The notes beneath the pieces were generated by a model. It was not told where the DNA came from, made no database searches, and saw only the letters and a program-made list of their open reading frames with translations. This document shows positions 1 through 64,000 of a stretch of DNA of 64,000 nucleotides, in pieces; within the stretch, counting starts at the first letter, position 1, and each line of letters begins with the position of its first letter. The stretch is taken from positions 198,969 through 262,968 of the forward strand of contig NW_005434665.1 in NCBI RefSeq assembly GCF_000315625.1, written 5' to 3'. Source of the DNA: Guillardia theta CCMP2712 (lineage: Eukaryota > Protista > Cryptophyta). Made by a program: the position numbers and the translations under genes.

Positions 1-640
1 ATCCTCAGGCCAGAGAAGATGCCGGAGGTGGGGATAGAGACTACCTCCTGCTCCTCTCCTGCCCCTCGTCCTCTCCTCCCCGTCCTCTCCTCCCCGTCCT
101 CTCCTCTCAGTCGCTACTCCTCTCCTTTCCTTGTTCTCCTCTCCAACCCCTTTCTATTCTCCCATCCTCTTCTGCCTGTTCCCTTGTTCTCACCATGGAC
201 CAGGTGGAACGTCTGCGCAAGTTCCGGCACCAACTCATGTCGGAGGGTTACCTTCCTCCTGAACCAGAGTCCTACAATAACAAGGCACGCGCTCCCTCCT
301 CCCTCCTCCCTCCTCCCTCCTCCCTCCTCCCTCCTCCCTCCCCCCTCCCCCTCCCCCCTCTTCTCACCCCTACATCGTCCTTCCTCCTTGCCTCCCCACA
401 ACTTCTCCCAACCTTCCTTCCATACGAATGTTCGTCTCGTTCCTGTCCTGCTCTGCCCTCCTAGCCTCCTCTTCTCACCGCTCCTGCTCCTGCTCCTCCC
501 TTGTTCTGAACTCGCTGCAGCACATGAAGCGCGTCTACGACTCCATGGGGATCCAGAAGGACGAGCTGCAGTGGCAACTTGACCTCTTTGCTCGCAAGGG
601 GCTCAAGTTCAAGCCCGACAAGAAGCTGCGGAGTACGTGA
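1..640 (+). CDS. 3' end of an unidentified spliced gene (partial)
   Basis: Exons ILRPEKMPE | VERLRKFRHQLMSEGYLPPEPESYNNK | HMKRVYDSMGIQKDELQWQLDLFARKGLKFKPDKKLRST* join in phase across CT-rich introns. No family recognised. Confidence 0.55.
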
Positions 641-745
641 GGGAGAGAGCGAGTGCTGGAGGAGAGGTGCCACGTATGGTACCCAGGAGGAAGAAGAGGA
701 AGAGGATAGGGGTGGAGTTGTAGGGAGAGGAGGAGGGAGGGAGGA

Positions 746-845
746 NNNNNNNNNNNNNNNNNNNNNNNNNNNNNNNNNNNNNNNNNNNNNNNNNNNNNNN
801 NNNNNNNNNNNNNNNNNNNNNNNNNNNNNNNNNNNNNNNNNNNNN
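746..845. other. Assembly gap (100 N)
   Basis: Run of N flanked by GA/CT-rich low-complexity sequence. Confidence 0.99.
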
Positions 846-948
846 TACCCCTACCCCTTACCCCTCCCTCCCCTCCCTCCCTCCCCTCCCCTCCCCTCCC
901 TCCCCTCCCTCCCTCCCTCGACATTCTCGCTCCTCATCATCTCATCTC

Positions 949-1849
949 ACCCCTTGATGGTCACCAGGCTCTCGCCCTTCTCCTCCTCCCCGGGCTTGGG
1001 CGGGTGGATCTGAACCTTGGCGTGAGACTTTCCTGTGATGATCTTGATGTTGACTCCTCCCTTGCCGATGATGGCCCCCACCCGCCCTGTCGGCACCTTG
1101 AGCTGGATCTCTCTCGTAGCCTTCTTGGGCCCCTTCCTCTCCACAGCCTCCGCCACCAGCCTGTCCCCCACGTACGCCCAGCGGTTCTCAATACGGTCGT
1201 TCTTTCCTTTCCCCTCCTCCGTCTTGGTCGTCTCCTGCGCCCCTGCCTTGCGCCGCATCTCCTCCTGCCTCGCGCGCTCCTTGTCGATCTCCTGCTGCCT
1301 CGCCGCTTCCTCCATCGCTCGCTGCTTCCGCTCCTGGTCCATGAAGTATCGCTCGCGCTCCGCAGGGTCCAAAGAGTTGAGCCAGTCCTCGTGCTCTTTC
1401 TTCTTGCGCTCGCGCTCCTTCTCCATCTCCTCCTGTGCTTTCTTCCTCTGCTCCAGCTCCTTCTTGATCCTCGCGTCGCGATCAGCGGCGCTCTCCACGG
1501 GCTTCGCTGGCTTGTCGGAGAGGAAGTCGTCGAGGTCATCCTCCTCCTCCTCTTCCTCGAACTGATCGACAAGTTAGATGCCTCACGCGCTCTTGCTTCA
1601 CGTCTCACCTCCTCCGCATGGCTTTGCTCCATGTACTGCTGCAGGTCATCCTCATCTGCCATCTCCCCCTGCACCCCAGCAGTGAGATGAGCTAAGAGGA
1701 CGAGAAGGAATGTCGCGACGAGAGGATCAAACCAAGCAAGAGCGAGAGAGGAGAGGGGGAGAGGGGAGGGAGAGAGGTGGTAGGGCCGAGTGAAAGGCAG
1801 TGCAAGATACCTCGAAGTCGTTGTCCTCCTCTACCTTGACGCCCTCCAT
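949..1849 (-). CDS. KH-domain RNA-binding protein with acidic N-terminus and coiled coil (3' part probably lost in the gap)
   Basis: KH GxxG motif in IQLKVPTGRVGAIIGKGGVNIKIITGKSHAKVQI. Upstream exons MEGVKVEEDNDFE | GEMADEDD.. are bounded by GT-AG. A donor at about 948 leads into the gap region. Confidence 0.75.
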
Positions 1850-1896
1850 CTTTGAGCTGAGCTCCTCCTCTGCGAGAACTTTACAACAATGGCGTG

Positions 1897-3736
1897 TTAA
1901 GTACTACACGCACCTTCATTCGGCGACGGCGAAGCTTTCTTGCCGGGAGTGGGAGGATGAGTGGGGTTAGGGGAGGCAGGAGGTTTCTTGGCAGCAGGGG
2001 CAGGAGGCGGAGCCATGCCAAACTTTTGCAGAGCCGCAAGACGGGCTGCTTCTTTCTGAGCTTCCGTCATGCCTCCTCCTCCTCCTCCTCCTCCTCCTCC
2101 CTTGCCCTTCTTCTTCTTGTTATTCTTTCCTCCTCCTCCTCCTCCTCCTCCTCCGCTCTTCACTTCAGTGGCAACTGGCTCCGGCTCCGGCTCCGGCGTC
2201 TCCTCTTCTGCCTGAACTTCTTCCTCTTCGTCCTCGTCCTCATCCTCGTCGTCCTGACAACAAGCATCAGGAAATCGCTTTCCTCCCCTATCCTCCCACC
2301 TGCTTCGATTTCTTCTTCTTCTTCCCCCTTCCGCTCTCGCGCTCCTTCTGAAGGTGAGCGAGGAGCTCTTTGATAGGAGCACGGCCCTTCTCAAGGATCT
2401 TCCTCGCCTTGCTGTCCTTGAGTGGATTCTCGTCCAGGTTCAGGTGCAGCAGGACCTTCTCAGAGAAGTCGCTCATCTCCACTGGCAGCTCCTTGATCTT
2501 GTTGTTGGACAAGTTCAGTGACGTCAGCGCTCCCAGCCGCCCGATCTTCTCGTCCAGATCGTCGATCTCGTTGTAGCTCGCGCTCAGAGTCGCCAGCCTC
2601 GTCAGCTTCTTGTACGCAAGAGGAGACAGACTATCGATCTTGTTCTGGTCGAGCTTGAGGGTGACCAGGTTGTGCAGGGCGGAGAGGGGAGCGATGCTCG
2701 TGATGGAGTTGCGGCAAGCGTCGAAGACTTCCAGCATTTGCAGCGACTCGATGCCAGCAGGGAGCTCGTTTACGTTGTTGTCAGTGAACTCCAGGTTCTT
2801 GAGACTGACCAGCCGCTCGATCTCAGGTGGCAGGCGCGTCAAGGAGTTGTGGCTGACGATGAGGGTTGTGAGGTTCTTCAGCTTCGCTAAGTCAGACGGC
2901 AGCTCAGTGAGCGACTTGGCCGGCATGCGGAGCTTGAGGTTGTTGATGTGCCTGCACTGCCACAGCAACGGGTCAATGTCTGTCTCCTTTCCCTGCTGCT
3001 TCAGGCACACTAGCTCGCAGTGCTTGCTCGCGATGCACTCTTTGATCTCTGGCCACTTGGCATCGTCGGGATTCAGATTCAGCTCCTCCTCTTCCTCCTC
3101 CTCGTCTCCTTCATCAATCCCCTTCTTGCCGCTTTCTTCCTTCTTTGCAATGCCAGAGAATTTCTCCTTCTCCATCTTCATGGCCTTGATCCTCTTTCTC
3201 CTCTCTGAAGCAGTCTCGCCTTCGATAAACTCCACCTCATCTTGGCCGTCATCCTCCTCCTCCTCTTCCTGGAACCCTCGCTCGAACCATTTCACGATAG
3301 CCTCATGCTTGAACTGCTTGGCATAGTCCAACGCTACCTTGCGCTCATCGGACAGGGTGGAGGTACAAACTCCGTTCTCGTAGAGCAGCACGGCACATTC
3401 GTAGTGGCCGTTTCTGCATGCCCACATGAAGGCCGTTAGACCAACATCCTCATCCTTAACCTCCAGCTCCTCGTACACACGCGGCTTCCCCTTGCTCGTT
3501 CCTCTGATGTCCCCTCCTCCTCTGCCCATGATCATCCTCCTGATATGATCCACGATGCTCTCCAAGGAACGCACTTTGCCGTTCTTAGCTGCAACGTGGA
3601 TACCACAGTAGCCATCGTCGTCACGAGTGAAGGGAGTGATACCTCCATAGTTGAAGCACCACCTTATCGTGTCTTGCTTCTGGGATATGATGGAGCTCCA
3701 GAACTGATTTCCCTTGTCTCCGCCCTTGGGTGGCAT
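1897..3736 (-). CDS. Ankyrin-repeat plus leucine-rich-repeat protein with Gly/Pro-rich tail
   Basis: ANK motifs (GYCGIHVAAKNG, GLTAFMWACRNGH) and tandem LxxLxLxxNxL repeats. One short intron after KKKKSKQ joins ORF 2288..3766 to ORF 1897..2394. Confidence 0.85.
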
Positions 3737-4456
3737 CTGAGAACAGAGAGTCAGTGAAGACAACAAGCAACAAAGACAAAATTCACTTCACTTGCACTCA
3801 GACGGCATCTAGTTTTCCAGACTGCCGTCTGACATCTCCCCTCCTTTCACCTCCCTATCTCCTCACAGTCTTCCTCCCCCCCCCCTGCCCCGCAACATCG
3901 TCACATCTGCCCGTCTCCTCGCCCTCCTCCTGCTGCAGTTCCTTCCCCTCCTCCTCCATGTTTCCTCTCACTGACGAAATTAGACGCGCCATGCGCACGT
4001 GGCATACCCCACATCCCCACACATTTGATCCGGTGCGGGCCCGCGGCGCGGGCCGGGCCGGGCCCGACCTTCAGTGACGCCGGGAAGTTTGGCGCGGACT
4101 CTTAGTCACAGTGGCCGCGCCGGTGTACCGTCCGGTCACTGCCGTGAGCCTTCAGTGGACACGCGGCCGGAGTGACACTGCGGTCCGACCGAAACTCAGT
4201 ATTAAGTTCATTTTATTTCACGGTGGTAATAATGTACGAATGATCCCCGAGTCGGCCTCGGATTTTGCTAGGCCACCGCTTTCAACTTCAACGGTGTCAA
4301 TCCCGCCGCCGATCCGACCACGACTTCAGTAGGAAAGGAAATTCAGCTGCAGAAATGAAATTTTTGCCATCGGTAAGAGGGAGAAGAAGGTCAGTGGAGC
4401 TCAAAGATATCCATGGCGCAGTATACGTGGCCGGCGGTCCGAGTGAGCCAGCCCGA

Positions 4457-5740
4457 TCATCGGATTAAGCCAGGTGCGGCATAGATCCACGGCCCCTGGT
4501 CACTCAACGAATGGCGACGTTTCAGTTGCCGACTTACATCAGCAAGTGACTGCTTCATCAGCTGCTGCTGCTCCTCAAAGATTTGCTTCATTTCAGGATC
4601 GAGATCCTGCTTTTCCAGCATGTTGGCTATATTAGTCAACGTCGACATGATGATGCTGTGACTCTTGTACAGATCTGTCTGTTGCCTGATCGCTTCGGAT
4701 TGAATCTGTACGGATCTCAATTCCGCATCACTTGGATGAGACAACTCTTCGGATTCCTTCTGGGGTCCAGGTTCGCTTAGGCGCGTCTGATCTCGACTAG
4801 GGATCGGGAGTGAGTCTCGATCGGTGAGCTTCTGACGTTTCTCGACCTGATTGTCTCCCTGATAGTCCCCAGTCTGCGACTGTACACTTGCAGATGGCAA
4901 GGACTCGCCCGTTCTGCCCTCTGAGTCTGCCGGAGTATCGTCGGGAAACCTGCTGGGCAAGGGATTGACCAACATTCGGGTAATCTCCGGACACTCTCCC
5001 CCTTCATGAAGCCTTCGTAGGTAGTAGACTTCGTACCACGTGACCCGATACTTGGGCTCGTTCGGCCTCGTAGATTTCTTGCCAACACAATGATTGATGA
5101 AGTCTTTCTCATCGGCTGGTTTGTCCCCAGCCTCGGCCTTCCAGTTCTTCTCAGCTGATGTATAAGTCCTCCTCATTTCCTCTATCCTCTTGTTCACTGA
5201 CTCAGCATCGATCTTTTTGGGGTCTCGACTCGGATCCACCTTGGATCCTAGGTTCGGATCCTCTGCGAAACGATTCTTCGGCATCCACTTGGTATCGTTG
5301 AACTGATCCGCTATCATCTGGAGGGCCAAGTTCCTATCAGGCAGGATCTCTGAGGCGCCCTTGTCTTGCATTCGCAGGGCATTTTGCACTTGCACACGAA
5401 TCGAAGGGATCAGAATGGCCTCGAGCAATCTGACTCCTTCTACGCTGTGCCTCCAGTAGTTGACGCCTAACCTCCCTGGACGAGCAGATTCTCCAGCTGT
5501 AGACGCTGGAATCGACGGGGGGTCAGAAGGCTTTGGTTGGAACGCACAGGTTCCATTCTTTCCACAGAACTTAAGGCGTTGTCCCTCCGCTCCCTCCTTC
5601 CCTGGATCGACTCGGCTGAACCAGCACTTATCACATAATCTATGTTTACATGTGAAGGTGATGAAGAGTCGGAACGGATCCAGTATGACCCCACATTCTG
5701 CACAAAGTGTGATGCCCCTGATGCCTTCTGGTGTTGCCAT
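4457..5740 (-). CDS. Single-exon 427-aa protein: N-terminal RING-like Zn finger, possible Myb/SANT-like helical domain, C-terminal coiled coil
   Basis: CAEC-x14-CKHRLCDKC...C-x5-C pattern in a clean long ORF. The central domain call is tentative. Confidence 0.7.
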   Translation of the reverse strand: MATPEGIRGITLCAECGVILDPFRLFITFTCKHRLCDKCWFSRVDPGKEGAEGQRLKFCGKNGTCAFQPKPSDPPSIPASTAGESARPGRLGVNYWRHSVEGVRLLEAILIPSIRVQVQNALRMQDKGASEILPDRNLALQMIADQFNDTKWMPKNRFAEDPNLGSKVDPSRDPKKIDAESVNKRIEEMRRTYTSAEKNWKAEAGDKPADEKDFINHCVGKKSTRPNEPKYRVTWYEVYYLRRLHEGGECPEITRMLVNPLPSRFPDDTPADSEGRTGESLPSASVQSQTGDYQGDNQVEKRQKLTDRDSLPIPSRDQTRLSEPGPQKESEELSHPSDAELRSVQIQSEAIRQQTDLYKSHSIIMSTLTNIANMLEKQDLDPEMKQIFEEQQQLMKQSLADVSRQLKRRHSLSDQGPWIYAAPGLIR

Positions 5741-6335
5741 ACTGACAGATGGAGAGAGGAAGAGGAAGAGGACAAGGAATCTGAGAGGAGAGTCGGCGAT
5801 TTCCTACACTGACTGCAAGGGCATGGCGCGAAAGATCTGGCGGGAGTTTTAAAACTTCGACAATAAACTTTCAACTTCACTGGGAAATGTTTCGACGTCT
5901 GAAAGTTTGTAAAGTTGGACCTGTGACCGTACACCGATGCCGGCCTATGATGTTGCACCGAATGCTGAAGATCAAGAGCAAGAGCAAGAGGAGGAGGAGG
6001 AGAGGAGGAGGAGAATGCAGCAGAGTATTGTATGATAGGAAGCAAGGAATGAGTTGCAGGGCTGACAGAAGGTGTAGCGATTCGCCAGGGTATGACAAAG
6101 GTGCTTACAACTGGAACGCCCCTAGGACCAGAGACAATTAATTCCATAAAAATGCATCTTCGAAGAGCAATCCATCTCGACGAAATGAGAGATTTGATCT
6201 TTGGATCATTGAAAGAAATATTGTCCTGTAATAGATGAGACCGATGAGGGTTATTTATTACCAGGAATAGAATGTTCAACCGTGACTAAGCAAATTGTTT
6301 CTGGACAGGATCTTCATTTTCTTCCTCGATTCGTC

Positions 6336-7000
6336 ATGTCAGTCACTTCTTCAACAAGTCACGATAGCTCAGAACACTCAAACAACCTTCTAGTGAGAGG
6401 CGCCAAGCATCTCAAATGCTGGTCGAAAGGATCCGAGAATCTGCAGCACAAGTTCTGTATGGCCTTCACCTTGGACTATACGGTTTACAACTTTCAGATT
6501 GCGTATAACGAGAAGCGATGGTTCATTCAAAAGAGATATAGCCAATTTGACAAACTAGACAACGTGGTGAGTTGTGATTTCCGTCGTGTCCGAAGTTTAG
6601 TGTGTTGCAGTTGAACGAGAAATTCCCCGACGTGATGATCAGTGTTCAGCGGCTGCCTCCTAAGAAACCATTTGGAAGTCTTAGCCCAGCTCTCATTGCT
6701 ATGAGGCAGAAAAGCCTCGACGCCTACCTGCAAGCCATCCTGATTCGTCCGGTTCTTGTCAGGAGCGAGGAAGTCAGGGACTTTATCGGTACCTCCCCAA
6801 CATCACTCACTTTCACGTGACGAATATTTGTCAGATATGCCCTACGACGTCAGAGAACTGTATGGCGAAGAACAGAGACATCTCATTGCAGCACAGGATG
6901 CGCTTCGTTGATAACATTCATTGACATGTTGTGTTAGTGTTAAAGGGTTGAGATCATCTGAGGTACTCAGGGGCTGGAGACTCCGTCTGACTATTTCTAA
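6336..7000 (+). CDS. Small PX (phox homology) domain protein; ends approximate
   Basis: YTVYNFQI..WFIQKRYSQFDKLD | LNEKFP..LPPKKPFG..MRQKSLDAYLQ..SEEVRDFI is a typical PX pattern, split by short introns. Confidence 0.8.
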
Positions 7001-7073
7001 CAAAAGAGTTTCTCGTGAAGGAATGAAGCACTGGTGTAGTGTTGACATTGTACATCCCTGCTGCAAAACAAAA

Positions 7074-8760
7074 TCAACATGTGACAATAAACTTAATTGT
7101 GTCCTGCTCACTGGTTGAATTTTCTGACCCCGTCAAGCCTGTTGGCTGCGTAGACCCAACATTGCTCCGTCTGAAAGCAATCATTCATGAACCATCTGAC
7201 CACTTGAAGAATTCAGGAGAAATTCTACCTCGGCGGTCTAATTGGCTGGTCGTCTGTTACGAGGAGATCTGAAAGCGCCTGTGCTGGGAGTTCAGAAAAA
7301 AGAGCCTGACAGGTAAAACGGCTTTCACCTGATTCAAAGACCTCACGTGGTCGACCACGTCATCCATGCTATGAATCGCTCCGGTCTTTGTGATAGCGCT
7401 GAGTTGCACTGGATTTTCAACACCCTGCGAGCCTGTGCACACACGTGAGCGCTTCGACATCGCTCTCTGCTCGTCAGACCAGCGGAGCCTGGGGATCCGT
7501 TTGGCATGGCGTTCACCCCAGGGGCATAACGTTGATCCGAATGTTCGAAATCATTCAAATGATCCAGCGAAGAAAATTGTCTTGTTGCCATCATTGTGTG
7601 ATTCATTTGCTTCAACTGCATAATAGACAGTTATGAATGGAATCAAGCTTTGGTGAAATTGCAAGACCTGCGACAATTCTTGCTCGATTGAATTTTCAGC
7701 ATCAGGAAGGGCGAAGGGGTATTGAGCAGGAGGGTTGTCAGACCTTGAAGCCTTCTGAAAATTCATAATCATATCAATTTTAACTGAGACTTCGAAGATG
7801 ATGATGGCAATCGATTACCTGCTTCGCAAATTCTTCTTCCATAGCAGTTGAAATAGCCGTCTTCGTCACTGAGTCTGTTGTTTTGAAGAAAGTGACTGTT
7901 CCGTAGCTTGACCACTTCCCATCCTGTAGATTCCATAACCTGAACATTGAGTGAGACTTATTACACACAGAGATGGGATCATACGTATCCCAGAAAAGAA
8001 CTCCAAATACGTTCTTGGAAAGCAGATCAGCCAGAGCAAAGCAAACCAATATTACACTGCAAATCTGTCAAGTCTAGACAAACAAGGCATCAAAACACCT
8101 TTCACTGGCGACACATGCACCTTCAACCGAAAGGACGAAGAACAGTGGATACATCGTCCACGATGTGAAGAAAATCACTGCCAGCAACCTGATTCTTTTT
8201 GCAATGATCAAATCAATCTCGCTGCCGCTTTCTTTGTAATGTTTCTCTGCAGCAGTGAAGGTGTGATAATTGATAAAGCAAATTAAACCAAAGATTGCCA
8301 TTGCAATAATGAAGAATAGCCACTTGAGAGACTGGTTATGCGTCAAGGCCGCTGTATGCCCGAAGCATATCATGAGAGTGCTGAAATACATCTGCATGAC
8401 ATTGAGGTCAACTCCATAGATTCGAACAGCTGCCATGCCGTTGATCTGGTTCAAGATGATCGGGACTGTTGCCAACCACAGGACGGTCCTTGTCCACAGA
8501 ACTTGCCTCCCATCCCACAAGAGGATGTATCCAATCTCAGAGTATCCAAGGCCATACACGAAGCATTCGGTGAGGGGAACCAAGACAAACTCCCAGGTTC
8601 CCCTCGGGTATCGCAGAGCGAAGAACACGGCTTGGCAGGCACACATAATCCCCCAGCATAATTCAAAAGTTCGAACGCCCAGGTCAATGTTTGAAAGAGT
8701 TACACAGCTTGGATTTTGTGCCGCCCATTCTCCTATATTCAGATTCGTGAAATTAGACAT
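7074..8760 (-). CDS. Anion channelrhodopsin-like microbial (type 1) rhodopsin, 7TM plus long cytoplasmic tail, about 440 aa, about 8 exons
   Basis: Exons 8760-8099, 8056-7985, 7939-7819, 7754-7668, 7615-7480, 7432-7329 and two further tentative exons splice in frame via 42-64 nt GT-AG introns. Motifs: GEWAAQNPSC, ACQ, TWE, PLTE, WTRTVLWLATVP, SWTMYP, GACVASE, LADLLSKNVFG, LWNLQDGKW. These match the GtACR1/2 pattern as recalled. Confidence 0.92.
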
Positions 8761-9714
8761 GCTTCAACTCTACCATGCAAAAGTACCGTATACGACGCTC
8801 ATTGCACTTGATCAGGCGTACGAGAATTAAAATTGACAGTGCATGGACAGCCGATCTTTCTCCTCCTTTCCCTGCAAAGTCGTGTCAGCAAATTCCAACA
8901 AATCTGCTCTATTTCAGAAGCAACCGACACTGACTGTTACGAGCTGCAATCGCCTATGCAGTAGATAACAGTATCTCTACTAATTTCCACTGTTTACATC
9001 ACTAAGTATCGTCTGATATCAGTTTAATTTCAAAGATCTTCAAATTTCATATCGTGTCCGAATGTCGACGTCACGTCTCTCCGAAGAGAGTGAGATTTTG
9101 TTCTCCACTCAAATTCTCTCCCATGCTGTTTACTCGCGAAATAACTTTTGCTCGTGATTCAGTGCGCTTCTCAGAGCTTCTCTCTTCCTCCTCATCCTTC
9201 TTCTCCTCCCTCTCCTCTCATTTCTCTTCTCTCCGCCCTGCCATTGCTTCTGCTTCAAATCAGCCGTTTCACAGACACTGACCACCCCCTTTCTCCTCCG
9301 CTGTACAGTATGACCCCTACCCTCATCAATAACATCAAGTACCCACCCGTTACACTTTCCCCCTAGTCGGACATTTCACCCCACCCCCTTCCTTTCAGTC
9401 CAGGTCATGGCCCTATCTCGAGTCCACTTTCCGCTTGTCTGTATCTGGGCTGGCCTACTACCCCTTTGAATCCCCTAAAAGGACCCCTCCCCAGGTGTAC
9501 CACCTCCACCCCCTCGTACTGGTCTTTTAAAGGCTACGACTAGGGTGTCAAGACCGACTACCCCTACTTCTCATGATCGGTACCCTACAAATGATGTGAC
9601 ATGGACCCCTACCCACCAAGTTGAGCCATTTACTACCCCTGCGTTCGACCCATTTTGCACAACTCAGATTCAAAGTTTTGTAACTGTTCGTAACGTGGTC
9701 GGTTGTCGGCAGCA

Positions 9715-12274
9715 ATGGATCGACCAGGGACGGTCAAGCGCGGTAAGCAATGGAGGAGGCAGGGAAGGGAAAGAGCGAGTGGGGAGGAGGAGAGGGGAGA
9801 GGATGAATTGGAAGGAACCGAACGGGTAGATCAGGGTGGCAAAGCTCTAAAATGGATCCGGAGAAGGGGAAGGAAATGTGCAGAAAGAAGAATGAATTTG
9901 GAAATGTGAATAAGAGTAGAACAAAGAATGTCGGTAAATGATGCATGAAAAGGAAGAGGAGAGGGATAGAAGGAGAATGGTTGGACAGAGTAGACAGGTG
10001 GTGATGATTTGTCGGAGAGTGGACCCAACAGGGGTTGGCCTGAAACGAGTGGCAGGACCGCCGCTTGCTCCTTCGGCAGGGTTTGGTATGCAGCCTGGCT
10101 TGATGGGTCCGCCTGGAACTGTCATGAGGCCTCCAACTGGGGCGCGATTGGGAACGAGCATGAGGATGGGTACAGCCATGCGGCCTGGATCCAGAGCTGG
10201 TTTGGGTCCACTCAATACAAACATCCAAGTAGCAGAACGGCCCGTCACGCAGCAAGGCATGATGGGCATGAAGGCAACAGTGCAGGGACCAGGCCGACAG
10301 ATCGCTGACAAGACCTACTACATGGGTGAGCTGCGGAAGAAGTGCGACGAGATGCAGTCTGAGATCAGAAAGATGAACACCGAGGTGGAGCAGTACAACA
10401 AAGACAACCAAATGTACAACCAGATGGAACGGAAGTATGAAGTTCTCATCAAGGACGTGCGGAAGCTGCAAGGAGACCTGGCAGACTTGAACCTCATTGT
10501 TGACAAGTCGCGCAACAACACCGACCCACAAGACATAGCCAACGCGTTTCAGGCCCTGAAGGGAAAGAACGATGCAGATCGAAAGAGGGTGGATTACCTT
10601 TTCCTAGAGTGTCAAGCGAAGGAGAATGAAATTCGTAGCATCGAGCAGCAATGTTCTGAATTCCAGAAAAAGGCGGAGGAGAAGCTGAACTCGCTCCCTG
10701 CCGAGCAGCGGATGCAGTACGCACAACTCCAAGATGACTACAAGAGGCTCCTTGCAGATGTGGAGCAGAAGCAGTTGACATACGACAATCTCTGCAGACA
10801 GCTGTCGGCAGGCGAGGAAGCGCTGATGGCTGAACCGCTGAAGCAGAGATTGAACTCGATCCAGGAACAGAAACTCAAACAGTTGGAACAGAAGCGGAAC
10901 CTTGAAGCAGAGCTGAACAAGCCGGTGATGAGTGAGGAGGAGGAGAGGGAGATGTTGCTATCACAAGTCAAAGAAGACAACAAACAGATCAAAATCACAG
11001 AGCGAAACATGGAGGAGATCAACTCGCGAGTAAGGCAAGTGCATCAGGACCTTGAGGAGCTCGAGAAGGGTGGGGGAGTGGTGAGTGATGGCTGAAACTT
11101 TGATGTTGAACTCACTCGTTGAGCAGAAAGAGTCGGAGGATGCAAAGAAATATCAGAAGTTGCGTGAGAAGGACCAGGAGATGACGGAATTCATAGAGAA
11201 TTTCGATCAAAAACATTCAAAGGAGTTGACGACAGTCAAGGAGATTGAGACGAGAATTTTCAAACTTCTTGAACATATCAGTAAGGACCTTCAGCGCCAG
11301 CAGCAGCTCCCGAGCAAGGAGAACTTTCAGGACCTGCAGGATGAAGTTGCCGTGAAGCAAAGAGGGTTGGAAAACTCTCAGTCAACAGCAGAGAGATTAA
11401 GGCAGGAGAAGAAAAATCGTGATGCGGAGCTTGAGAAGATTGTTAATTTGGTGAGCTTTCCTCTGTTAGATTTGTGTTGATGGTCCTGCTGAACTTTTTT
11501 GTCGTTCAGGATCAGAAAATCAACGTCGAGCTGACGTCCCTGAGAGAGAAGAGCGAGCAGATGAAGCAAGAGCTCGAAGTCTTCAGCGACATGAACAAGC
11601 TCAAGAAGGTACTGGCAACCTCCTCTTTCCCTTCTACTTTCTTCGCTCTTGACCTCCTTTCTACGCTCCTTCTCTCTCCCATTTCTCTTCCTCTTCATTC
11701 CAAGTTTCACGCCTGACACCCTCCGACAGGATGCTGAGTCCAACAGGGTGGCAATGACCGCAAAGAAAGCCCAGCTTGACTCCAGGAGAAAGGCGCTGAA
11801 GCAGCAGGTGCCCTCCTTGTTCCATCTCCTCGTCCCCTCTTGGTCACTCGCTGGCTTCAGGTTCAGCTCCTCTCCACCGACTTCGACAAGTGCAAGCAGG
11901 ACCTTGCGACCAACGAGTTCGCAGGTGAGGAGGAGGGGAAGAGGAAGGAGGAGGGCGAGGAGGGAGGCAAATAGCATGCTTGAGTTGATCCTCCTTGTTA
12001 GGCTCGCTCGAGGCTGCTGAGCAGAAGCTGCGTCACTACGAGCAGAACATTTTCCATCTCCGCGAATGTAAAGAAAATGATCTCAGGCTAGTCTCGTGAC
12101 TAACTGCCTGCAGTCATCGACAGCAAGGAGGCGGAGACAGATTATGCTTCTGTGTACGAGGAGGTAGCGACGACCCTCCGCCCCCTCCTCTTGCTGACAT
12201 TCGACGTCCAGGTCAGCTCGCAGGTGGCAGAGATCAACACCATCCTCCAGGCGAAGCACTTGACCCCCTTCTGA
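9715..12274 (+). CDS. IFT74: Intraflagellar transport protein 74/72
   Basis: MDRPGT start, GPPGT..MGTAMRPGSR basic N-terminus, QVAERPVTQQGMMGMK..GRQIADKTYYMGELR, then a long coiled coil. Multi-exon. Confidence 0.93.
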
Positions 12275-12294
12275 GGAGGAGGAAGAGGAGAAAG

Positions 12295-15200
12295 TTATTC
12301 ATCGTCGTCCTCTCCTTTCGGCTTATCATCGGCCTCTTCCTCTTCCGGGGGAGAAACCGAAGCCTGCGAGGAGCAAACTTGTAAAGAAAGTGAAAGACAA
12401 ACAGGCATGAACGACCTTGTTGATGTCATCCCGCTTGAACACACGCATCCTTATCTGCTGCAAGGAGCTCATTCTCCTTCACTCCCGTCAGTGTCTCAGG
12501 CGGGTACGTCGGCCTGCGTCACCTGGGAGCCATCAACGCGCTCCTGATGTCCATGCCGTAGATGGTGATGCTGCCACGAGGATGAGAGTAGAAGGAGCGA
12601 CGAGGAGGGCATGGGAGAAGAGGAGGGGAGGAATCTTACACAGCAGTGAAGTTTTGAACTTGATGCTTGTCAGTGATGAGATGCGTGTATACATTCATGT
12701 CATGCTCCTCCTCTCGCTTGGAGTACCTGCCTGACTGTCACTTGCCTCTCCTCATCATCATCCTCCTTTCCTCCAGGGCGAAGACATCTCCAGGAAGCGA
12801 GAAATCCCCTGCTGTGCTGCAGGAACATCGATGTGCACGAAAGGACTAAAATGAGCAGTCACATGAGAGCGAAGTCGGAGCAGGTAAAGGTGACAACAAA
12901 CAAGGAAGGGAGCGAGGAGGGCGGAGCGAGGAGGGCGGAAGAGGTCAGGAAGACGAGAAGGGAGGCTAGGAAAGCAGGAAGGGGGAGAGACGAGGAGAGG
13001 GGGAGCAAGAGGAGGAGCAAGAGGAGGAGGAGAAGAGGGTGACGAGGGGGAGAGGATACCGTAGCCCGGAAGTGACGTTCTGTCTCTCCATCTCGTGAAG
13101 GAGGATGAGCGCATCTCCTCCTGGGTAATTCTTGGAAGCCACCCGGGTGAAGCCAAAAGTGGCGCTGACGTTGAGCACGATCATAGTGACAGCAGCTCGG
13201 AAGAAAAACTTGGGAGATCGCAGCTTGTCCATCATGCTCTTTCCGTCCCCTCTGGCAAGATTCTTAGCTCCTCTTCCCCTGTCTCCACTGTATCCTCCCG
13301 TCCTCCCTGCCCCCCTGCCCCACTGCCCCCCTGCCCCCCTGCGGTGTCTCGTAGCTCCCCTGGCCTCCTCCTTCACCTCTCTTTGTTCCTATTGAGGTAG
13401 AGACGAGCAAGCTCCATAGCAACGACGCAGTTGAAGATGGGCAGGGCGTAGATGATGAAGCGAAGCTCCTGAAGTCAGAAAGATCAGTCAAGAGTTGCAA
13501 GGGGAGCAGGAACCGCGCGAAAGAGACAGAAAGTGGTAAAAAATGACCCGATCGCAAGATTGCTCGGAGAGCGGCTGATGGCAACAATCAAGACAAGATC
13601 ACCTTGTGGGGTAGGAAGGAATACAGGCAGATGAAAGCAAGAACAGGAAAGAAGAATGGCCGCATCCTCTCTGTGTATATCAATCCTCCTGCTCCATCGT
13701 CACGACTGCCTCCCCAGCTCAGCCTCACCAGGAAGCAGAAAGAGAGTTCCCATCATGGATCGTGGGAGAGCACTAGAGAAGTACCAATGCCTGACAAAAA
13801 GTCAGGAAGAGAGTGAAGGAGTGGAGAAAGATGAACAAAGAAAACTATGAGAGAGGAGAGGAGAGGAGAGGAGAGGAGAGGAGAGGAGAGGAGAGGAGAG
13901 GAGAAGACAGAACAAATGATTGAAATGAGGACGGTAATGGTGAAGAGGAATCGGTAGTTGCACACAAGGGCTGAAAATTGTAGCAGGGGGACAAGAGTGA
14001 GAGTAGGGGGGGGGAGGGAGGAGAAGGGGGCAGAGGTCGGCGAGGCATACCAGGGCATGACCCCCCACTGCGAGCTCTTGTTGAGGATCGTGTTAAAGTA
14101 GAAAACTTCGCCTTCAGGCCATAGCCACCTCCTCCATAAGAGAGAATCGAACTGGAGAACTCAGTCAGCCTCCACGATGGCAACCAATGAGTTCTACCGC
14201 GATCGTCAGGCCCAGTGACAAGATTGCGCTGATGGCAGCTGTTGCAACTACCTTGATGACGGCAGAGAGACTTGAAAATTTCCTGCAGGAGAGCTCGAGT
14301 GAGAGAAGGAGAGGATAGAGGTAAGTATGACCTCAACACTACGAGCGAGACGAAGATTGGAGCAGCCAGCACAACCAACTCTGATCGGAAGACGATGGCA
14401 GCGAACGCGAGAATTGAGAAGAGAACCTCGTATTGCTCCTGATGTCTTCATATCAGCTTCTCTTGTAGCAGAATCAAACAAGTCTTCTCACCTTGAGCCA
14501 GGACGCAAAAGCAAGGTTGACAAAGATGGAGGCATACGTGTTGGGCAGAGGTCGGCTGCAGTAGAACAAGAGATGGAACTGATACACGAATCAGAAAAGA
14601 TGCCTACATGTATCGGAGGGCAACCTGGATCGAGCAAACAACGGCAAAGCAAGCTGAAACGATCTTCCCGAACTGTCAAGGGAACGTGAGATCAAGGCAC
14701 AACAAGGCACAACGTCATCAGCTCCCACCTTCTTCTCTACTTGAAAGCGAAAAGTCGCCAGACTGTACACAGACAGCGCTGCCAGGACCATGCGGCAGAC
14801 AAACAGGCTGATGACTCGCGGCGCGTAGATAGACTCGAACAAGAGGCTTGCGACTCCTTCAGACGCTGCACCGACAGGGAACGTTCCTCACCAGATCGGC
14901 GACGCCAAGATCGCGTTGATGAAAGCGCCTATGAAAGTTCTGGGCACCACTCCCTACACACGCGATCAAGACACGCCAAACATGACGCTGCAATCTCACA
15001 GGGAACTGAAAGTGGTCGTAGCGATCCAAGTTTTGCCGCTCGAAGATCATATCGTGCATGGCCTGACGCGCCTTAGATCCCAGCAGCTTCATGGCATCGG
15101 GAACTCACCTGGACATTGAAAGATTCCTCTACCTTTGTGAAAGGGCTCATGTAGATTTGTAACACTGCGAGCTGGATCAGATAACGAGCTTACAAGCAAG

Positions 15201-15295
15201 GGCAACTCACATGCAACGAAGAAAACAATCCAATCCCATTCGTCGGGCTCTGGGAACAAGCCGAACAGAACAGACCTCGACTGCTCTTTCGACAT
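12295..15295 (-). CDS. ALG12: Dol-P-Man alpha-1,6-mannosyltransferase (GT22)
   Basis: [24 protein letters not shown] | [24 protein letters not shown]-like segment, [23 protein letters not shown]. Many short introns. Confidence 0.88.
13848..13903. repeat. (GAGAG)n pentanucleotide repeat in an ALG12 intron
   Basis: Directly visible tandem repeat. Confidence 0.9.
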
Positions 15296-15469
15296 CTGGA
15301 CAGCAGCAAGGAAGAGATCAAAATCTTCCTCTTTCTTGTCCGCGCTAACTCACCGTCATCCCCTTCCCTTCTCTCAGCTCCTTGATCTGCTTCTTCGTCT
15401 CTTCATCGATGCCGCCCCCAAGGCTATCCCAAACAAGATCAGCCACATGCAACTTAGTTGTTGTGACTT

Positions 15470-16450
15470 CTCTCACTCCTCGTCCTCGTCCTCGTCCTCG
15501 TCATCTTCGTCACTGTCGACAAAATAATCGAAATCTTTGCGCTCCTGCAAGCCCGGGCCACGTCATCAGAAGCTGGGTTGAGTGAGAGAAGCAGCTGACC
15601 TGCGCAGGCTTCGGAATGTGTAGTTTCTGCAGCGACTTCCAAGTTTCTCCCTGGTGCAGCTTTCGGATCTTGAGCCGGAGAGATCGGGGGAGCAATCGAG
15701 CTTCAGTTGCTCCTGCCTGTTGAAGGACCAGACTGGTTACACGACAACCTTGGTTTCACCCATCTTTCTCATCATCATCAAGGGTTTCTCGCTGTCATCT
15801 GACTCTACCATTCTTGCTGTACTCTCCATGTCATTTCACCTTGATTTCTCCGTAAAGATCCAAAATCAACTTGAAATCTCCCTTCTTAGGAACAGTCCCT
15901 TGTACTTCGACCTTGCCTGTACAAACACGCACAGGTCTTTCAATCAATCCGAAGGAATCCTTGCATGCTCTTGTAATGTTGTGCACCTTCGGCAGAAACT
16001 GAGTGTGACTTGATGCATTCCTCGTTGACCTCGACTGTTCGAGTTCAAGCATCAGCCGACAGTAACGTGCGAGGGAACGAAAGAAAAGTACCGGTGATTA
16101 TCACGTCTAGATCTGTCTGACCCCACTTGTAGATGGGGCAAAAGGATGAAGCATCCATGCTGTGTCGATGTTAGCTCAATATCTCATTCACATCAGCAAA
16201 GTTCCGACCTCGTCCCTTCTAGTTCACGCTGATATCAGAAAAAAATATTGCAAGTGTCACGAATTTTGCTGATGGTGTGAAGGCTGTCTCCTCGTTACAA
16301 TCCAGACATTTTCCTGCAGGCCATGGAGTGACTTCCAGGTGTGAGCTAGCATGTCATGATCAGCATGAAATCTTCCTGTCTATGATAAACTTCTCTACGT
16401 AAATATTTTGTTTCATTCCGAAAATGATTCGACTTCAATGGAGATTTTGT
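15470..16450 (-). CDS. Hypothetical spliced protein with acidic C-terminus
   Basis: Fragmentary exon-like ORFs (KVEVQGTVPKKGDFK; MESTARMVESDDSEKPLMM; ..EDDEDEDEDEE). No family recognised and boundaries are rough. Confidence 0.35.
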
Positions 16451-17045
16451 ATATTGCATTTCATACCTTGCTACGAGATATTGTATGTTCACAGGATTCT
16501 TTTCATTGTTAATCCATTACCAGAACCTCTCCCTCCCCCTCCCTCTCCTGCTCTTGTACACATCGCCGCTACCCGTCCCTCCTTCTAAGGGTGATCCGCA
16601 AAGGCCTTCACAAATACATTTTTTGGGTGTGGGTATGTCTTCATATGTATTTTAAAAATCTAGGTTCTATTTTATGAAAGATGAGATAAAATTTCATGAT
16701 CTTGTGTATATTTGAGAAAAAGTATCCAACTCATGAAAATTTTTGGCGGATTCTTGGAAGTTTCTCTTTGCACAACCGGCCCGCCCCAGTTCAAAGAGGA
16801 GGGACAACCCCCCACATTCCTTCACCCCCCTATTGACCTGAATATCACGGGGAAAGTAGGGGGTGTATTTGCTGCATGCCGGTCCACCATTGACCAGGAA
16901 CGGAGCAAGCAGAGGCAAGAAAAAGGGAGCGGAGAAAAGAAGAGGAGAAGAGGAAGAGAGGAGGAGAGAGCGATAGAGAGCAGAGATAGAGAAGACCAGG
17001 GTGTAAGAACTTTGGAACATATCATAGTTACATATCCGATCCTCA

Positions 17046-17758
17046 ATGACGTCGAGACAACCACCAAAGAAGAGAAAGATCGAGGAGAAAGAAGATATTA
17101 CAAACCTTTACTTCGGGGCCGATTTTGAGGATGCAGAAGCTATGCTTAATGCTGAAGTCAAGGTAATTTCTTATGAGGATATCTGCCATTGCAAGAATGT
17201 TGTCTTTCCTGCTGTTTCTTGTCAACTCTGTAGTGGGACGCTTTGTGTTTTTGAATTATCTGGTTCTGTTCTATATGATTTCTCTATGTATGTGTTTGTC
17301 CCTGTATCTCTAAAGTCTTGATGATTGAATTTTAGGTTATCATCGACAGCATCAATGAAGAAAAAGATTTGGAAATGTCAGATTGGTCTGAGTTGATGCA
17401 AAACACTACTTCAAATGTTTCCACCTTTGGAAGGTTCCAAGATAAAACATCTATCGCGACATGCAAGCAGTGAGTGTATCTTTGAGCTTCATCGCGGAGT
17501 TGTCTGAAACTTATATCTTGGTAAAACTCAGGGAGCTGGTGGATCTGGGATGCCACACCTTCGAAGCAGCTTGCTTCGGAAACCTGCAGCCTGCCAACGC
17601 TGATGAGGCGAAGCGTCTCATCCCGTAAGCTGCTGCTCATGCTGGTCTCCGGCTCTGACGCTGCTCGTGCCTCTAGTTCTCTCACTCGCTTCACCGACGA
17701 TGCCGTCGAGATGATGTGCCAATGCGTTCAGCGGGTCAAAGACGTTCATGACAACTGA
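17046..17758 (+). CDS. RPB4: RNA polymerase II subunit RPB4
   Basis: EDITNLYFGADFEDAEAMLNAEVK, FGRFQD, HTFEAACFGNLQPANADEAKRLIPSL. Four exons. Confidence 0.88.
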
Positions 17759-18522
17759 AGAATGCATGGAAAACAACTGACTCCTCTTCGACTTCGGCTT
17801 GGTGGCGAGACAGCTCTCTCGATTTCATCTCACTGTTTAGTACGAAGATGATGGACTATGTGAAAGAGAACACGATGTTGTTGCGAAAGATGTTTATTCA
17901 TGGCTGTCCTGGTGTTAGCTGCAGTTGTACGCTCGATCACCTTTTCAACCTTTTAAATCCCGTTGAATTCAATGTATGGCATTCAGACAACAAGGCAACC
18001 TTACTTGACTGACGTCTAAAGAGAACGAAGTTGTTTGTGCTCCTCAGAGTAAGGTCCATAGCACACGGGTGTAATGGCACTGGTGAAGAGGGGTCCGTCC
18101 TTATGATCGGACTCGAGTCTTGAGCTCGTTTCCTTCCGAACCACCAGCCCTCTCTGAGCGCCCGCCGAGGCTCTTCATGGGCGCTGGCCCAGTTAACACT
18201 GGCCGGGCAGGCTGGCGACTCGCGGCAGGCCCGGGACTTCCAGGCCCGGAAGTTCTTTTCAGGGCAACTAGGGACCTCCTGGCTCTAACGGCTCGTCCTT
18301 CTGCCTGCCTGACCATACTAGTTCTACCCCCGTTGCTGCCTGACCTGCCTCTCGTTGCTTGTGCCTCCCTCTCATATCAGCGTGGGCATGCCTCGTCCTC
18401 CGCCTTGCTTGCGCCCTTGTTGCCCCCCCGCCTCTTGCGAACGCTCTCAGCCATACACACACACGAGCCGGAGCAGATAATCTCGTGTGATCCTGACGCT
18501 CCAAGTTGCTGGTGAGCCTCGG

Positions 18523-21500
18523 ATGGCGGGGCAACCATGTGCGATACTGGTGGAGATAAAATCGGTCGAGAACTTGCCTAAGGTGAACAAGGGCCATGGC
18601 GGAGCGAATCCCTTTGTTGTGCTGGAAGTGCAGGACAGGGAAGGGCAGGCGGTGGTAGGAGGTATGAGGGAGATCAACTGCCTATCTTGCAAGACAAAGC
18701 CACTGAAGCGAATGCTGTCTGGTCACATTCAGGAATCGTTCAAGCTCAACGTGGACACGGAGATGGTGAGGAGAGGATACAGACTGTGTGTGCGGGTGAT
18801 GGACTGGCGACCTTCTCCTCAAGTTCACTTTGAGATCGGGAGCTCGGAGGTTCTGCTGGCAGATGTCGCGAGGATGGCGGGGGGCAGCTCGTCGACTCCC
18901 CTTGAGTTGAAGAGCAACGGAGAGCTTGTAAGCACGTACGGGAAGCACTTCAAGAAGGACGAGACCATCCGCGGTCACCACAACCCTGACGCGCCCTCCC
19001 TTGTCATGCTCAGCGTCGTCTTGACTACTCCAGCCTTCAAGAAGAGTGTCATTGTACCAGACGCCGATCAGCTGCAAGCCTGGGACTACTTTCTGCTCAG
19101 CCCTGACGAGCAGGTGACGTTGACCAGTATCCTCGTGGCTGCTCACGTTGTGTTCAGGTTGAGTACAGCAAGGACATGGTCAACAAGGAGAGAGAGCTCG
19201 TTGAGAAGGAGGCGAGAAGGAAGAAAGCCGAGAAGAAGATGTCAAAGAGAAATGAAAACGAGGAAAACACTGAAAAACTCCTTGGAATGATAAGGGTAAG
19301 ACAAAGATGAATCCCTCTCATCGTGTTTTACTTCAAGCAGGATCCCTCAAGCCATAGGATGAACTGGCAGCAGCTCAGATGTAGGTCAGCACTTGGACGC
19401 TTCGAGTCTCCTGACGCTCATGTAGCTGTGGTGAATGACGAGCTGCTGAAACGAGAATGGGGCTCGACCATGGACAAGTTTGATGGAGCAGGCGGGTGGA
19501 AAAGGAGGGATGGTGACTCAGCAATCACATGCTATCTGCTCGCATGAGTTCTGCTTCCTGCAGGCATCGGATCTGAAGAACGCATGGTTGAAGCTGAGAG
19601 GCTGCTGGTCCAGAAGCTCAATGGCTACAAGCTACGGGAGCAGCAAGAGACGGAAAGTATCCGCCATTTCGTTCAGGTGTCTGTCAAATCTCTGTTATGA
19701 TACTTTCTTAATGGGGATGAAGGTTCATAACAGCAAACACCTTCTGCACATCACAAATCACCTTCGGGAATACACAGATCCCGGAGGACAACTGTCGACA
19801 GAGAAATATCCTGGTGAACGAACGCGATATCTTACTAGAAGATCTTGACGCACTGGGTCACACAGGATCTAGAGCTTTGGGAGGGAGCCTCTCTCGCATT
19901 CTGCCCACTGCTGACATCTCCCGCAAGCACGTGCCTCACTTGTCATGGACCACTGGAAGGCCGAGGGCCAGCAAGCGCAAGCAGGGCAGCGAGGCAGCTG
20001 CTGTCCTGATGTCTCTCGATGGCTTCAGTCACTTCATCCACGCGCTCGCTGCGTCTGCTTCAAGATCCTCGCAGCTGAGCAAGGAGCACATCTTAGAAGA
20101 GCTCACGAGCAACAGCCGGCGATGGAGGCTGATAGAGATGTCTCAGGGGCTGTGGTTGAACGAGCACAAGAAGAAGCAGCTCGTGAAGATCAAATCCAAG
20201 ATGATGGTACTCCTCCTGCCACCAACTTGAACCTCCCTGATTGAACCTCGCAGAGCCGTGAATCGATTCTCCACCTTCGCCCCAAGACTTCTCAATCGGA
20301 CACGCGGAAGATTGAGTTGGTTGACATCTTGAAAGAGCGAGACTTGAACACACCCGAGCACGTGAGATGGAACATAACTCACTCCCTTCACAACATCTGC
20401 CGCACCAGCTCCTCCTCCTCCTCGATCAGCCATAAGTTCTCACACCTCGTTGAATTCTGCGATCAGGATGTCTGCAATCCGGCTGAGAGGAGCCGATTGC
20501 AGACACCGACGCGTTATCAGTCGAAGACGAGGATGTTCCTGACTGAGGGGTTGGAGGATGTTGCTCGACCATGGGATGTGCATAGAGTCAACGACATAGA
20601 CTTCTGTTCCCAGCCAGGAGCTGCCCAGGCTGAGCGGCTTCGTGTCAAGACCCGCATCAAGATCGTACGAGTACAGGGCGACGGGGAAGAGCCTGGAGGC
20701 AGAGGGCCTGGCCGAGTGCATCCAACTAGACCATTTGAGGAAGACGGACCGGCGCGTCAGGCTGGGAACAGCTGATCACCCCTACCGCCCTCCTGCTGAC
20801 CTGCACTGGCACTACACTCAGAAGCAGAACGCTGGGCTTAGAAGAAACGACCTGGACAACCTCCCGGACCTGCGAAGCTTGAGCTCCGGAGGAAGCGTGC
20901 TCTTGCATGACGTGAACGAGAACCCTCGACCAGACACAGCAGCTTCTGTTGTTCGATCCAAGCATGGCATTCCCGGCTGTTTGACGTTGCTGTCGCACAC
21001 AAGCAAGCACTCCTGGACAAGCTTTGAGGTCGAGTATGCTTCTTTCGGCAAGACAAAAGCGTTTGAAGGACGAGTCGTCTTGAAGAAGCCTCCTTCATCG
21101 CTGGATTCTGAGATGGAGGAGCCGCAAGTGCTGCAAGGGAATATCGCTCTCTTTGACGTTGAGCTGAAAACTTACTGCATGTTCAACGATCTCAGCATGC
21201 AGTGTGCTCGAAGTGCGCAGAGTGCTGGAGCCAAAGCGGTTGTCTTCGTCCAATCACAGGACGAGCTCTGTCTCGCGCAAGGAGGAGATCCAGACTTAGA
21301 GATCTCAATCGTAAGTTTGAGGCGAAGGGACGGCGATCAGATCTTGAAGGTTCTCGACGATCAGCTTGAAGCGGTTGAGGTACATATATCTGTCAGGCCA
21401 ACCCTAGAGCCCGGCAAAGAAGAGCAAGCCTCGCGTGACCTTCTGTCAGATGCGCATGCATCACAGCTATCAAGGTTCTGGCAGGATGTTTTTGAGCAAG

Positions 21501-23749
21501 ATAAAGATGCGCGGCAATGGCTGGACATCGTTTGTAGTCTCGTGTACGAATCGAGCCAAGAAGCGTTGAGGACAGATGGCCAACAACCTGCTGTCAAGAC
21601 TCCAGGAGGAATGAGCGAACAAAGATTGTCATCGGCAGATCCTGAAGCAACTGAACATGAAATTCACTCATCCCCTCGAATGCTCGATGGCAAAATCAAG
21701 AGAGGACTAGCAATCATAGTGCACTTTGACAGTGGAGTGCAGGGATTCGACGAAGAATGCAAGAAAGTGCGATGCAATCTACAAGATGTTGGTTTTGACG
21801 TGTTGGAAGTGTTGAAACATGACAGCATTGATGAGATCGTATCCTTCTTGAAAAGGACTGCAGGAGGGTTTCATCACGGGGGGACCTACATGCGATGTGA
21901 TGCTCTCCTTGTTTATGTATGTGGGAGATCAGATGGTGAGAGTGTGCGCTGCGGGTACAAGACAACCAAGACAGCTCAGGTTGCCATTCAGAGGATCCTT
22001 GACATCTTTGAGGACTCCAAGGTGCCATCGTTGAAGGGAAGGCCGAAGATCTTTGTCTTGTCCTTGTGCTTTGACAAGCTGCCCCACCATCCAGCTCGAG
22101 GGAATGACACGGGTCCAGCTGAAGCAGGTGAGGTCGCTGTTGAGAACATTCTCAGGTCCTCGGTCACAGGGGGAACAGCTTCGATATGCGCGATCAAAGT
22201 TGACAACCCCCTGCTGCCTGCAAACCTGCGACAAGTCATGGCGAATGCTTTGCGGGATGAAAGAGAGCATGTCGACATGTACGCTCCGACTAGTCCTCGT
22301 TCGAGGTCGCAGCTGCTGAAGGGAGGTCTCCCCCACAAAGAGTTTGCTGCTCTCGTAGACCTCGGTGTCTGGCGCGACGATGTTTGCTTCTTCATCTTCT
22401 CCTCCGATTCTTCAAAGAGAACAGAGAAGCTCACAGTGAGAATCAGCTACTACTGCAATCACGACTGTACACCTACCGTGAATGATGTGCAGTGGAAGGA
22501 AGCCGTTGACTCTGTTGGCCGTTCTCGTTTCAAGTTGTCGGATGTTCTTGTGCAAGTCTCGTCGGAAGCTGCTGATCCCTGCCTTCTCGTACCTGTTGCT
22601 GTCGAGCCCTTCTCCTCCCGATACCTTCGATTCGAGTTCTCTTGCGAGGAAGAAGATGGAGACTTTAACTTCAGCCTCCGTCAGATCAGGGCGTATTGCA
22701 GGTCTTCCAACCTGTCCACCAGCGCCATCGAGCAACCAAGTCCTGTCCCTGCTCTATCTCTACCAGCTCTCTTGAATCACTCCAAGGCCCTTCTCTTTCC
22801 CAGAGCTCAAGTCCCTCAACAGGAGGAGACTCTGTCCACGGGTATTCAACTCCGATCTCCCCTCTCCTTGCTGTGTTACTCCATACCTTCAAGGACGCCC
22901 AGTCTCATCCCGCAATCGGGCAGCTTCTTCAGCGAAGCCCTTGTGAATGTTATCCGATCTGATCCCTACAAGTCAAGTCTGCAAGAGCTGCTGAGCCACC
23001 AACTCCAGCTACAGCTCAGCTGTCTGTGCCGTCAAGCCTTGAGGAACTACTCTGAGGAGGTGAGGGTCCTGCACAATCAATGTGACATCACCACCAGACG
23101 ACTGTTCTTGGACATGCTATACAGAGAAGGGACGCATACCAACAGCATCACGAGTCAACGAGACGTGTCTGTCTTGAACATGTCGCGGAGAAGCAGAGCG
23201 TTGTTAGCCGGGAACTGCCATGTCGCCTTCAACTCTCAGGAATGTGCGCGAGAGTTTTCGATCTCTGCGGACAGAAGCATTGCCAGGAAGCTACACGAGA
23301 CTTCGAGTCCAATCATCGCCAGCACCACTCGCTTGCCTTCCGACTGGCTTCATATCAAGATCACCTTTGAAATTCGAGCCTCGCCGCAACGACCCAGTAT
23401 AGGCAGGGAAATCAGACTAGGCTTGATGCGAGAGAGGCGCTTGGACCCTGACTTTCTCCACTCTTACAGTCTTGGCAGCGACGAAAACTCGTGGGCAGTC
23501 AGCTTGAGGTCCAGGGACGTCTTTCACTTGCACAACAACAACCATACGAGGTTGGCTGGTGTACATTTCAGTGATGCTGATCACATTTCTATCGTCCTGA
23601 ATCGACAGCATCAAACTGCCTCCTTCTCTCTCAACGACGCTCAGCAGCTTGTATGCTTTCAAGGTGTTGACGAGAGAGTTGTACCTTTAGTGTCGATATC
23701 TGCTCCTGCCGTCTGTGATGTCGCCATATTGCCATGTGAAGTTTGGTAA
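18523..23749 (+). CDS. Large multidomain protein: C2, PA (protease-associated), split caspase-like (C14) domain, SPRY/B30.2-like
   Basis: C2-like LVEIKSVENLPKVN..ANPFVVLEV..VRVMDW; PA-like LQGNIAL..AQSAGAKAVVF..IVSLRRRDGDQI; caspase-like RGLAIIV..GFDV..PSLKGRPKIFVLSLC and GSFFSEAL; SPRY-like LGSDENSWAV..DHISIVLN..VPLVSI. Linkage of the 5' exons to the final long exon is inferred. Confidence 0.7.
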
Positions 23750-24387
23750 AGACAACCCGGCCAGGGCCGCCAATGAACCTGCTGAGCTCTGCCAGTCGGG
23801 GGCACTTCTTGCTCACTGAGTCACTGGGCCGCCGGGCCTCAGCCTGCGGCGCGGGGCGGCCTGGCACCAAGACGACCCAAACGCGTTTCAAGGCGGCAAA
23901 GTAGTACAGAGACGAAGAGCAGGCCTTCCTAGCCGTCACTGGCTTGCTAAGGTCTTCTCATGTCTGGATGTTTGGGTTTTACATCCTAGCATAGAGTCTA
24001 TCTCTCACTAGTCATGTCCTCCGGGAGTCAGCCTGATTCTGGTTTCGTGTGCCGCGATTAAACTCGGTCTTGAGCCGCGGCACTTTCAAGTTGGCACACT
24101 ACAAGCCTTAGTGTAACAAACTTGTGCTCCGTCAGCATCCAGCGGTCATACTATCCTCAGGCATCCGGGAGTCCGGGCCCGGCGACCATAGCCGCTCCGG
24201 CCCGGGGCGGCCGCGGCCCGGCCCAAGTTACGTTGCCATGCAACTGAGAAGCTAAACAGCTTCTTTGAACTAAGTACCCCCATGTTCGTAATGACAGTGG
24301 ACAGTAGGGGTATTTTTAAGTACCCCTTGTATAGATAATTCAAAAGGGGGTAAGGGTAGTGTTTGGACAGGTGGCTGCTCCTCCGCC

Positions 24388-26167
24388 ATGTTCAGGAATC
24401 AGTACGATACCGGTAAGTGAAGGTGCGGGAGAGTGACGGAGGATGAAGAACAGGAGGGAAAGAGAGGAAGGAGAGTCTTTCACGAGCGGGTGAAGTCAAG
24501 ATGGCGAGAAAGAAAGAACAGGTCAGAGGGCGAGGGACAGAGAGGAAGGCAAGAGAAGTACAAGTGCTGGAAGCATAAACGGAATTGTTGGAGTACAACA
24601 GACTGCGAAGAATATTTGCGAAGGTTGAGAGGATACCGAGATAAAAAGATTATGTGCAAGACATCAAAAGGGCACATTGAATCCCTGACAGGGAAAGGAG
24701 GGAAGGGAGACTAGAATTTAGTGTATCAGAGGAACTCTTCATTGAGGGCGTTGAGTGTAGTGAATCATTATTTTCTACGAGTTTTCGATTGTCAAGGGTG
24801 TCAAGGCCCATGATTTGGTGACAAAATGCTCGTTTTGACGAGCTTTCTCTTCATAGATGTCACTACATGGTCGCCTCAGGGTCGCATACACCAGGTCTGT
24901 TCACTAGACTTTTAGTTGCTTTCTCATGTTTGCGAAGGTGGAGTACGCTATGGAAGCCGTCAAGCAGGGATCCGCATGTGTTGGAGTGAAATCCAAGACA
25001 CATGCTGTCTTGACAGCATTGAAACGCTCAACGAATGATATGTCTAGTTATCAGAAGAAAATTTTCAAGGTAAGCATGCCACCGTACTGTTGGTAGGCAC
25101 AATATTGCTAGATGCATGATACTTGATTTTCAAATGCCTTAGAATCTGAAGGACTATCTGCATGTTGTTAGTGGTGACTTTGCGTCACATCACAGGTTGA
25201 CGAGCACATGGGGATTGCTATTTCGGGCCTCACTGCTGATGCACGATCTCTTTGCATGTACATGCGAACAGAATGCTTGCAGGTAGGACCGCATTATGAT
25301 GGAGGAGGAATGGTTAACTTTGAGTAGCACAAGTATGTGTACGAGTCTCCAGTCCCTGTTCAGCGCCTTGTCATTGATATTGCCGACAAATGCCAGGTAA
25401 GATGCAATGACGACAAAATAACGGCTTTCCGTGCTGACAAATCAACGTCAGGGTTGCACCCAGAGTGCGTCTGCCAGGCCTTATGGCGTGGGCTTGCTGG
25501 TTCGATGATCACAGACAAATGTTTTTGGTGTAAAATGATGTCCGCAGGTGGCCGGAATGGATCAGACTGGACCACATGTTTACTACAATTGCCCTTCTGG
25601 AAACTACTACGAATACAAAGCAATGACAATTGGTGCTCGTTCACAGGTTTGCTTGTGATCAAATGCCACGCAATTCTGATAGGTTGGAAGGCCGCAAAAA
25701 CCTACCTCGAAAAGCATTTTGCTTCATTTGAAAACTTAGAGCTCAAGGACCTAGTTAGTTTTTGTTTTAGTGTTTTGCTGTTTGGTAATGAGCGCACAGG
25801 TGAAACATGCACTTACTGCTCTGAAAGAGACCTCCCAAAATGGCGACATTAATGCCAAGAATGCATCCGTTGCTATTGTTGGTATGAAGTTGAATCCACC
25901 AATTTTCTGAATCTTGTTGTCTGTCTTTCTTGCTTGTTTGGAATCGACTTTGTCGTTGATCTGCTTTAATGTGACTTGCTGAGACTTAACGCAGGTATCG
26001 ACCATCCATTCACGACGTATGATGAGGAGAACGTGCAGCAGGTGAGATTACATCAAGTTTGTTTTGTTTCTTAACGTGGACGTTTTCAGTTCATTGATTT
26101 GCTGGACAAGGATGAGATTTCCGAAGGAGCCACCAAGACAGAGACAGATACAGCTATGCAGGAGTGA
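24388..26167 (+). CDS. PSMA1: 20S proteasome subunit alpha-6 (alpha type 1)
   Basis: [69 protein letters not shown]. Confidence 0.95.
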
Positions 26168-26439
26168 GCACGGGAGATGCAATGCAAATCTCTTTAGTTT
26201 TCCATTATTTTCGCATTTATGGGATCTATAAGTCGTCATGGCTTGTCGAGGGATTTCTAAGGGGCATAAGCAATGGAATGGCTTCTTGGATGTTGCAAGT
26301 GGAAAATAGGTGATTGATTGTGCGGTCAACTTTTGAATGAAGTGTTCTGGTGTAAGAACCAAGAAAATTCGATATTTGTGTGTGCTTAGCCCAATGTATT
26401 TCAGTTCTTCCGTACATGTCGTTCTTCATTTTCTCAGTC

Positions 26440-28068
26440 TTATCCATGAGAAGGGATAACGTGGAAGAAATGAAAGACTTCATCCTCATCCATTACGCCG
26501 ATCTCAGCCTGCTCAAAGTGTGAGAGGAGGGGGGGATTGCAAGCATAGACCGCGGCTCACCGAACATGTCTTGCAGCGAACGGGATGTACGTAGGAATCT
26601 GGAAGTCCTTTCTTGTCCTTGATCCGCAACCGTTCACCCTTCACCACCTTTTCGATATATTTGAATGATAGAAAAGTTTGCTGAAATGAAATTACCTCGC
26701 AATTCTGAACAAACATGGCACGAAACTGATGCTTGAAACTGACCAACAACATGAGCTTAGGGGAAAAAGATGTTGTTATCACCGGATGTGTTGCTGGCAA
26801 TCCAGACAGACGATGTTGAAGCATGCTGGGCAGCTCAAGATGGCATCAGTCTTTGTCTGTGGGCCTTTGATAGCATCTCCACTCCCAACAAACCTAGAAA
26901 CAGCATAACGAACTTGCTTTTACAACCAGAAAATACCCGTCAGGCTTGATCCATGTGGTTTCGTTGGTCCTCTCATTATGGTAGTATTCGTGTCCCGTTG
27001 GCGCAACGTAAGCCTTCCACTCCGATGCATCGGACGGCTGTGCCGGTGGTTGATCTGCAGCAAAGGAAGATACTTGGTGAGTATTTGATACTTCCAAGGG
27101 GAACCATCAACTCTGACCAGGTGCTTGCTGGTCGTCCTTGGGTGTTCTCTTTGACGAGGGAGCTTTAGGATGTTTCTTGGACCTTACAATTTTATCTCAG
27201 AATAACATGTAGACAACGGATTGAAGCAACTTGAACTCCGGATTATGTCTTCGTCGACGATTATCAACGAACATTTGATCGAAATCATCCTGCAAAGAAG
27301 CATGATTGACGCGGTTGCCGGCCACAAGTTTCAAAACTCACCATGTCGGGATCATACCATTCCTCTTCTCCTTCTCCTACAGCTCCGAGAAGCTCTTCAT
27401 CATCTTCTTCACTATCCTCATCGTACCCCTTTGAATCCCCGTTGTCATCGAAATCAACCTGAGCCGCGTTAGTCGCCTTGGCACTGTGAGCAGAGAAACA
27501 CCTGCGAGAATTTCTTCCTAGACTTGGCCTCCGTGTCGTTGCAGCTTGCGGAGGCTGAGGGCGTAGACGATTTCTTCTTGTCTCGGCGCGGGATAGTTTC
27601 ATCTCCCATCTGAATGTCACCCTGCATCGCTTCTCACTACCCCACAAGCGATCAAGTTCTTCTCACATCGTCCTTCACCGTCATTCTCTCCAAGTTCCTT
27701 CCAACATGATGGCCTCCCTGTTCATCCCCCGGCGGATCTTCTTCTGACATCGAATGTGTCACGAGGAAGCAGCGAGGATAGTCGACTGACCCCCTATCAC
27801 GTTGCCGGAAGATGCTGATGAGACCGACGACTTCTCGTCGTCTGACGAGTCCTCGTCGTTGTATTGCACTCTGAGATTGTATCACGGCTTAATTCGTGCA
27901 AGGGACGCAGCACCGATGGTGAGCCTTCTTCCGATCAGGGACGATGTTGGTGAACTCGGGGATTTCAAGACCGTCTCGTGGGGTATTATTGACAGACAAC
28001 GATGCGCAACCAGCACTCACCTCTCGAGTCTCCCTGCTCGTTGCTAGACTTCTGATTGGAATCATCCA
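26440..28068 (-). CDS. E2F-associated phosphoprotein (EAPP)-like protein containing a WW domain; 5' end uncertain
   Basis: TDAILSCPACFNIVCLDCQQH, QFRAMFVQNC, PVRCKTC, EIGVMDEDEVFHFFHVIPS. WW domain: WKAYVAPTGHEYYHNERTNETTWIKP. Confidence 0.75.
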
Positions 28069-28902
28069 TTGGGCAACGTCTCGTTGCTGCTACATGTTGC
28101 AGTGAGCATACAAGTTTTCTTCCTCAGATCCAACAAAAACCCTCAGGAGCGTGAACTATTCTCCTTGCCAACTTTGCCTCCTTCCTCCCTTGCCCCCCCA
28201 CTTGCCCCACCTTGCCCCTCCTGCCCCCCCCTGCCCGTCATGCCTCTCAACCTCTCCTCATCCTCCTCCCCATCTCGCCATCACCCTCGAATCGCATCCC
28301 ACTCCTTGTGCATGTCACAGTGTTGTAGGTTCACACGGGAACAGGCTCGAGGGTGGGGTAGTGTACCTCCACCTGCCTTTTCGAGATACTTTGACAGGGG
28401 CAAGACGGGTCATTTGAAGGTGGTCGCAGTGAGGGGGGTGGGGGTGAACAAGTTTGATGCAGATCGGGATGACAAAGTTGTGTAGGCGACGGGAGGAGGG
28501 GAGAGGAGGGGAGAGGAGGGGAGAGGAGGGGAGAGGAGGGGAGAGGAGGGGAGAGGAGAGGATGAGGTAGGAGGATATCGACAGGAGAGTGCAGAAGAGT
28601 TAGAAATGGTGAAATGTGGCGAGACAAGATGAATGACGACATCTCACCCAACAAGCCACAAGGAAAGACAAATTCAGATAGTGCAAGAGGAAACTAGGTG
28701 AGAAGATGTGATTATGATCAGTAGAGTCACGGTCAAATGGAACTATGAGCATCAGACGCAAAAGGTCAACAGATGTGAACATCTTGCTTTCGATTCTTTG
28801 TGAAATGTTACAGGAGCTTAACCATGGTTTATACGATGATGTTCTCATGTTTATGGCATTTTCAGGCAACTTTACCAAGAAGCAGGTCAACAAGTGGGAC
28901 CA

Positions 28903-31700
28903 ATGGCTGCCTGGACTTGGGCTTTTGCCCTTGTCTCATGTCTGGCGTTGCAATCCAATGCGATAAATCAAAGAATGTACGCTTTGCTCTTCTTTGATAA
29001 ATGTTTGCCAACTGTTTTCAATGTTTGCAGGTTCGATTCTGATAAGCGCAATGAATTGATCGTTCCTTCTTCATCGCTAAATGCAACGCACACAGATTAT
29101 CGTTTTTTGACGACAGGGCCGTGTACCATCAATGAAGTAAACAACTTCAACTCTATTTGTTTTGTTTGTCGTGCTTACCCGCCTGTTGCGAACTAGAACG
29201 CGATTTATCATTACGGATCCACGCTCTCAGCCTCGTCTACGGTTCAGATATTTGTTTCCCTCACTCATGTTTTGAAGCTCTTTTCAGATAATGGCTGTTG
29301 GAGGGTCAGAGGGTCGTGCCGATGTACAGTGTATAGTAGAAGCCTGCGAATTCCTTCCCGATCTACAGGTAACACACACTGAATTGATTCTTTACAATGA
29401 GCGAACTTGGGACAGTTTTCATGGAATCGGTTATACTTGAATTCCTCCTCAAGACGACACACCCAAAAGAAGAGTTCCAAACGGCAGGTCAAAGTGCACA
29501 GCTCTGACTACAACGATCAGTATAGCTACCCTTCATGTATGCGGAATGGATGGGAACCGCAGGCAGGCGACGTTGTGAGAGTTGCAGTCTACATGAACAC
29601 TGTTGCATTTGCTTCCTCCGGGTGTGTTGAGATTCATGAGGTTGAGGGAAGCTCATCATGGAAGCACATAGCTTCACTCCCAAGATCGTTGAATGTCAGC
29701 AAGACCAACCAATATTCTTCTCGAGTCGTTTTGAACGAAGTCATTCGCCCTGAGTTTTTTGCCAGCACCATTGCAATGCACGATGGTGTCCTGCTTGCTA
29801 CCGCTATTCTTGGATCTTCGCCGCAACCTGTTGTGGTTGCTTTCTCAAGGCTCGGGGCTTCTTGGGAGCAGGTCGACGTCATCACGTGCGAAGGATGTGA
29901 ATGCAGATATGGCGATTATTGCTTCGGAAGCTCTCTGGCTGTTCACAATACCATGGCTGTTGTGGGATTTCCGCTGAATCAAAGGTACTTGCGTTTGTTG
30001 TGAACTCCATGTATGTGACTAGATCCTAGCGTTCTGATCTACGAGCGGAGAGTGATTCCTTCCACGGATCTAGAAATACATTGGTTGCTCAAGAGTGTTT
30101 TGACCGCTTCACCCGATGATGGCCTATCGAACAATTTTTTCGGAGCCTCGATCGCCATGTCTGGAATGTTCCTCGTTGTGGGCTTTCCGTCCACATTCGA
30201 TTCAGGAGCCAAAATTTTCTCTCTGTATGGCAACCAATCGTCAAGGTTTCCATTTGCTGCTCAGATTTTTGACAGTAGAGATCATTGCTGCTCAATTGGT
30301 CTTCCATGTTGTTACTCGGCTTTTGTTGGGGTCTCAGTCGATGCATCAGAATCTCCTCATGTTGGCTACAGCAAGATCAGCACTATCGCCATTGGCGATC
30401 CTCAGAGTTCGCAGGTGCATGTCCTGACCTGCGACGGACGCTTGCTTGAAGACGGTCTAAGTGACCCCTGCGACGTGACAGCAACAGTCCTCCCTGGCTA
30501 TCAACGGGACGACGATAGGGGAAGGGATGGGTTCGGTGCTCAGACTGCGATAGGTGGCGAACAAGCCATCCTTGTCGCCGATGCCAATCAAGGCTGTGAA
30601 GATCAAGCTTGGGACAGCGGCTGTGGCACCGTTTGCGAAGTCACTTCATGCTCCCCGGGACATTGCCTCATGTATGACTTCTCGACGGATACAGACTTTT
30701 GCCAAAAGTGTAGCTCACCAGAAAGCTGTCCCGGAGGCATCAAGAGCTGCACACAAGGTCAAAGTGGGACGATATGGGCGATGATCATGTCAACCACCTT
30801 CTTCTTCATTCTCTTCTGTTGTTTGTACGGCTTGAGTGCGTGGGCGCGAGGAGCGTCTATCTTCGATGTAGTCAACGAGATCTGCTGCTGCGGCCTGTTG
30901 TCCTATTTCTACGACTTCGACGTGGTGCGAAGGAATTTGGGCGAAGAGCCGCTTCTGGGATCGTCAAATCAGCAGCATGCAGAGTCGTCGGATGATTCAG
31001 ACGGTGAAGGTTATATACCTCCGTCTGTTCGACAAGCTTTCAGGCCCAGACCGGAGCCTCAGGCTCCAGCATCTGATACTCCCGCTGCAAGCTCTGAGGG
31101 AAGTGAGTCCCAGGAGGCGGCAGCGACGGAAGAAGAGAAAGAAGGAGGGAGCGAGGAAGCTGATGGTAGCAGAGAAGGCTCGGAACCCGTGAACCCGCCA
31201 GGGGAAGAAGCGATGCCGGCAGAAGAACAATGTGACATTCACATGGGAGACCAAGGTGACATCATGGATGCTGAGGGCCAAGAACAAAGGCATGGCGCGA
31301 GCAGGACAGGAAGCGAAGGTTTTCAGTCACTGCTCAATGTCTTGATGGATGAGGCTTTTGGCAGGTGATGTGCCCAAGGAAGTCGGCGTTAGCATCTCCT
31401 ACTTCTCGTGTAAAGTCTGCTTCGACCGCAGAATCCAGGTGCTCAAAGTCAGCTCAGGCTCCTGCCGAGCTCTGATGGATCTCACAGACGGTCCTGATCC
31501 CCTGCGGCCATGAGGCTCTCTGCAAGAAGTGTTCCAAGAAAATCAAGGTAACATCTAGGCATTGTTCGAGCATGAGCGAGTGGAGGTCGTTTCATCCCTA
31601 AAATCATTTCTTGCACCAGGTGTGTCCCATCTGTCGGAAGGAGGTCAAGAAGGTACAAGTTGTGATCAGCGTGTGTGATGATGACGAGGAGGAGGTCTAG
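28903..31700 (+). CDS. Type I membrane protein: signal peptide, FG-GAP-like/Cys-rich ectodomain, TM helix, acidic linker, C-terminal RING-HC
   Basis: MAAWTWAFALVSCLALQSNA signal; FGSSLAV, FGASIAM, FGAQTAI repeats; TM IWAMIMSTTFFFILFCCLYGL; spliced CKVCFDRRIQTVLIPCGHEALCKKC..CPICR. Confidence 0.8.
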
Positions 31701-32081
31701 TGAAAATTACCGTTGTCTTTGATTCCTTCAAACTGCTATTATAGATAAATCATATTACATGACACCCGCGCCCCTGCGATCCGAGGGCCCGTGCCATGTT
31801 TAGGCTTGCCAGTTTGAGTCCGGCGAGACTCTAGTTGTTCACTCACAAAGTTCGCTGGTGTCTCAGCCTCCGCCATGATCGTGGCCGGGCCCGGATGAGC
31901 TCCCCGCCGGGCCGGGGCCCGGGCCGCGCGGAGTCGACATGGGCGTTACACTGCATCTCGCAAATCCCGCCTCAACACGAGGCGTAACGGTAGGAATGCA
32001 GGAATGGAGTAGATGCAAGGAGACAGAAGGGGGTGAGGAAGGGAGAGGAGGGAGTAGGCACAAGTGAGACAAGTCGGAGAG

Positions 32082-35000
32082 ATGAGTCGAGGGACGGGCA
32101 TGGCAGAGACGAGCGATGCGTGATAAGACAACTCTCGTGCGGACACTTGGAGAGCGGCAAACGAATGTCGTACCATCATGACGGAAGACGTCCAAGCGTC
32201 GATCGAGTCCGAATCGTCTATCGCAAGGTGTGACATGTTGCATGGCGGTTTTCACCCCGCATGAAACGTTCTTGTGTGCAAGAATTTGGTGCATGATCCC
32301 CGGCTGGAAGCAACGGAAGATATCAGGACATTTTCTGATTTCCAAGTCAAGAAGCTCTCGAAGCAAAAGAAGGTTCTTTGCGTTCCTGATGAGTTGTACA
32401 TGGCAATGAAGTTGAATCGCAGTTGGCTATCAAGGATCTTCCTTCAGGAACCATCAGTGTCTCCTTTGGAACAGTGAGCTCTTGCTTTCTTTACGATTTC
32501 ACAGAGTCTCACCTTGTGAAAGTTGAACCTGAGAGAGAGACGAATTACTTCTCTCGATGGCTTGAGATCATTTCAGCATGTTCATACTATCTTCTTACAG
32601 GCAGAATGCAACATGTTTGTCACCCTCACTGAACTGACTTGATCGCAGGACAACGCACTGCAAAATTTAGAATATCTCGCTGAGCAGCCCACGTTGACCT
32701 GCTTGAATCTGGAGAGAAATTTGATAGATTCCTTCCTTGGAACGAAGAGACAACCGAAAATCAATGAGGCATAACGAACCTGGACAACATAGATGGCATG
32801 GGTGACGATGAAGCAGGTGTGGTTGGACGGCAACCCGATCAGCAACGAAGATCTCTGCAGTGTCATGTGCTGCTTGAGTTTGAACCCGAGCCTGAAGAAG
32901 GTGAGCAGGATGCCTGATGAGTCTTGTGTGATGGCTGCTACAGGTCAACGGCAAAGTCATCTCCAAGCAAGAACGAGAGCTCATTCATCTCCTCGATCGC
33001 CCGGCTCTTAGAATCGCCCTGGAGCAGGTGCAGCCCGGGGCCCCACGTCTCATCGTCGAGTTGACCGACGCTGCTCAGGGTTGGATCCTTACGACAGACG
33101 CACATCATCACGAATGCGAAGTCAATCTTCCAGTCGAAGAGTTCTTCTTCAGGCTTGAGCCGGCGATTGAGAATGTAAGACCATGACACGCGATTCTACA
33201 AGTGACGAGCGGTTTGAAGGTGTCTGAGAGTGAAAATCAGCTGCCCACGGACTTTGACATTCACTTCCACCTGAAACGGAGTTATGAGATGCTTGCTGAT
33301 CTCAGGGTGTCAAGATCTCCCAGGATCCCCAGGAGAGAGACAAGTCAGTCGTCAGACGTCAAGCCCAAGGCAGAGGCTTCACACGTGTCTATGACTACAC
33401 ATAAGAAGCCGGGGCCTCGAAACCCTTGGCGGATCACCAACGTCAACACTCACAACAAGTTGTCTTTGACGGCTCATACTCCTACCGCACAGCCGCTGCA
33501 TGCGAGAAGGGAAAGGAAGAGCTTTCCATGTGCCTTCAATCCTTGCCTATGATGTGTCAAGTGACGTTAATCTCAGTATACGAGAAACCATCCAAGCACG
33601 AAGACTCGAGTGAAAAAGCTCCTAGGCAGAGGTATCTGTTGGAGGCGCCTCGTGTCAAGACCTTGCACGGCAAGTGCTGTTTCTTTGTTCTCGACTCGAG
33701 CACTGGTATGATGGGATGCTGATCAGATCAGCTCGACATCTCTCCGAGGCGAACCAACGAGATCTTGGACTGGAAGTTGTCAAGCCTCGACTTCGAAACG
33801 CCGAGGAACCTGACGGAGGGGCAAGCTGCCTCGGAGAGCAACGAGGTGAGGTCGCGGCCACAGGTACAAGGGGACGAGGAGGTAGCAGACGTGCTGACGT
33901 GTGACAGAGCGGGGGAGAGAAGTTGAAGACGCGAGACGAGTCGAGGGTGTTGGAAGAGTCAGGGCAAGATGACTCCATCGTTGAGATGCTGAGAGATATT
34001 CGGAAAGCTTCAACTGCTTTTGAATCTGCACAGAACATTCTTCTAAATGACGACAGTTACAAAGACGAGCTACACGTCGTGCAGTCGCATACAAACGGTT
34101 TTGCCCTGATCTTGTTGCTCATGTGTGAGTTTCTGCCTGCAGCAGTGTCGCCGAAACAGAAGCAAGACGCGAGCAAAAGTTTATTCGTGCAGTCTCACAA
34201 GACCGTCTTCGGTCAGATCGCCATGACCAACTTGCACGTCACATTCACAGGTGGCAAGATTTGACTGACCCGAGCGACGTTGAAACTTCTTGTCAGATTG
34301 GAAATTCATCGCGAGGGCTCGTAAGATCTCGAGGCTCTCGGCCTGGAAAGATCAAAACGCTGACTTGCGCTGCCCAAAGTGGCTCAACTCAATACTGCAC
34401 GATGCGCTCCCGATGTATCAGGATGTGATGACGGCCAGGTGACTTTGCAGTCTTCTCATTGTTACCCCCGTCATTTGAGCTCAGGATCCTTGACAACATC
34501 TTTCGGACTTGGCTGCTGAACGTGACTTCCGTTCTTTGCAACCGAAAGCTGTCAGATCACCTCAAAGTGAAGTCGTTGAGAAGTCACATGTTCCGATGGA
34601 AGCTCAGCTGCACCATCAAGAGCCAGAGGGCCAACACCACGTCTCATCATCAGCTCTGTAACTTCTCTGCGCTCTCTCGGGCCGTTGAGCGGTAGAATTC
34701 TGCTTCCCCTGTGTGGGTCTCCATGACGTGAGGGACAGGTTGAGGGATGACCTGGCTGGTGACTCGCCTTCAGCCTGCTCTGTAGCGCAAGAGAAGGTGG
34801 TCCAGACTTACCGGGTGGCGAGGCGAAGGATGTGCTGTGCGCCCAAGAGCAGCCTGTGGTCCTCCTTGGCGAGCCTGCAGGACTCCATCAAACTGAGTGC
34901 GACCTTCCGGTCATGGAGGGAGTGTACCAAGGACAGCAAGATCATCATGCTGACCCAGAGGGTGTCTGACATCGAGGATCGCATCCAAAATTTCGCCGAG

Positions 35001-35325
35001 CGAGAGCAAGCTGCGAGGTACTGGAAGCGCTGGAGCTCGTGTTCTTGTTGTGACCAGGACTGCTCAGAGAGGCGAACAGCTTGTGGGATCGAAAGACTCT
35101 GAAGATGCTGGTGAGGACAAGGCGACCATTCCTCTCTTGCTTCCCTTCCACTCCGCGTCCTGCTGTCTGACTCAACCTGATCAGGTTCGCGTCAAGTTCA
35201 TCAACTCGAGCTCGAGGATCGATAACGCGACGATGGAGCAGTTTGTTGACTTGCTCATGCTGGTGACCGGGTGTAGCGACCGAGAAGCTCGTGCGGAAGA
35301 GGCGAAACAAGAGAATAATGTTTGA
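32082..35325 (+). CDS. Hypothetical multi-exon protein with short LRR region and coiled coils
   Basis: LEYLAEQPTLTCLNLERNLIDSF, QVWLDGNPIS LRR-like exons and many short introns. Could be more than one gene. Confidence 0.5.
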
Positions 35326-35409
35326 ATAAATCTTTACTACCTAGATGAATTTTCAACGTTCTTCCATGACCGTCTTGTGGTACGCAACTTCGAGTCTCTT
35401 TCCATACCA

Positions 35410-36932
35410 TCAGTTAGCAAGCCTCTGCTTGTGGAACTTGATGTGATCCTCAATGAAAGTGGCGATGAAAAAATAACTGCAAACAGCGTCAAATCTTTCA
35501 CCCATCCCACCGCTCCATCTGAGGCACCTGTGATCGTAACCTGGCTGCATGCGGAGACTGCATTTCTGACCGACCTGGTCACAGGCAGCCTTGAAGTTCT
35601 CCGGCAGCAACTGCATAGATCACATCTTAATATCGAACAAAAGGAGGAGGAAGAGGAGGAAGAGGAGGAAGAGGAGGAAGAGGAGGAAGAGGAGGAAACC
35701 TGCCCGGCTGTCAGGAAATTGTCCTTGTCCCCTACATCAATCAAGATGTCGTCGAAGGGAGCAGCTTTCATGCCCTTCAACCGCACGAGTCACACTGATC
35801 GCCATCATCGACAAGGGCTCCTCACCTTCATCTGCTCCGTAGCATCATAAGCCTTCCACTGTTCCTGGTCGTCTCCGAGGTATCTTGAAGCACCCAGTCA
35901 GTTCAGAACTCCGATCCCGCAACCTGAGACCCTGTGAAAGCCTTGTTTCCCCACGGGCACTGCACTGCTGTCAACGCGCCATCACCATTGGTCAACCGCG
36001 TCACCTGCATAGGATTGCAGATGGGAGCGAAGGCAGACACTGATGTGTAAACTCCTGACGGTCATGTGCATATCAGGAGAATCTCACTCTGTCACACTAC
36101 AACCTGGGTTTCGCAGAGCGATGGTAAGAGCTCCATGGCCGCCCATGGAATGGCCCATGATGGCCTTGAGGACAGGAGTCAGCAGATGTCTCCTGCCTCC
36201 TCTCCCTCAACCTTCTTGCCGTTGGTCTTCACAGTCTGCTCGATAATCTCCATGAGCTCATTTGTTACGTAATCGTACATCTTGTAGTTCGCTGCACACC
36301 CAAATCCAAACGGATCAGCTCTACAGCGGCCGCAGCCATCAAGCAAGTCAACCAGCCCATTTCGGCTGAGTCGCATTCAAGTAGAATCCAGCTCCCTTGC
36401 CGAAATCCCAACTGACGAGAACAACTCAAAGGGAGTTTGCTCCACATACTCTCACTTCACCTCTCGCTGTCTCCCTCGATGTCGACACCCCTCGGGCTCG
36501 TGTCAGGACACACGATGATGACACGGTTTTCAACAGCTGCTCTGAATGCTCCTGCTTTCTCGATGAAGTTCCGATCCGAGCAGGTCAGCCCACTCAGCCA
36601 GTAGATGACCTGTCAACACATAAACAGGCGCCATGAGCATGAGGCGAGGTGAAGCATGCAGCCAGCTGGGTCATCACCGGGAGCTTTTCGTCACTCCCGC
36701 TTCCTCCGTTGATCACAGAGAACTTCATGACGCATCCAAGAGTAGGGCTGTTGTGCTCGTACCTGGCAAACGCGATCTCACAAGAGATCGCGGAACCTTA
36801 CAAGGTCTTCCTCTGCTCTCAAATACTCTACTGTGCTCAGCTCTTCTCAAGTTTCCCCTCGTCTCCTCTCTTCCTTCCCGTGTTCTCTTCCTCCCTCCTC
36901 CCTCTCCTCTTCTTACTGATTCACTTCGGCAT
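35410..36932 (-). CDS. ESD: S-formylglutathione hydrolase / esterase D
   Basis: YWLSGLTC, PDTSPRG, WDFGKGAGFYLNAT, MYDYV, GHSMGGHGAL, SAFAPICNP, PWG, GYDHSYFFIATFIEDHI. Confidence 0.95.
35641..35696. repeat. (GAGGAAGAG)n repeat in an ESD intron
   Basis: Directly visible. Gives spurious poly-E and poly-S ORFs. Confidence 0.85.
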
Positions 36933-37614
36933 TGAAAGCTTTCTTCGATTCCAGTAGCCGCGCCATATCGTCTGGTTTAACGTTAATTGTGCGTAATTAA
37001 AGTTATTCCAAGACACTTATATCGCTATAACATTAATATGAAGTATTTAACCTTATATTAGTTTTAACATTAAAACCTTCGTCGAATTCCGAGAGAACTG
37101 GGCAGGACAGGGGGTAGTGGAAATGAGGGGTGGGGTATCGACCCTAAATTCTAGGTGTAGGGTGGTAGACATGGTCTTAATTGACCGGGTGATCACAGAT
37201 AAAAATTACCTCATAGAGGGGGTACTTGTTGTTTGTGGGCAGGGGTAACGACAGGGAGGGGTAGGTATGTGTGTCGGGTCGTTGACGAAGTGTTTTTCGG
37301 GGAGAATGCCAACAAAGCCGGCAGCGGTGGAGAACGAGGAGGAGGGAGGGAGGAGGAGGACGTGCCGAGGGGTGAGATGAGAGATCATGATAACATTCAG
37401 AGGGATAGCAGGAGGAAATGCTGGAGAGATTAACTTCAACATAAGAAACGTGGCCAAACAAAGTTTATTGCCCCAAATGAACTCTATCTCTCTCCCCCCT
37501 CACCTCTAAACGAGCTCATCCAAAACGAGGCCTATCTCGTTGCCTGCGAATCATCTTCATACCTTCAGAGAGTCTGACTGCATCTTGCTTTTCAGTGTTG
37601 AATCGTCGAGCGGA

Positions 37615-38111
37615 ATGGGAACCGACGACACGAAACGGCGAAGGAGCTATGCTGCGCCTCCTGCCGCTGTCCTCTGTGGAATATTCGTGCTCGGCATAGG
37701 GTCGGGAGTCATCCTGACCTTCATCGCAGCACAAGTTGTTTCTCGTCGATCAGGTGAGTGTGGAGTTATAGTTCTTGTTGTCTTGTATACTCTAACTCTC
37801 ATTCAAGAAATCCTGGAAGTCAAGCCACAGAAGCTTCGATCCGGCATGCTGAACGCTCCCGGGACCTCACTGAGCCCTGCAGACAAGAAGAACGAGTTCT
37901 GGATCGAGACGATCTCTGATCTTCCCGGTCCTCGCATATACGTTCTTCACAACATTCTCACCAAGGAGGAATGTGAGTCGCTCAAGTCGCTGGGGGTGAT
38001 GGCTGGCATGGAGAAGGCGCTTATCATCCCGTATGGCGGGAAGGAGCTCGTCGAATCATCCACTCGGACCAATACAGCAGCCTGGCTGGAGGTCTGTAGT
38101 TGTTTGCTCTT

Positions 38112-38190
<79 letters not shown>

Positions 38191-39251
38191 TTTGTGTTTG
38201 TGTGTTATCAAGGTCGTGATGTTGATTCGTTTCGGCAGTATCATCAAGGCCCGGTCGTTACCAAACTAGAAAATTTGTTGGCCAAAGTCACCAACACTGA
38301 GCCTGAGAACGGAGAAAACCTGCAGGTTACGGCGATTGGAGGATTTTTAGAATCTCTCGATTGACTTGTCAGTGAACAGATTCTTCACTATCAAACATCC
38401 CAGCAGTTCAAAGAACATCATGACTATTTCGATCCAGGTGATGGAGAAACATTCCTCTTGCATTGAAGTTGGTTGATGTCTGAACTGCAGCGACTGATCC
38501 TCCTGAGAACTTCGAGCCTGGCGGGAACCGGCTTGCAACAGCGATCATCTACCTGCAGAATGCTGAAGAGGGAGGAGAGACTGACTTCATGAAAATCGAC
38601 ACGAAGGTTGTTGATACAAACCCCTCCTCTACTCAACTTGCTAACACGGATAGTACAGGTGAAGCCAGAGGCTGGGAGTGCGGTATGAGCTCTCTATGAA
38701 CATCCTTGTCCTCGAGTCCTGAGCACTCCCTTCTCCTTCATCTCTTCGTCTTCCCGCCTCTCTTGCCTGACTGACCCCCCCCTGTTAACCGCAGGTTCTC
38801 TTCTACGACCTGAAGCCTGACGGCTCCGTGGACAAGCTCACGATCCACTCCGGCAATCCGCCGAAAGGGTGAGAAGCTCGCGTCTTGTCGATGCTTGTTG
38901 CCTTTTCCTTCCTCTCAGCAACTTGTGTCCCCATGCTCGCTCTGCCGTGTTTGTTGTTTCTTTCTATTGTCATATCTCACTGTCTTCTCATCTTCACTCT
39001 TGATTTCTGGTGACTTTTTCTGTCAGGGGAGAGAAGTGGGTGGCTACCAAGTGGATTCATGAGAGGAGGTACCAAGGGCTTCCCAGGTTTGTTCTTCGAT
39101 GAGGGAGGAAGGAAGGAAGGAGTCGGTAGTGACGGCGATCAACAGGCATGTAAAGAAGGCGGAGCCGGCGAAGAAGGAGGAGGAAGTGGTGGACAATGGC
39201 AAGTCAAGTGCTCCTGTGGATGCGGACACGGCGCAGGGAGCCAAACAGTGA
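37615..39251 (+). CDS. Prolyl 4-hydroxylase (2OG-Fe(II) dioxygenase), type II membrane anchored
   Basis: N-terminal TM, PRIYVLHNILTKEEC, RT, ENLQILHY..HHDYFD, GGNRLAT..YL..EEGGETDF, H..P..GEKWVATKWIHE. Confidence 0.92.
38114..38187. repeat. (TG)n microsatellite in a P4H intron
   Basis: Directly visible. Confidence 0.95.
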
Positions 39252-39543
39252 GAGCGATTGGAGGATCTTGTTTCTAAGGGAGGAAGCTCTCTAACAGCTG
39301 TAGTTTTGTTTTCTTCTTGCTCCTTCTCTCGTCTACCCTCCCTTCCTCTCTCTGTCCTGTTCCAGCACGAAGAACGGGAATTTCATTGTATTTTTGACGT
39401 CACAGGCTCGAAGCTGTGATTTTTCTATTCTTTATTAAACAAGCTGAGGTTGTTGCGGTTTGACATACATAGGTAGAACGACACGAGAGGTCAAGACCAG
39501 ATCCCCCCACAGAGTTGAAGCAGCAAGAAGCCCTGCTGTCCTC

Positions 39544-42378
39544 CTATCTCTTCTTCGGGCCCGGCCGAGGGAGATTGAGCCGCTTCCTTTCTTTCCTGCA
39601 CAATGGAGTGAGAGGAGGTCGGCGGCAAGCAGAGCCCACAGCGTCATCGCCTTCTTCCCCAGCGCGTCGATCCGCTCGCGTTCCAGCAGGGTGAGCGGCC
39701 CCTTCTTCTTCCAGAGTGGCGCCTACACGAGGAGGAGGAAGTGGTGGTGGTGGTGGGCGATGACAATGATGATGAGGAGGAAGGAAGGAAGGAGGGAAGG
39801 GATAGAGCAAAGTTGAGGTGAGAAGTGGGCAGACGAACGAGGGGGAGGACGGAGGAGCGGAAAAGCAGCAGGGGGCAGGGAGTTAGGAGGAGTGAGGACG
39901 GGTGAGCGACGAAGCAGCACACATGAAGAGTATAACTCACCACTTTCTCGACCTTCTTCTCCTGCTTGTTCCTCGCGACCTTGTCGCGTCTCTTGCCTGA
40001 CCCCGTAAAAGCCTCGGCCTCGTCGATGTACCGCTGAGCTTCCTCTCGCACCTCTGAGCAGCGAAAGTCAAGGAGGACGAGGACGGAGTCGTCCACGTAC
40101 CTTGCGGGAAACCTTTTTCAGCCTCGCTGCAGAAAGACTCCCATCGAGATTCAGTCAGGTTCTCCTCGTAGACGACAATCTGAGGGGGAGGGTTTGAGCT
40201 GCAACAGACTCGCAAGGGAATGGACCGGATCTCCTTCGTCCTTGACCTCATGAAACGGCGAGAAAATGTCGTACACCTTCCCTTCCGTCACGTTGCTGCA
40301 TGTGCGTCAGCCCCTGGTCTCTGTGAGGGGAGGGAGTACTTCAAAATCATTATTTTCTCATCCCAGGGCAAGGTACAGATGCCTTCAGGATCGGGGGTAG
40401 TACTGCAAGGCGATCAAGGGCTTTCCCTCCTGGCATGTCGACGTACCTGCGGGTGGGAGAGGAGACTCGGCTGCGAGCACCGTTCGCCTCCATCAGCATC
40501 TCGATGACCTGCAGACAAGGATGAGGAGAGGTCGAGCGTCGGTCAGGCGGCGAGGGCATCATCCACCTTTTGGTTCTCTATCACGGCGTTCTCATGGTCC
40601 TGAAAAACGATTGTTGAGCGAAGGAGGAGGGCGGGAAGGAACTAACGTACATGCTCTTTGATGTGCACGGCGAGATCCAAGGGATTGAAGAAACTCGCAT
40701 CTTGCTGTCCGACCAACAAACTTCAGCGGCAGCCGGTCTCCTGCTCCGCCACCTCCTCCTTCACTTCCATGACCCCCCCCCAACCCCCCACCTCAACCTC
40801 CTGCTTACCAGGTGCGGGTTCGCTCCAGCTCGAAGCAGGTCGTAGACGATCCGACAGTCGGATATGGCGACCTGCCCTCGTTCAAATCTCATCCTCTCCC
40901 TTACTCGCTTCTCTCACAGCGTTGTGCAGCGGCGTCCTCCCCCTCTCCGTTTGCAGGTTGACGTTTGCGCCGTACCTGGCCAACATTAACAACCATCGGG
41001 GGGGTGTAGATGATGTCAAGCTCGGATCTACAATCACATCTGCCTCTGCGGACTGCTACCACATACCAACATTGCCATCATCAATATAGACAATGACTCA
41101 ACCTGATGAGCAGCGTCACTGCTTTGTGCCTCCCTTGCACGGCAGCCCAGTGTCTGAACAAGGCGATCGAGTCAGGACGGCAGGTGGCAGGGATATTGAG
41201 AGGAGACGAACAACACGCGGAAGACTCACAGGGGAGAATCGTGGAAAATGTTCTGATGGTTCACACTGACACCTGACTCTATCAACCGGGTGATCTCATC
41301 TACACTGATTCAGCAAAATTCTTCACAGAAAGATTCACGTTCTACCCAAGTCTCCAAATTTGGCAGCTTCCATCAGTTTCCTTCCTTGAAAGTGATACTG
41401 ACCATGCTCGTGAGAAGAGGGAAGATAACGGCAAGAGTAGCATGATCACAATCTCAACAGCCGACATGCAGCGAAAGTTGAAGTGCTTTGTCTTCATCAC
41501 TTCATCGTGCAGGGCTCGGCCCATTCTCTGCGAGGGGATCATGAGGGAGGGGCAAGAAGCGGAGTCGCTCACGTCGTTGAACTTCCGATCGTGGAGCCAG
41601 CGATGCATTTTCATGTGCTTGAGGAGCTGAAAGAGAATGATCCCCATCCTTTCCCTCCTCCTGGCACTCGTTCAAACCTCAATGTCCTTCGCCTTGTTCG
41701 GCCCCACGTACACCTTGTCCCTGACTCTGACGTCAGCAGGGAGCATCACCGCAGGAGCAACGTCAGCACATGTCGAACGGGTCAAGGTTGTCCGGCTGAA
41801 GGCACGAGTCAGGCGTCGGCGACTGACATGGCCAGGCAACCAACCTCGTACTCGTCATGGTCGACCTCCAAGTCCGAGAGTGAGAAGCTGCTGTCATCCT
41901 TGATCTCCTGATGGCTGGATCAGATGTGACTGCATGCTCCATTACCGACGCCATGCCTCCTTGTGCTGTCTCTCGTTCTTTAAGGCCTCCTCCATCAACC
42001 TCAGTGTCCCGTTGAACATCTTCTTCAGGTCTGGGTAGACCTCGTCACTCTTGTTGAACCTGGAGGACACCGCGTCAACAGGAGGAGGTACAAGGATGAG
42101 GCAGGAGAGCTCTCCTGTCAAACTGATCCTGCAAGTCTGTCAACCGCACATACTCGTCAGCACGGGGCGGAGAGATCGGCAAACGGCTCACGGTCAAAGA
42201 TCAACCGGTCGGGATGCAGGTGCTTGTATTCATCCTCCCATGAGGAGGAAGGGTAGAAATCGAGTCCTCCTCGAAGACAGAGAGAAAGTTTCGACACTCC
42301 CTGGACTCGATCCAACAAGATGCCGGACGGAACAGCAAAATTCACAACAACCATGCACAGCAGCAGCTTGAGTCGCAT
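39544..42378 (-). CDS. Signal-peptide-bearing multi-exon protein with ankyrin repeats
   Basis: MRLKLLLCMVVVNFAVPSG signal followed by LCLRGG. ANK exons HWAAVQGRHKAVTLLI and YGANVNLQTERGRTPLHN. Basic C-terminus. Confidence 0.6.
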
Positions 42379-42585
42379 CCTGGCTCCAGCTCCAGTCTCC
42401 CCCCTTCCCGCTTCGGATTCTTTCCCTCTCCCCACCTCCTACTCTGTTCCCCTTCACCTACCGCTCCGGTTTCTCTCCTCAGTTCCTCTCCCCGTCCGCT
42501 TCTCACGCTGCTCCATCCTCTCCTCCTCTCTTTGATTTCCCCTGTGGAGACAAATAAAAACAATTACCGGCCGCATCCTGTACCT

Positions 42586-43880
42586 ATGCAGCTGAGGCTC
42601 CTGCCGCTCCTCCTCCTCCTCCTCCTCCTCTCCTGCCCTTCGTTGACCTCACTACCCTCACGATCCTCTGCGTTTGTTCCCTCTCCCGTCGTGCACGCGT
42701 TAAGGCGGTGGGACAGCGCATGCTCGCTGCAACCGCAGGCTGTGGAGGACCGGGAAGTGATAACAGCAACCAGACTGTGAGGACCGTCCCACTTCCTCAT
42801 GGCACTGACGTGCCCTGCAGATGGATAGACGGCTGGGTCGTCGGCCTCAGCCTCTGCCCATGGGCGTGGTTGGTCCGCAAACCTCCCGAGCTCAACCTCT
42901 CTGTGATCCGGTCGGAGGCAATGGAGAGGGATGTGAAGTCAGTGGTGATGGCAGCGCGGGAACTGGTGGAAGTTCATTCTCAGATCAGTCGAGACGACGG
43001 AAGGAGGGGATTTGCTACCACTCTGCTCATGTTCCCGTCGGAGAAGTACGCAGGAACTGATCCGTATACCCTGGCCAACCCGTCGGACGCTGCAGATCCC
43101 TCGGCGATCTGCGGAGATTTCCCGGTGATACTCTCTTTGCATATCTACATGACATGTATCGGCCAACAACTGACTCTACCTTCTTCACAGAGGCTGACAC
43201 GTCTCTGTCAGGTATCTTGCAATCGTCTGAGGAGGCTGACTGTTGTGGAGGAGGAAATGACATGATCACGCATCTCGTTGGGACTGGGCAGGAAGCTCTT
43301 GCTGAAATGCCTGTAGACTTGCTTGCATTCCACCGGTAACCTCAGATGTAAGGGAAAAGAATCTTACATCAGCTTTCAGGTGGCGATTCGATGAGGGTCC
43401 TGGCTGTACCTCCGACTTCGAGGATGCTGCTCACTTTTCAGTTCGATCCCCGTAGCATCTTCTTCTCTCTTAGGCTGTCTCTCTTACAGCTGCTTCTAGC
43501 TACCCGACCCTTCAACTTCTCGTCAAGGATGACTTGAAGTTTGCTCGCCGGCAATGGGCGGCATGGCAGGTGCGTAATGTCTTCACTTGAAACGATGCTG
43601 TGCACATACTATGCTGTCAAGATTTTCATGGATTGCAGTGCTGAGAAGATGATTGAATGCTGCCATGATTATTCAATTGCAGAGAAGAAAGAAGGCTGAG
43701 GAGTTGAGCACGTTGGGACTACTGTTCGCCAACAAAGACAAGCTGAGGGCCATTGGTCGTGGTACAGGGACATGTACCATTGGAATCTTATGCACTCATG
43801 TAGGTTTCGATGCTCTTGCTCGCCAAATGAGAGAATTTTTGAGTTCAAGGGCCAACTCTTCCGCCAGACTAGAACATTGA
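42586..43880 (+). CDS. DUF1415-family protein with bipartite (plastid-type) presequence
   Basis: WIDGWVVGLSLCPWA, TTLLMFP, LAFH, SPYPTLQLL match DUF1415 motifs as recalled. N-terminus [25 protein letters not shown]. Confidence 0.7.
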
Positions 43881-43914
43881 GTTCAAGAGCCAACTCTTCC
43901 GCCAGACTAGAACA
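43839..43914. repeat. 38-bp tandem duplication (2 copies, 1 mismatch)
   Basis: TTGAGTTCAAG(G/A)GCCAACTCTTCCGCCAGACTAGAACA x2. Confidence 0.9.
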
Positions 43915-44399
43915 TTAGATGCGGCGCAAACAAACAAACCATTAAGAAACGAGAAGAATCCTACTTGGTATCATCTCTCCTACAGAAATTACGGTCTGAC
44001 AATGTAAATAAACGATTTTTTTTGTTTATGTTCGAAATATTTTACATTTGGAATTTGATCCTTTTACATAATAGAGCAAGAAGCCGCAGTGTCATACGCT
44101 AAGCTGGAAGGTACGAACAGTAAATATACTTCAAAACCAAGGCAAACGAAAACTCACGCTCTTCCATCCGTGCAATCTTGGCAGCGGAACCATTGGGCAG
44201 TGGCAGGCTTAGTGCCCGGTGGTCGTACAAAACTGCGAAAACACAAGTCATTTCACTTCGAACCCTACAATCGAACAAAACAACTGCTAAAACGAAATCA
44301 AACATAATGAAATCTTCAGCTTCTTTTGTCTTGACACATCTCAGAACGATCACATTCAACTCATAGTGCTACTACATTGCGGAGAAATCTACACAAAAT

Positions 44400-44816
44400 A
44401 TCTCCCATCCTGCAGTATTCAAGACATGGCAGGATCACCTTCGCCCGCATCGTCTGCACGTCGGCAGTTCCCCAGGAACAACAGGCTAATGAGCATGAAG
44501 TGAGTAACCAGTGGGTGACGCTAAGAGGAAGTCAAATGACTTGATACCCGTGCATAAGAGGTGTCAGCAGGATTAGCATTCAACGGAACTACAGGAGTAG
44601 CGACTGGCACAGCAGATCCATGAACAGGCTGACCATACTAAGAACAAGGTCAAATCTACATGTGACGTAGGATTGTATCATCCTCACCGCCTGATATGGA
44701 GGCGGAGGCAGATCAGGAGCAGAAGGCTGGGGGGGTTTGTTCGGCTGCTCAAAGTCCATGCCGCAGGATCCACAGAAGCGACCTGTGATCGCCGCACCGC
44801 ATCGCGGACAAGGCAT
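44400..44816 (-). CDS. Small zinc-ribbon, Pro-rich protein; 3' end unresolved
   Basis: MPCPRCGAAITGRFCGSCG zinc ribbon, then PSAP and PPPY motifs, then GT-AG introns. Confidence 0.5.
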
Positions 44817-46095
44817 TGCGAAAGTTTGGGTACAAAGACAGTTCCACGAGGGGGTGGGGTTGTAACCCGAGAGGTGTAGCTGTTAGAAAACGGTGGGTAT
44901 TTTTCAGGACAAAAAGGGGGTACTGTCTTATCATTGAAGTATAAGGGGTGGGGTAGGTAGTTTGGAGACGATGAAATTTGAGGGCCTGGCCGTCCAAGAA
45001 GTTCGAAACCCGAGAGGTCCGGTGTCTCCGATGGTTATGAGCCCTCGTTTCTTTAGAATGCAATTTTATGAAATTGTACCATGATCCTGTAATAAGGTTT
45101 TAATGGAGATTCTTCCCGTACATCGAAGATCTGCTGTCGAACACTCTGTACCAAATACATACATTTATAACACTTTTGAAAGCAGGTACAGGAAATGTAG
45201 GGGTAGTGGCACGTGGAATAGATGGTAGGGGTGCTTGATGATTGCACGTGCCCCTACCCCTTCTTCACTACCCCTACCCCTAATTTCCCAGTTATTTGAT
45301 CCCCTCCATCACCTCTCCGCTATCTCTCTATGTCCACCTGACCACCCCAGCTTTCATCTATGAAACTACCCCATCATGCACCTGGACCCAGATGGACAAG
45401 CAGGGGTCTTCCAATAATTCTGTGTTCACGTACCGGTGAGATGTGAAGTATGAAGTAGGGGTACTACTTGTAACTAAAGTACCCCCACCCTTCCATGCCC
45501 TTGCAGGGGTCCTTCCCGCCATGCCCGCGCGTACGATCTAAGAGCAGGCGGGCGAGTGAAGTGAAGAACAGAGGAGAACGGCAGGCGAGGAGCAGGGAAC
45601 GAGAGAAGAGAGAAGAGAGAAGAGAGAAGAGAGAAGAGTGATCGTTTAAAGGGAAGGGAGCTCAAGAGAAGGCAGAGGGAAAGCGAGTGTATCGAGTAGG
45701 CCTGTTGGTGTTGAAAACGGCTCACATTTGCAAGAGGGTGTCAGGAATCGAGGTGACCAGGGTTGCACAACCAAAGCATCTGTTCCCCTGCTCCACTTTT
45801 GTGGTGTACTACCGCACTCTCAGTCCGAAGAATCAATAGGTCAGTGTCATGAACCCTCCTTGATTGAAGCTGCAGTACTGACTAGGATGTTGTCAGAACA
45901 ATCAAACAGTCTTGATTTAGACGGAGCCTGATCAACGCAGGTTCACAACTTTTGTCACTGTATTTCTTTCGAATCTCCCAACTCTTTCACAACTTTTGTC
46001 ACTCTATACTCTCTGTGTTTCTTTCGTATCTCTGAACTCATGGATACGATCTCTTCTGTTGGCTTATATGATGTGTTAGTCTCAATCCCAAGATA

Positions 46096-48511
46096 ATGTA
46101 CGGAGGGATGCAAATGCCTGTCCTGCCGGTATGTCGAATTGCCAAGTTTTTGAACTCTTTGTTGATGATGTTCTTCCAGCCACCATGGCAGATGGGTATC
46201 GATCCTGCTACGGGAGTGCCCTACTACTTCAATGTTGCAACCAAAGTCACGCAATGGGAGTACCCCACCTTGGCTGGTAAACCCGACTCTTCCGGTAAAC
46301 CACCCGAAGATTCAAAGGGCAAGGAGGGTGGCATGAATGGCAATGGTCCAGTCGTGAATGGCGGCCCCCACAACAGAATGGGGGCTTCCCATCGAATCCC
46401 CTCTACATGAATGGCTTCAATCCCTCTCTCAATAACCTGATGGGAAGAGGGCCTGCCCCGCGAGGGAATGGAGGTGGAGGTTCGAACAAGGGATCGAACA
46501 AGAACAAGCAGCCTTTTGAGGACCTTACTAACATTCCACATGATGACCAAAGCTCTTGTCCGAAGGAAGTTGTTGAGTGGAGAAAAAGTCATGAAATTAC
46601 GGTTGCAGGTGGCTGCCCAGGTTGGTTGCTTGAGTTGATGTACCAGAGCGACTCTGACGCATTGTTACAGATCCCTTCTTTACTTTCAGGGAGCTCCCTG
46701 TTCCACAAGTACTTCAGGATCAGTTGTTGCGCGCTGGATTCTCTGGCCCATCCGTGATCCAAGCACAAACATGGCCTGCTGCGTTGAAGGGCAGAGATGT
46801 GATTGGAGTTGCCAAGACGGGCTCAGGAAAGACTCTTGGGTTCCTTGTCCCAGGTTTCATGCATATCATGAATGATGGACTGAAGAATCCAAGGATGGGA
46901 CCCTTGATTCTTGTCCTTGCACCGACTCGCGAGCTCGCTACCCAGATTCAAGAAGAGTGCATAAAGTTTGGGTCGTGTATTCACATTCGATCTTGCTGTG
47001 TCTATGGTGGTGCGCCCAAGGGACCACAACTGCGTGAGCTGAGAAGTGGAGCTCACATCGTTATTGCAACCCCTGGCAGATTGAATGATTTTCTTGAACA
47101 AGGAATGATCAATCTGCAGCAAGTTTCATATCTTGTGTTCGATGAAGCTGATCGTATGTTGGACATGGGATTTGAACCTCAAATCCGCAAGATCCTGGAT
47201 AGAATTCCTGGGAAACGGCAGACCCTCTTCTATACTGCTACATGGCCGAAGGAAGTCAGAAGACTTGCAAGCGACTTTTTGGACAAACCGTGTATCGTTT
47301 ATATTGGAGACACAGACACACTTGTTGCGAACAAAGATGTAACCCAAGTCATTAAGGTCATTGATGACAGATTCGGTGAAAAGGATATGATACTGCAGGA
47401 CATTATTCGAGGAGAGGGTGTTGGATCAAGAATCATAATCTTTTGCTCTACAAAACGTATGTGCGACCAATTAGAGAGGAATCTCAGTCGTATGGTACCC
47501 TGCGCTGCAATTCATGGTGATAAAGACCAAGGACAGAGAACTAGAATTCTCAATGATTTCAAGGCAGGACAATGCTGCGTAATGATCGCTACTGATGTTG
47601 CGGCAAGAGGCCTCGATATCAAGGAGGTCAAAGCAGTCATCAACTACGAATTCCCAAGCAACACAGAAGACTATATTCATAGGATTGGAAGGACAGGTCG
47701 TGCTGGAGCAAAAGGGACTGCTTACACTTTCTTCACAAAGAAGGATGCTTCCAAAGCTTCTTCGTTGATCAAGATTCTCGAGGGGGCAGGCCAGGAGGTT
47801 CCACCTCAACTTCGAAATTTCTGTTTTGGAAGCTATCAACAAACAGGCAGCAATATGCAGTTTGGATCAGGATACTCCCGGGGCATGCCTAGACCTCGAG
47901 ATGATGACAAATTTGGAAGAGAGACAGACCGCTTCGGTGACAGGTCCGACAGCAGTAGGGGATTTGCTGCAGAACAGGACAAGGTCAGGGGGCGCAGCCG
48001 CAGCCGCAGTCGAAGCCGAAGCCGTGGTAGAAGTCGCAGATCTCCACGATCTCGCTCTGATCGCAGCCCACGTCATCGCTCCCGATCACGATCTGCGGAC
48101 AAAAGTCGCTCGAAGCATAAGAGATCTCACTCGAGGTCTCCAAAGCGCAGCAAGAGATCGAGGTCGCGAGGCAGGGACAAAAGCAAGGAAAGGGAAAAGG
48201 AGAAGGAAGGTGAGAACGACCGGGACAAGGAGAAGGACAAGGAGAAAGACAGGGAAAAGCACAGAGACCGTGATCGGAGTCGGAGCAGGGACAGGGACAG
48301 GGACAGGGATCGTGACAGGGACAGGGACAGGGATCGTGACAGAGACCGGGACCGAGATCGAGAAAGAGACCGTGATCGTGATCGCGACCGAGAGAGAGAT
48401 AAGGATCGTGACAGGGAAAGGGATCGTGAGAAGAGCAGGAGGTCAAGGTCCCGCTCACATCACAAAAGGAGTAGTCGTGACAGGAGCTCTAGTCGTCACC
48501 GCAGGCATTGA
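46096..48511 (+). CDS. DDX5/DBP2-like DEAD-box RNA helicase with N-terminal WW domain and RS/RD-rich tail
   Basis: WW ([28 protein letters not shown]), [39 protein letters not shown]. Confidence 0.93.
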
Positions 48512-48661
48512 AGGAGCTGAGATCCTCAGTCTGCACTAATTATCGTGGCCGTGATACAGCAATAGTGTCTAAGTAGCTCATAAACTATGAATCGCTGCAG
48601 AACGAATCGGCCAAAGGAGGAGCCAACCAGCAGGCTTAACTTTACTAGAACATCGGGCTCA

Positions 48662-49501
48662 CTAGTTCACTTCTACAGGTCCCGTCAAGCACTGTTCTCT
48701 CGGCTCAGCACGCTTCCTTCTATACTCCGCAGCGTCTTCATGAACCCTCCGACAGACGAACTCAAACAGCGGGGTCAAATACTCCTGCTGTCTAAGGACG
48801 GCGAGCTCTTCGATCTGATCCATTGGTTTGTTGAAGCACAGCGTCCCATGTTTGATATAGGTCACGTGGGTCCCCCACTCCTCAAGCCCATCAAAGATAT
48901 GAGTTGAGAACAGGATAGTCACCGATCTTTTCTCGTTTTCTTCCTGGAGAAACTGAAGCAAACTCTGTCTTGCCAGCACGTCAAGATCGGTAGTCACCTC
49001 ATCCAAGAGGAGGATTGCAGAAGGTTTCAAGAAAGCAAGCAGGAGTTGAACTCTGCGCTTCTTTCCATCACTGAGCTGGTTCACACGCCAGTTCAAGTCG
49101 ATATGAAACTTATCCACGATCATCTGCATCCTGTCACGGTCCCAGTCCGATAACAGGTCCAGCATGCTCCTGACACTGCAGTCCCCCCTTGGCTGCCACC
49201 TCTCACCAACAATAGTGCATTCTCCTTGACGCCAGATGTTGGTCCCACAGATGATTTCAACAGATCCACTGTTGCCAAGTCTGTTTGGCACGTATGCCTC
49301 CTTTCCAAAAACCTTGACACTTCCTTCGTAATGATACATGCCACCAACGATTCGAAGCAAGCACGTCTTTCCTGCCCCGTTGGCACCTACTACGATTGAT
49401 CGACATCCTTGTGGGAGGTCCATGCTCACGTCACTCAGCGCTCGTTCACCAGAGGGCCATGAGAAGCTGGCGCTTCTAAGGGAAATGGCGGATTCATTCA
49501 T
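48662..49501 (-). CDS. Soluble ABC ATPase, CAF16/ABCI-like
   Basis: GANGAGKT Walker A, LSDGKKRRVQLL signature, LLLDEVTTDLDVLAR, STHIFDGLEEW. No TM domain. Confidence 0.88.
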   Translation of the reverse strand: MNESAISLRSASFSWPSGERALSDVSMDLPQGCRSIVVGANGAGKTCLLRIVGGMYHYEGSVKVFGKEAYVPNRLGNSGSVEIICGTNIWRQGECTIVGERWQPRGDCSVRSMLDLLSDWDRDRMQMIVDKFHIDLNWRVNQLSDGKKRRVQLLLAFLKPSAILLLDEVTTDLDVLARQSLLQFLQEENEKRSVTILFSTHIFDGLEEWGTHVTYIKHGTLCFNKPMDQIEELAVLRQQEYLTPLFEFVCRRVHEDAAEYRRKRAEPREQCLTGPVEVN

Positions 49502-50171
49502 GGCGCTCAAAGATAATATGTGGTTGACCGAGAGATCCTGTCAACAAGAACACTTACGATGGATAAGATCAGAACTGAGACGCAAGCTATCAAGTTCCCG
49601 TGCTCTAGCTCTGCTTGCCTATGCCTGAACCTATGCCTTCCTGCAACGAGCCAAGACGGTGTAGCGTAAGAGAAGGAGAAGCACGCAATGGGGAGATACA
49701 AGGAGGAGCGTGAGGGATCGGGGTCCTTGTACGTGCAGGGAGAGCTGACTACCGGTGCTTTTGAGCGATTTTACAAGAGAAAGGACGCGGTGGTTAGTGG
49801 ACCCCACCCTCACAAGATCAGCAATATTCTTCTAGATTATGGGTGGGTGAAGTGACCCACTCACAACACCATTTATGGTAGAGAGAGGAGGGTGGGGGGG
49901 GTTGGGGGAGGGTAGGGTCATGGACCCACCCCCAGAAGATCGTGCTTTGGACCTAGCATGACCAGTGTAAAACCGTTGTGTGCTCAAAATTTCTCTATAA
50001 CGGTCAACACTTAAACGTAACGGTCTGAAACGCCCAATTAAGTTTAACTAATAATGATAGTAGAAATTCCTTTCAGTTTTGAGAGAAAAGGGTCTTCAAA
50101 TATACTCCAGATATTTCAAATTTATTTCAAAATAATCGAAATCGAGAGCCGGACAGCTGTCAGGGCTCAAC

Positions 50172-51694
50172 ATGGTGCTGGAAGCAACGGTGATCTGGTA
50201 TGGCCGAACATGAAATCTTGCAATACTTTCGAGGAACACATGTCTTTCCTGATGATGTTTCTTGTTTTTGGAGTTCTGATCATGTTCTTATAATCTGAAT
50301 TTGTTGATAGTTATGATAATTGTTGTTTTTGCAATGTTTTAAATTTTCAATTGGTCATGCTTAATCTTCATCGCGTATGGAATGAATTCTGTTGTTTGGA
50401 AGAAGATTTCGTGCATTGCACAAGTGTTTCTCATTATATTCGTGGTTTGCGCTGTCTGACTAACATTTTCTTTCTTGACAGTGTGGACAACTCTGAGTGG
50501 ATGAGAAATGGAGATTATCTTCCGACTAGGATGGAGTCTCAAGCTGACGCAGTCAATCTCATTTGTAACGTGAAAACCCAACAAAATCCTGAAAGTACAG
50601 TTGGAGTGATGACTATGGGAGGACGAAGGTAGAACATAATTTGCTGTGTACTTGCACTGATTCATTTTTCAAGCCCTGAGGTTCTTGTGACACCGACTCA
50701 TGATCTGGGAAAGATCCTCACTGCTCTTCACAATGTCAAGATTACTGGCTCTTGCAATTTCTGTTCCGCTATTCAAGTAGCTCAGCTTGCGTTGAAGCAT
50801 AGGCAGAACAAGAATCAGAGACAGCGCATTGTCGCATTCGTCGGCAGCCCACTTGAAGATGATCAAAAAGATCTTGTGAAGCTCGGCAAAAAGCTCAAGA
50901 AGAATGATGTCGCTGTAGACGTTGTCAATTTTGGTGAGACGGCAGAAAATCAAGAGAAGCTTGAGGCATTCATCGGCGCGGTGAACAAAAATGAAAATAG
51001 CAACCTTTTGACCGTCCCTCCCGGGCCTCACATTCTTTCGGACATCATTATCTCTTCAACAATTTGTAATGACAAAGATAATCAAGGCATGATGGGAGCT
51101 GGCATGGGAGGTTCGAGCATGGGTGGTGGATTTGAGTACACCGATGACGCGATGTACCCGGATCTTGCCATGGCTCTTCGTATTTCTGCCGAAGAAGAAA
51201 GACAGAGGCAGGAGCGCGAGGCCAAAAAGGCTGCAGAAGAAGGCAAACCTGCAGAAGGCGGATCGACTGAACCAGCAGCTGCCTCTGCTCAGGAGACTTC
51301 AATGTATGAAGACGATGACGATATGCTTCAACAAGCGCTGGCCATGTCCATGCAGCAGGCACAACCGAATGCTAGCACATCAGAAGCTGCTAAGGAGGGT
51401 TCAAGCGCAAAGGCGACAGGAGGGGCTGAACCCATGGAGGAGGACGACGAGCTTCAGAAAGCACTGCAGCTCTCGATGGCAGGTGACACAGGTTCAGGTG
51501 CTGCTGCCCAGGGTCTCTTGCAAAACGCTGAGTTCCTGACCAACGTTCTTTCATCCTTGCCTGGTGTTGATACCTCGGATCCCCGTGTTCAAGGAGTTCT
51601 TGTCGGGATGAAAGGAGAAGATGGAGAGAAGAAGGGAGACGAGAAGTCGGGCGAGGAAAAGAAGGATGATGAGATGAAGGATGGGGCGAAGTAG
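50172..51694 (+). CDS. RPN10: 26S proteasome ubiquitin receptor RPN10 (vWA plus UIMs)
   Basis: MVLEATVIC | [39 protein letters not shown], UIMs [25 protein letters not shown]. Confidence 0.96.
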
Positions 51695-51903
51695 AGCAGC
51701 TTGTTGGAAACTGAGCTTCGGTGCGTAGGGCAGCTGTCAAAACCTGAAACAATCTCCTTGAGGAATTGTCAATATATCACAAATTGTCGTTTCGATTCTC
51801 TGTGCTCGTGTTGCAATTTTCACAAACTCGTGGGTGAAAAGAATCCTCATTTCATTTTTCGATTCTAAACCTCTAAAAGATCATTTGCCGAACACTTGCA
51901 GTT

Positions 51904-52904
51904 TCAGTCCAGATTGAAACGCAGTAAAAAGTTGCACATCATCTCAGTATCTTCTTGTTCCTCTGCACCAGTTGCGATGCTTCCCATGTTGCCTCTGAGT
52001 TTTGCGGTTTCCACACGAAGGCACAAAATTAAAAAACGGAGGAGGGACCTCTTCGAAACCTTACAGTCAACCATCTTGAAAATCTCGTCGTAGTTTGCTT
52101 TGACAAGATTAAATGTGGATTCTCCGCGTGAAGCAAATCTTGCGTCAAAGATAGTTATAATCTCATTCTCCTCATCATCACTTGTCTCATCGTGATCATC
52201 CATCTTCTTGCTCCCAGTCTCTTCGTCCTCGTCCTCGTCCTCGTCCTCTTCCCCCTCCATACTATATGTAAGACTCATTTCTTCTACAAAGCCCTCATTG
52301 TCATCTTCATGCCAATAGCACTCCATAGTTACAAGAACGGTGCCCGCAACTGATTCGATTGCTATTGTGTTGCATACACTGCAGTATTCGTGCCGAGGAC
52401 CAAGAGTCCAGTCCTTATCCTTGGATTTCGTGTGGGAGACGACAGCACACTTGGAAAAGAGCTCTTTCAAATGCTTCTTCTCTTTCGTTTCGAACAGGAC
52501 CTTTTCTCCATGATGAGAAAGAACTCTTTCGAACATTTTGTTCAGAGTGGCCGTGTAAAGCATGTTCCTCACTCCTTCTTTCACCTTCAACACGAGCATT
52601 CAGCACGTTAGCGTCCAAATATCTAAAAGGGTACCTGATCAAAAGCTTCTTCTAGCTCTTCGACAGTCTGAAGCTCTTCGAAGACAGACAATGTATTCCC
52701 CACTACCAACTCTACCGGAGAAGAGTCATGTAGCATTTCGCAACCTCCATCACAGGATTCATCGTCGCAGCAGCCTTCATCGATAATTTCTGCAGGAGTT
52801 TCCTCCTTCTTCAAACCCTTCTTTGTCCTCTTCGTCGATACTTCATCGCTTGTAGATTCTTGCCGTCTCTTGTTCTCTGTTTTCTTGGTCATCGCACCTA
52901 ACAT
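51904..52904 (-). CDS. Hypothetical acidic protein (two exons)
   Basis: ORFs 52623..52904 and 51904..52599 appear joinable by a short GT-AG intron. No family recognised. Confidence 0.55.
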
Positions 52905-54133
52905 GCAAGATATCAGCGGGAGTTCCTAGAGTTTCATCCATGTCAGGCATGCAGACGTTGTGGCTATCTGTTTCCGCCGATCCTACTTCCTTTCGTTGGC
53001 TTCTCTCATCAAGCATCAGCTCTCCTTCCTTTGCTTCGCCCTATCAAACTAGCCCTTGTGCCTTCCCTTGCGACAAAGGAATCTTTCGCAGCTTCACGTG
53101 CCGCAGTTGCGGCAAGTCACCCCCCCGGGCCCGCAGCCTCTCCATCGGGCCCCGGCGCGGCGCCGCTCCCGAGTCCACAGGCTCAGTGGGCGCGGCCCGG
53201 CCGAAGCGGCTTAGTTAGTTATAGTTACTAGTTAGTCGATTGACTCCAGGCTCGCCGGATGAATGGCCGCCAGGAGGCGAGGCTCCGAGGCTCAGTGACT
53301 GCCACCGTGGCCTCAGTCGGAGTCACTCCGGCGGTGCACTCAGTGCGGCAAGACGGAGTCCGGCGGACTCCCCGGGCCCGGACCGTTGACGCCGGGTACG
53401 GTCAACGGAGTCACGGCCGGGTGCCCTCAGCCGGCAGCCTGAGACGGACGGTCCATCGCCATGGCCAAGTTGGCAGTGGGCCAATCATGACTACCGGTTT
53501 CAAGTTGGTTCTCGCTGTCTTTCTTTTCTGAGTCGCCGTTTGGCCTGTGCGACAGTGTCAGGTTCAACGTCCAAGCCTGAGTGACCGGCCGGGCAGGTTC
53601 AACCGTCCGAGTCAGCCTGTACGGTACGGTACTCCAAGTCAGCAGTGGCACTCCCGAAGTTCAGGCAGTCATCACTGAACTGAGGCTCTACACTACCTAC
53701 TTTTTACTCAAAGTTAAGTTAAAAATCAGTACGAGGACAATAACTCCGCTGCCAGCAGTTAGGAAAGGCCGGGCCACACACCTGGCAGTGCGCTATAATT
53801 CACCAACAAAGCCCCCAGCCCACCCACCCCTCGAGCCCCCGTTATGGCTCCATGCTCCTTCCCCACCCCCACCCCCAGAGTCCCATTCCTTTACCCCCAG
53901 TTTGGCTCCATTTCACGTTACTTCGGCGTACCCAACCCATTCATAATGAGCAACTTATTTTTTTTAACCCACCCTACACATGATTGTGTGAAAATGGGGG
54001 TGGTATCCGTCTCTCACAAACTTTTTTTTGCGATTACCACTGATTTTACTACGAGCATCGCTCTACACTTGCCTTCAACAGCTACGTGCCTGAGTTGCTC
54101 CTGCTCACCTCGCTCTCCTCTCCATCTTCCCGC

Positions 54134-54359
54134 CAGTCAGTCAGTCAGTCAGTCAGTCAGTCAGTCGGTCAGTCAGTCAGTCAGTCGGTCAGTCAGTCAG
54201 TCAGTCAGTCAGTCAGTCAGTCAGTCAGTCAGTCAGTCAGTCAGTCAGTCAGTCAGTCAGTCAGTCAGTCAGTCAGTCAGTCAGTCAGTCAGTCAGTCAG
54301 TCAGTCAGTCAGTCAGTCAGTCAGTCAGTCAGTCAGTCAGTCAGTCAGTCAGTCAGTCA
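54134..54359. repeat. (CAGT)n tetranucleotide microsatellite, about 56 units
   Basis: Directly visible, with two CGGT variants. Lies just upstream of the Zn-cluster gene. Confidence 0.97.
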
Positions 54360-54412
54360 TCTTTCTCACTTCCTCCTTACATCCCCGCCACTTCCCTTTT
54401 CTCTCCAGATTC

Positions 54413-55955
54413 ATGAGTCTTGAATTTCCGGCGGCCGAAGATGTCTTTCTCCCAGTGCTCCCCGACGACCTCTTGGTCATCGATACCACCTGTAAAGACC
54501 TCCATCAGCTTCTTCAGCGATCGCTCATCAGGTCAAAGCCCCAAGGCCGAGCCTGTACCCGCTGTCGTCGTCAGAAGCTGCGATGCGACCGGCTCAGGCC
54601 GTGTCTGACTTGCTTGACACGGGGTTGTCGGGAAGAATGTGATGCAGAGATGGGTGCTACCTCCTGCCTTGCTTGCAAGACATCAAAAACAAGGTGCGAC
54701 AAGATTCGGCCTTGCTCGACGTGTGTAGCTCGCAGGAGGCCGGAGGAATGCAGAAGCGGGTCCAAGCCCAGGTCGAAGCAGTCTAGGACGAAAAAGACTG
54801 CCCCTTCCTTGGAACGAACGCCCTCGCCATTGACTCCGATGACTATCAGCGGACTTGAGACTCTTCGCCCTCTTATCGTCCTTTCGTCGAGGTCCGGCTA
54901 CAGTGAGTCGTCGGTCCTTCGGCTCATCAACGTCATGGGCCCCGGTTTCCGGACAGTCTTGAGCGCCATGGCAGCTCTGGTCGCCGACCTAAACGCCGTC
55001 CGTATCCGCAAAGGTGAAGCTCTACTTGACGGTGACGAGATGCCCTCCCTCCTCTCGCGGCCACACGTGCGAACAAAAGGAAGCAGATGGGCTGCCTGGA
55101 CGGTGCACTGCGGCGCAGGAGGGGGCGAGCGGGAGAGGATCGAGTTTGAGAGGGGGCTGGACTTCCTGTGGCGGGACGATCTTCCTGAAATGACTGAAGG
55201 AGACGAGAGTCGTACGCAAAGGCTGGTTGAATGTGAGCCAGGGAGGATGGAGCGAGAGATGCCGACGTCCGACGTAGAGTATCTGTGCATGCTCGTAGAC
55301 GAGCTCCTGTCCTACAGGAATGCTCGGACAGTCATGTACCACAGGCTGTGCGGCAGGTCGGTAGCAGGGCTACTTGAAGACACCATCCTAGTGCGATACA
55401 CTACCGTGAAGGAGGAAGATGAAACTGGACGTCTGGTGAACAGCTCACACCTGCTGGAGGCGCTTGAGGCCGAGGAGTGGGAGCAGGAACAGCGAACCCC
55501 CGCAAACAGGTGAGGAGAGGATGAATCTTGTGAGAGAAGAAGGGGAGAGAGGAAGAGGAGAGAGGAAAGGGAGGGAGGAAGGGGAGGGAGGAGGAGGAAA
55601 AGGTGCTCACGGGTTTTGTTTGGCAGGTCCACGTACCTGCAGCTTCGAAGCTACTTGGGAGAGGAGCCGACAGGCGAGGAGGTCACGAGGGCGCACCGGA
55701 CGGACATGGTGAGAAGGAGGCAGGGACCAGCTGTGAGGAATGGGAGCTGACCATAAGATGATACAGTTGTTCGAGGAGGACTTCAGCAGCATGGCACAAA
55801 CATTGGAAGGGCAGCAAAGGATGGAAAGGATGCACTTGTTCATGGCAGAGAAGCATTCAGAGCTGGCAAGCATCGGATTCAGCCATGATGTTTTCATTCA
55901 AGACGACAGTTCAATTTGTAGTAGCATCTCTCCAGAATTGAGCATGATATTGTGA
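54413..55955 (+). CDS. Transcription factor with two Zn(II)2Cys6-like clusters
   Basis: ACTRCRRQKLRCDRLRPCLTCLTRGCREEC and SCLACKTSKTRCDKIRPCSTCVARRRPEEC. An intron follows about 55510; the 3' end is approximate. Confidence 0.82.
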
Positions 55956-56419
55956 AGGTGAAAGAGAGATTCAGTAATACACGAGATCGCAGTAAAAAAG
56001 ACACATTACAGTAATTAAATTGGAATTGGGACATGAAACACTGTGTCAGGAAGGAGGAGATCTTCAACACACGGAGTCTGTTCTTACCTCGGACGACAGT
56101 GTATTGAAATACACCACCCTGTCATCGGAGGATCAGTAGAACGAGTCAAGGGATTTCAGTCTGATAGGTGCAAGTTCAGAGCGCAGCAATAAAATAGTTC
56201 TTGTAGCATGAGAGAGTCCGCAGCATGACAACCAGTGTCAGCTTTGTCTTGACATCAACATTCAGTCGAGTATGGAAGAAACTTGTCATGGTGGTATCGC
56301 TGCTGCTCTGTCATAATTTGACTGTTTAATCACGTGACAGGACAATGATAGTCGGCTGGTCTACCCACCACCTCAAGTCTTGCGACACGTTTACCCTCCT
56401 TCTCTTTCTCTCCTCTTCA

Positions 56420-57976
56420 TCAGCCCCCTCCGCCTCCATCTCCCCCTCCGCCTCCGTCTCCTCCACCACCGCCTCCCCCTGAAACAAAAGTCAATCGATG
56501 CAAGACTCACGAGTCAGCCAGGTGTATCAAACCTTGCGCAAAGAGAGCTCCAATCTGCTCGACGTGTCAACGAGAGAGTAGATAAAAAAGTCACAACACC
56601 TTGCATGCTGGAAGTGTCTGAAAGACGATCAATCCTGGGCCCGTGTACTCCGTGTTGAACAGGCCCTGCCATGGACAAACTCGTTACATCATGTCTCCTC
56701 CGCAGCTCAGCCAACCTTTCCCCGCAAAACATCATGGCGCAACCTCCAGCTCGTCGGATGCTGACTTGAACAGAAGAGGACACCGCAAGCATGCAATCCT
56801 GCGGGTACATGATCCTGTCCCTTCATCCCACCCTGTCATGTACCGTATCAAGAATGTACTTCTCCCCAGCAGCAAGGGTCTTCGTAATGATCTGCAGACC
56901 CTGTCAGTCAACTTATCACATCCCTTACTCCTTGCAAGTTCACCGTCCCGCTCCCGCAGAGGAAGCAGATGCCGTTGCCTGCGGGTCCGTCACCTCCACA
57001 CGCGGCAGCAAGGGGGCATCATCACCGAAGAGCTTCGTCTGCAACAAGTTCCCTTGACCGAGACACTCCGTGAGCGATCGAGGGAAGAAAGTCTCAAACC
57101 GCAGCTCGCTGTTGACAACCAGCGTCAGACATTCAGAGGCGTTCTGTGCTATTGTACCTCCCCGTCGTGGCGAGGAAGGAGCCTTTCTGAATGGTGATGC
57201 CGCTGGTACAATACCATCACCAACACAGCAGCATTAACGAGCAAAGAGATCACGAACAACGGCTTACAGCTGCGTTTGACACGAAATGGAGGGAGGGAGG
57301 GAGGGAGGGAGGGAGGGAGGGAGACGAGAAGAAGGGATGGAGGAGGGAGTGAAGAGGTTCTCAGTTTTTACCTGTAGACTGACAAATCGATGGGGATGAC
57401 CTTGGAGGGGAACATGGATGTTGCTGAGAGAAACTTGACTGTTGATGACTCATTCTTCCACTTCAATCTGAAGATATCCTCGCTCGCCATGAAGGCTCCG
57501 AATGGATTTCGCAATGAGGTGCTGGGCTTCACTCCTTCGTCTGCGTGCACCATGCTCCCCGGTTGCATCATCACTTCCTGAACCGCAGCATATGAGTCGC
57601 CCAAACTCTGAGAGTTTCCTCACACCTGCCCAGGCTCAAGCTTGAAGACTATCAGTTGCGAGTCACTGCCAACGATTTGCCATGGAGCTGAGAGGACAAA
57701 GAGGGAGAAAGAAGGGTCACTGAAGCACTCGAGTAGTGATGTACTACCTCCTCGGAACGACAGCTTCGAGCAATCAGGAAGAGTATTCAGCCCGCTCATG
57801 TCCAGTGGAGCAAGCGCCTGGGCAACCTGGCAGACATCGAGTCTCAACCAAAGTACTCGATTGGTTGGAAATTTTCAGGTCACCGGAATGCCCTGAGCCC
57901 CTTCGACTGGACGCACGCTCATCGTGACAACAACAAATTGTTACGAGGCTCGAGATCGATCCTGTACAATCGTCAT
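56420..57976 (-). CDS. AIM24/DUF124-family protein (paralogue A); ends approximate
   Basis: WQIVGSDSQLIVFKLEPGQ | EVMMQPGSMV..FPSKVIPIDL..GELLQTKLF..GLFNTEYTGPG. Confidence 0.8.
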
Positions 57977-58502
57977 GAATAGTTTCCTGGTCTTACTTCA
58001 ACCCGGGCCTGCCTGTCTGCCTTGCTCCCTCTCTATCTCTATCTTCTCTGTATTCCTCCTTCTCTCTCTCTCTTTCTCTCTCTTCTCTGCCTGTCTGCCA
58101 TTGCTCTCAAAAATGTAATTATTAGTTTTACAACACAACAATGTCGTACTGATTTTAACAATAAAAGGGGCGAGTACATTGTTTGGAAAATTTACTTCAA
58201 GTACGGGTGGTATGATTCTGAATACCCCACCAAGGATCTTGAGTTTTCAGCTGTTTAGTAGGTTGGGGTGACAAGTATGTATCCACCACCACGGGTAGTC
58301 AGTGTATATATATGAATTGACAATCGCCTTGGGTTTTCATCAGATTTAAAATGATAAACTTGTAAAATCTACTAGGGAGAAACTGCAAATTGTTTTTAAA
58401 TTTAAAACAGATGCACCGCTACAGCTTTGTGGTACAAATGACCGAATTTATAAAACCTTTTCACTTGTCCAGTACAAGTTTTATTAGTACACTTGGGAGG
58501 CA

Positions 58503-60085
58503 TTACGGTCTCATGTACGACATGGCCCACTTGCTAAAGCTCATGCTCTGCACGTAGATGGTGCCAGGACCTGACGAGCCGTCATATCCCTCCCTTCCTT
58601 CCTCCCCCCCCCCTCCCTCCCTCCTTCCCTCCCTCCGTCCCTCCCTGCTCCGACCTCTCAATCTCTCCGCTCCTCTCCCTCCCTCCCTCGTTCTCCCTGA
58701 TCCCAAGGGATCCCTTCAATGGTGCTTCACCTGTGAATTTGGCAGTGCAGAATCCCATGCCACCGCAACAGACTACTCCAGGTCCACCCGCACATGCTCC
58801 TTCCAGTTTCACCTGTCACCGTCAAGTTACTCCCGACATCGAAAAGCCAGCAGAATCTGCACTTTCTTGTCCCAAGCGAGCAATGCAGTTGTTTGCACGA
58901 CAACTACGACGTGTCAGCACATAATAAATCGTGGCAATAGAAGTAAAGATAGTCAAGAGCTGCACCTGATTCGCCTTCTCTCAAAGTCTTCTTCATAACC
59001 GTACCTGTTCGCGAGCGGTCATATCCAATAACATACACGTCTCCACACAGCAACGGCTTCTACCTCCTCCAGCGAGGAAAGAATAACCACTACCCACGAG
59101 GGATGGGATGCAGCATCTGCATCAGCCGATGCCAAGGTCACTCTCTCACACAAGACCAGATTCATCGAGTACCCCAGCCCAAGACAGCAACACTGACTGA
59201 AGCTAGGCATGCATCTGACATGGTTGTCAGTGATACACGTGCGCATTCTCTCTTCCACTCACGAAACATTGAAGTCTGCATCCCTCCCTACAGATGCAAG
59301 CCATGACTGGCGGGTGATGTACAGGCCACTGCAGTGGAGCAGTGAGGGTGAAACCGATCAAAGAGAGCACAAGGATCAACCTAGTATGCTCGTTCATCGA
59401 CACCGGGATGATCTGATATTCCAATGAGTGCCGACAGACGAAACAACTTGAAGAAGAGCTAGCTCACCTTGGATGGGTAAGGGGGCGAGACTGTCACATG
59501 CTGCATCGCACTTAGCACACAAGAAGCCAGTCAACGTTGCTGCATGAGACCTCCAGCCGGCCGTTGACGTTCTTGTAGTGCGTGCGACAGCACAGCTCTC
59601 CAGCACACCAGCACCGTTTGCATCCGTTGAAGCAGCCCCCTGCAAAAGGCAATACGCCAGTGAGTCTTCGCTGTCTGCTTTCATGCTCTTCTCATGAGGT
59701 TACCTGTGGTGAGCTCCGGCTCTACCGTACCCGTGGTGGAGACCATAGCTCCTGGCTGGCACATCACTTCCTGCAAGCACAAGTTACTGACAGTCAAGTC
59801 CGTCACCAGCTCCTCTTCTACCTGTCCTTGTTGCAGTACCGCCAGCAACGCCTGTATGTCATCGCCAACCACTTGCCAACCTTCGCCCTTGATCAACATG
59901 TGTCAGTGTCGATCATGGTTTTGCACCATGTCACAGCAAACCTGCTCATTTGAGATGCCGGAAATAGTGAAGCCTGACTCCTTCACGATGGGGTCTACAG
60001 GGAACGAGTAAGGCATCAATGTTATCTTACTAGAAATTCTTCTACCATCGTTCATGGTAAGAGGAGTGGGAGGCATATACGACAT
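58503..60085 (-). CDS. AIM24/DUF124-family protein (paralogue B)
   Basis: WQVVGDDIQALLAVLQQGQ | EVMCQPGAMV..QIIPVSM..CCGGMGFCTAKFT | GPGTIYVQSMSFSK. Confidence 0.8.
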
Positions 60086-60987
60086 GCCTTGTTGCCCTGC
60101 GAACGCGCCGACTTAGTCCAGTCAGAGCGGATCAAGTGAGAACAAGAATGACACTATATGGTGGGTCAAGTAAGTTTTTGGCATTGTGGTAGTAGACTCA
60201 GTAGAGGACTTTTAGGCTATGACGATGAATGATTGTTAGACATGCTTGCTGTAACTGCCCGCAGTGCAAGGCGCTCACGATCACGATGCAACTGCAGGGG
60301 AGCTGAGATGAAGCCATGATCGGATCAACGGTAAGAGAGCGGCAGGGAACACCAAGACGTGTAGCGAGGAGGGAGGAGCAAAGCGAAGCAGCGGGGACTG
60401 TGGAAAAATAATTTTTAAAGATTTGCTTTTAAAATATGTAAAATACTTGTTGACACTTATAGAATGCTTTAAAATGTGGTACTGTTTTACAAGTGGGTGA
60501 AGTGCAATGGCGAGAACAATGTTTCTTCATGCCGGGATGGCGACGGGCAGGAAAGAATGGGGACACAAGGAGACACAAGATGGGGAGTGTGAGATTGTTC
60601 TTGAAGGAGGAGTGCACGATGAGGTAGTAGAAGTACGTAGACAACAAGTGCGAAGGGATAATGCTGGAGGGAGTAAGAGGAGGAATTACACGTATAGGGG
60701 AATATGATGTAGGGGGACAAGGAGTTGCTGTGAACTCCAGGAATGGAAACACTTGGAAGTATTCCGATGAAATCCAAGAGTACGACGTTTGTGTTACAAG
60801 ATTTTCTGCAGGATAGTCTTGCGGTACAAAGGCTCTTAGGCAACGATCTTGTCCTCTGCTGCTTCGAACGGCTTTTATGTTTTCTGCTCATAGCACATAT
60901 GATGTTGCATTCATGTTGAAATCTTTCTAAAAGATCTGAGTGTAAGTTGTTGAGACTGACTTCGCCTTCAGACAAGCGTTGTCCAGC

Positions 60988-62257
60988 ATGTCCAACTACA
61001 TTCCGAGCGCGGTGGCCAACATCGTCGCTGTTCCCGTGCAAATGTCCATGGATGGACAGTCTCCCCTGGAATCCTGCGGATGGGAGGCAGTAGACATTCA
61101 CTCGCACGGTGAAAACTGGAGTGTGGTTGGCGAGTCTACTCAAGTTCTCATGGCGAAGCTCCTCAGCGAGCAGGTTTGTGAGCTTGTCTTACGGTAGCTG
61201 TATGAGACTTGATGCACAGGAAGTGCTGACGGAGCCGGGGGGGATGATGATTCACTCCTCAGGCATCAAGCCGTCCATGAACATGGGAGGACTGTGGTTG
61301 GGTATACGTCGAGCGTTCTGTGCTGGGGAGTCGTGCTGTCGCGTGCAGTGGAAGAATCATGGTGAGTCGCACTTGAGGAAGGGGCTCGGTTCAAACCTGT
61401 TGTTTCCAGAAAGTCAGCCCAAGATCATGACGATTCATCCCTCCTTCCCGTCCAAGGTTGGTCGGGAGGTTTGCCGGACAAGCACGCTCACAGTCAGTGC
61501 GATTGAGCAGGTTGTGCCGGTCAACCTGGACGAATTCCAGGGATCCATGTACATGAAGCGAGCAGCCTGGATGGCTTCACTGAATACGTGAGTTAGTGCG
61601 CTTCTTCAAAGATGATGGCAATGACGACCAAAACTTGACAGACAACTGGAGTTTGACATCAAAATGGCTCCATCCTGTACAGCTGCTTGGTGTGCGGGGC
61701 AGGTCTCCATTGGCATCGTTATGTTGCTGGGTCTGACGTGCTCGTGGGGACCCGTCAGGGTTGCTGCTTGACCCTGGTCAAGGGTCGAGGACTCACCTTT
61801 CTCAATGTTGGCGGAACAGTGCTGAAGAAAACTCTGAGAGACGGTTGCTACTTCCCGTCTTCCCTTGACTTGAGCTGAGGCCCGTGCAGGTGAGAAGGTT
61901 TTCATCGACACGTCTGCGCTGGTTGCCTGGGCCACGACGGTGATGGTTCGCTCCTGCTACCACCCTTCATTCTCTGTTACAGGCCACCATCAGCGCGGAG
62001 CGAGCGGGGAACTGCTGCACCATTGTCAGGGTGTGCAGGAGAGGATGAGGGGACTGACTGGGTTGCTGCAGTGTTGTGGTGGGATGGGGTTGGCCAACAC
62101 GACCATCACTGGTCCGGGAGTTGTCTACATTCAGAGCATGTCGAGAGAGAAGGCTGCGCAGGTACAATGACCGTGCCTAGGGTGCTGCCGCGTCATTGGG
62201 ACATGTAACGGCTGTCAACAGGGATACATGATGGCTGCTCGCGCAAACAGCAAGTAG
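60988..62257 (+). CDS. AIM24/DUF124-family protein (paralogue C)
   Basis: WSVVGESTQVLMAKL | EVLTEPGGMM..AGES..PSFPSK | VVPVNL..GLTFLNVGGTVLKKTL..CCGGMGLANTTITGPGVVYIQSMS. Confidence 0.85.
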
Positions 62258-63023
62258 ATCGCTTCCTGGCCCTGATCCTCACATCTAAACCTTTTGATGT
62301 GATTCACAACTCGGCCCTTGACCTCTACACCTGGGATTCGGGAACGACAGTGCGGGACTGGCACGTCAGGTTCCGAGGCATCCGAGAACTCAGGAGCCGC
62401 TAAGGGCTCCGAACTTCGGCGGATCCAGAACTGAATAAACTGATCATAGCCTGATGCCAAGTGAATCTCAGGCTCTCAGACTCACTCACTCACTGCCATG
62501 ACTGACAGTTATCAGTCACCAGGCACTCAGGCTGTGTTGGTATGGATGTTCAAACTGATACTCGTGCTTACTTTAACAGCTGCCACTCTATGATTATTGA
62601 CCGAACTCGGGAAGGACTTGAAGTGTATCTCAGTGTGACTCGTGATTTACTCATGAAGGACAAGTGAGGCTAACTAAGGCTAGGGCCGCAGGGAGAGATT
62701 ACCATATCAAGTCCGCCTCAGAGAGATATAGGAACAAAAGAAGGGGCAGTGAAAAAACTTACTACAAGGGTATATATATGACCATCGTCCCATGATAGGT
62801 TTATAATAGTTTTAATCATCGGAGCGCACGTGAAGGGAGGAGGCAGGCAAGCCCTGAGGAGCAACAGGAACAAGAAGGAGAAGGAGAAGGAGAAGGAGAA
62901 GAGGTAGAGGACGAGGAAGCACATCAAGGAAGACAAGGACAGACAGCTCAAGGACCTTGTCTCGTTGTTGCCACTCGTTTCTTGGACTGTTACTTGAGGC
63001 CCTTACCTGACTCAACCCTCACC

Positions 63024-64000
63024 ATGGTTGTGTACAACTTCAAGAAGATCGCCCCTGTCCCGACGTCCAAAGATTTCGTCGATGTTGTGCTCAGCAAGAC
63101 CCAGAGACAAACGCCGACGGTTGTTCACAAGCAGTATGCCATCGGGCGAATCAGAGCCTTCTACATGCGCAAGGTCAAGTACGCGCAGCAGTGCTACGAG
63201 GAGAAGATTGCCCGCATCCTCGATGAGTTTCCTCGGCTGAACGACATTCACCCCTTCTATGCAGACCTGATGAATGTGCTGTATGACAGAGATCACTACA
63301 AGCTTGCTCTTGGTCAGCTCAACATGGCACGAGGGCTCATAGACAAGATAGGAAAGGACTACCTGAGGCTCCTCAAGTTCGGCGACTCCCTGTACCGCTG
63401 CAAGCAGCTCAAGAGAGCTGCGCTGGGTCGCATGTGCACGTTGATGAAGAAGCTCAAGTCTTCGCTGGAGTACCTCGAGCAAGTCCGCCAGCACTTGGCT
63501 CGCTTGCCTTCCATCGACCCCAACACGCGCACCCTCCTGATCTGTGGATTCCCCAACGTCGGGAAGTCCTCCTTCATGAACAAGGTGACGAGAGCAGATG
63601 TGGAGGTGCAGCCGTACGCGTTCACCACCAAGTCGCTCTTCGTCGGCCACATGGACTACAAGTACCTTCGATGGCAGGTGATCGACACGCCAGGGATCCT
63701 CGACCACTCGCTGGAGGAGCGAAACACGATCGAGATGCAGTCGGTGACGGCGCTTGTGCACCTCAAGGCGTGCATCCTCTACTTCGTCGACCTCTCTGAG
63801 CAGTGCGGGTACTCGATCAAGCAGCAGGTCTCTCTCTTCCAGAACATCAAGCCTCTCTTCGAAGGGAAGCCCCTCATGGTGGTGCTCAACAAGAGCGACA
63901 TGAAGACCGTTGACCAGTGCTCGCCGGAGGAGCAGGAGCTTGTGAAGACGATGCAAGGGGCCAACGTCCAGTTTATCACCTGCTCGACTCTCACGGAAGA
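63024..64000 (+). CDS. NOG1: Nucleolar GTP-binding protein 1 (5' part; runs off the window)
   Basis: My translation: [75 protein letters not shown]. Absent from the ORF track because there is no stop in the window. Confidence 0.96.

Follow-up and report, generated by a model that had tools for sequence, protein, structure and literature searches.

GtACR3, a homologue of the light-gated anion channels GtACR1 and GtACR2 of Guillardia theta, was reportedly found, and its activity assayed, in 2015. Data Set S1 of PMC8406140 lists it (accession MT002481) as tested and non-functional, and PMC7714340 states that Gt_161302 was examined for channel activity and showed none. PMC5335703 reports that, of three G. 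theta ACR homologues, one was robustly expressed yet produced no photocurrent, for which misfolding in animal cells was proposed; its authors regard such misfolding as the most likely cause of GtACR3 silence. In E. coli, Gt161302 was not expressed (PMC5288786). PMC8041784 classes the protein as Val-type, by the residue at GtACR1 position 102, and describes another Val-type protein, GcACR_197, as pigmented in yeast with retinal. The signals of this yeast assay were very weak for most ACRs, working ones included, and hence it is not discriminating.

The published work on GtACR1 provides a frame for comparison. Ala61 is described there as one of the five residues of the cytoplasmic constriction, where replacement by Glu strongly diminishes or abolishes the current (48 pA for A61E in PMC5335703). 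The C102A mutation slows closing and prolongs the current but leaves the channel active; our literature search found no report of C102V. The tails of ACRs are said to lack overall conservation, and that of GtACR1 raises nitrate transport and alters anion preference and open-state lifetime (PMC10637977).

The window, as we call the whole stretch of 64,000 nt of Guillardia theta CCMP2712 DNA analysed here, carries a minus-strand gene that an earlier note, made from the letters alone, had described as a spliced ACR-family rhodopsin and had guessed to be an already catalogued third G. theta paralogue. The guess was right. The translation of our spliced nine-intron model is identical to the 461-residue database protein P0005, which is GUITHDRAFT_161302 of G. 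theta CCMP2712 (EKX52099.1, XP_005839079.1, UniProt L1JUU4, QJF54430.1). The GtACR3 row MT002481 of Data Set S1 is, by eye, the same sequence and ends near residue 288. The gene is thus, with near certainty, the already catalogued GtACR3 (GUITHDRAFT_161302, Gt161302). A tblastn search found no second ACR-like copy within the window.

As the earlier note had recognised, the minus-strand open reading frame 8760-8074 encodes a rhodopsin domain that ends ahead of TM7, and removal of two GT..AG introns (42 and 45 nt) restores TM7 exactly as it had been written. Both introns are spliced in contigs of five of the eight public runs, which come from five studies (X1, X2, X3, X4 and X5), and contigs of the same runs contain all nine GT..AG joints on the minus strand. 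The contig of X14 is unspliced, or genomic-like, at this locus, whereas X12 reaches only the 3' end of the gene and shows the last four joints. X21, a set of raw stranded reads of which about 6% was examined, gave 2428 reads at the locus, almost all at the 3' end, which contain the last four joints and place a poly(A) tail at 6903. We conclude that GtACR3 is transcribed because of these spliced joints, as none of the runs is on record as RNA. GtACR3 is a rhodopsin gene that is spliced and expressed, and it belongs to the cryptophyte anion-channelrhodopsin family.

Both ends of the gene had to be moved. The start proposed earlier, ATG 8760, lies inside a 54-nt intron that is spliced in X1-X5; the true start is therefore ATG 8802 and the earlier residue numbers are 4 too high. 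All the residues that had been named are present, and only their numbers change, from C19/E57/E65/L94/C216/D231/K235/N236 to C15/E53/E61/L90/C212/D227/K231/N232. Nor does the gene end at 7074: six more introns follow towards the 3' end and the frame continues to the TGA at 6956-6954, with polyadenylation at about 6903, giving ten exons and nine introns in total (Table 1).

Table 1. Features of the GtACR3 gene, in coordinates of the window.
Feature	Position	Strand	Content or evidence
5' untranslated part of exon 1	extends to about 8862-9236, by run	-	contig pieces
Exon 1, coding part	8787..8802	-	start ATG 8802-8800; contig pieces
Intron 1, 54 nt	8733..8786	-	GT..AG; joint in X1, X2, X3, X4, X5
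Exon 2	8099..8732	-	N-terminal cap (Cys15), TM1-TM6, Glu53, Phe54, Glu61, Arg87, Leu90, Val95, Cys212
Phe54 codon	8587..8589	-	aligned with GtACR1 Ala61, cytoplasmic constriction C3
Val95 codon	8464..8466	-	aligned with GtACR1 gating Cys102; TVP for TCP
Intron 2, 42 nt	8057..8098	-	first intron of the earlier note; run contigs
Exon 3	7985..8056	-	TM7: Asp227, Schiff-base Lys231 (8016-8014), Asn232, Phe238, Asp240
Intron 3, 45 nt	7940..7984	-	second intron of the earlier note; run contigs
Exon 4	7819..7939	-	end of membrane domain (Trp250) and start of cytoplasmic tail
Exons 5-10	7754-7668, 7615-7480, 7432-7329, 7278-7229, 7170-7112, 7060-6954	-	mostly disordered tail; TGA 6956-6954
Introns before exons 5-10	64, 52, 47, 50, 58, 51 nt in order	-	run contigs
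Conserved tail helix, residues 377-398	7255..7370	-	conservation and predicted helix; split by intron 7328-7279
3' untranslated region	6903..6953	-	poly(A) site near 6903, 30 reads with loose ends

The last intron has a tandem acceptor (7111-7058, minus strand), the 51-nt form of which is represented in X21 by 65 reads and the 54-nt form by 10; the choice makes a one-residue difference in GtACR3. Six further database products of the gene (P0004, P0013, P0008, P0011, P0001 and P0009) each retain one or another intron. P0004 ends ahead of helix 7 and has no retinal lysine, and P0008 and P0011 lack the tail helix. These products may be unspliced intermediates or gene-calling artefacts.

A plus-strand homologue of intraflagellar transport protein 74 (9938-11480 and beyond; E = 2e-46 to PDB 8bd7_G) is arranged head to head with GtACR3, at a distance of about 700 bases from the most extended 5' end of the latter, and the common upstream region of a flagellar and a photoreceptor gene may be a matter of chance in a compact genome. 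The 3' end of a plus-strand PX-domain gene (about 6213-7060, E = 7e-11, introns 6567-6610 and 6789-6834) appears to overlap the last GtACR3 exon on the opposite strand, and the two transcripts are joined within contigs of several runs. Of two other minus-strand frames, one is intron-free and encodes a protein with ankyrin and leucine-rich repeats (2288-3787), and the other has about 427 codons, the first of which weakly match a RING finger (4457-5803; E = 0.06).

GtACR3 matches PF01036 (E = 4e-26), and its predicted structure contains seven membrane helices at high pLDDT. In sequence it is matched best by GtACR1 chains (E = 5e-48), which outscore cation channelrhodopsins and pumps by a wide margin, and a similarity of this strength excludes chance as its source. 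GtACR1 is also the best structural match of the predicted model (33% identity, rmsd 1.3-2.1 Å over about 250 columns). In a tree of 42 membrane domains, the rows of which were chosen from 200 stored database proteins, with GtACR1, pumps and BCCRs outside the set, GtACR3 lies together with GtACR2 among the 22 rows of a cryptophyte ACR clade (support 100/99), apart from the channel-like outgroups. It belongs to a nested group of eight rows (100/99), inside which is a group of six (98/92). In a second tree, built from 24 rows, support was 97/94 for the group of six but only 92/91 for that of eight, and a topology joining GtACR3 with GtACR2 was rejected (p-AU 3e-74). The trees agree with the assignment to the ACR family as a paralogue distinct from GtACR1 and GtACR2, to each of which GtACR3 is 33% identical.

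The positions that define the family tell the same story. GtACR1 numbers were taken from a pairwise alignment (GtACR3 number plus 7 after residue 23), in which Lys231 aligns with K238. According to PMC8406140, ACRs have Glu at ChR2 positions 82 and 90 and non-carboxylates at 83, 97, 101 and 123; mapped through GtACR1, GtACR3 has Glu53 and Glu61 at the former and Phe54, Gly68, Ile72 and Leu90 at the latter. The counterparts of C21-C219 and D234/K238/N239 are Cys15 and Cys212, a predicted disulfide, and Asp227, Lys231 and Asn232. Leu90 occupies the D85 position, where proton pumps and bacteriorhodopsin-like cation channels have Asp. By family, then, GtACR3 is a cryptophyte ACR, which we do not file as a functionally confirmed channel. 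It may bind retinal and photocycle; an indirect indication is that its orthologue GcACR_197 was pigmented in yeast.

A more careful comparison of pore and gate reveals both what has been kept and what has changed. The residues C21/C219, E60, E68, Y72, Y81, R94, T101, Y207, E223, D234, K238 and N239 of GtACR1 are retained. Those replaced are P58 (Thr51), A61 (Phe54), L64 (Val57), S97 (Leu90), C102 (Val95), M105 (Ile98), L108 (Gln101) and L245 (Phe238). The earlier note was silent on Phe54 and on Val95, which stands in place of the gating Cys102. With Val95 in a TVP motif rather than the Cys and TCP of the GtACR1/2-like Cys-type, and with its grouping in the tree, GtACR3 belongs to the Val-type branch, one member of which (P0191) has Ala at this position. 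All seven stored branch members that were checked have Phe at the Ala61 position, and where TM7 reaches the cytoplasmic side the branch has one acidic residue more (Asp240). Close to the chromophore its members differ from one another, with Leu, His or Gly at the S97 position and Tyr, His or Ile at that of Y207. Bulk at the S97 position was considered as the cause of silence and rejected, as by eye the functional PsuACR_353 has Ile there and the functional R5ACR has His. Outside the cryptophyte ACR clade, the channelrhodopsin-like proteins P0067 and P0068 also have TVP in TM3 and P0057 has TLP; hence, the gating Cys has been lost more than once.

The silence of GtACR3 is shared by its relatives. 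HpACR_213, C1ACR_561, GcACR_197 and R3ACR3 resemble it in having TVP in TM3, Phe or Tyr at the Ala61 position and W-D at the end of TM7, and all four are likewise listed in Data Set S1 as tested and non-functional. The Val-type class was named in PMC8041784, and HpACR_213, C1ACR_561 and R3ACR3 were assigned to it here by the TVP motif. By our tally by eye, Data Set S1 has 51 rows of tested cryptophyte ACRs, of which 39 are functional and 12 are not. None of the five rows with Val at position 102 (GtACR3 and the four above) is functional compared to 39 of the 46 others (Fisher p 3e-4). For position 61, the figures are none of seven with Phe, Tyr or Leu compared to 39 of 44 with a small residue, i.e. 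Ala, Ser, Thr, Gly or Pro (Fisher p 7e-6), both p values being overstated because the silent rows are close kin. The seven bulky rows are the five Val rows and two Hemiselmis proteins; in five other silent ACRs, position 61 is occupied by a small residue. Six TVP-containing strings, searched for throughout Data Set S1, gave eight rows, one untested and seven tested, all of them non-functional and two of them haptophyte proteins. As the silent rows form one clade and its sister group, silence looks like a heritable property of the branch, but its cause is not singled out: the correlation cannot pick among Phe54, Val95 and a missing tail.

The tail deserves attention in its own right. For residues 251-461, disorder is predicted over most of the length, together with a moderately confident helix at 378-395 (block pLDDT 72 and 58), about 125 residues beyond TM7. 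Residues 377-398, which include this helix and show a hydrophobic heptad, are identical in Hanusia at 22 of 22 positions and in four distant orthologues (Baffinella, Teleaulax and two more) at 19 of 22, whereas the rest of the tail retains only 20-24 of 189 residues in the same four (about 12%) and the membrane domain 41-48%. A profile built from four seeds, which match by construction, recovered 34 of the 200 stored proteins at E below 1e-15. They represent six 90% clusters, all of this branch, and the carriers constitute one branch in both trees (98/92 with 42 rows, 97/94 with 24). No full-length non-Val ACR among the 200 matched the helix; the comparison covers full-length rows, the nearest rows outside the branch, P0019 and P0023, being fragments. 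The next match, P0083 (E = 0.002), was discarded because it lies inside a response-regulator domain. This protein is one of several distant channelrhodopsin-like proteins with long tails (also P0069, P0077, P0044, P0106 and P0086); its receiver domain follows directly after the membrane domain (E = 4e-7), and the other five look similar by eye. Searches of Pfam and the Atlas gave no domain match or look-alike for the GtACR3 tail, which shows neither novelty nor absence. The full-length Hanusia and Baffinella proteins, with membrane domains 91% and 48% identical to that of GtACR3, carry the helix, while GtACR3, HpACR_213 and C1ACR_561 as published in Data Set S1 stop short of it, at about residues 288-300.

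The explanation that we favour, tentatively and at somewhat less than an even chance, is that GtACR3 is a light-gated anion channel with a tightened cytoplasmic gate, which would open appreciably only when the protein is full-length or has a partner bound at the tail helix. This estimate covers the mechanism, the steps of which we infer wherever they go past the sequence facts. Retinal on Lys231 would isomerise and drive the gating path of ACRs. Phe54 and Phe238, at the positions of Ala61 and Leu245, would narrow the cytoplasmic constriction, and with Val95 the gating switch of Cys102 would be lost. A partner or a second copy would bind to the amphipathic helix 377-398, and appreciable opening would need this helix or whatever binds to it. 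The retention of most GtACR1 channel residues in the alignment and the silence throughout the tested Val-type branch (none of five functional) are in favour of such a channel, as are the fit of the predicted model to GtACR1, the effect of Glu at the GtACR1 constriction, the pigment of GcACR_197, the conservation of the tail helix and the influence of the GtACR1 tail on its channel. On the other hand, no branch member has shown a current, and conduction is unproven. Further points against the mechanism are that A61E adds charge besides bulk and so is no test of Phe, that C102A prolongs the GtACR1 current rather than abolishing it, and that removal of the tail leaves conduction by other ACRs good.

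It is possible, though on balance doubtful, that the Val-type branch has instead given up conduction. GtACR3 would then sense light with its retinal, or act as a regulatory subunit that pairs with GtACR1/2, and signal via the tail helix; its branch would be an old cryptophyte lineage where a Phe plug at the cytoplasmic constriction and the loss of the gating Cys have shut the pore. The same zero of five fits this reading, as do the two gate positions changed across the branch, the variable positions near the chromophore, the two haptophyte TVP proteins listed as non-functional, and a tail helix (19 of 22) so much better conserved than the membrane domain. The retention of most pore-lining residues of GtACR1 is harder to reconcile with it, and the tail has neither a recognisable domain nor a known partner. 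If GtACR3 does not conduct, a role of channelrhodopsin-like proteins in signalling or regulation would be indicated for cryptophytes, and nature would have provided both a "pseudo-channel" photoreceptor and an experiment on ACR opening.

The misfolding proposed in PMC5335703 would make GtACR3 an ordinary anion channelrhodopsin with a merely technical silence, due to poor folding or trafficking in animal cells. Its family signature is intact and seven of the 46 non-Val ACRs also failed. However, five proteins from five genera, some less than 50% identical to GtACR3, failed without exception while 85% of the others work; moreover, PMC5335703 itself calls expression robust and PMC8041784 reports pigment for GcACR_197. 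We consider a technical cause unlikely.

Weak conduction or pumping of protons or other cations is more improbable still. The prasinophyte proteins of PMC8406140 with the ACR glutamate pattern are cation selective, and the branch-wide Asp240 could be read in the same sense, but Leu90 at the proton-acceptor position and the placement inside cryptophyte ACRs speak against it, all selectivity-tested cryptophyte ACR rows are treated as anion channels in Data Set S1, and the published accounts report no current of any kind. Finally, a decaying duplicate or pseudogene, to which the absence of activity, the intron-retaining products and the absence of GtACR3 from the 25 rhodopsin genes quantified in PMC7714340 might point, is hardly credible and in substance refuted by conservation: the intact 461-codon frame is spliced in five studies, 227 of 250 membrane-domain residues are identical in the Hanusia orthologue, orthologues exist across cryptophytes, and a recent origin from GtACR2 is rejected by the p-AU value given above.

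The suggestion that this gene is a candidate optogenetic silencer does not hold, as the construct proposed for it (about 290 residues, in animal cells) has already been published and gave no photocurrent; as a new silencer, a known protein listed as silent has no significance. What remains is a small question, now testable, namely the reason for the lack of current across an entire conserved branch of ACR homologues. The gene, its family and its silence were already known, and the new elements appear to be the position-61 pattern and the tail helix. Neither Phe or Tyr at the Ala61 position across the Val-type branch nor the conserved tail helix was found in print, in searches that for both covered mostly open-access text without figures or image supplements.

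In summary, the locus compares with known systems as follows. With the described GtACR3/Gt161302 (MT002481) it shares gene and protein, the published construct lacking the tail helix. Chlorophyte cation channelrhodopsins (ChR2, C1C2) and bacteriorhodopsin-like pumps and channels have the same seven-helix retinal-binding fold, but are only about 20% identical to GtACR3, which has no carboxylate at the D85 position. GtACR1 (PDB 6CSM, 6EDQ, 7L1E) and GtACR2 have in common with it the fold, the disulfide pair, E60/E68, R94, a neutral D85 position and D234/K238/N239, and differ from it in the exchanges of Cys102 for Val, Ala61 for Phe, Ser97 for Leu, Leu245 for Phe and Pro58 for Thr. The GtACR3 tail is also far less charged, with 8% Lys and Arg compared to the 27% reported for GtACR1, and, whereas GtACR1 and GtACR2 give large anion currents, GtACR3 gives none.

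Follow-up and report, generated by a model that had tools for sequence, protein, structure and literature searches.

What does a protein do that has the fold of an anion channelrhodopsin (ACR), keeps much of the channel's machinery and yet is listed as non-functional? The question is raised by a gene in a 64,000-nucleotide stretch of the genome of the cryptophyte Guillardia theta (contig NW_005434665.1, positions 198,969 to 262,968; hereafter the window, in whose coordinates all positions are given), for which an ACR-like protein with three atypical residues had been predicted from the sequence alone. The gene is Gt161302, that is GtACR3 (EKX52099, GUITHDRAFT_161302, XM_005839022, MT002481), related to the anion channels that serve in optogenetics, with ten coding exons and nine introns on the minus strand. 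When joined, the exons in the window encode exactly the 461-residue database protein P0124, which is EKX52099. The gene and its transcript comprise the following features:

6954..8802, minus strand: GtACR3 coding span, 461 amino acids, joined coding sequence equal to P0124, stop in the last exon
8802-8787, 8732-8099, 8056-7985, 7939-7819, 7754-7668, minus strand: exons 1-5
7615-7480, 7432-7329, 7278-7229, 7170-7112, 7060-6954 (stop), minus strand: exons 6-10
8733..8786, minus strand: intron 1 (GT..AG, 54 nt), contains the ATG at 8760, spliced in contigs of all three contig runs
8057..8098, minus strand: intron 2 (GT..AG, 42 nt), precedes helix 7, spliced in contigs, retained in the form P0123
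8803..9236, minus strand: 5' leader, about 435 nt long, containing six upstream ATGs (contigs end at 9236 and 9234; upstream ATG scan)

Six of the introns, all bounded by GT and AG, are spliced out in contigs from three public runs belonging to three studies, and splicing of one of these six is borne out by raw reads from a fourth run. A seventh intron was placed from the loose end of one contig, and the last two are the sole pair that reproduces P0124. The splicing evidence consists of spliced contigs, none of whose source runs is annotated as RNA; in addition, the RT-PCR primers published for Gt_161302 (PMC7714340) match the spliced start and window positions 6957-6974. The start codon originally proposed, the ATG at 8760, thus lies within intron 1 and the true start is at 8802, while the spliced contigs are incompatible with the proposed single-intron protein of about 312 amino acids. 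In consequence, the three residues at issue are L90, V95 and S230 and not L94, V99 and S234, the earlier numbers being 4 too high.

Retention of intron 2 ends the protein at 224 amino acids without the Schiff-base Lys, and such a form, lacking helix 7, is found in the databases (P0123), as are other intron-retaining forms without (P0127, P0130, P0132) or with (P0120, P0128) the tail helix described below. These may be regulated isoforms or products of incomplete splicing. All six upstream ATGs of the leader are closed by stops inside the leader, and a long leader of this kind could damp translation. Some 700 bases separate the transcript start of GtACR3 from a gene in head-to-head orientation that encodes the intraflagellar transport protein IFT74 (9938-11095 onward, plus strand; match to PDB 8bd7 with E 1.8e-46), and it is possible that GtACR3 and this flagellar gene share a promoter. 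A small PX-domain gene (6282-6820, plus strand; PF00787, E 5.5e-11) is arranged tail-to-tail with GtACR3, the 3' ends being close together, and at 4457-5740 (minus strand) there is an open reading frame of 427 amino acids with a Cys/His-rich, RING-like start and no match in Pfam or NCBIfam. No neighbour gene was shared across the seven short metagenome loci that were compared.

GtACR3 matches PF01036 with 92 bits, and its top match among solved structures is GtACR1. The alignment contains one single-residue gap, near the N-terminus, so that from residue 24 on position n of GtACR3 corresponds to n+7 of GtACR1. An AlphaFold2 model, whose membrane part mostly has pLDDT values above 90, superposes on GtACR1 (6CSM) with a Z score of 33.9 and an rmsd of 1.6 Å over 250 aligned residues, a match also found by Foldseek. 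In a tree of 56 rows, made up of GtACR3 and 55 members of a set of 146 proteins (one per lineage, long enough to align, with short fragments and near-copies left out), GtACR3 falls into a branch of 28 rows (support 97/96) together with GtACR2 and with P0012, P0009 and P0020, which were assigned by eye to ZipACR, RaACR_687 and PsuACR_353, respectively; GtACR1 is absent from the tree. A placement of GtACR3 as sister to GtACR2 was rejected (AU p 1.7e-66). GtACR3 is an ACR-family seven-helix microbial rhodopsin with the Schiff-base Lys in helix 7, as the original prediction had it in calling the protein ACR-like. Among the residues of the channel and of the retinal site are:

8566..8568, minus strand: Glu61 (GtACR1 Glu68, central gate), kept, by alignment
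8371..8382, minus strand: Ser123 (GtACR1 Ser130) and Met126 (GtACR1 Cys133, colour-tuning site), by alignment
8014..8028, minus strand: helix 7 with Asp227 (GtACR1 Asp234), Ser230 (GtACR1 Cys237) and Lys231 (GtACR1 Lys238, retinal Schiff-base Lys), by alignment

In GtACR1 numbering, the protein keeps Q46, E60, E68, Y72, Y81, R94, E223, D234 and N239 as well as both cysteines of the N-terminal cap (C21-C219), which are Cys15 and Cys212 in GtACR3 and are predicted to form a disulfide. The counterion Asp and the Glu and Asn of the central gate are thus intact. Retention of these residues fits a pore that has been maintained and speaks against a lost one. For comparison with other rhodopsins we take S130 of GtACR1 to correspond to D156 of CrChR2, and L108 to D96 of bacteriorhodopsin (BR). 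The E82 and E90 sites of CrChR2 are kept as Glu53 and Glu61, and the E83, E97 and E123 sites hold the non-carboxylate residues Phe54, Gly68 and Leu90. In place of the hallmarks of chlorophyte CCRs, Glu123 and the Cys128-Asp156 pair, GtACR3 has Leu90, Val95 and Ser123, and in place of Asp at both the D85 and the D96 site, by which BR-like pumps and BCCRs are recognized (PMC8818676), it has Leu90 and Gln101.

The three motifs to which attention had been drawn are present on the minus strand between 8015 and 8500, and both the alignment and the AlphaFold model confirm their equivalence with positions of GtACR1: Leu stands at S97 (the D85 site of BR), Val at C102 and Ser at C237. Their supposed atypical character holds for Val and does not hold for the other two.

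8479..8481, minus strand: Leu90 (GtACR1 Ser97, BR Asp85 site), variable in the clade, by alignment
8464..8466, minus strand: Val95 (GtACR1 Cys102), Val in five and Ile in two of seven covering clade rows

Of the 56 aligned homologs, 23 have Ser, 16 have Ala and 12 have Cys immediately ahead of the Schiff-base Lys (other or gap in 5), and five working ACRs carry Ser there, RapACR and ZipACR among them, the latter with an identical DLLSKN motif (PMC8406140). It is therefore Cys237, and not Ser, that represents the special state, and Ser230 is not a sufficient cause of silence. The D85 site, position 97 of GtACR1 and part of the tunnel lining, drifts within the clade to which GtACR3 belongs (Leu 3, His 2, Gly 1, Gln 1 in seven covering rows), as against S, A, G or T in all 15 rows that represent the mainly Cys-type group. 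Bulky residues at this site are nevertheless found in two working ACRs, Ile in PsuACR_353 and His in R5ACR (PMC8406140), so that Leu90 is not a sufficient cause either. The clade members with His at the D85 site are found among P0121, P0122 and the loci L005-L007, and in P0122, P0019 and P0105 the place of Tyr207 is taken by His or Ile.

ACRs have been sorted by residue 102 into Cys-, Thr- and Val-types, with Gt161302 named as a Val-type (PMC8041784). In our tree the Val clade is a branch of eight rows (support 96/93), which together with two sisters makes up ten rows (100/99), and Val or Ile at position 102 does mark this clade in the aligned sequences. P0081 has Val at this position yet falls elsewhere in the tree, on a long branch, and was excluded from the clade counts. 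In the sister proteins P0007 and P0112, Trp98 of the retinal pocket is replaced by Met and the Lys is preceded by Gln; the same state is found in the silent Hemiselmis proteins HaACR_359 and HrACR_495 of Data Set S1 (PMC8406140), a second silent group. A search of viral contigs gave no relative (0 of 20 pattern matches).

GtACR3 (MT002481) is entered in Data Set S1 of PMC8406140 as tested and non-functional, and PMC7714340 and PMC8041784, both citing a 2015 paper, report no activity for Gt161302; the protein was not expressed in E. coli (PMC5288786). Thus neither its Val-type class nor its lack of activity is the unexamined oddity that it had seemed to be, both having been published (PMC8041784), whereas small currents or a non-conducting role, which were among the outcomes originally foreseen, agree with the listing of GtACR3 and four further Val-types as non-functional. 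Function was scored by eye for the 51 named and tested cryptophyte ACRs in rows 201-251 of that data set. None of the five proteins with Val102 is functional (GtACR3, HpACR_213, GcACR_197, C1ACR_561 and R3ACR3), as compared to 6 of 9 with Thr and 33 of 37 with Cys. The contrast between the Val-types (0/5) and the other cryptophyte ACRs (39/46) has a Fisher p of 3e-4, a value that is overstated since the silent proteins are related. As they form one clade with Hemiselmis-like sisters (support 100/99), they amount in effect to one event, which singles out no single residue. Of eight ACRs tested by Kikuchi et al., only PsuACR_353 gave a strong signal and the others very weak ones, and the authors speak of signals 'in most' ACRs (PMC8041784). 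In the same work the Val-type GcACR_197 was pigmented in yeast, which means that it binds retinal.

The screens used constructs of the transmembrane domains only (PMC6051594), and the tested GtACR3 sequence in Data Set S1 ends at residue 288. Since such constructs stop before residues 377-399, the tail helix was missing from the published tests, and in these a shut pore would look the same as a missing activator.

Two features of the clade, neither of which had figured in the original prediction, bear on these alternatives. One of them is the residue at position 61 of GtACR1, in the cytoplasmic gate.

8587..8589, minus strand: Phe54 (GtACR1 Ala61, in cytoplasmic constriction C3), with Phe or Tyr in seven of seven covering clade rows

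All five tested Val-types have Phe or Tyr at this position and the two silent Hemiselmis proteins have Leu, while in the other 44 tested ACRs, of which 39 are functional, it is Ala, Ser, Thr, Gly or Pro. The remaining 5 of these 44 are silent in spite of a small residue at 61, so that failure in a heterologous host is not rare. Bulky residues (F, Y or L) thus go with 0/7 functional proteins as against 39/44 (Fisher p 7e-6, again overstated by the kinship of the silent proteins). Ala61 is one of five residues that form the cytoplasmic constriction C3 of GtACR1, and substitution of Glu for any C2 or C3 residue including Ala61 greatly reduced or abolished the current (PMC6336409), evidence which concerns Glu and not Phe. 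A second aromatic residue of GtACR3, Phe238, occupies the place of the C3 residue Leu245 and is Phe in 2 of 8 clade rows. Gln101, at the position of Leu108, is out as a block, Gln being present in 10 of 15 working ACRs.

The other feature is a short helix far downstream of the membrane part.

7252..7370, minus strand: conserved amphipathic helix, residues 377-399, split by the intron 7279-7328, by cross-lineage identity and model

Between Guillardia, Baffinella, Teleaulax and P0090, 17 to 20 of these 23 residues are identical, and all 23 are identical with Hanusia, whereas the preceding linker has 18-28% identity for most pairs of distant lineages (one pair reaches 41%) and the membrane part has 39-55%. 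In four lineages residues 381-400 are the most conserved block of 20 residues in the protein, with a value of 0.82 as compared to 0.72 for the best membrane block, and the best 23-residue windows of the tail score 19-20 as against maxima of 9-11 in 200 shuffles each. For specificity we rely on a profile search of the 146 proteins, in which the tail motif was found only in clade members and in one weak match (E 0.003). All seven metagenome loci carry the Val/Ile form of helix 3 with the tail motif downstream. The model shows a helix from 378 to 396 (pLDDT 89 for residues 381-390) in a tail otherwise of low confidence; this helix has the highest hydrophobic moment in the tail and carries Met, Val or Leu at heptad a and d positions. 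Searches with the tail gave no family in Pfam and only generic helix matches without a feature match in the ESM Atlas, and a word-index search with residues 366-408, an insensitive one that missed known clade members, gave GtACR3's own cluster only; these results are no proof that the helix is absent elsewhere. The tails of ACRs have been described as lacking overall conservation (PMC10637977). Judged from the aligned sequences, the photoactive site of the Val clade is more variable than its tail helix. At window position 7351, within the codons of the helix, run X19 has G for T in 7 of its 49 raw reads, which may be a difference of strain or of allele.

Our preferred reading, to which we give a probability of roughly 0.45 and which is accordingly tentative, is that GtACR3, an expressed Val-type paralog, is a retinal-binding and largely non-conducting light sensor or regulator that acts through its tail helix. 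The protein would bind retinal, sense green light and go through a photocycle, while its cytoplasmic gate would stay largely shut, so that few or no ions pass through GtACR3 alone. The aromatic residue at position 61, in GtACR3 together with Phe238, would hold the cytoplasmic constriction shut, and loss of the Cys102 thiol may add to the closure. The tail helix is a putative protein-binding or oligomerizing element, through which the signal would be handed to a partner, for which a signalling protein or another rhodopsin are candidates. The wider proposal, that an old branch of the cryptophyte ACRs works without ion flow as a pure light sensor or as a light-controlled regulatory subunit with a docking helix, we consider unlikely.

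Could GtACR3 instead be a true light-gated anion channel, which needs its native context (the full tail, a subunit as partner, the membrane of an organelle, or a different anion, for instance nitrate) and has been silent because of truncation or poor trafficking? The residues of the central gate, the cap and the Arg94 network are kept, all tested constructs lacked the conserved helix, and 5 of 44 ACRs of normal appearance are silent too; moreover, its tail makes GtACR1 favour nitrate more among anions (PMC10637977), a preference on which residue 102 also has an effect (PMC8041784). However, not one of the five Val-types, each from a different genus, worked although most other ACRs did so in truncated form; GcACR_197 was folded and carried retinal in yeast but gave no strong signal; and position 61 is aromatic throughout the clade. 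We hold this explanation, the main rival, to be somewhat less likely than our preferred reading. Decidedly improbable is a natural channel that is slow in a step-function-like manner, small in current or shifted in colour by virtue of Val95, Leu90 and Ser230, as had been considered for these residues. The C102A, C102T and C102S mutants of GtACR1 close slowly and the maximum of C102A moves from 515 to 505 nm (PMC6051594), and very small, slow currents could escape detection. Yet these mutants conduct well while GtACR3 gave no current and the Val-types are listed as non-functional, so that with Val102 as the sole change one would expect a slower channel and not a silent one; and Ser237 and bulky residues at 97 are present in working, even fast, ACRs. 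A very different colour is not to be expected from the three sites either, as the published colour-tuning positions 133, 156 and 207 (PMC8406140) hold Met126, Ala149 and Tyr200 in GtACR3, the longer-wavelength set similar to that of GtACR1, for which a maximum at about 510-530 nm would be expected.

Still less probable is a switch to proton or cation movement, be it passive or by a weak pump. The residues lining the tunnel are unlike those of ACRs, and His occupies the D85 site in part of the clade, but carboxylates are lacking at the D85 and D96 sites (Leu90, Gln101) and at the E83, E97 and E123 sites of CCRs, and currents of this kind, which whole-cell recordings normally reveal, are not listed in the covered part of the data. 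That GtACR3 is a decaying or functionless duplicate is hardly credible, even though no activity is reported for it, it is not among the 25 genes for which PMC7714340 gives qPCR values, only 138 raw reads from one run match it, mostly at the 3' side, and several intron-retaining forms are in the databases: the frame of 461 amino acids is intact, the membrane part is 91% identical with Hanusia, and orthologs in several genera have an invariant Lys and a near-invariant tail helix.

The gene, its Val substitution and its lack of current were already in print. The pattern at position 61 and the tail helix were not found in the literature passages covered by our searches, which were not aimed directly at either. 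They allow a sharper test of what silences this branch of ACRs, which is both conserved and expressed, with the aromatic gate residue and the tail helix absent from the constructs as candidates. If the gate residue is the cause, ACR pores possess a natural off-switch; if it is the tail, a whole class of channels has been overlooked through truncation; and if neither restores current, cryptophytes own a channelrhodopsin-derived sensor with a partner. Should the wider proposal of a pure sensor hold, GtACR3 would be a channelrhodopsin turned sensory rhodopsin, in which a helix of 23 residues, more conserved than the membrane core, couples it to a cytoplasmic partner.

How, then, does GtACR3 compare with known systems? 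With GtACR1 (6CSM, 6EDQ, 7L1E) it has 33% identity, the same fold (Z 33.9) and the cysteine pair of the cap in common as well as E68, R94, E223, D234, K238 and N239, whereas A61, S97, C102, C133, C237 and L245 of GtACR1 are F, L, V, M, S and F in GtACR3. GtACR1 conducts anions, and a tail without order and without conservation across ACRs has been described for it (PMC10637977). The Thr-types RapACR, RaACR_687 and PsuACR_353 naturally lack Cys102 and yet are listed as fully functional, as are Thr-types and ZipACR that have Ser or Ala in place of Cys237; unlike GtACR3, the Thr-types and ZipACR have a small residue at 61, belong to separate branches and have no tail helix in the full-length members compared. 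When translated, the exons in the window are identical to the GtACR3 record, whose tested form ends at 288 without the 377-399 helix. The Val-types HpACR_213, GcACR_197, C1ACR_561 and R3ACR3 resemble GtACR3 in Val102, Phe or Tyr at 61, Met133 and their listing as non-functional. They differ by species at two positions, 97 with Leu or His and 237 with Ser or Ala, and R3ACR3, which is outside the tree set, departs from GtACR3 in having Gln for Glu68. As in GtACR3, the tail helix is present in the full-length Val-type proteins of Hanusia and Baffinella, and it is carried as well by the loci that agree with GcACR_197 in the motifs of helices 3 and 7.
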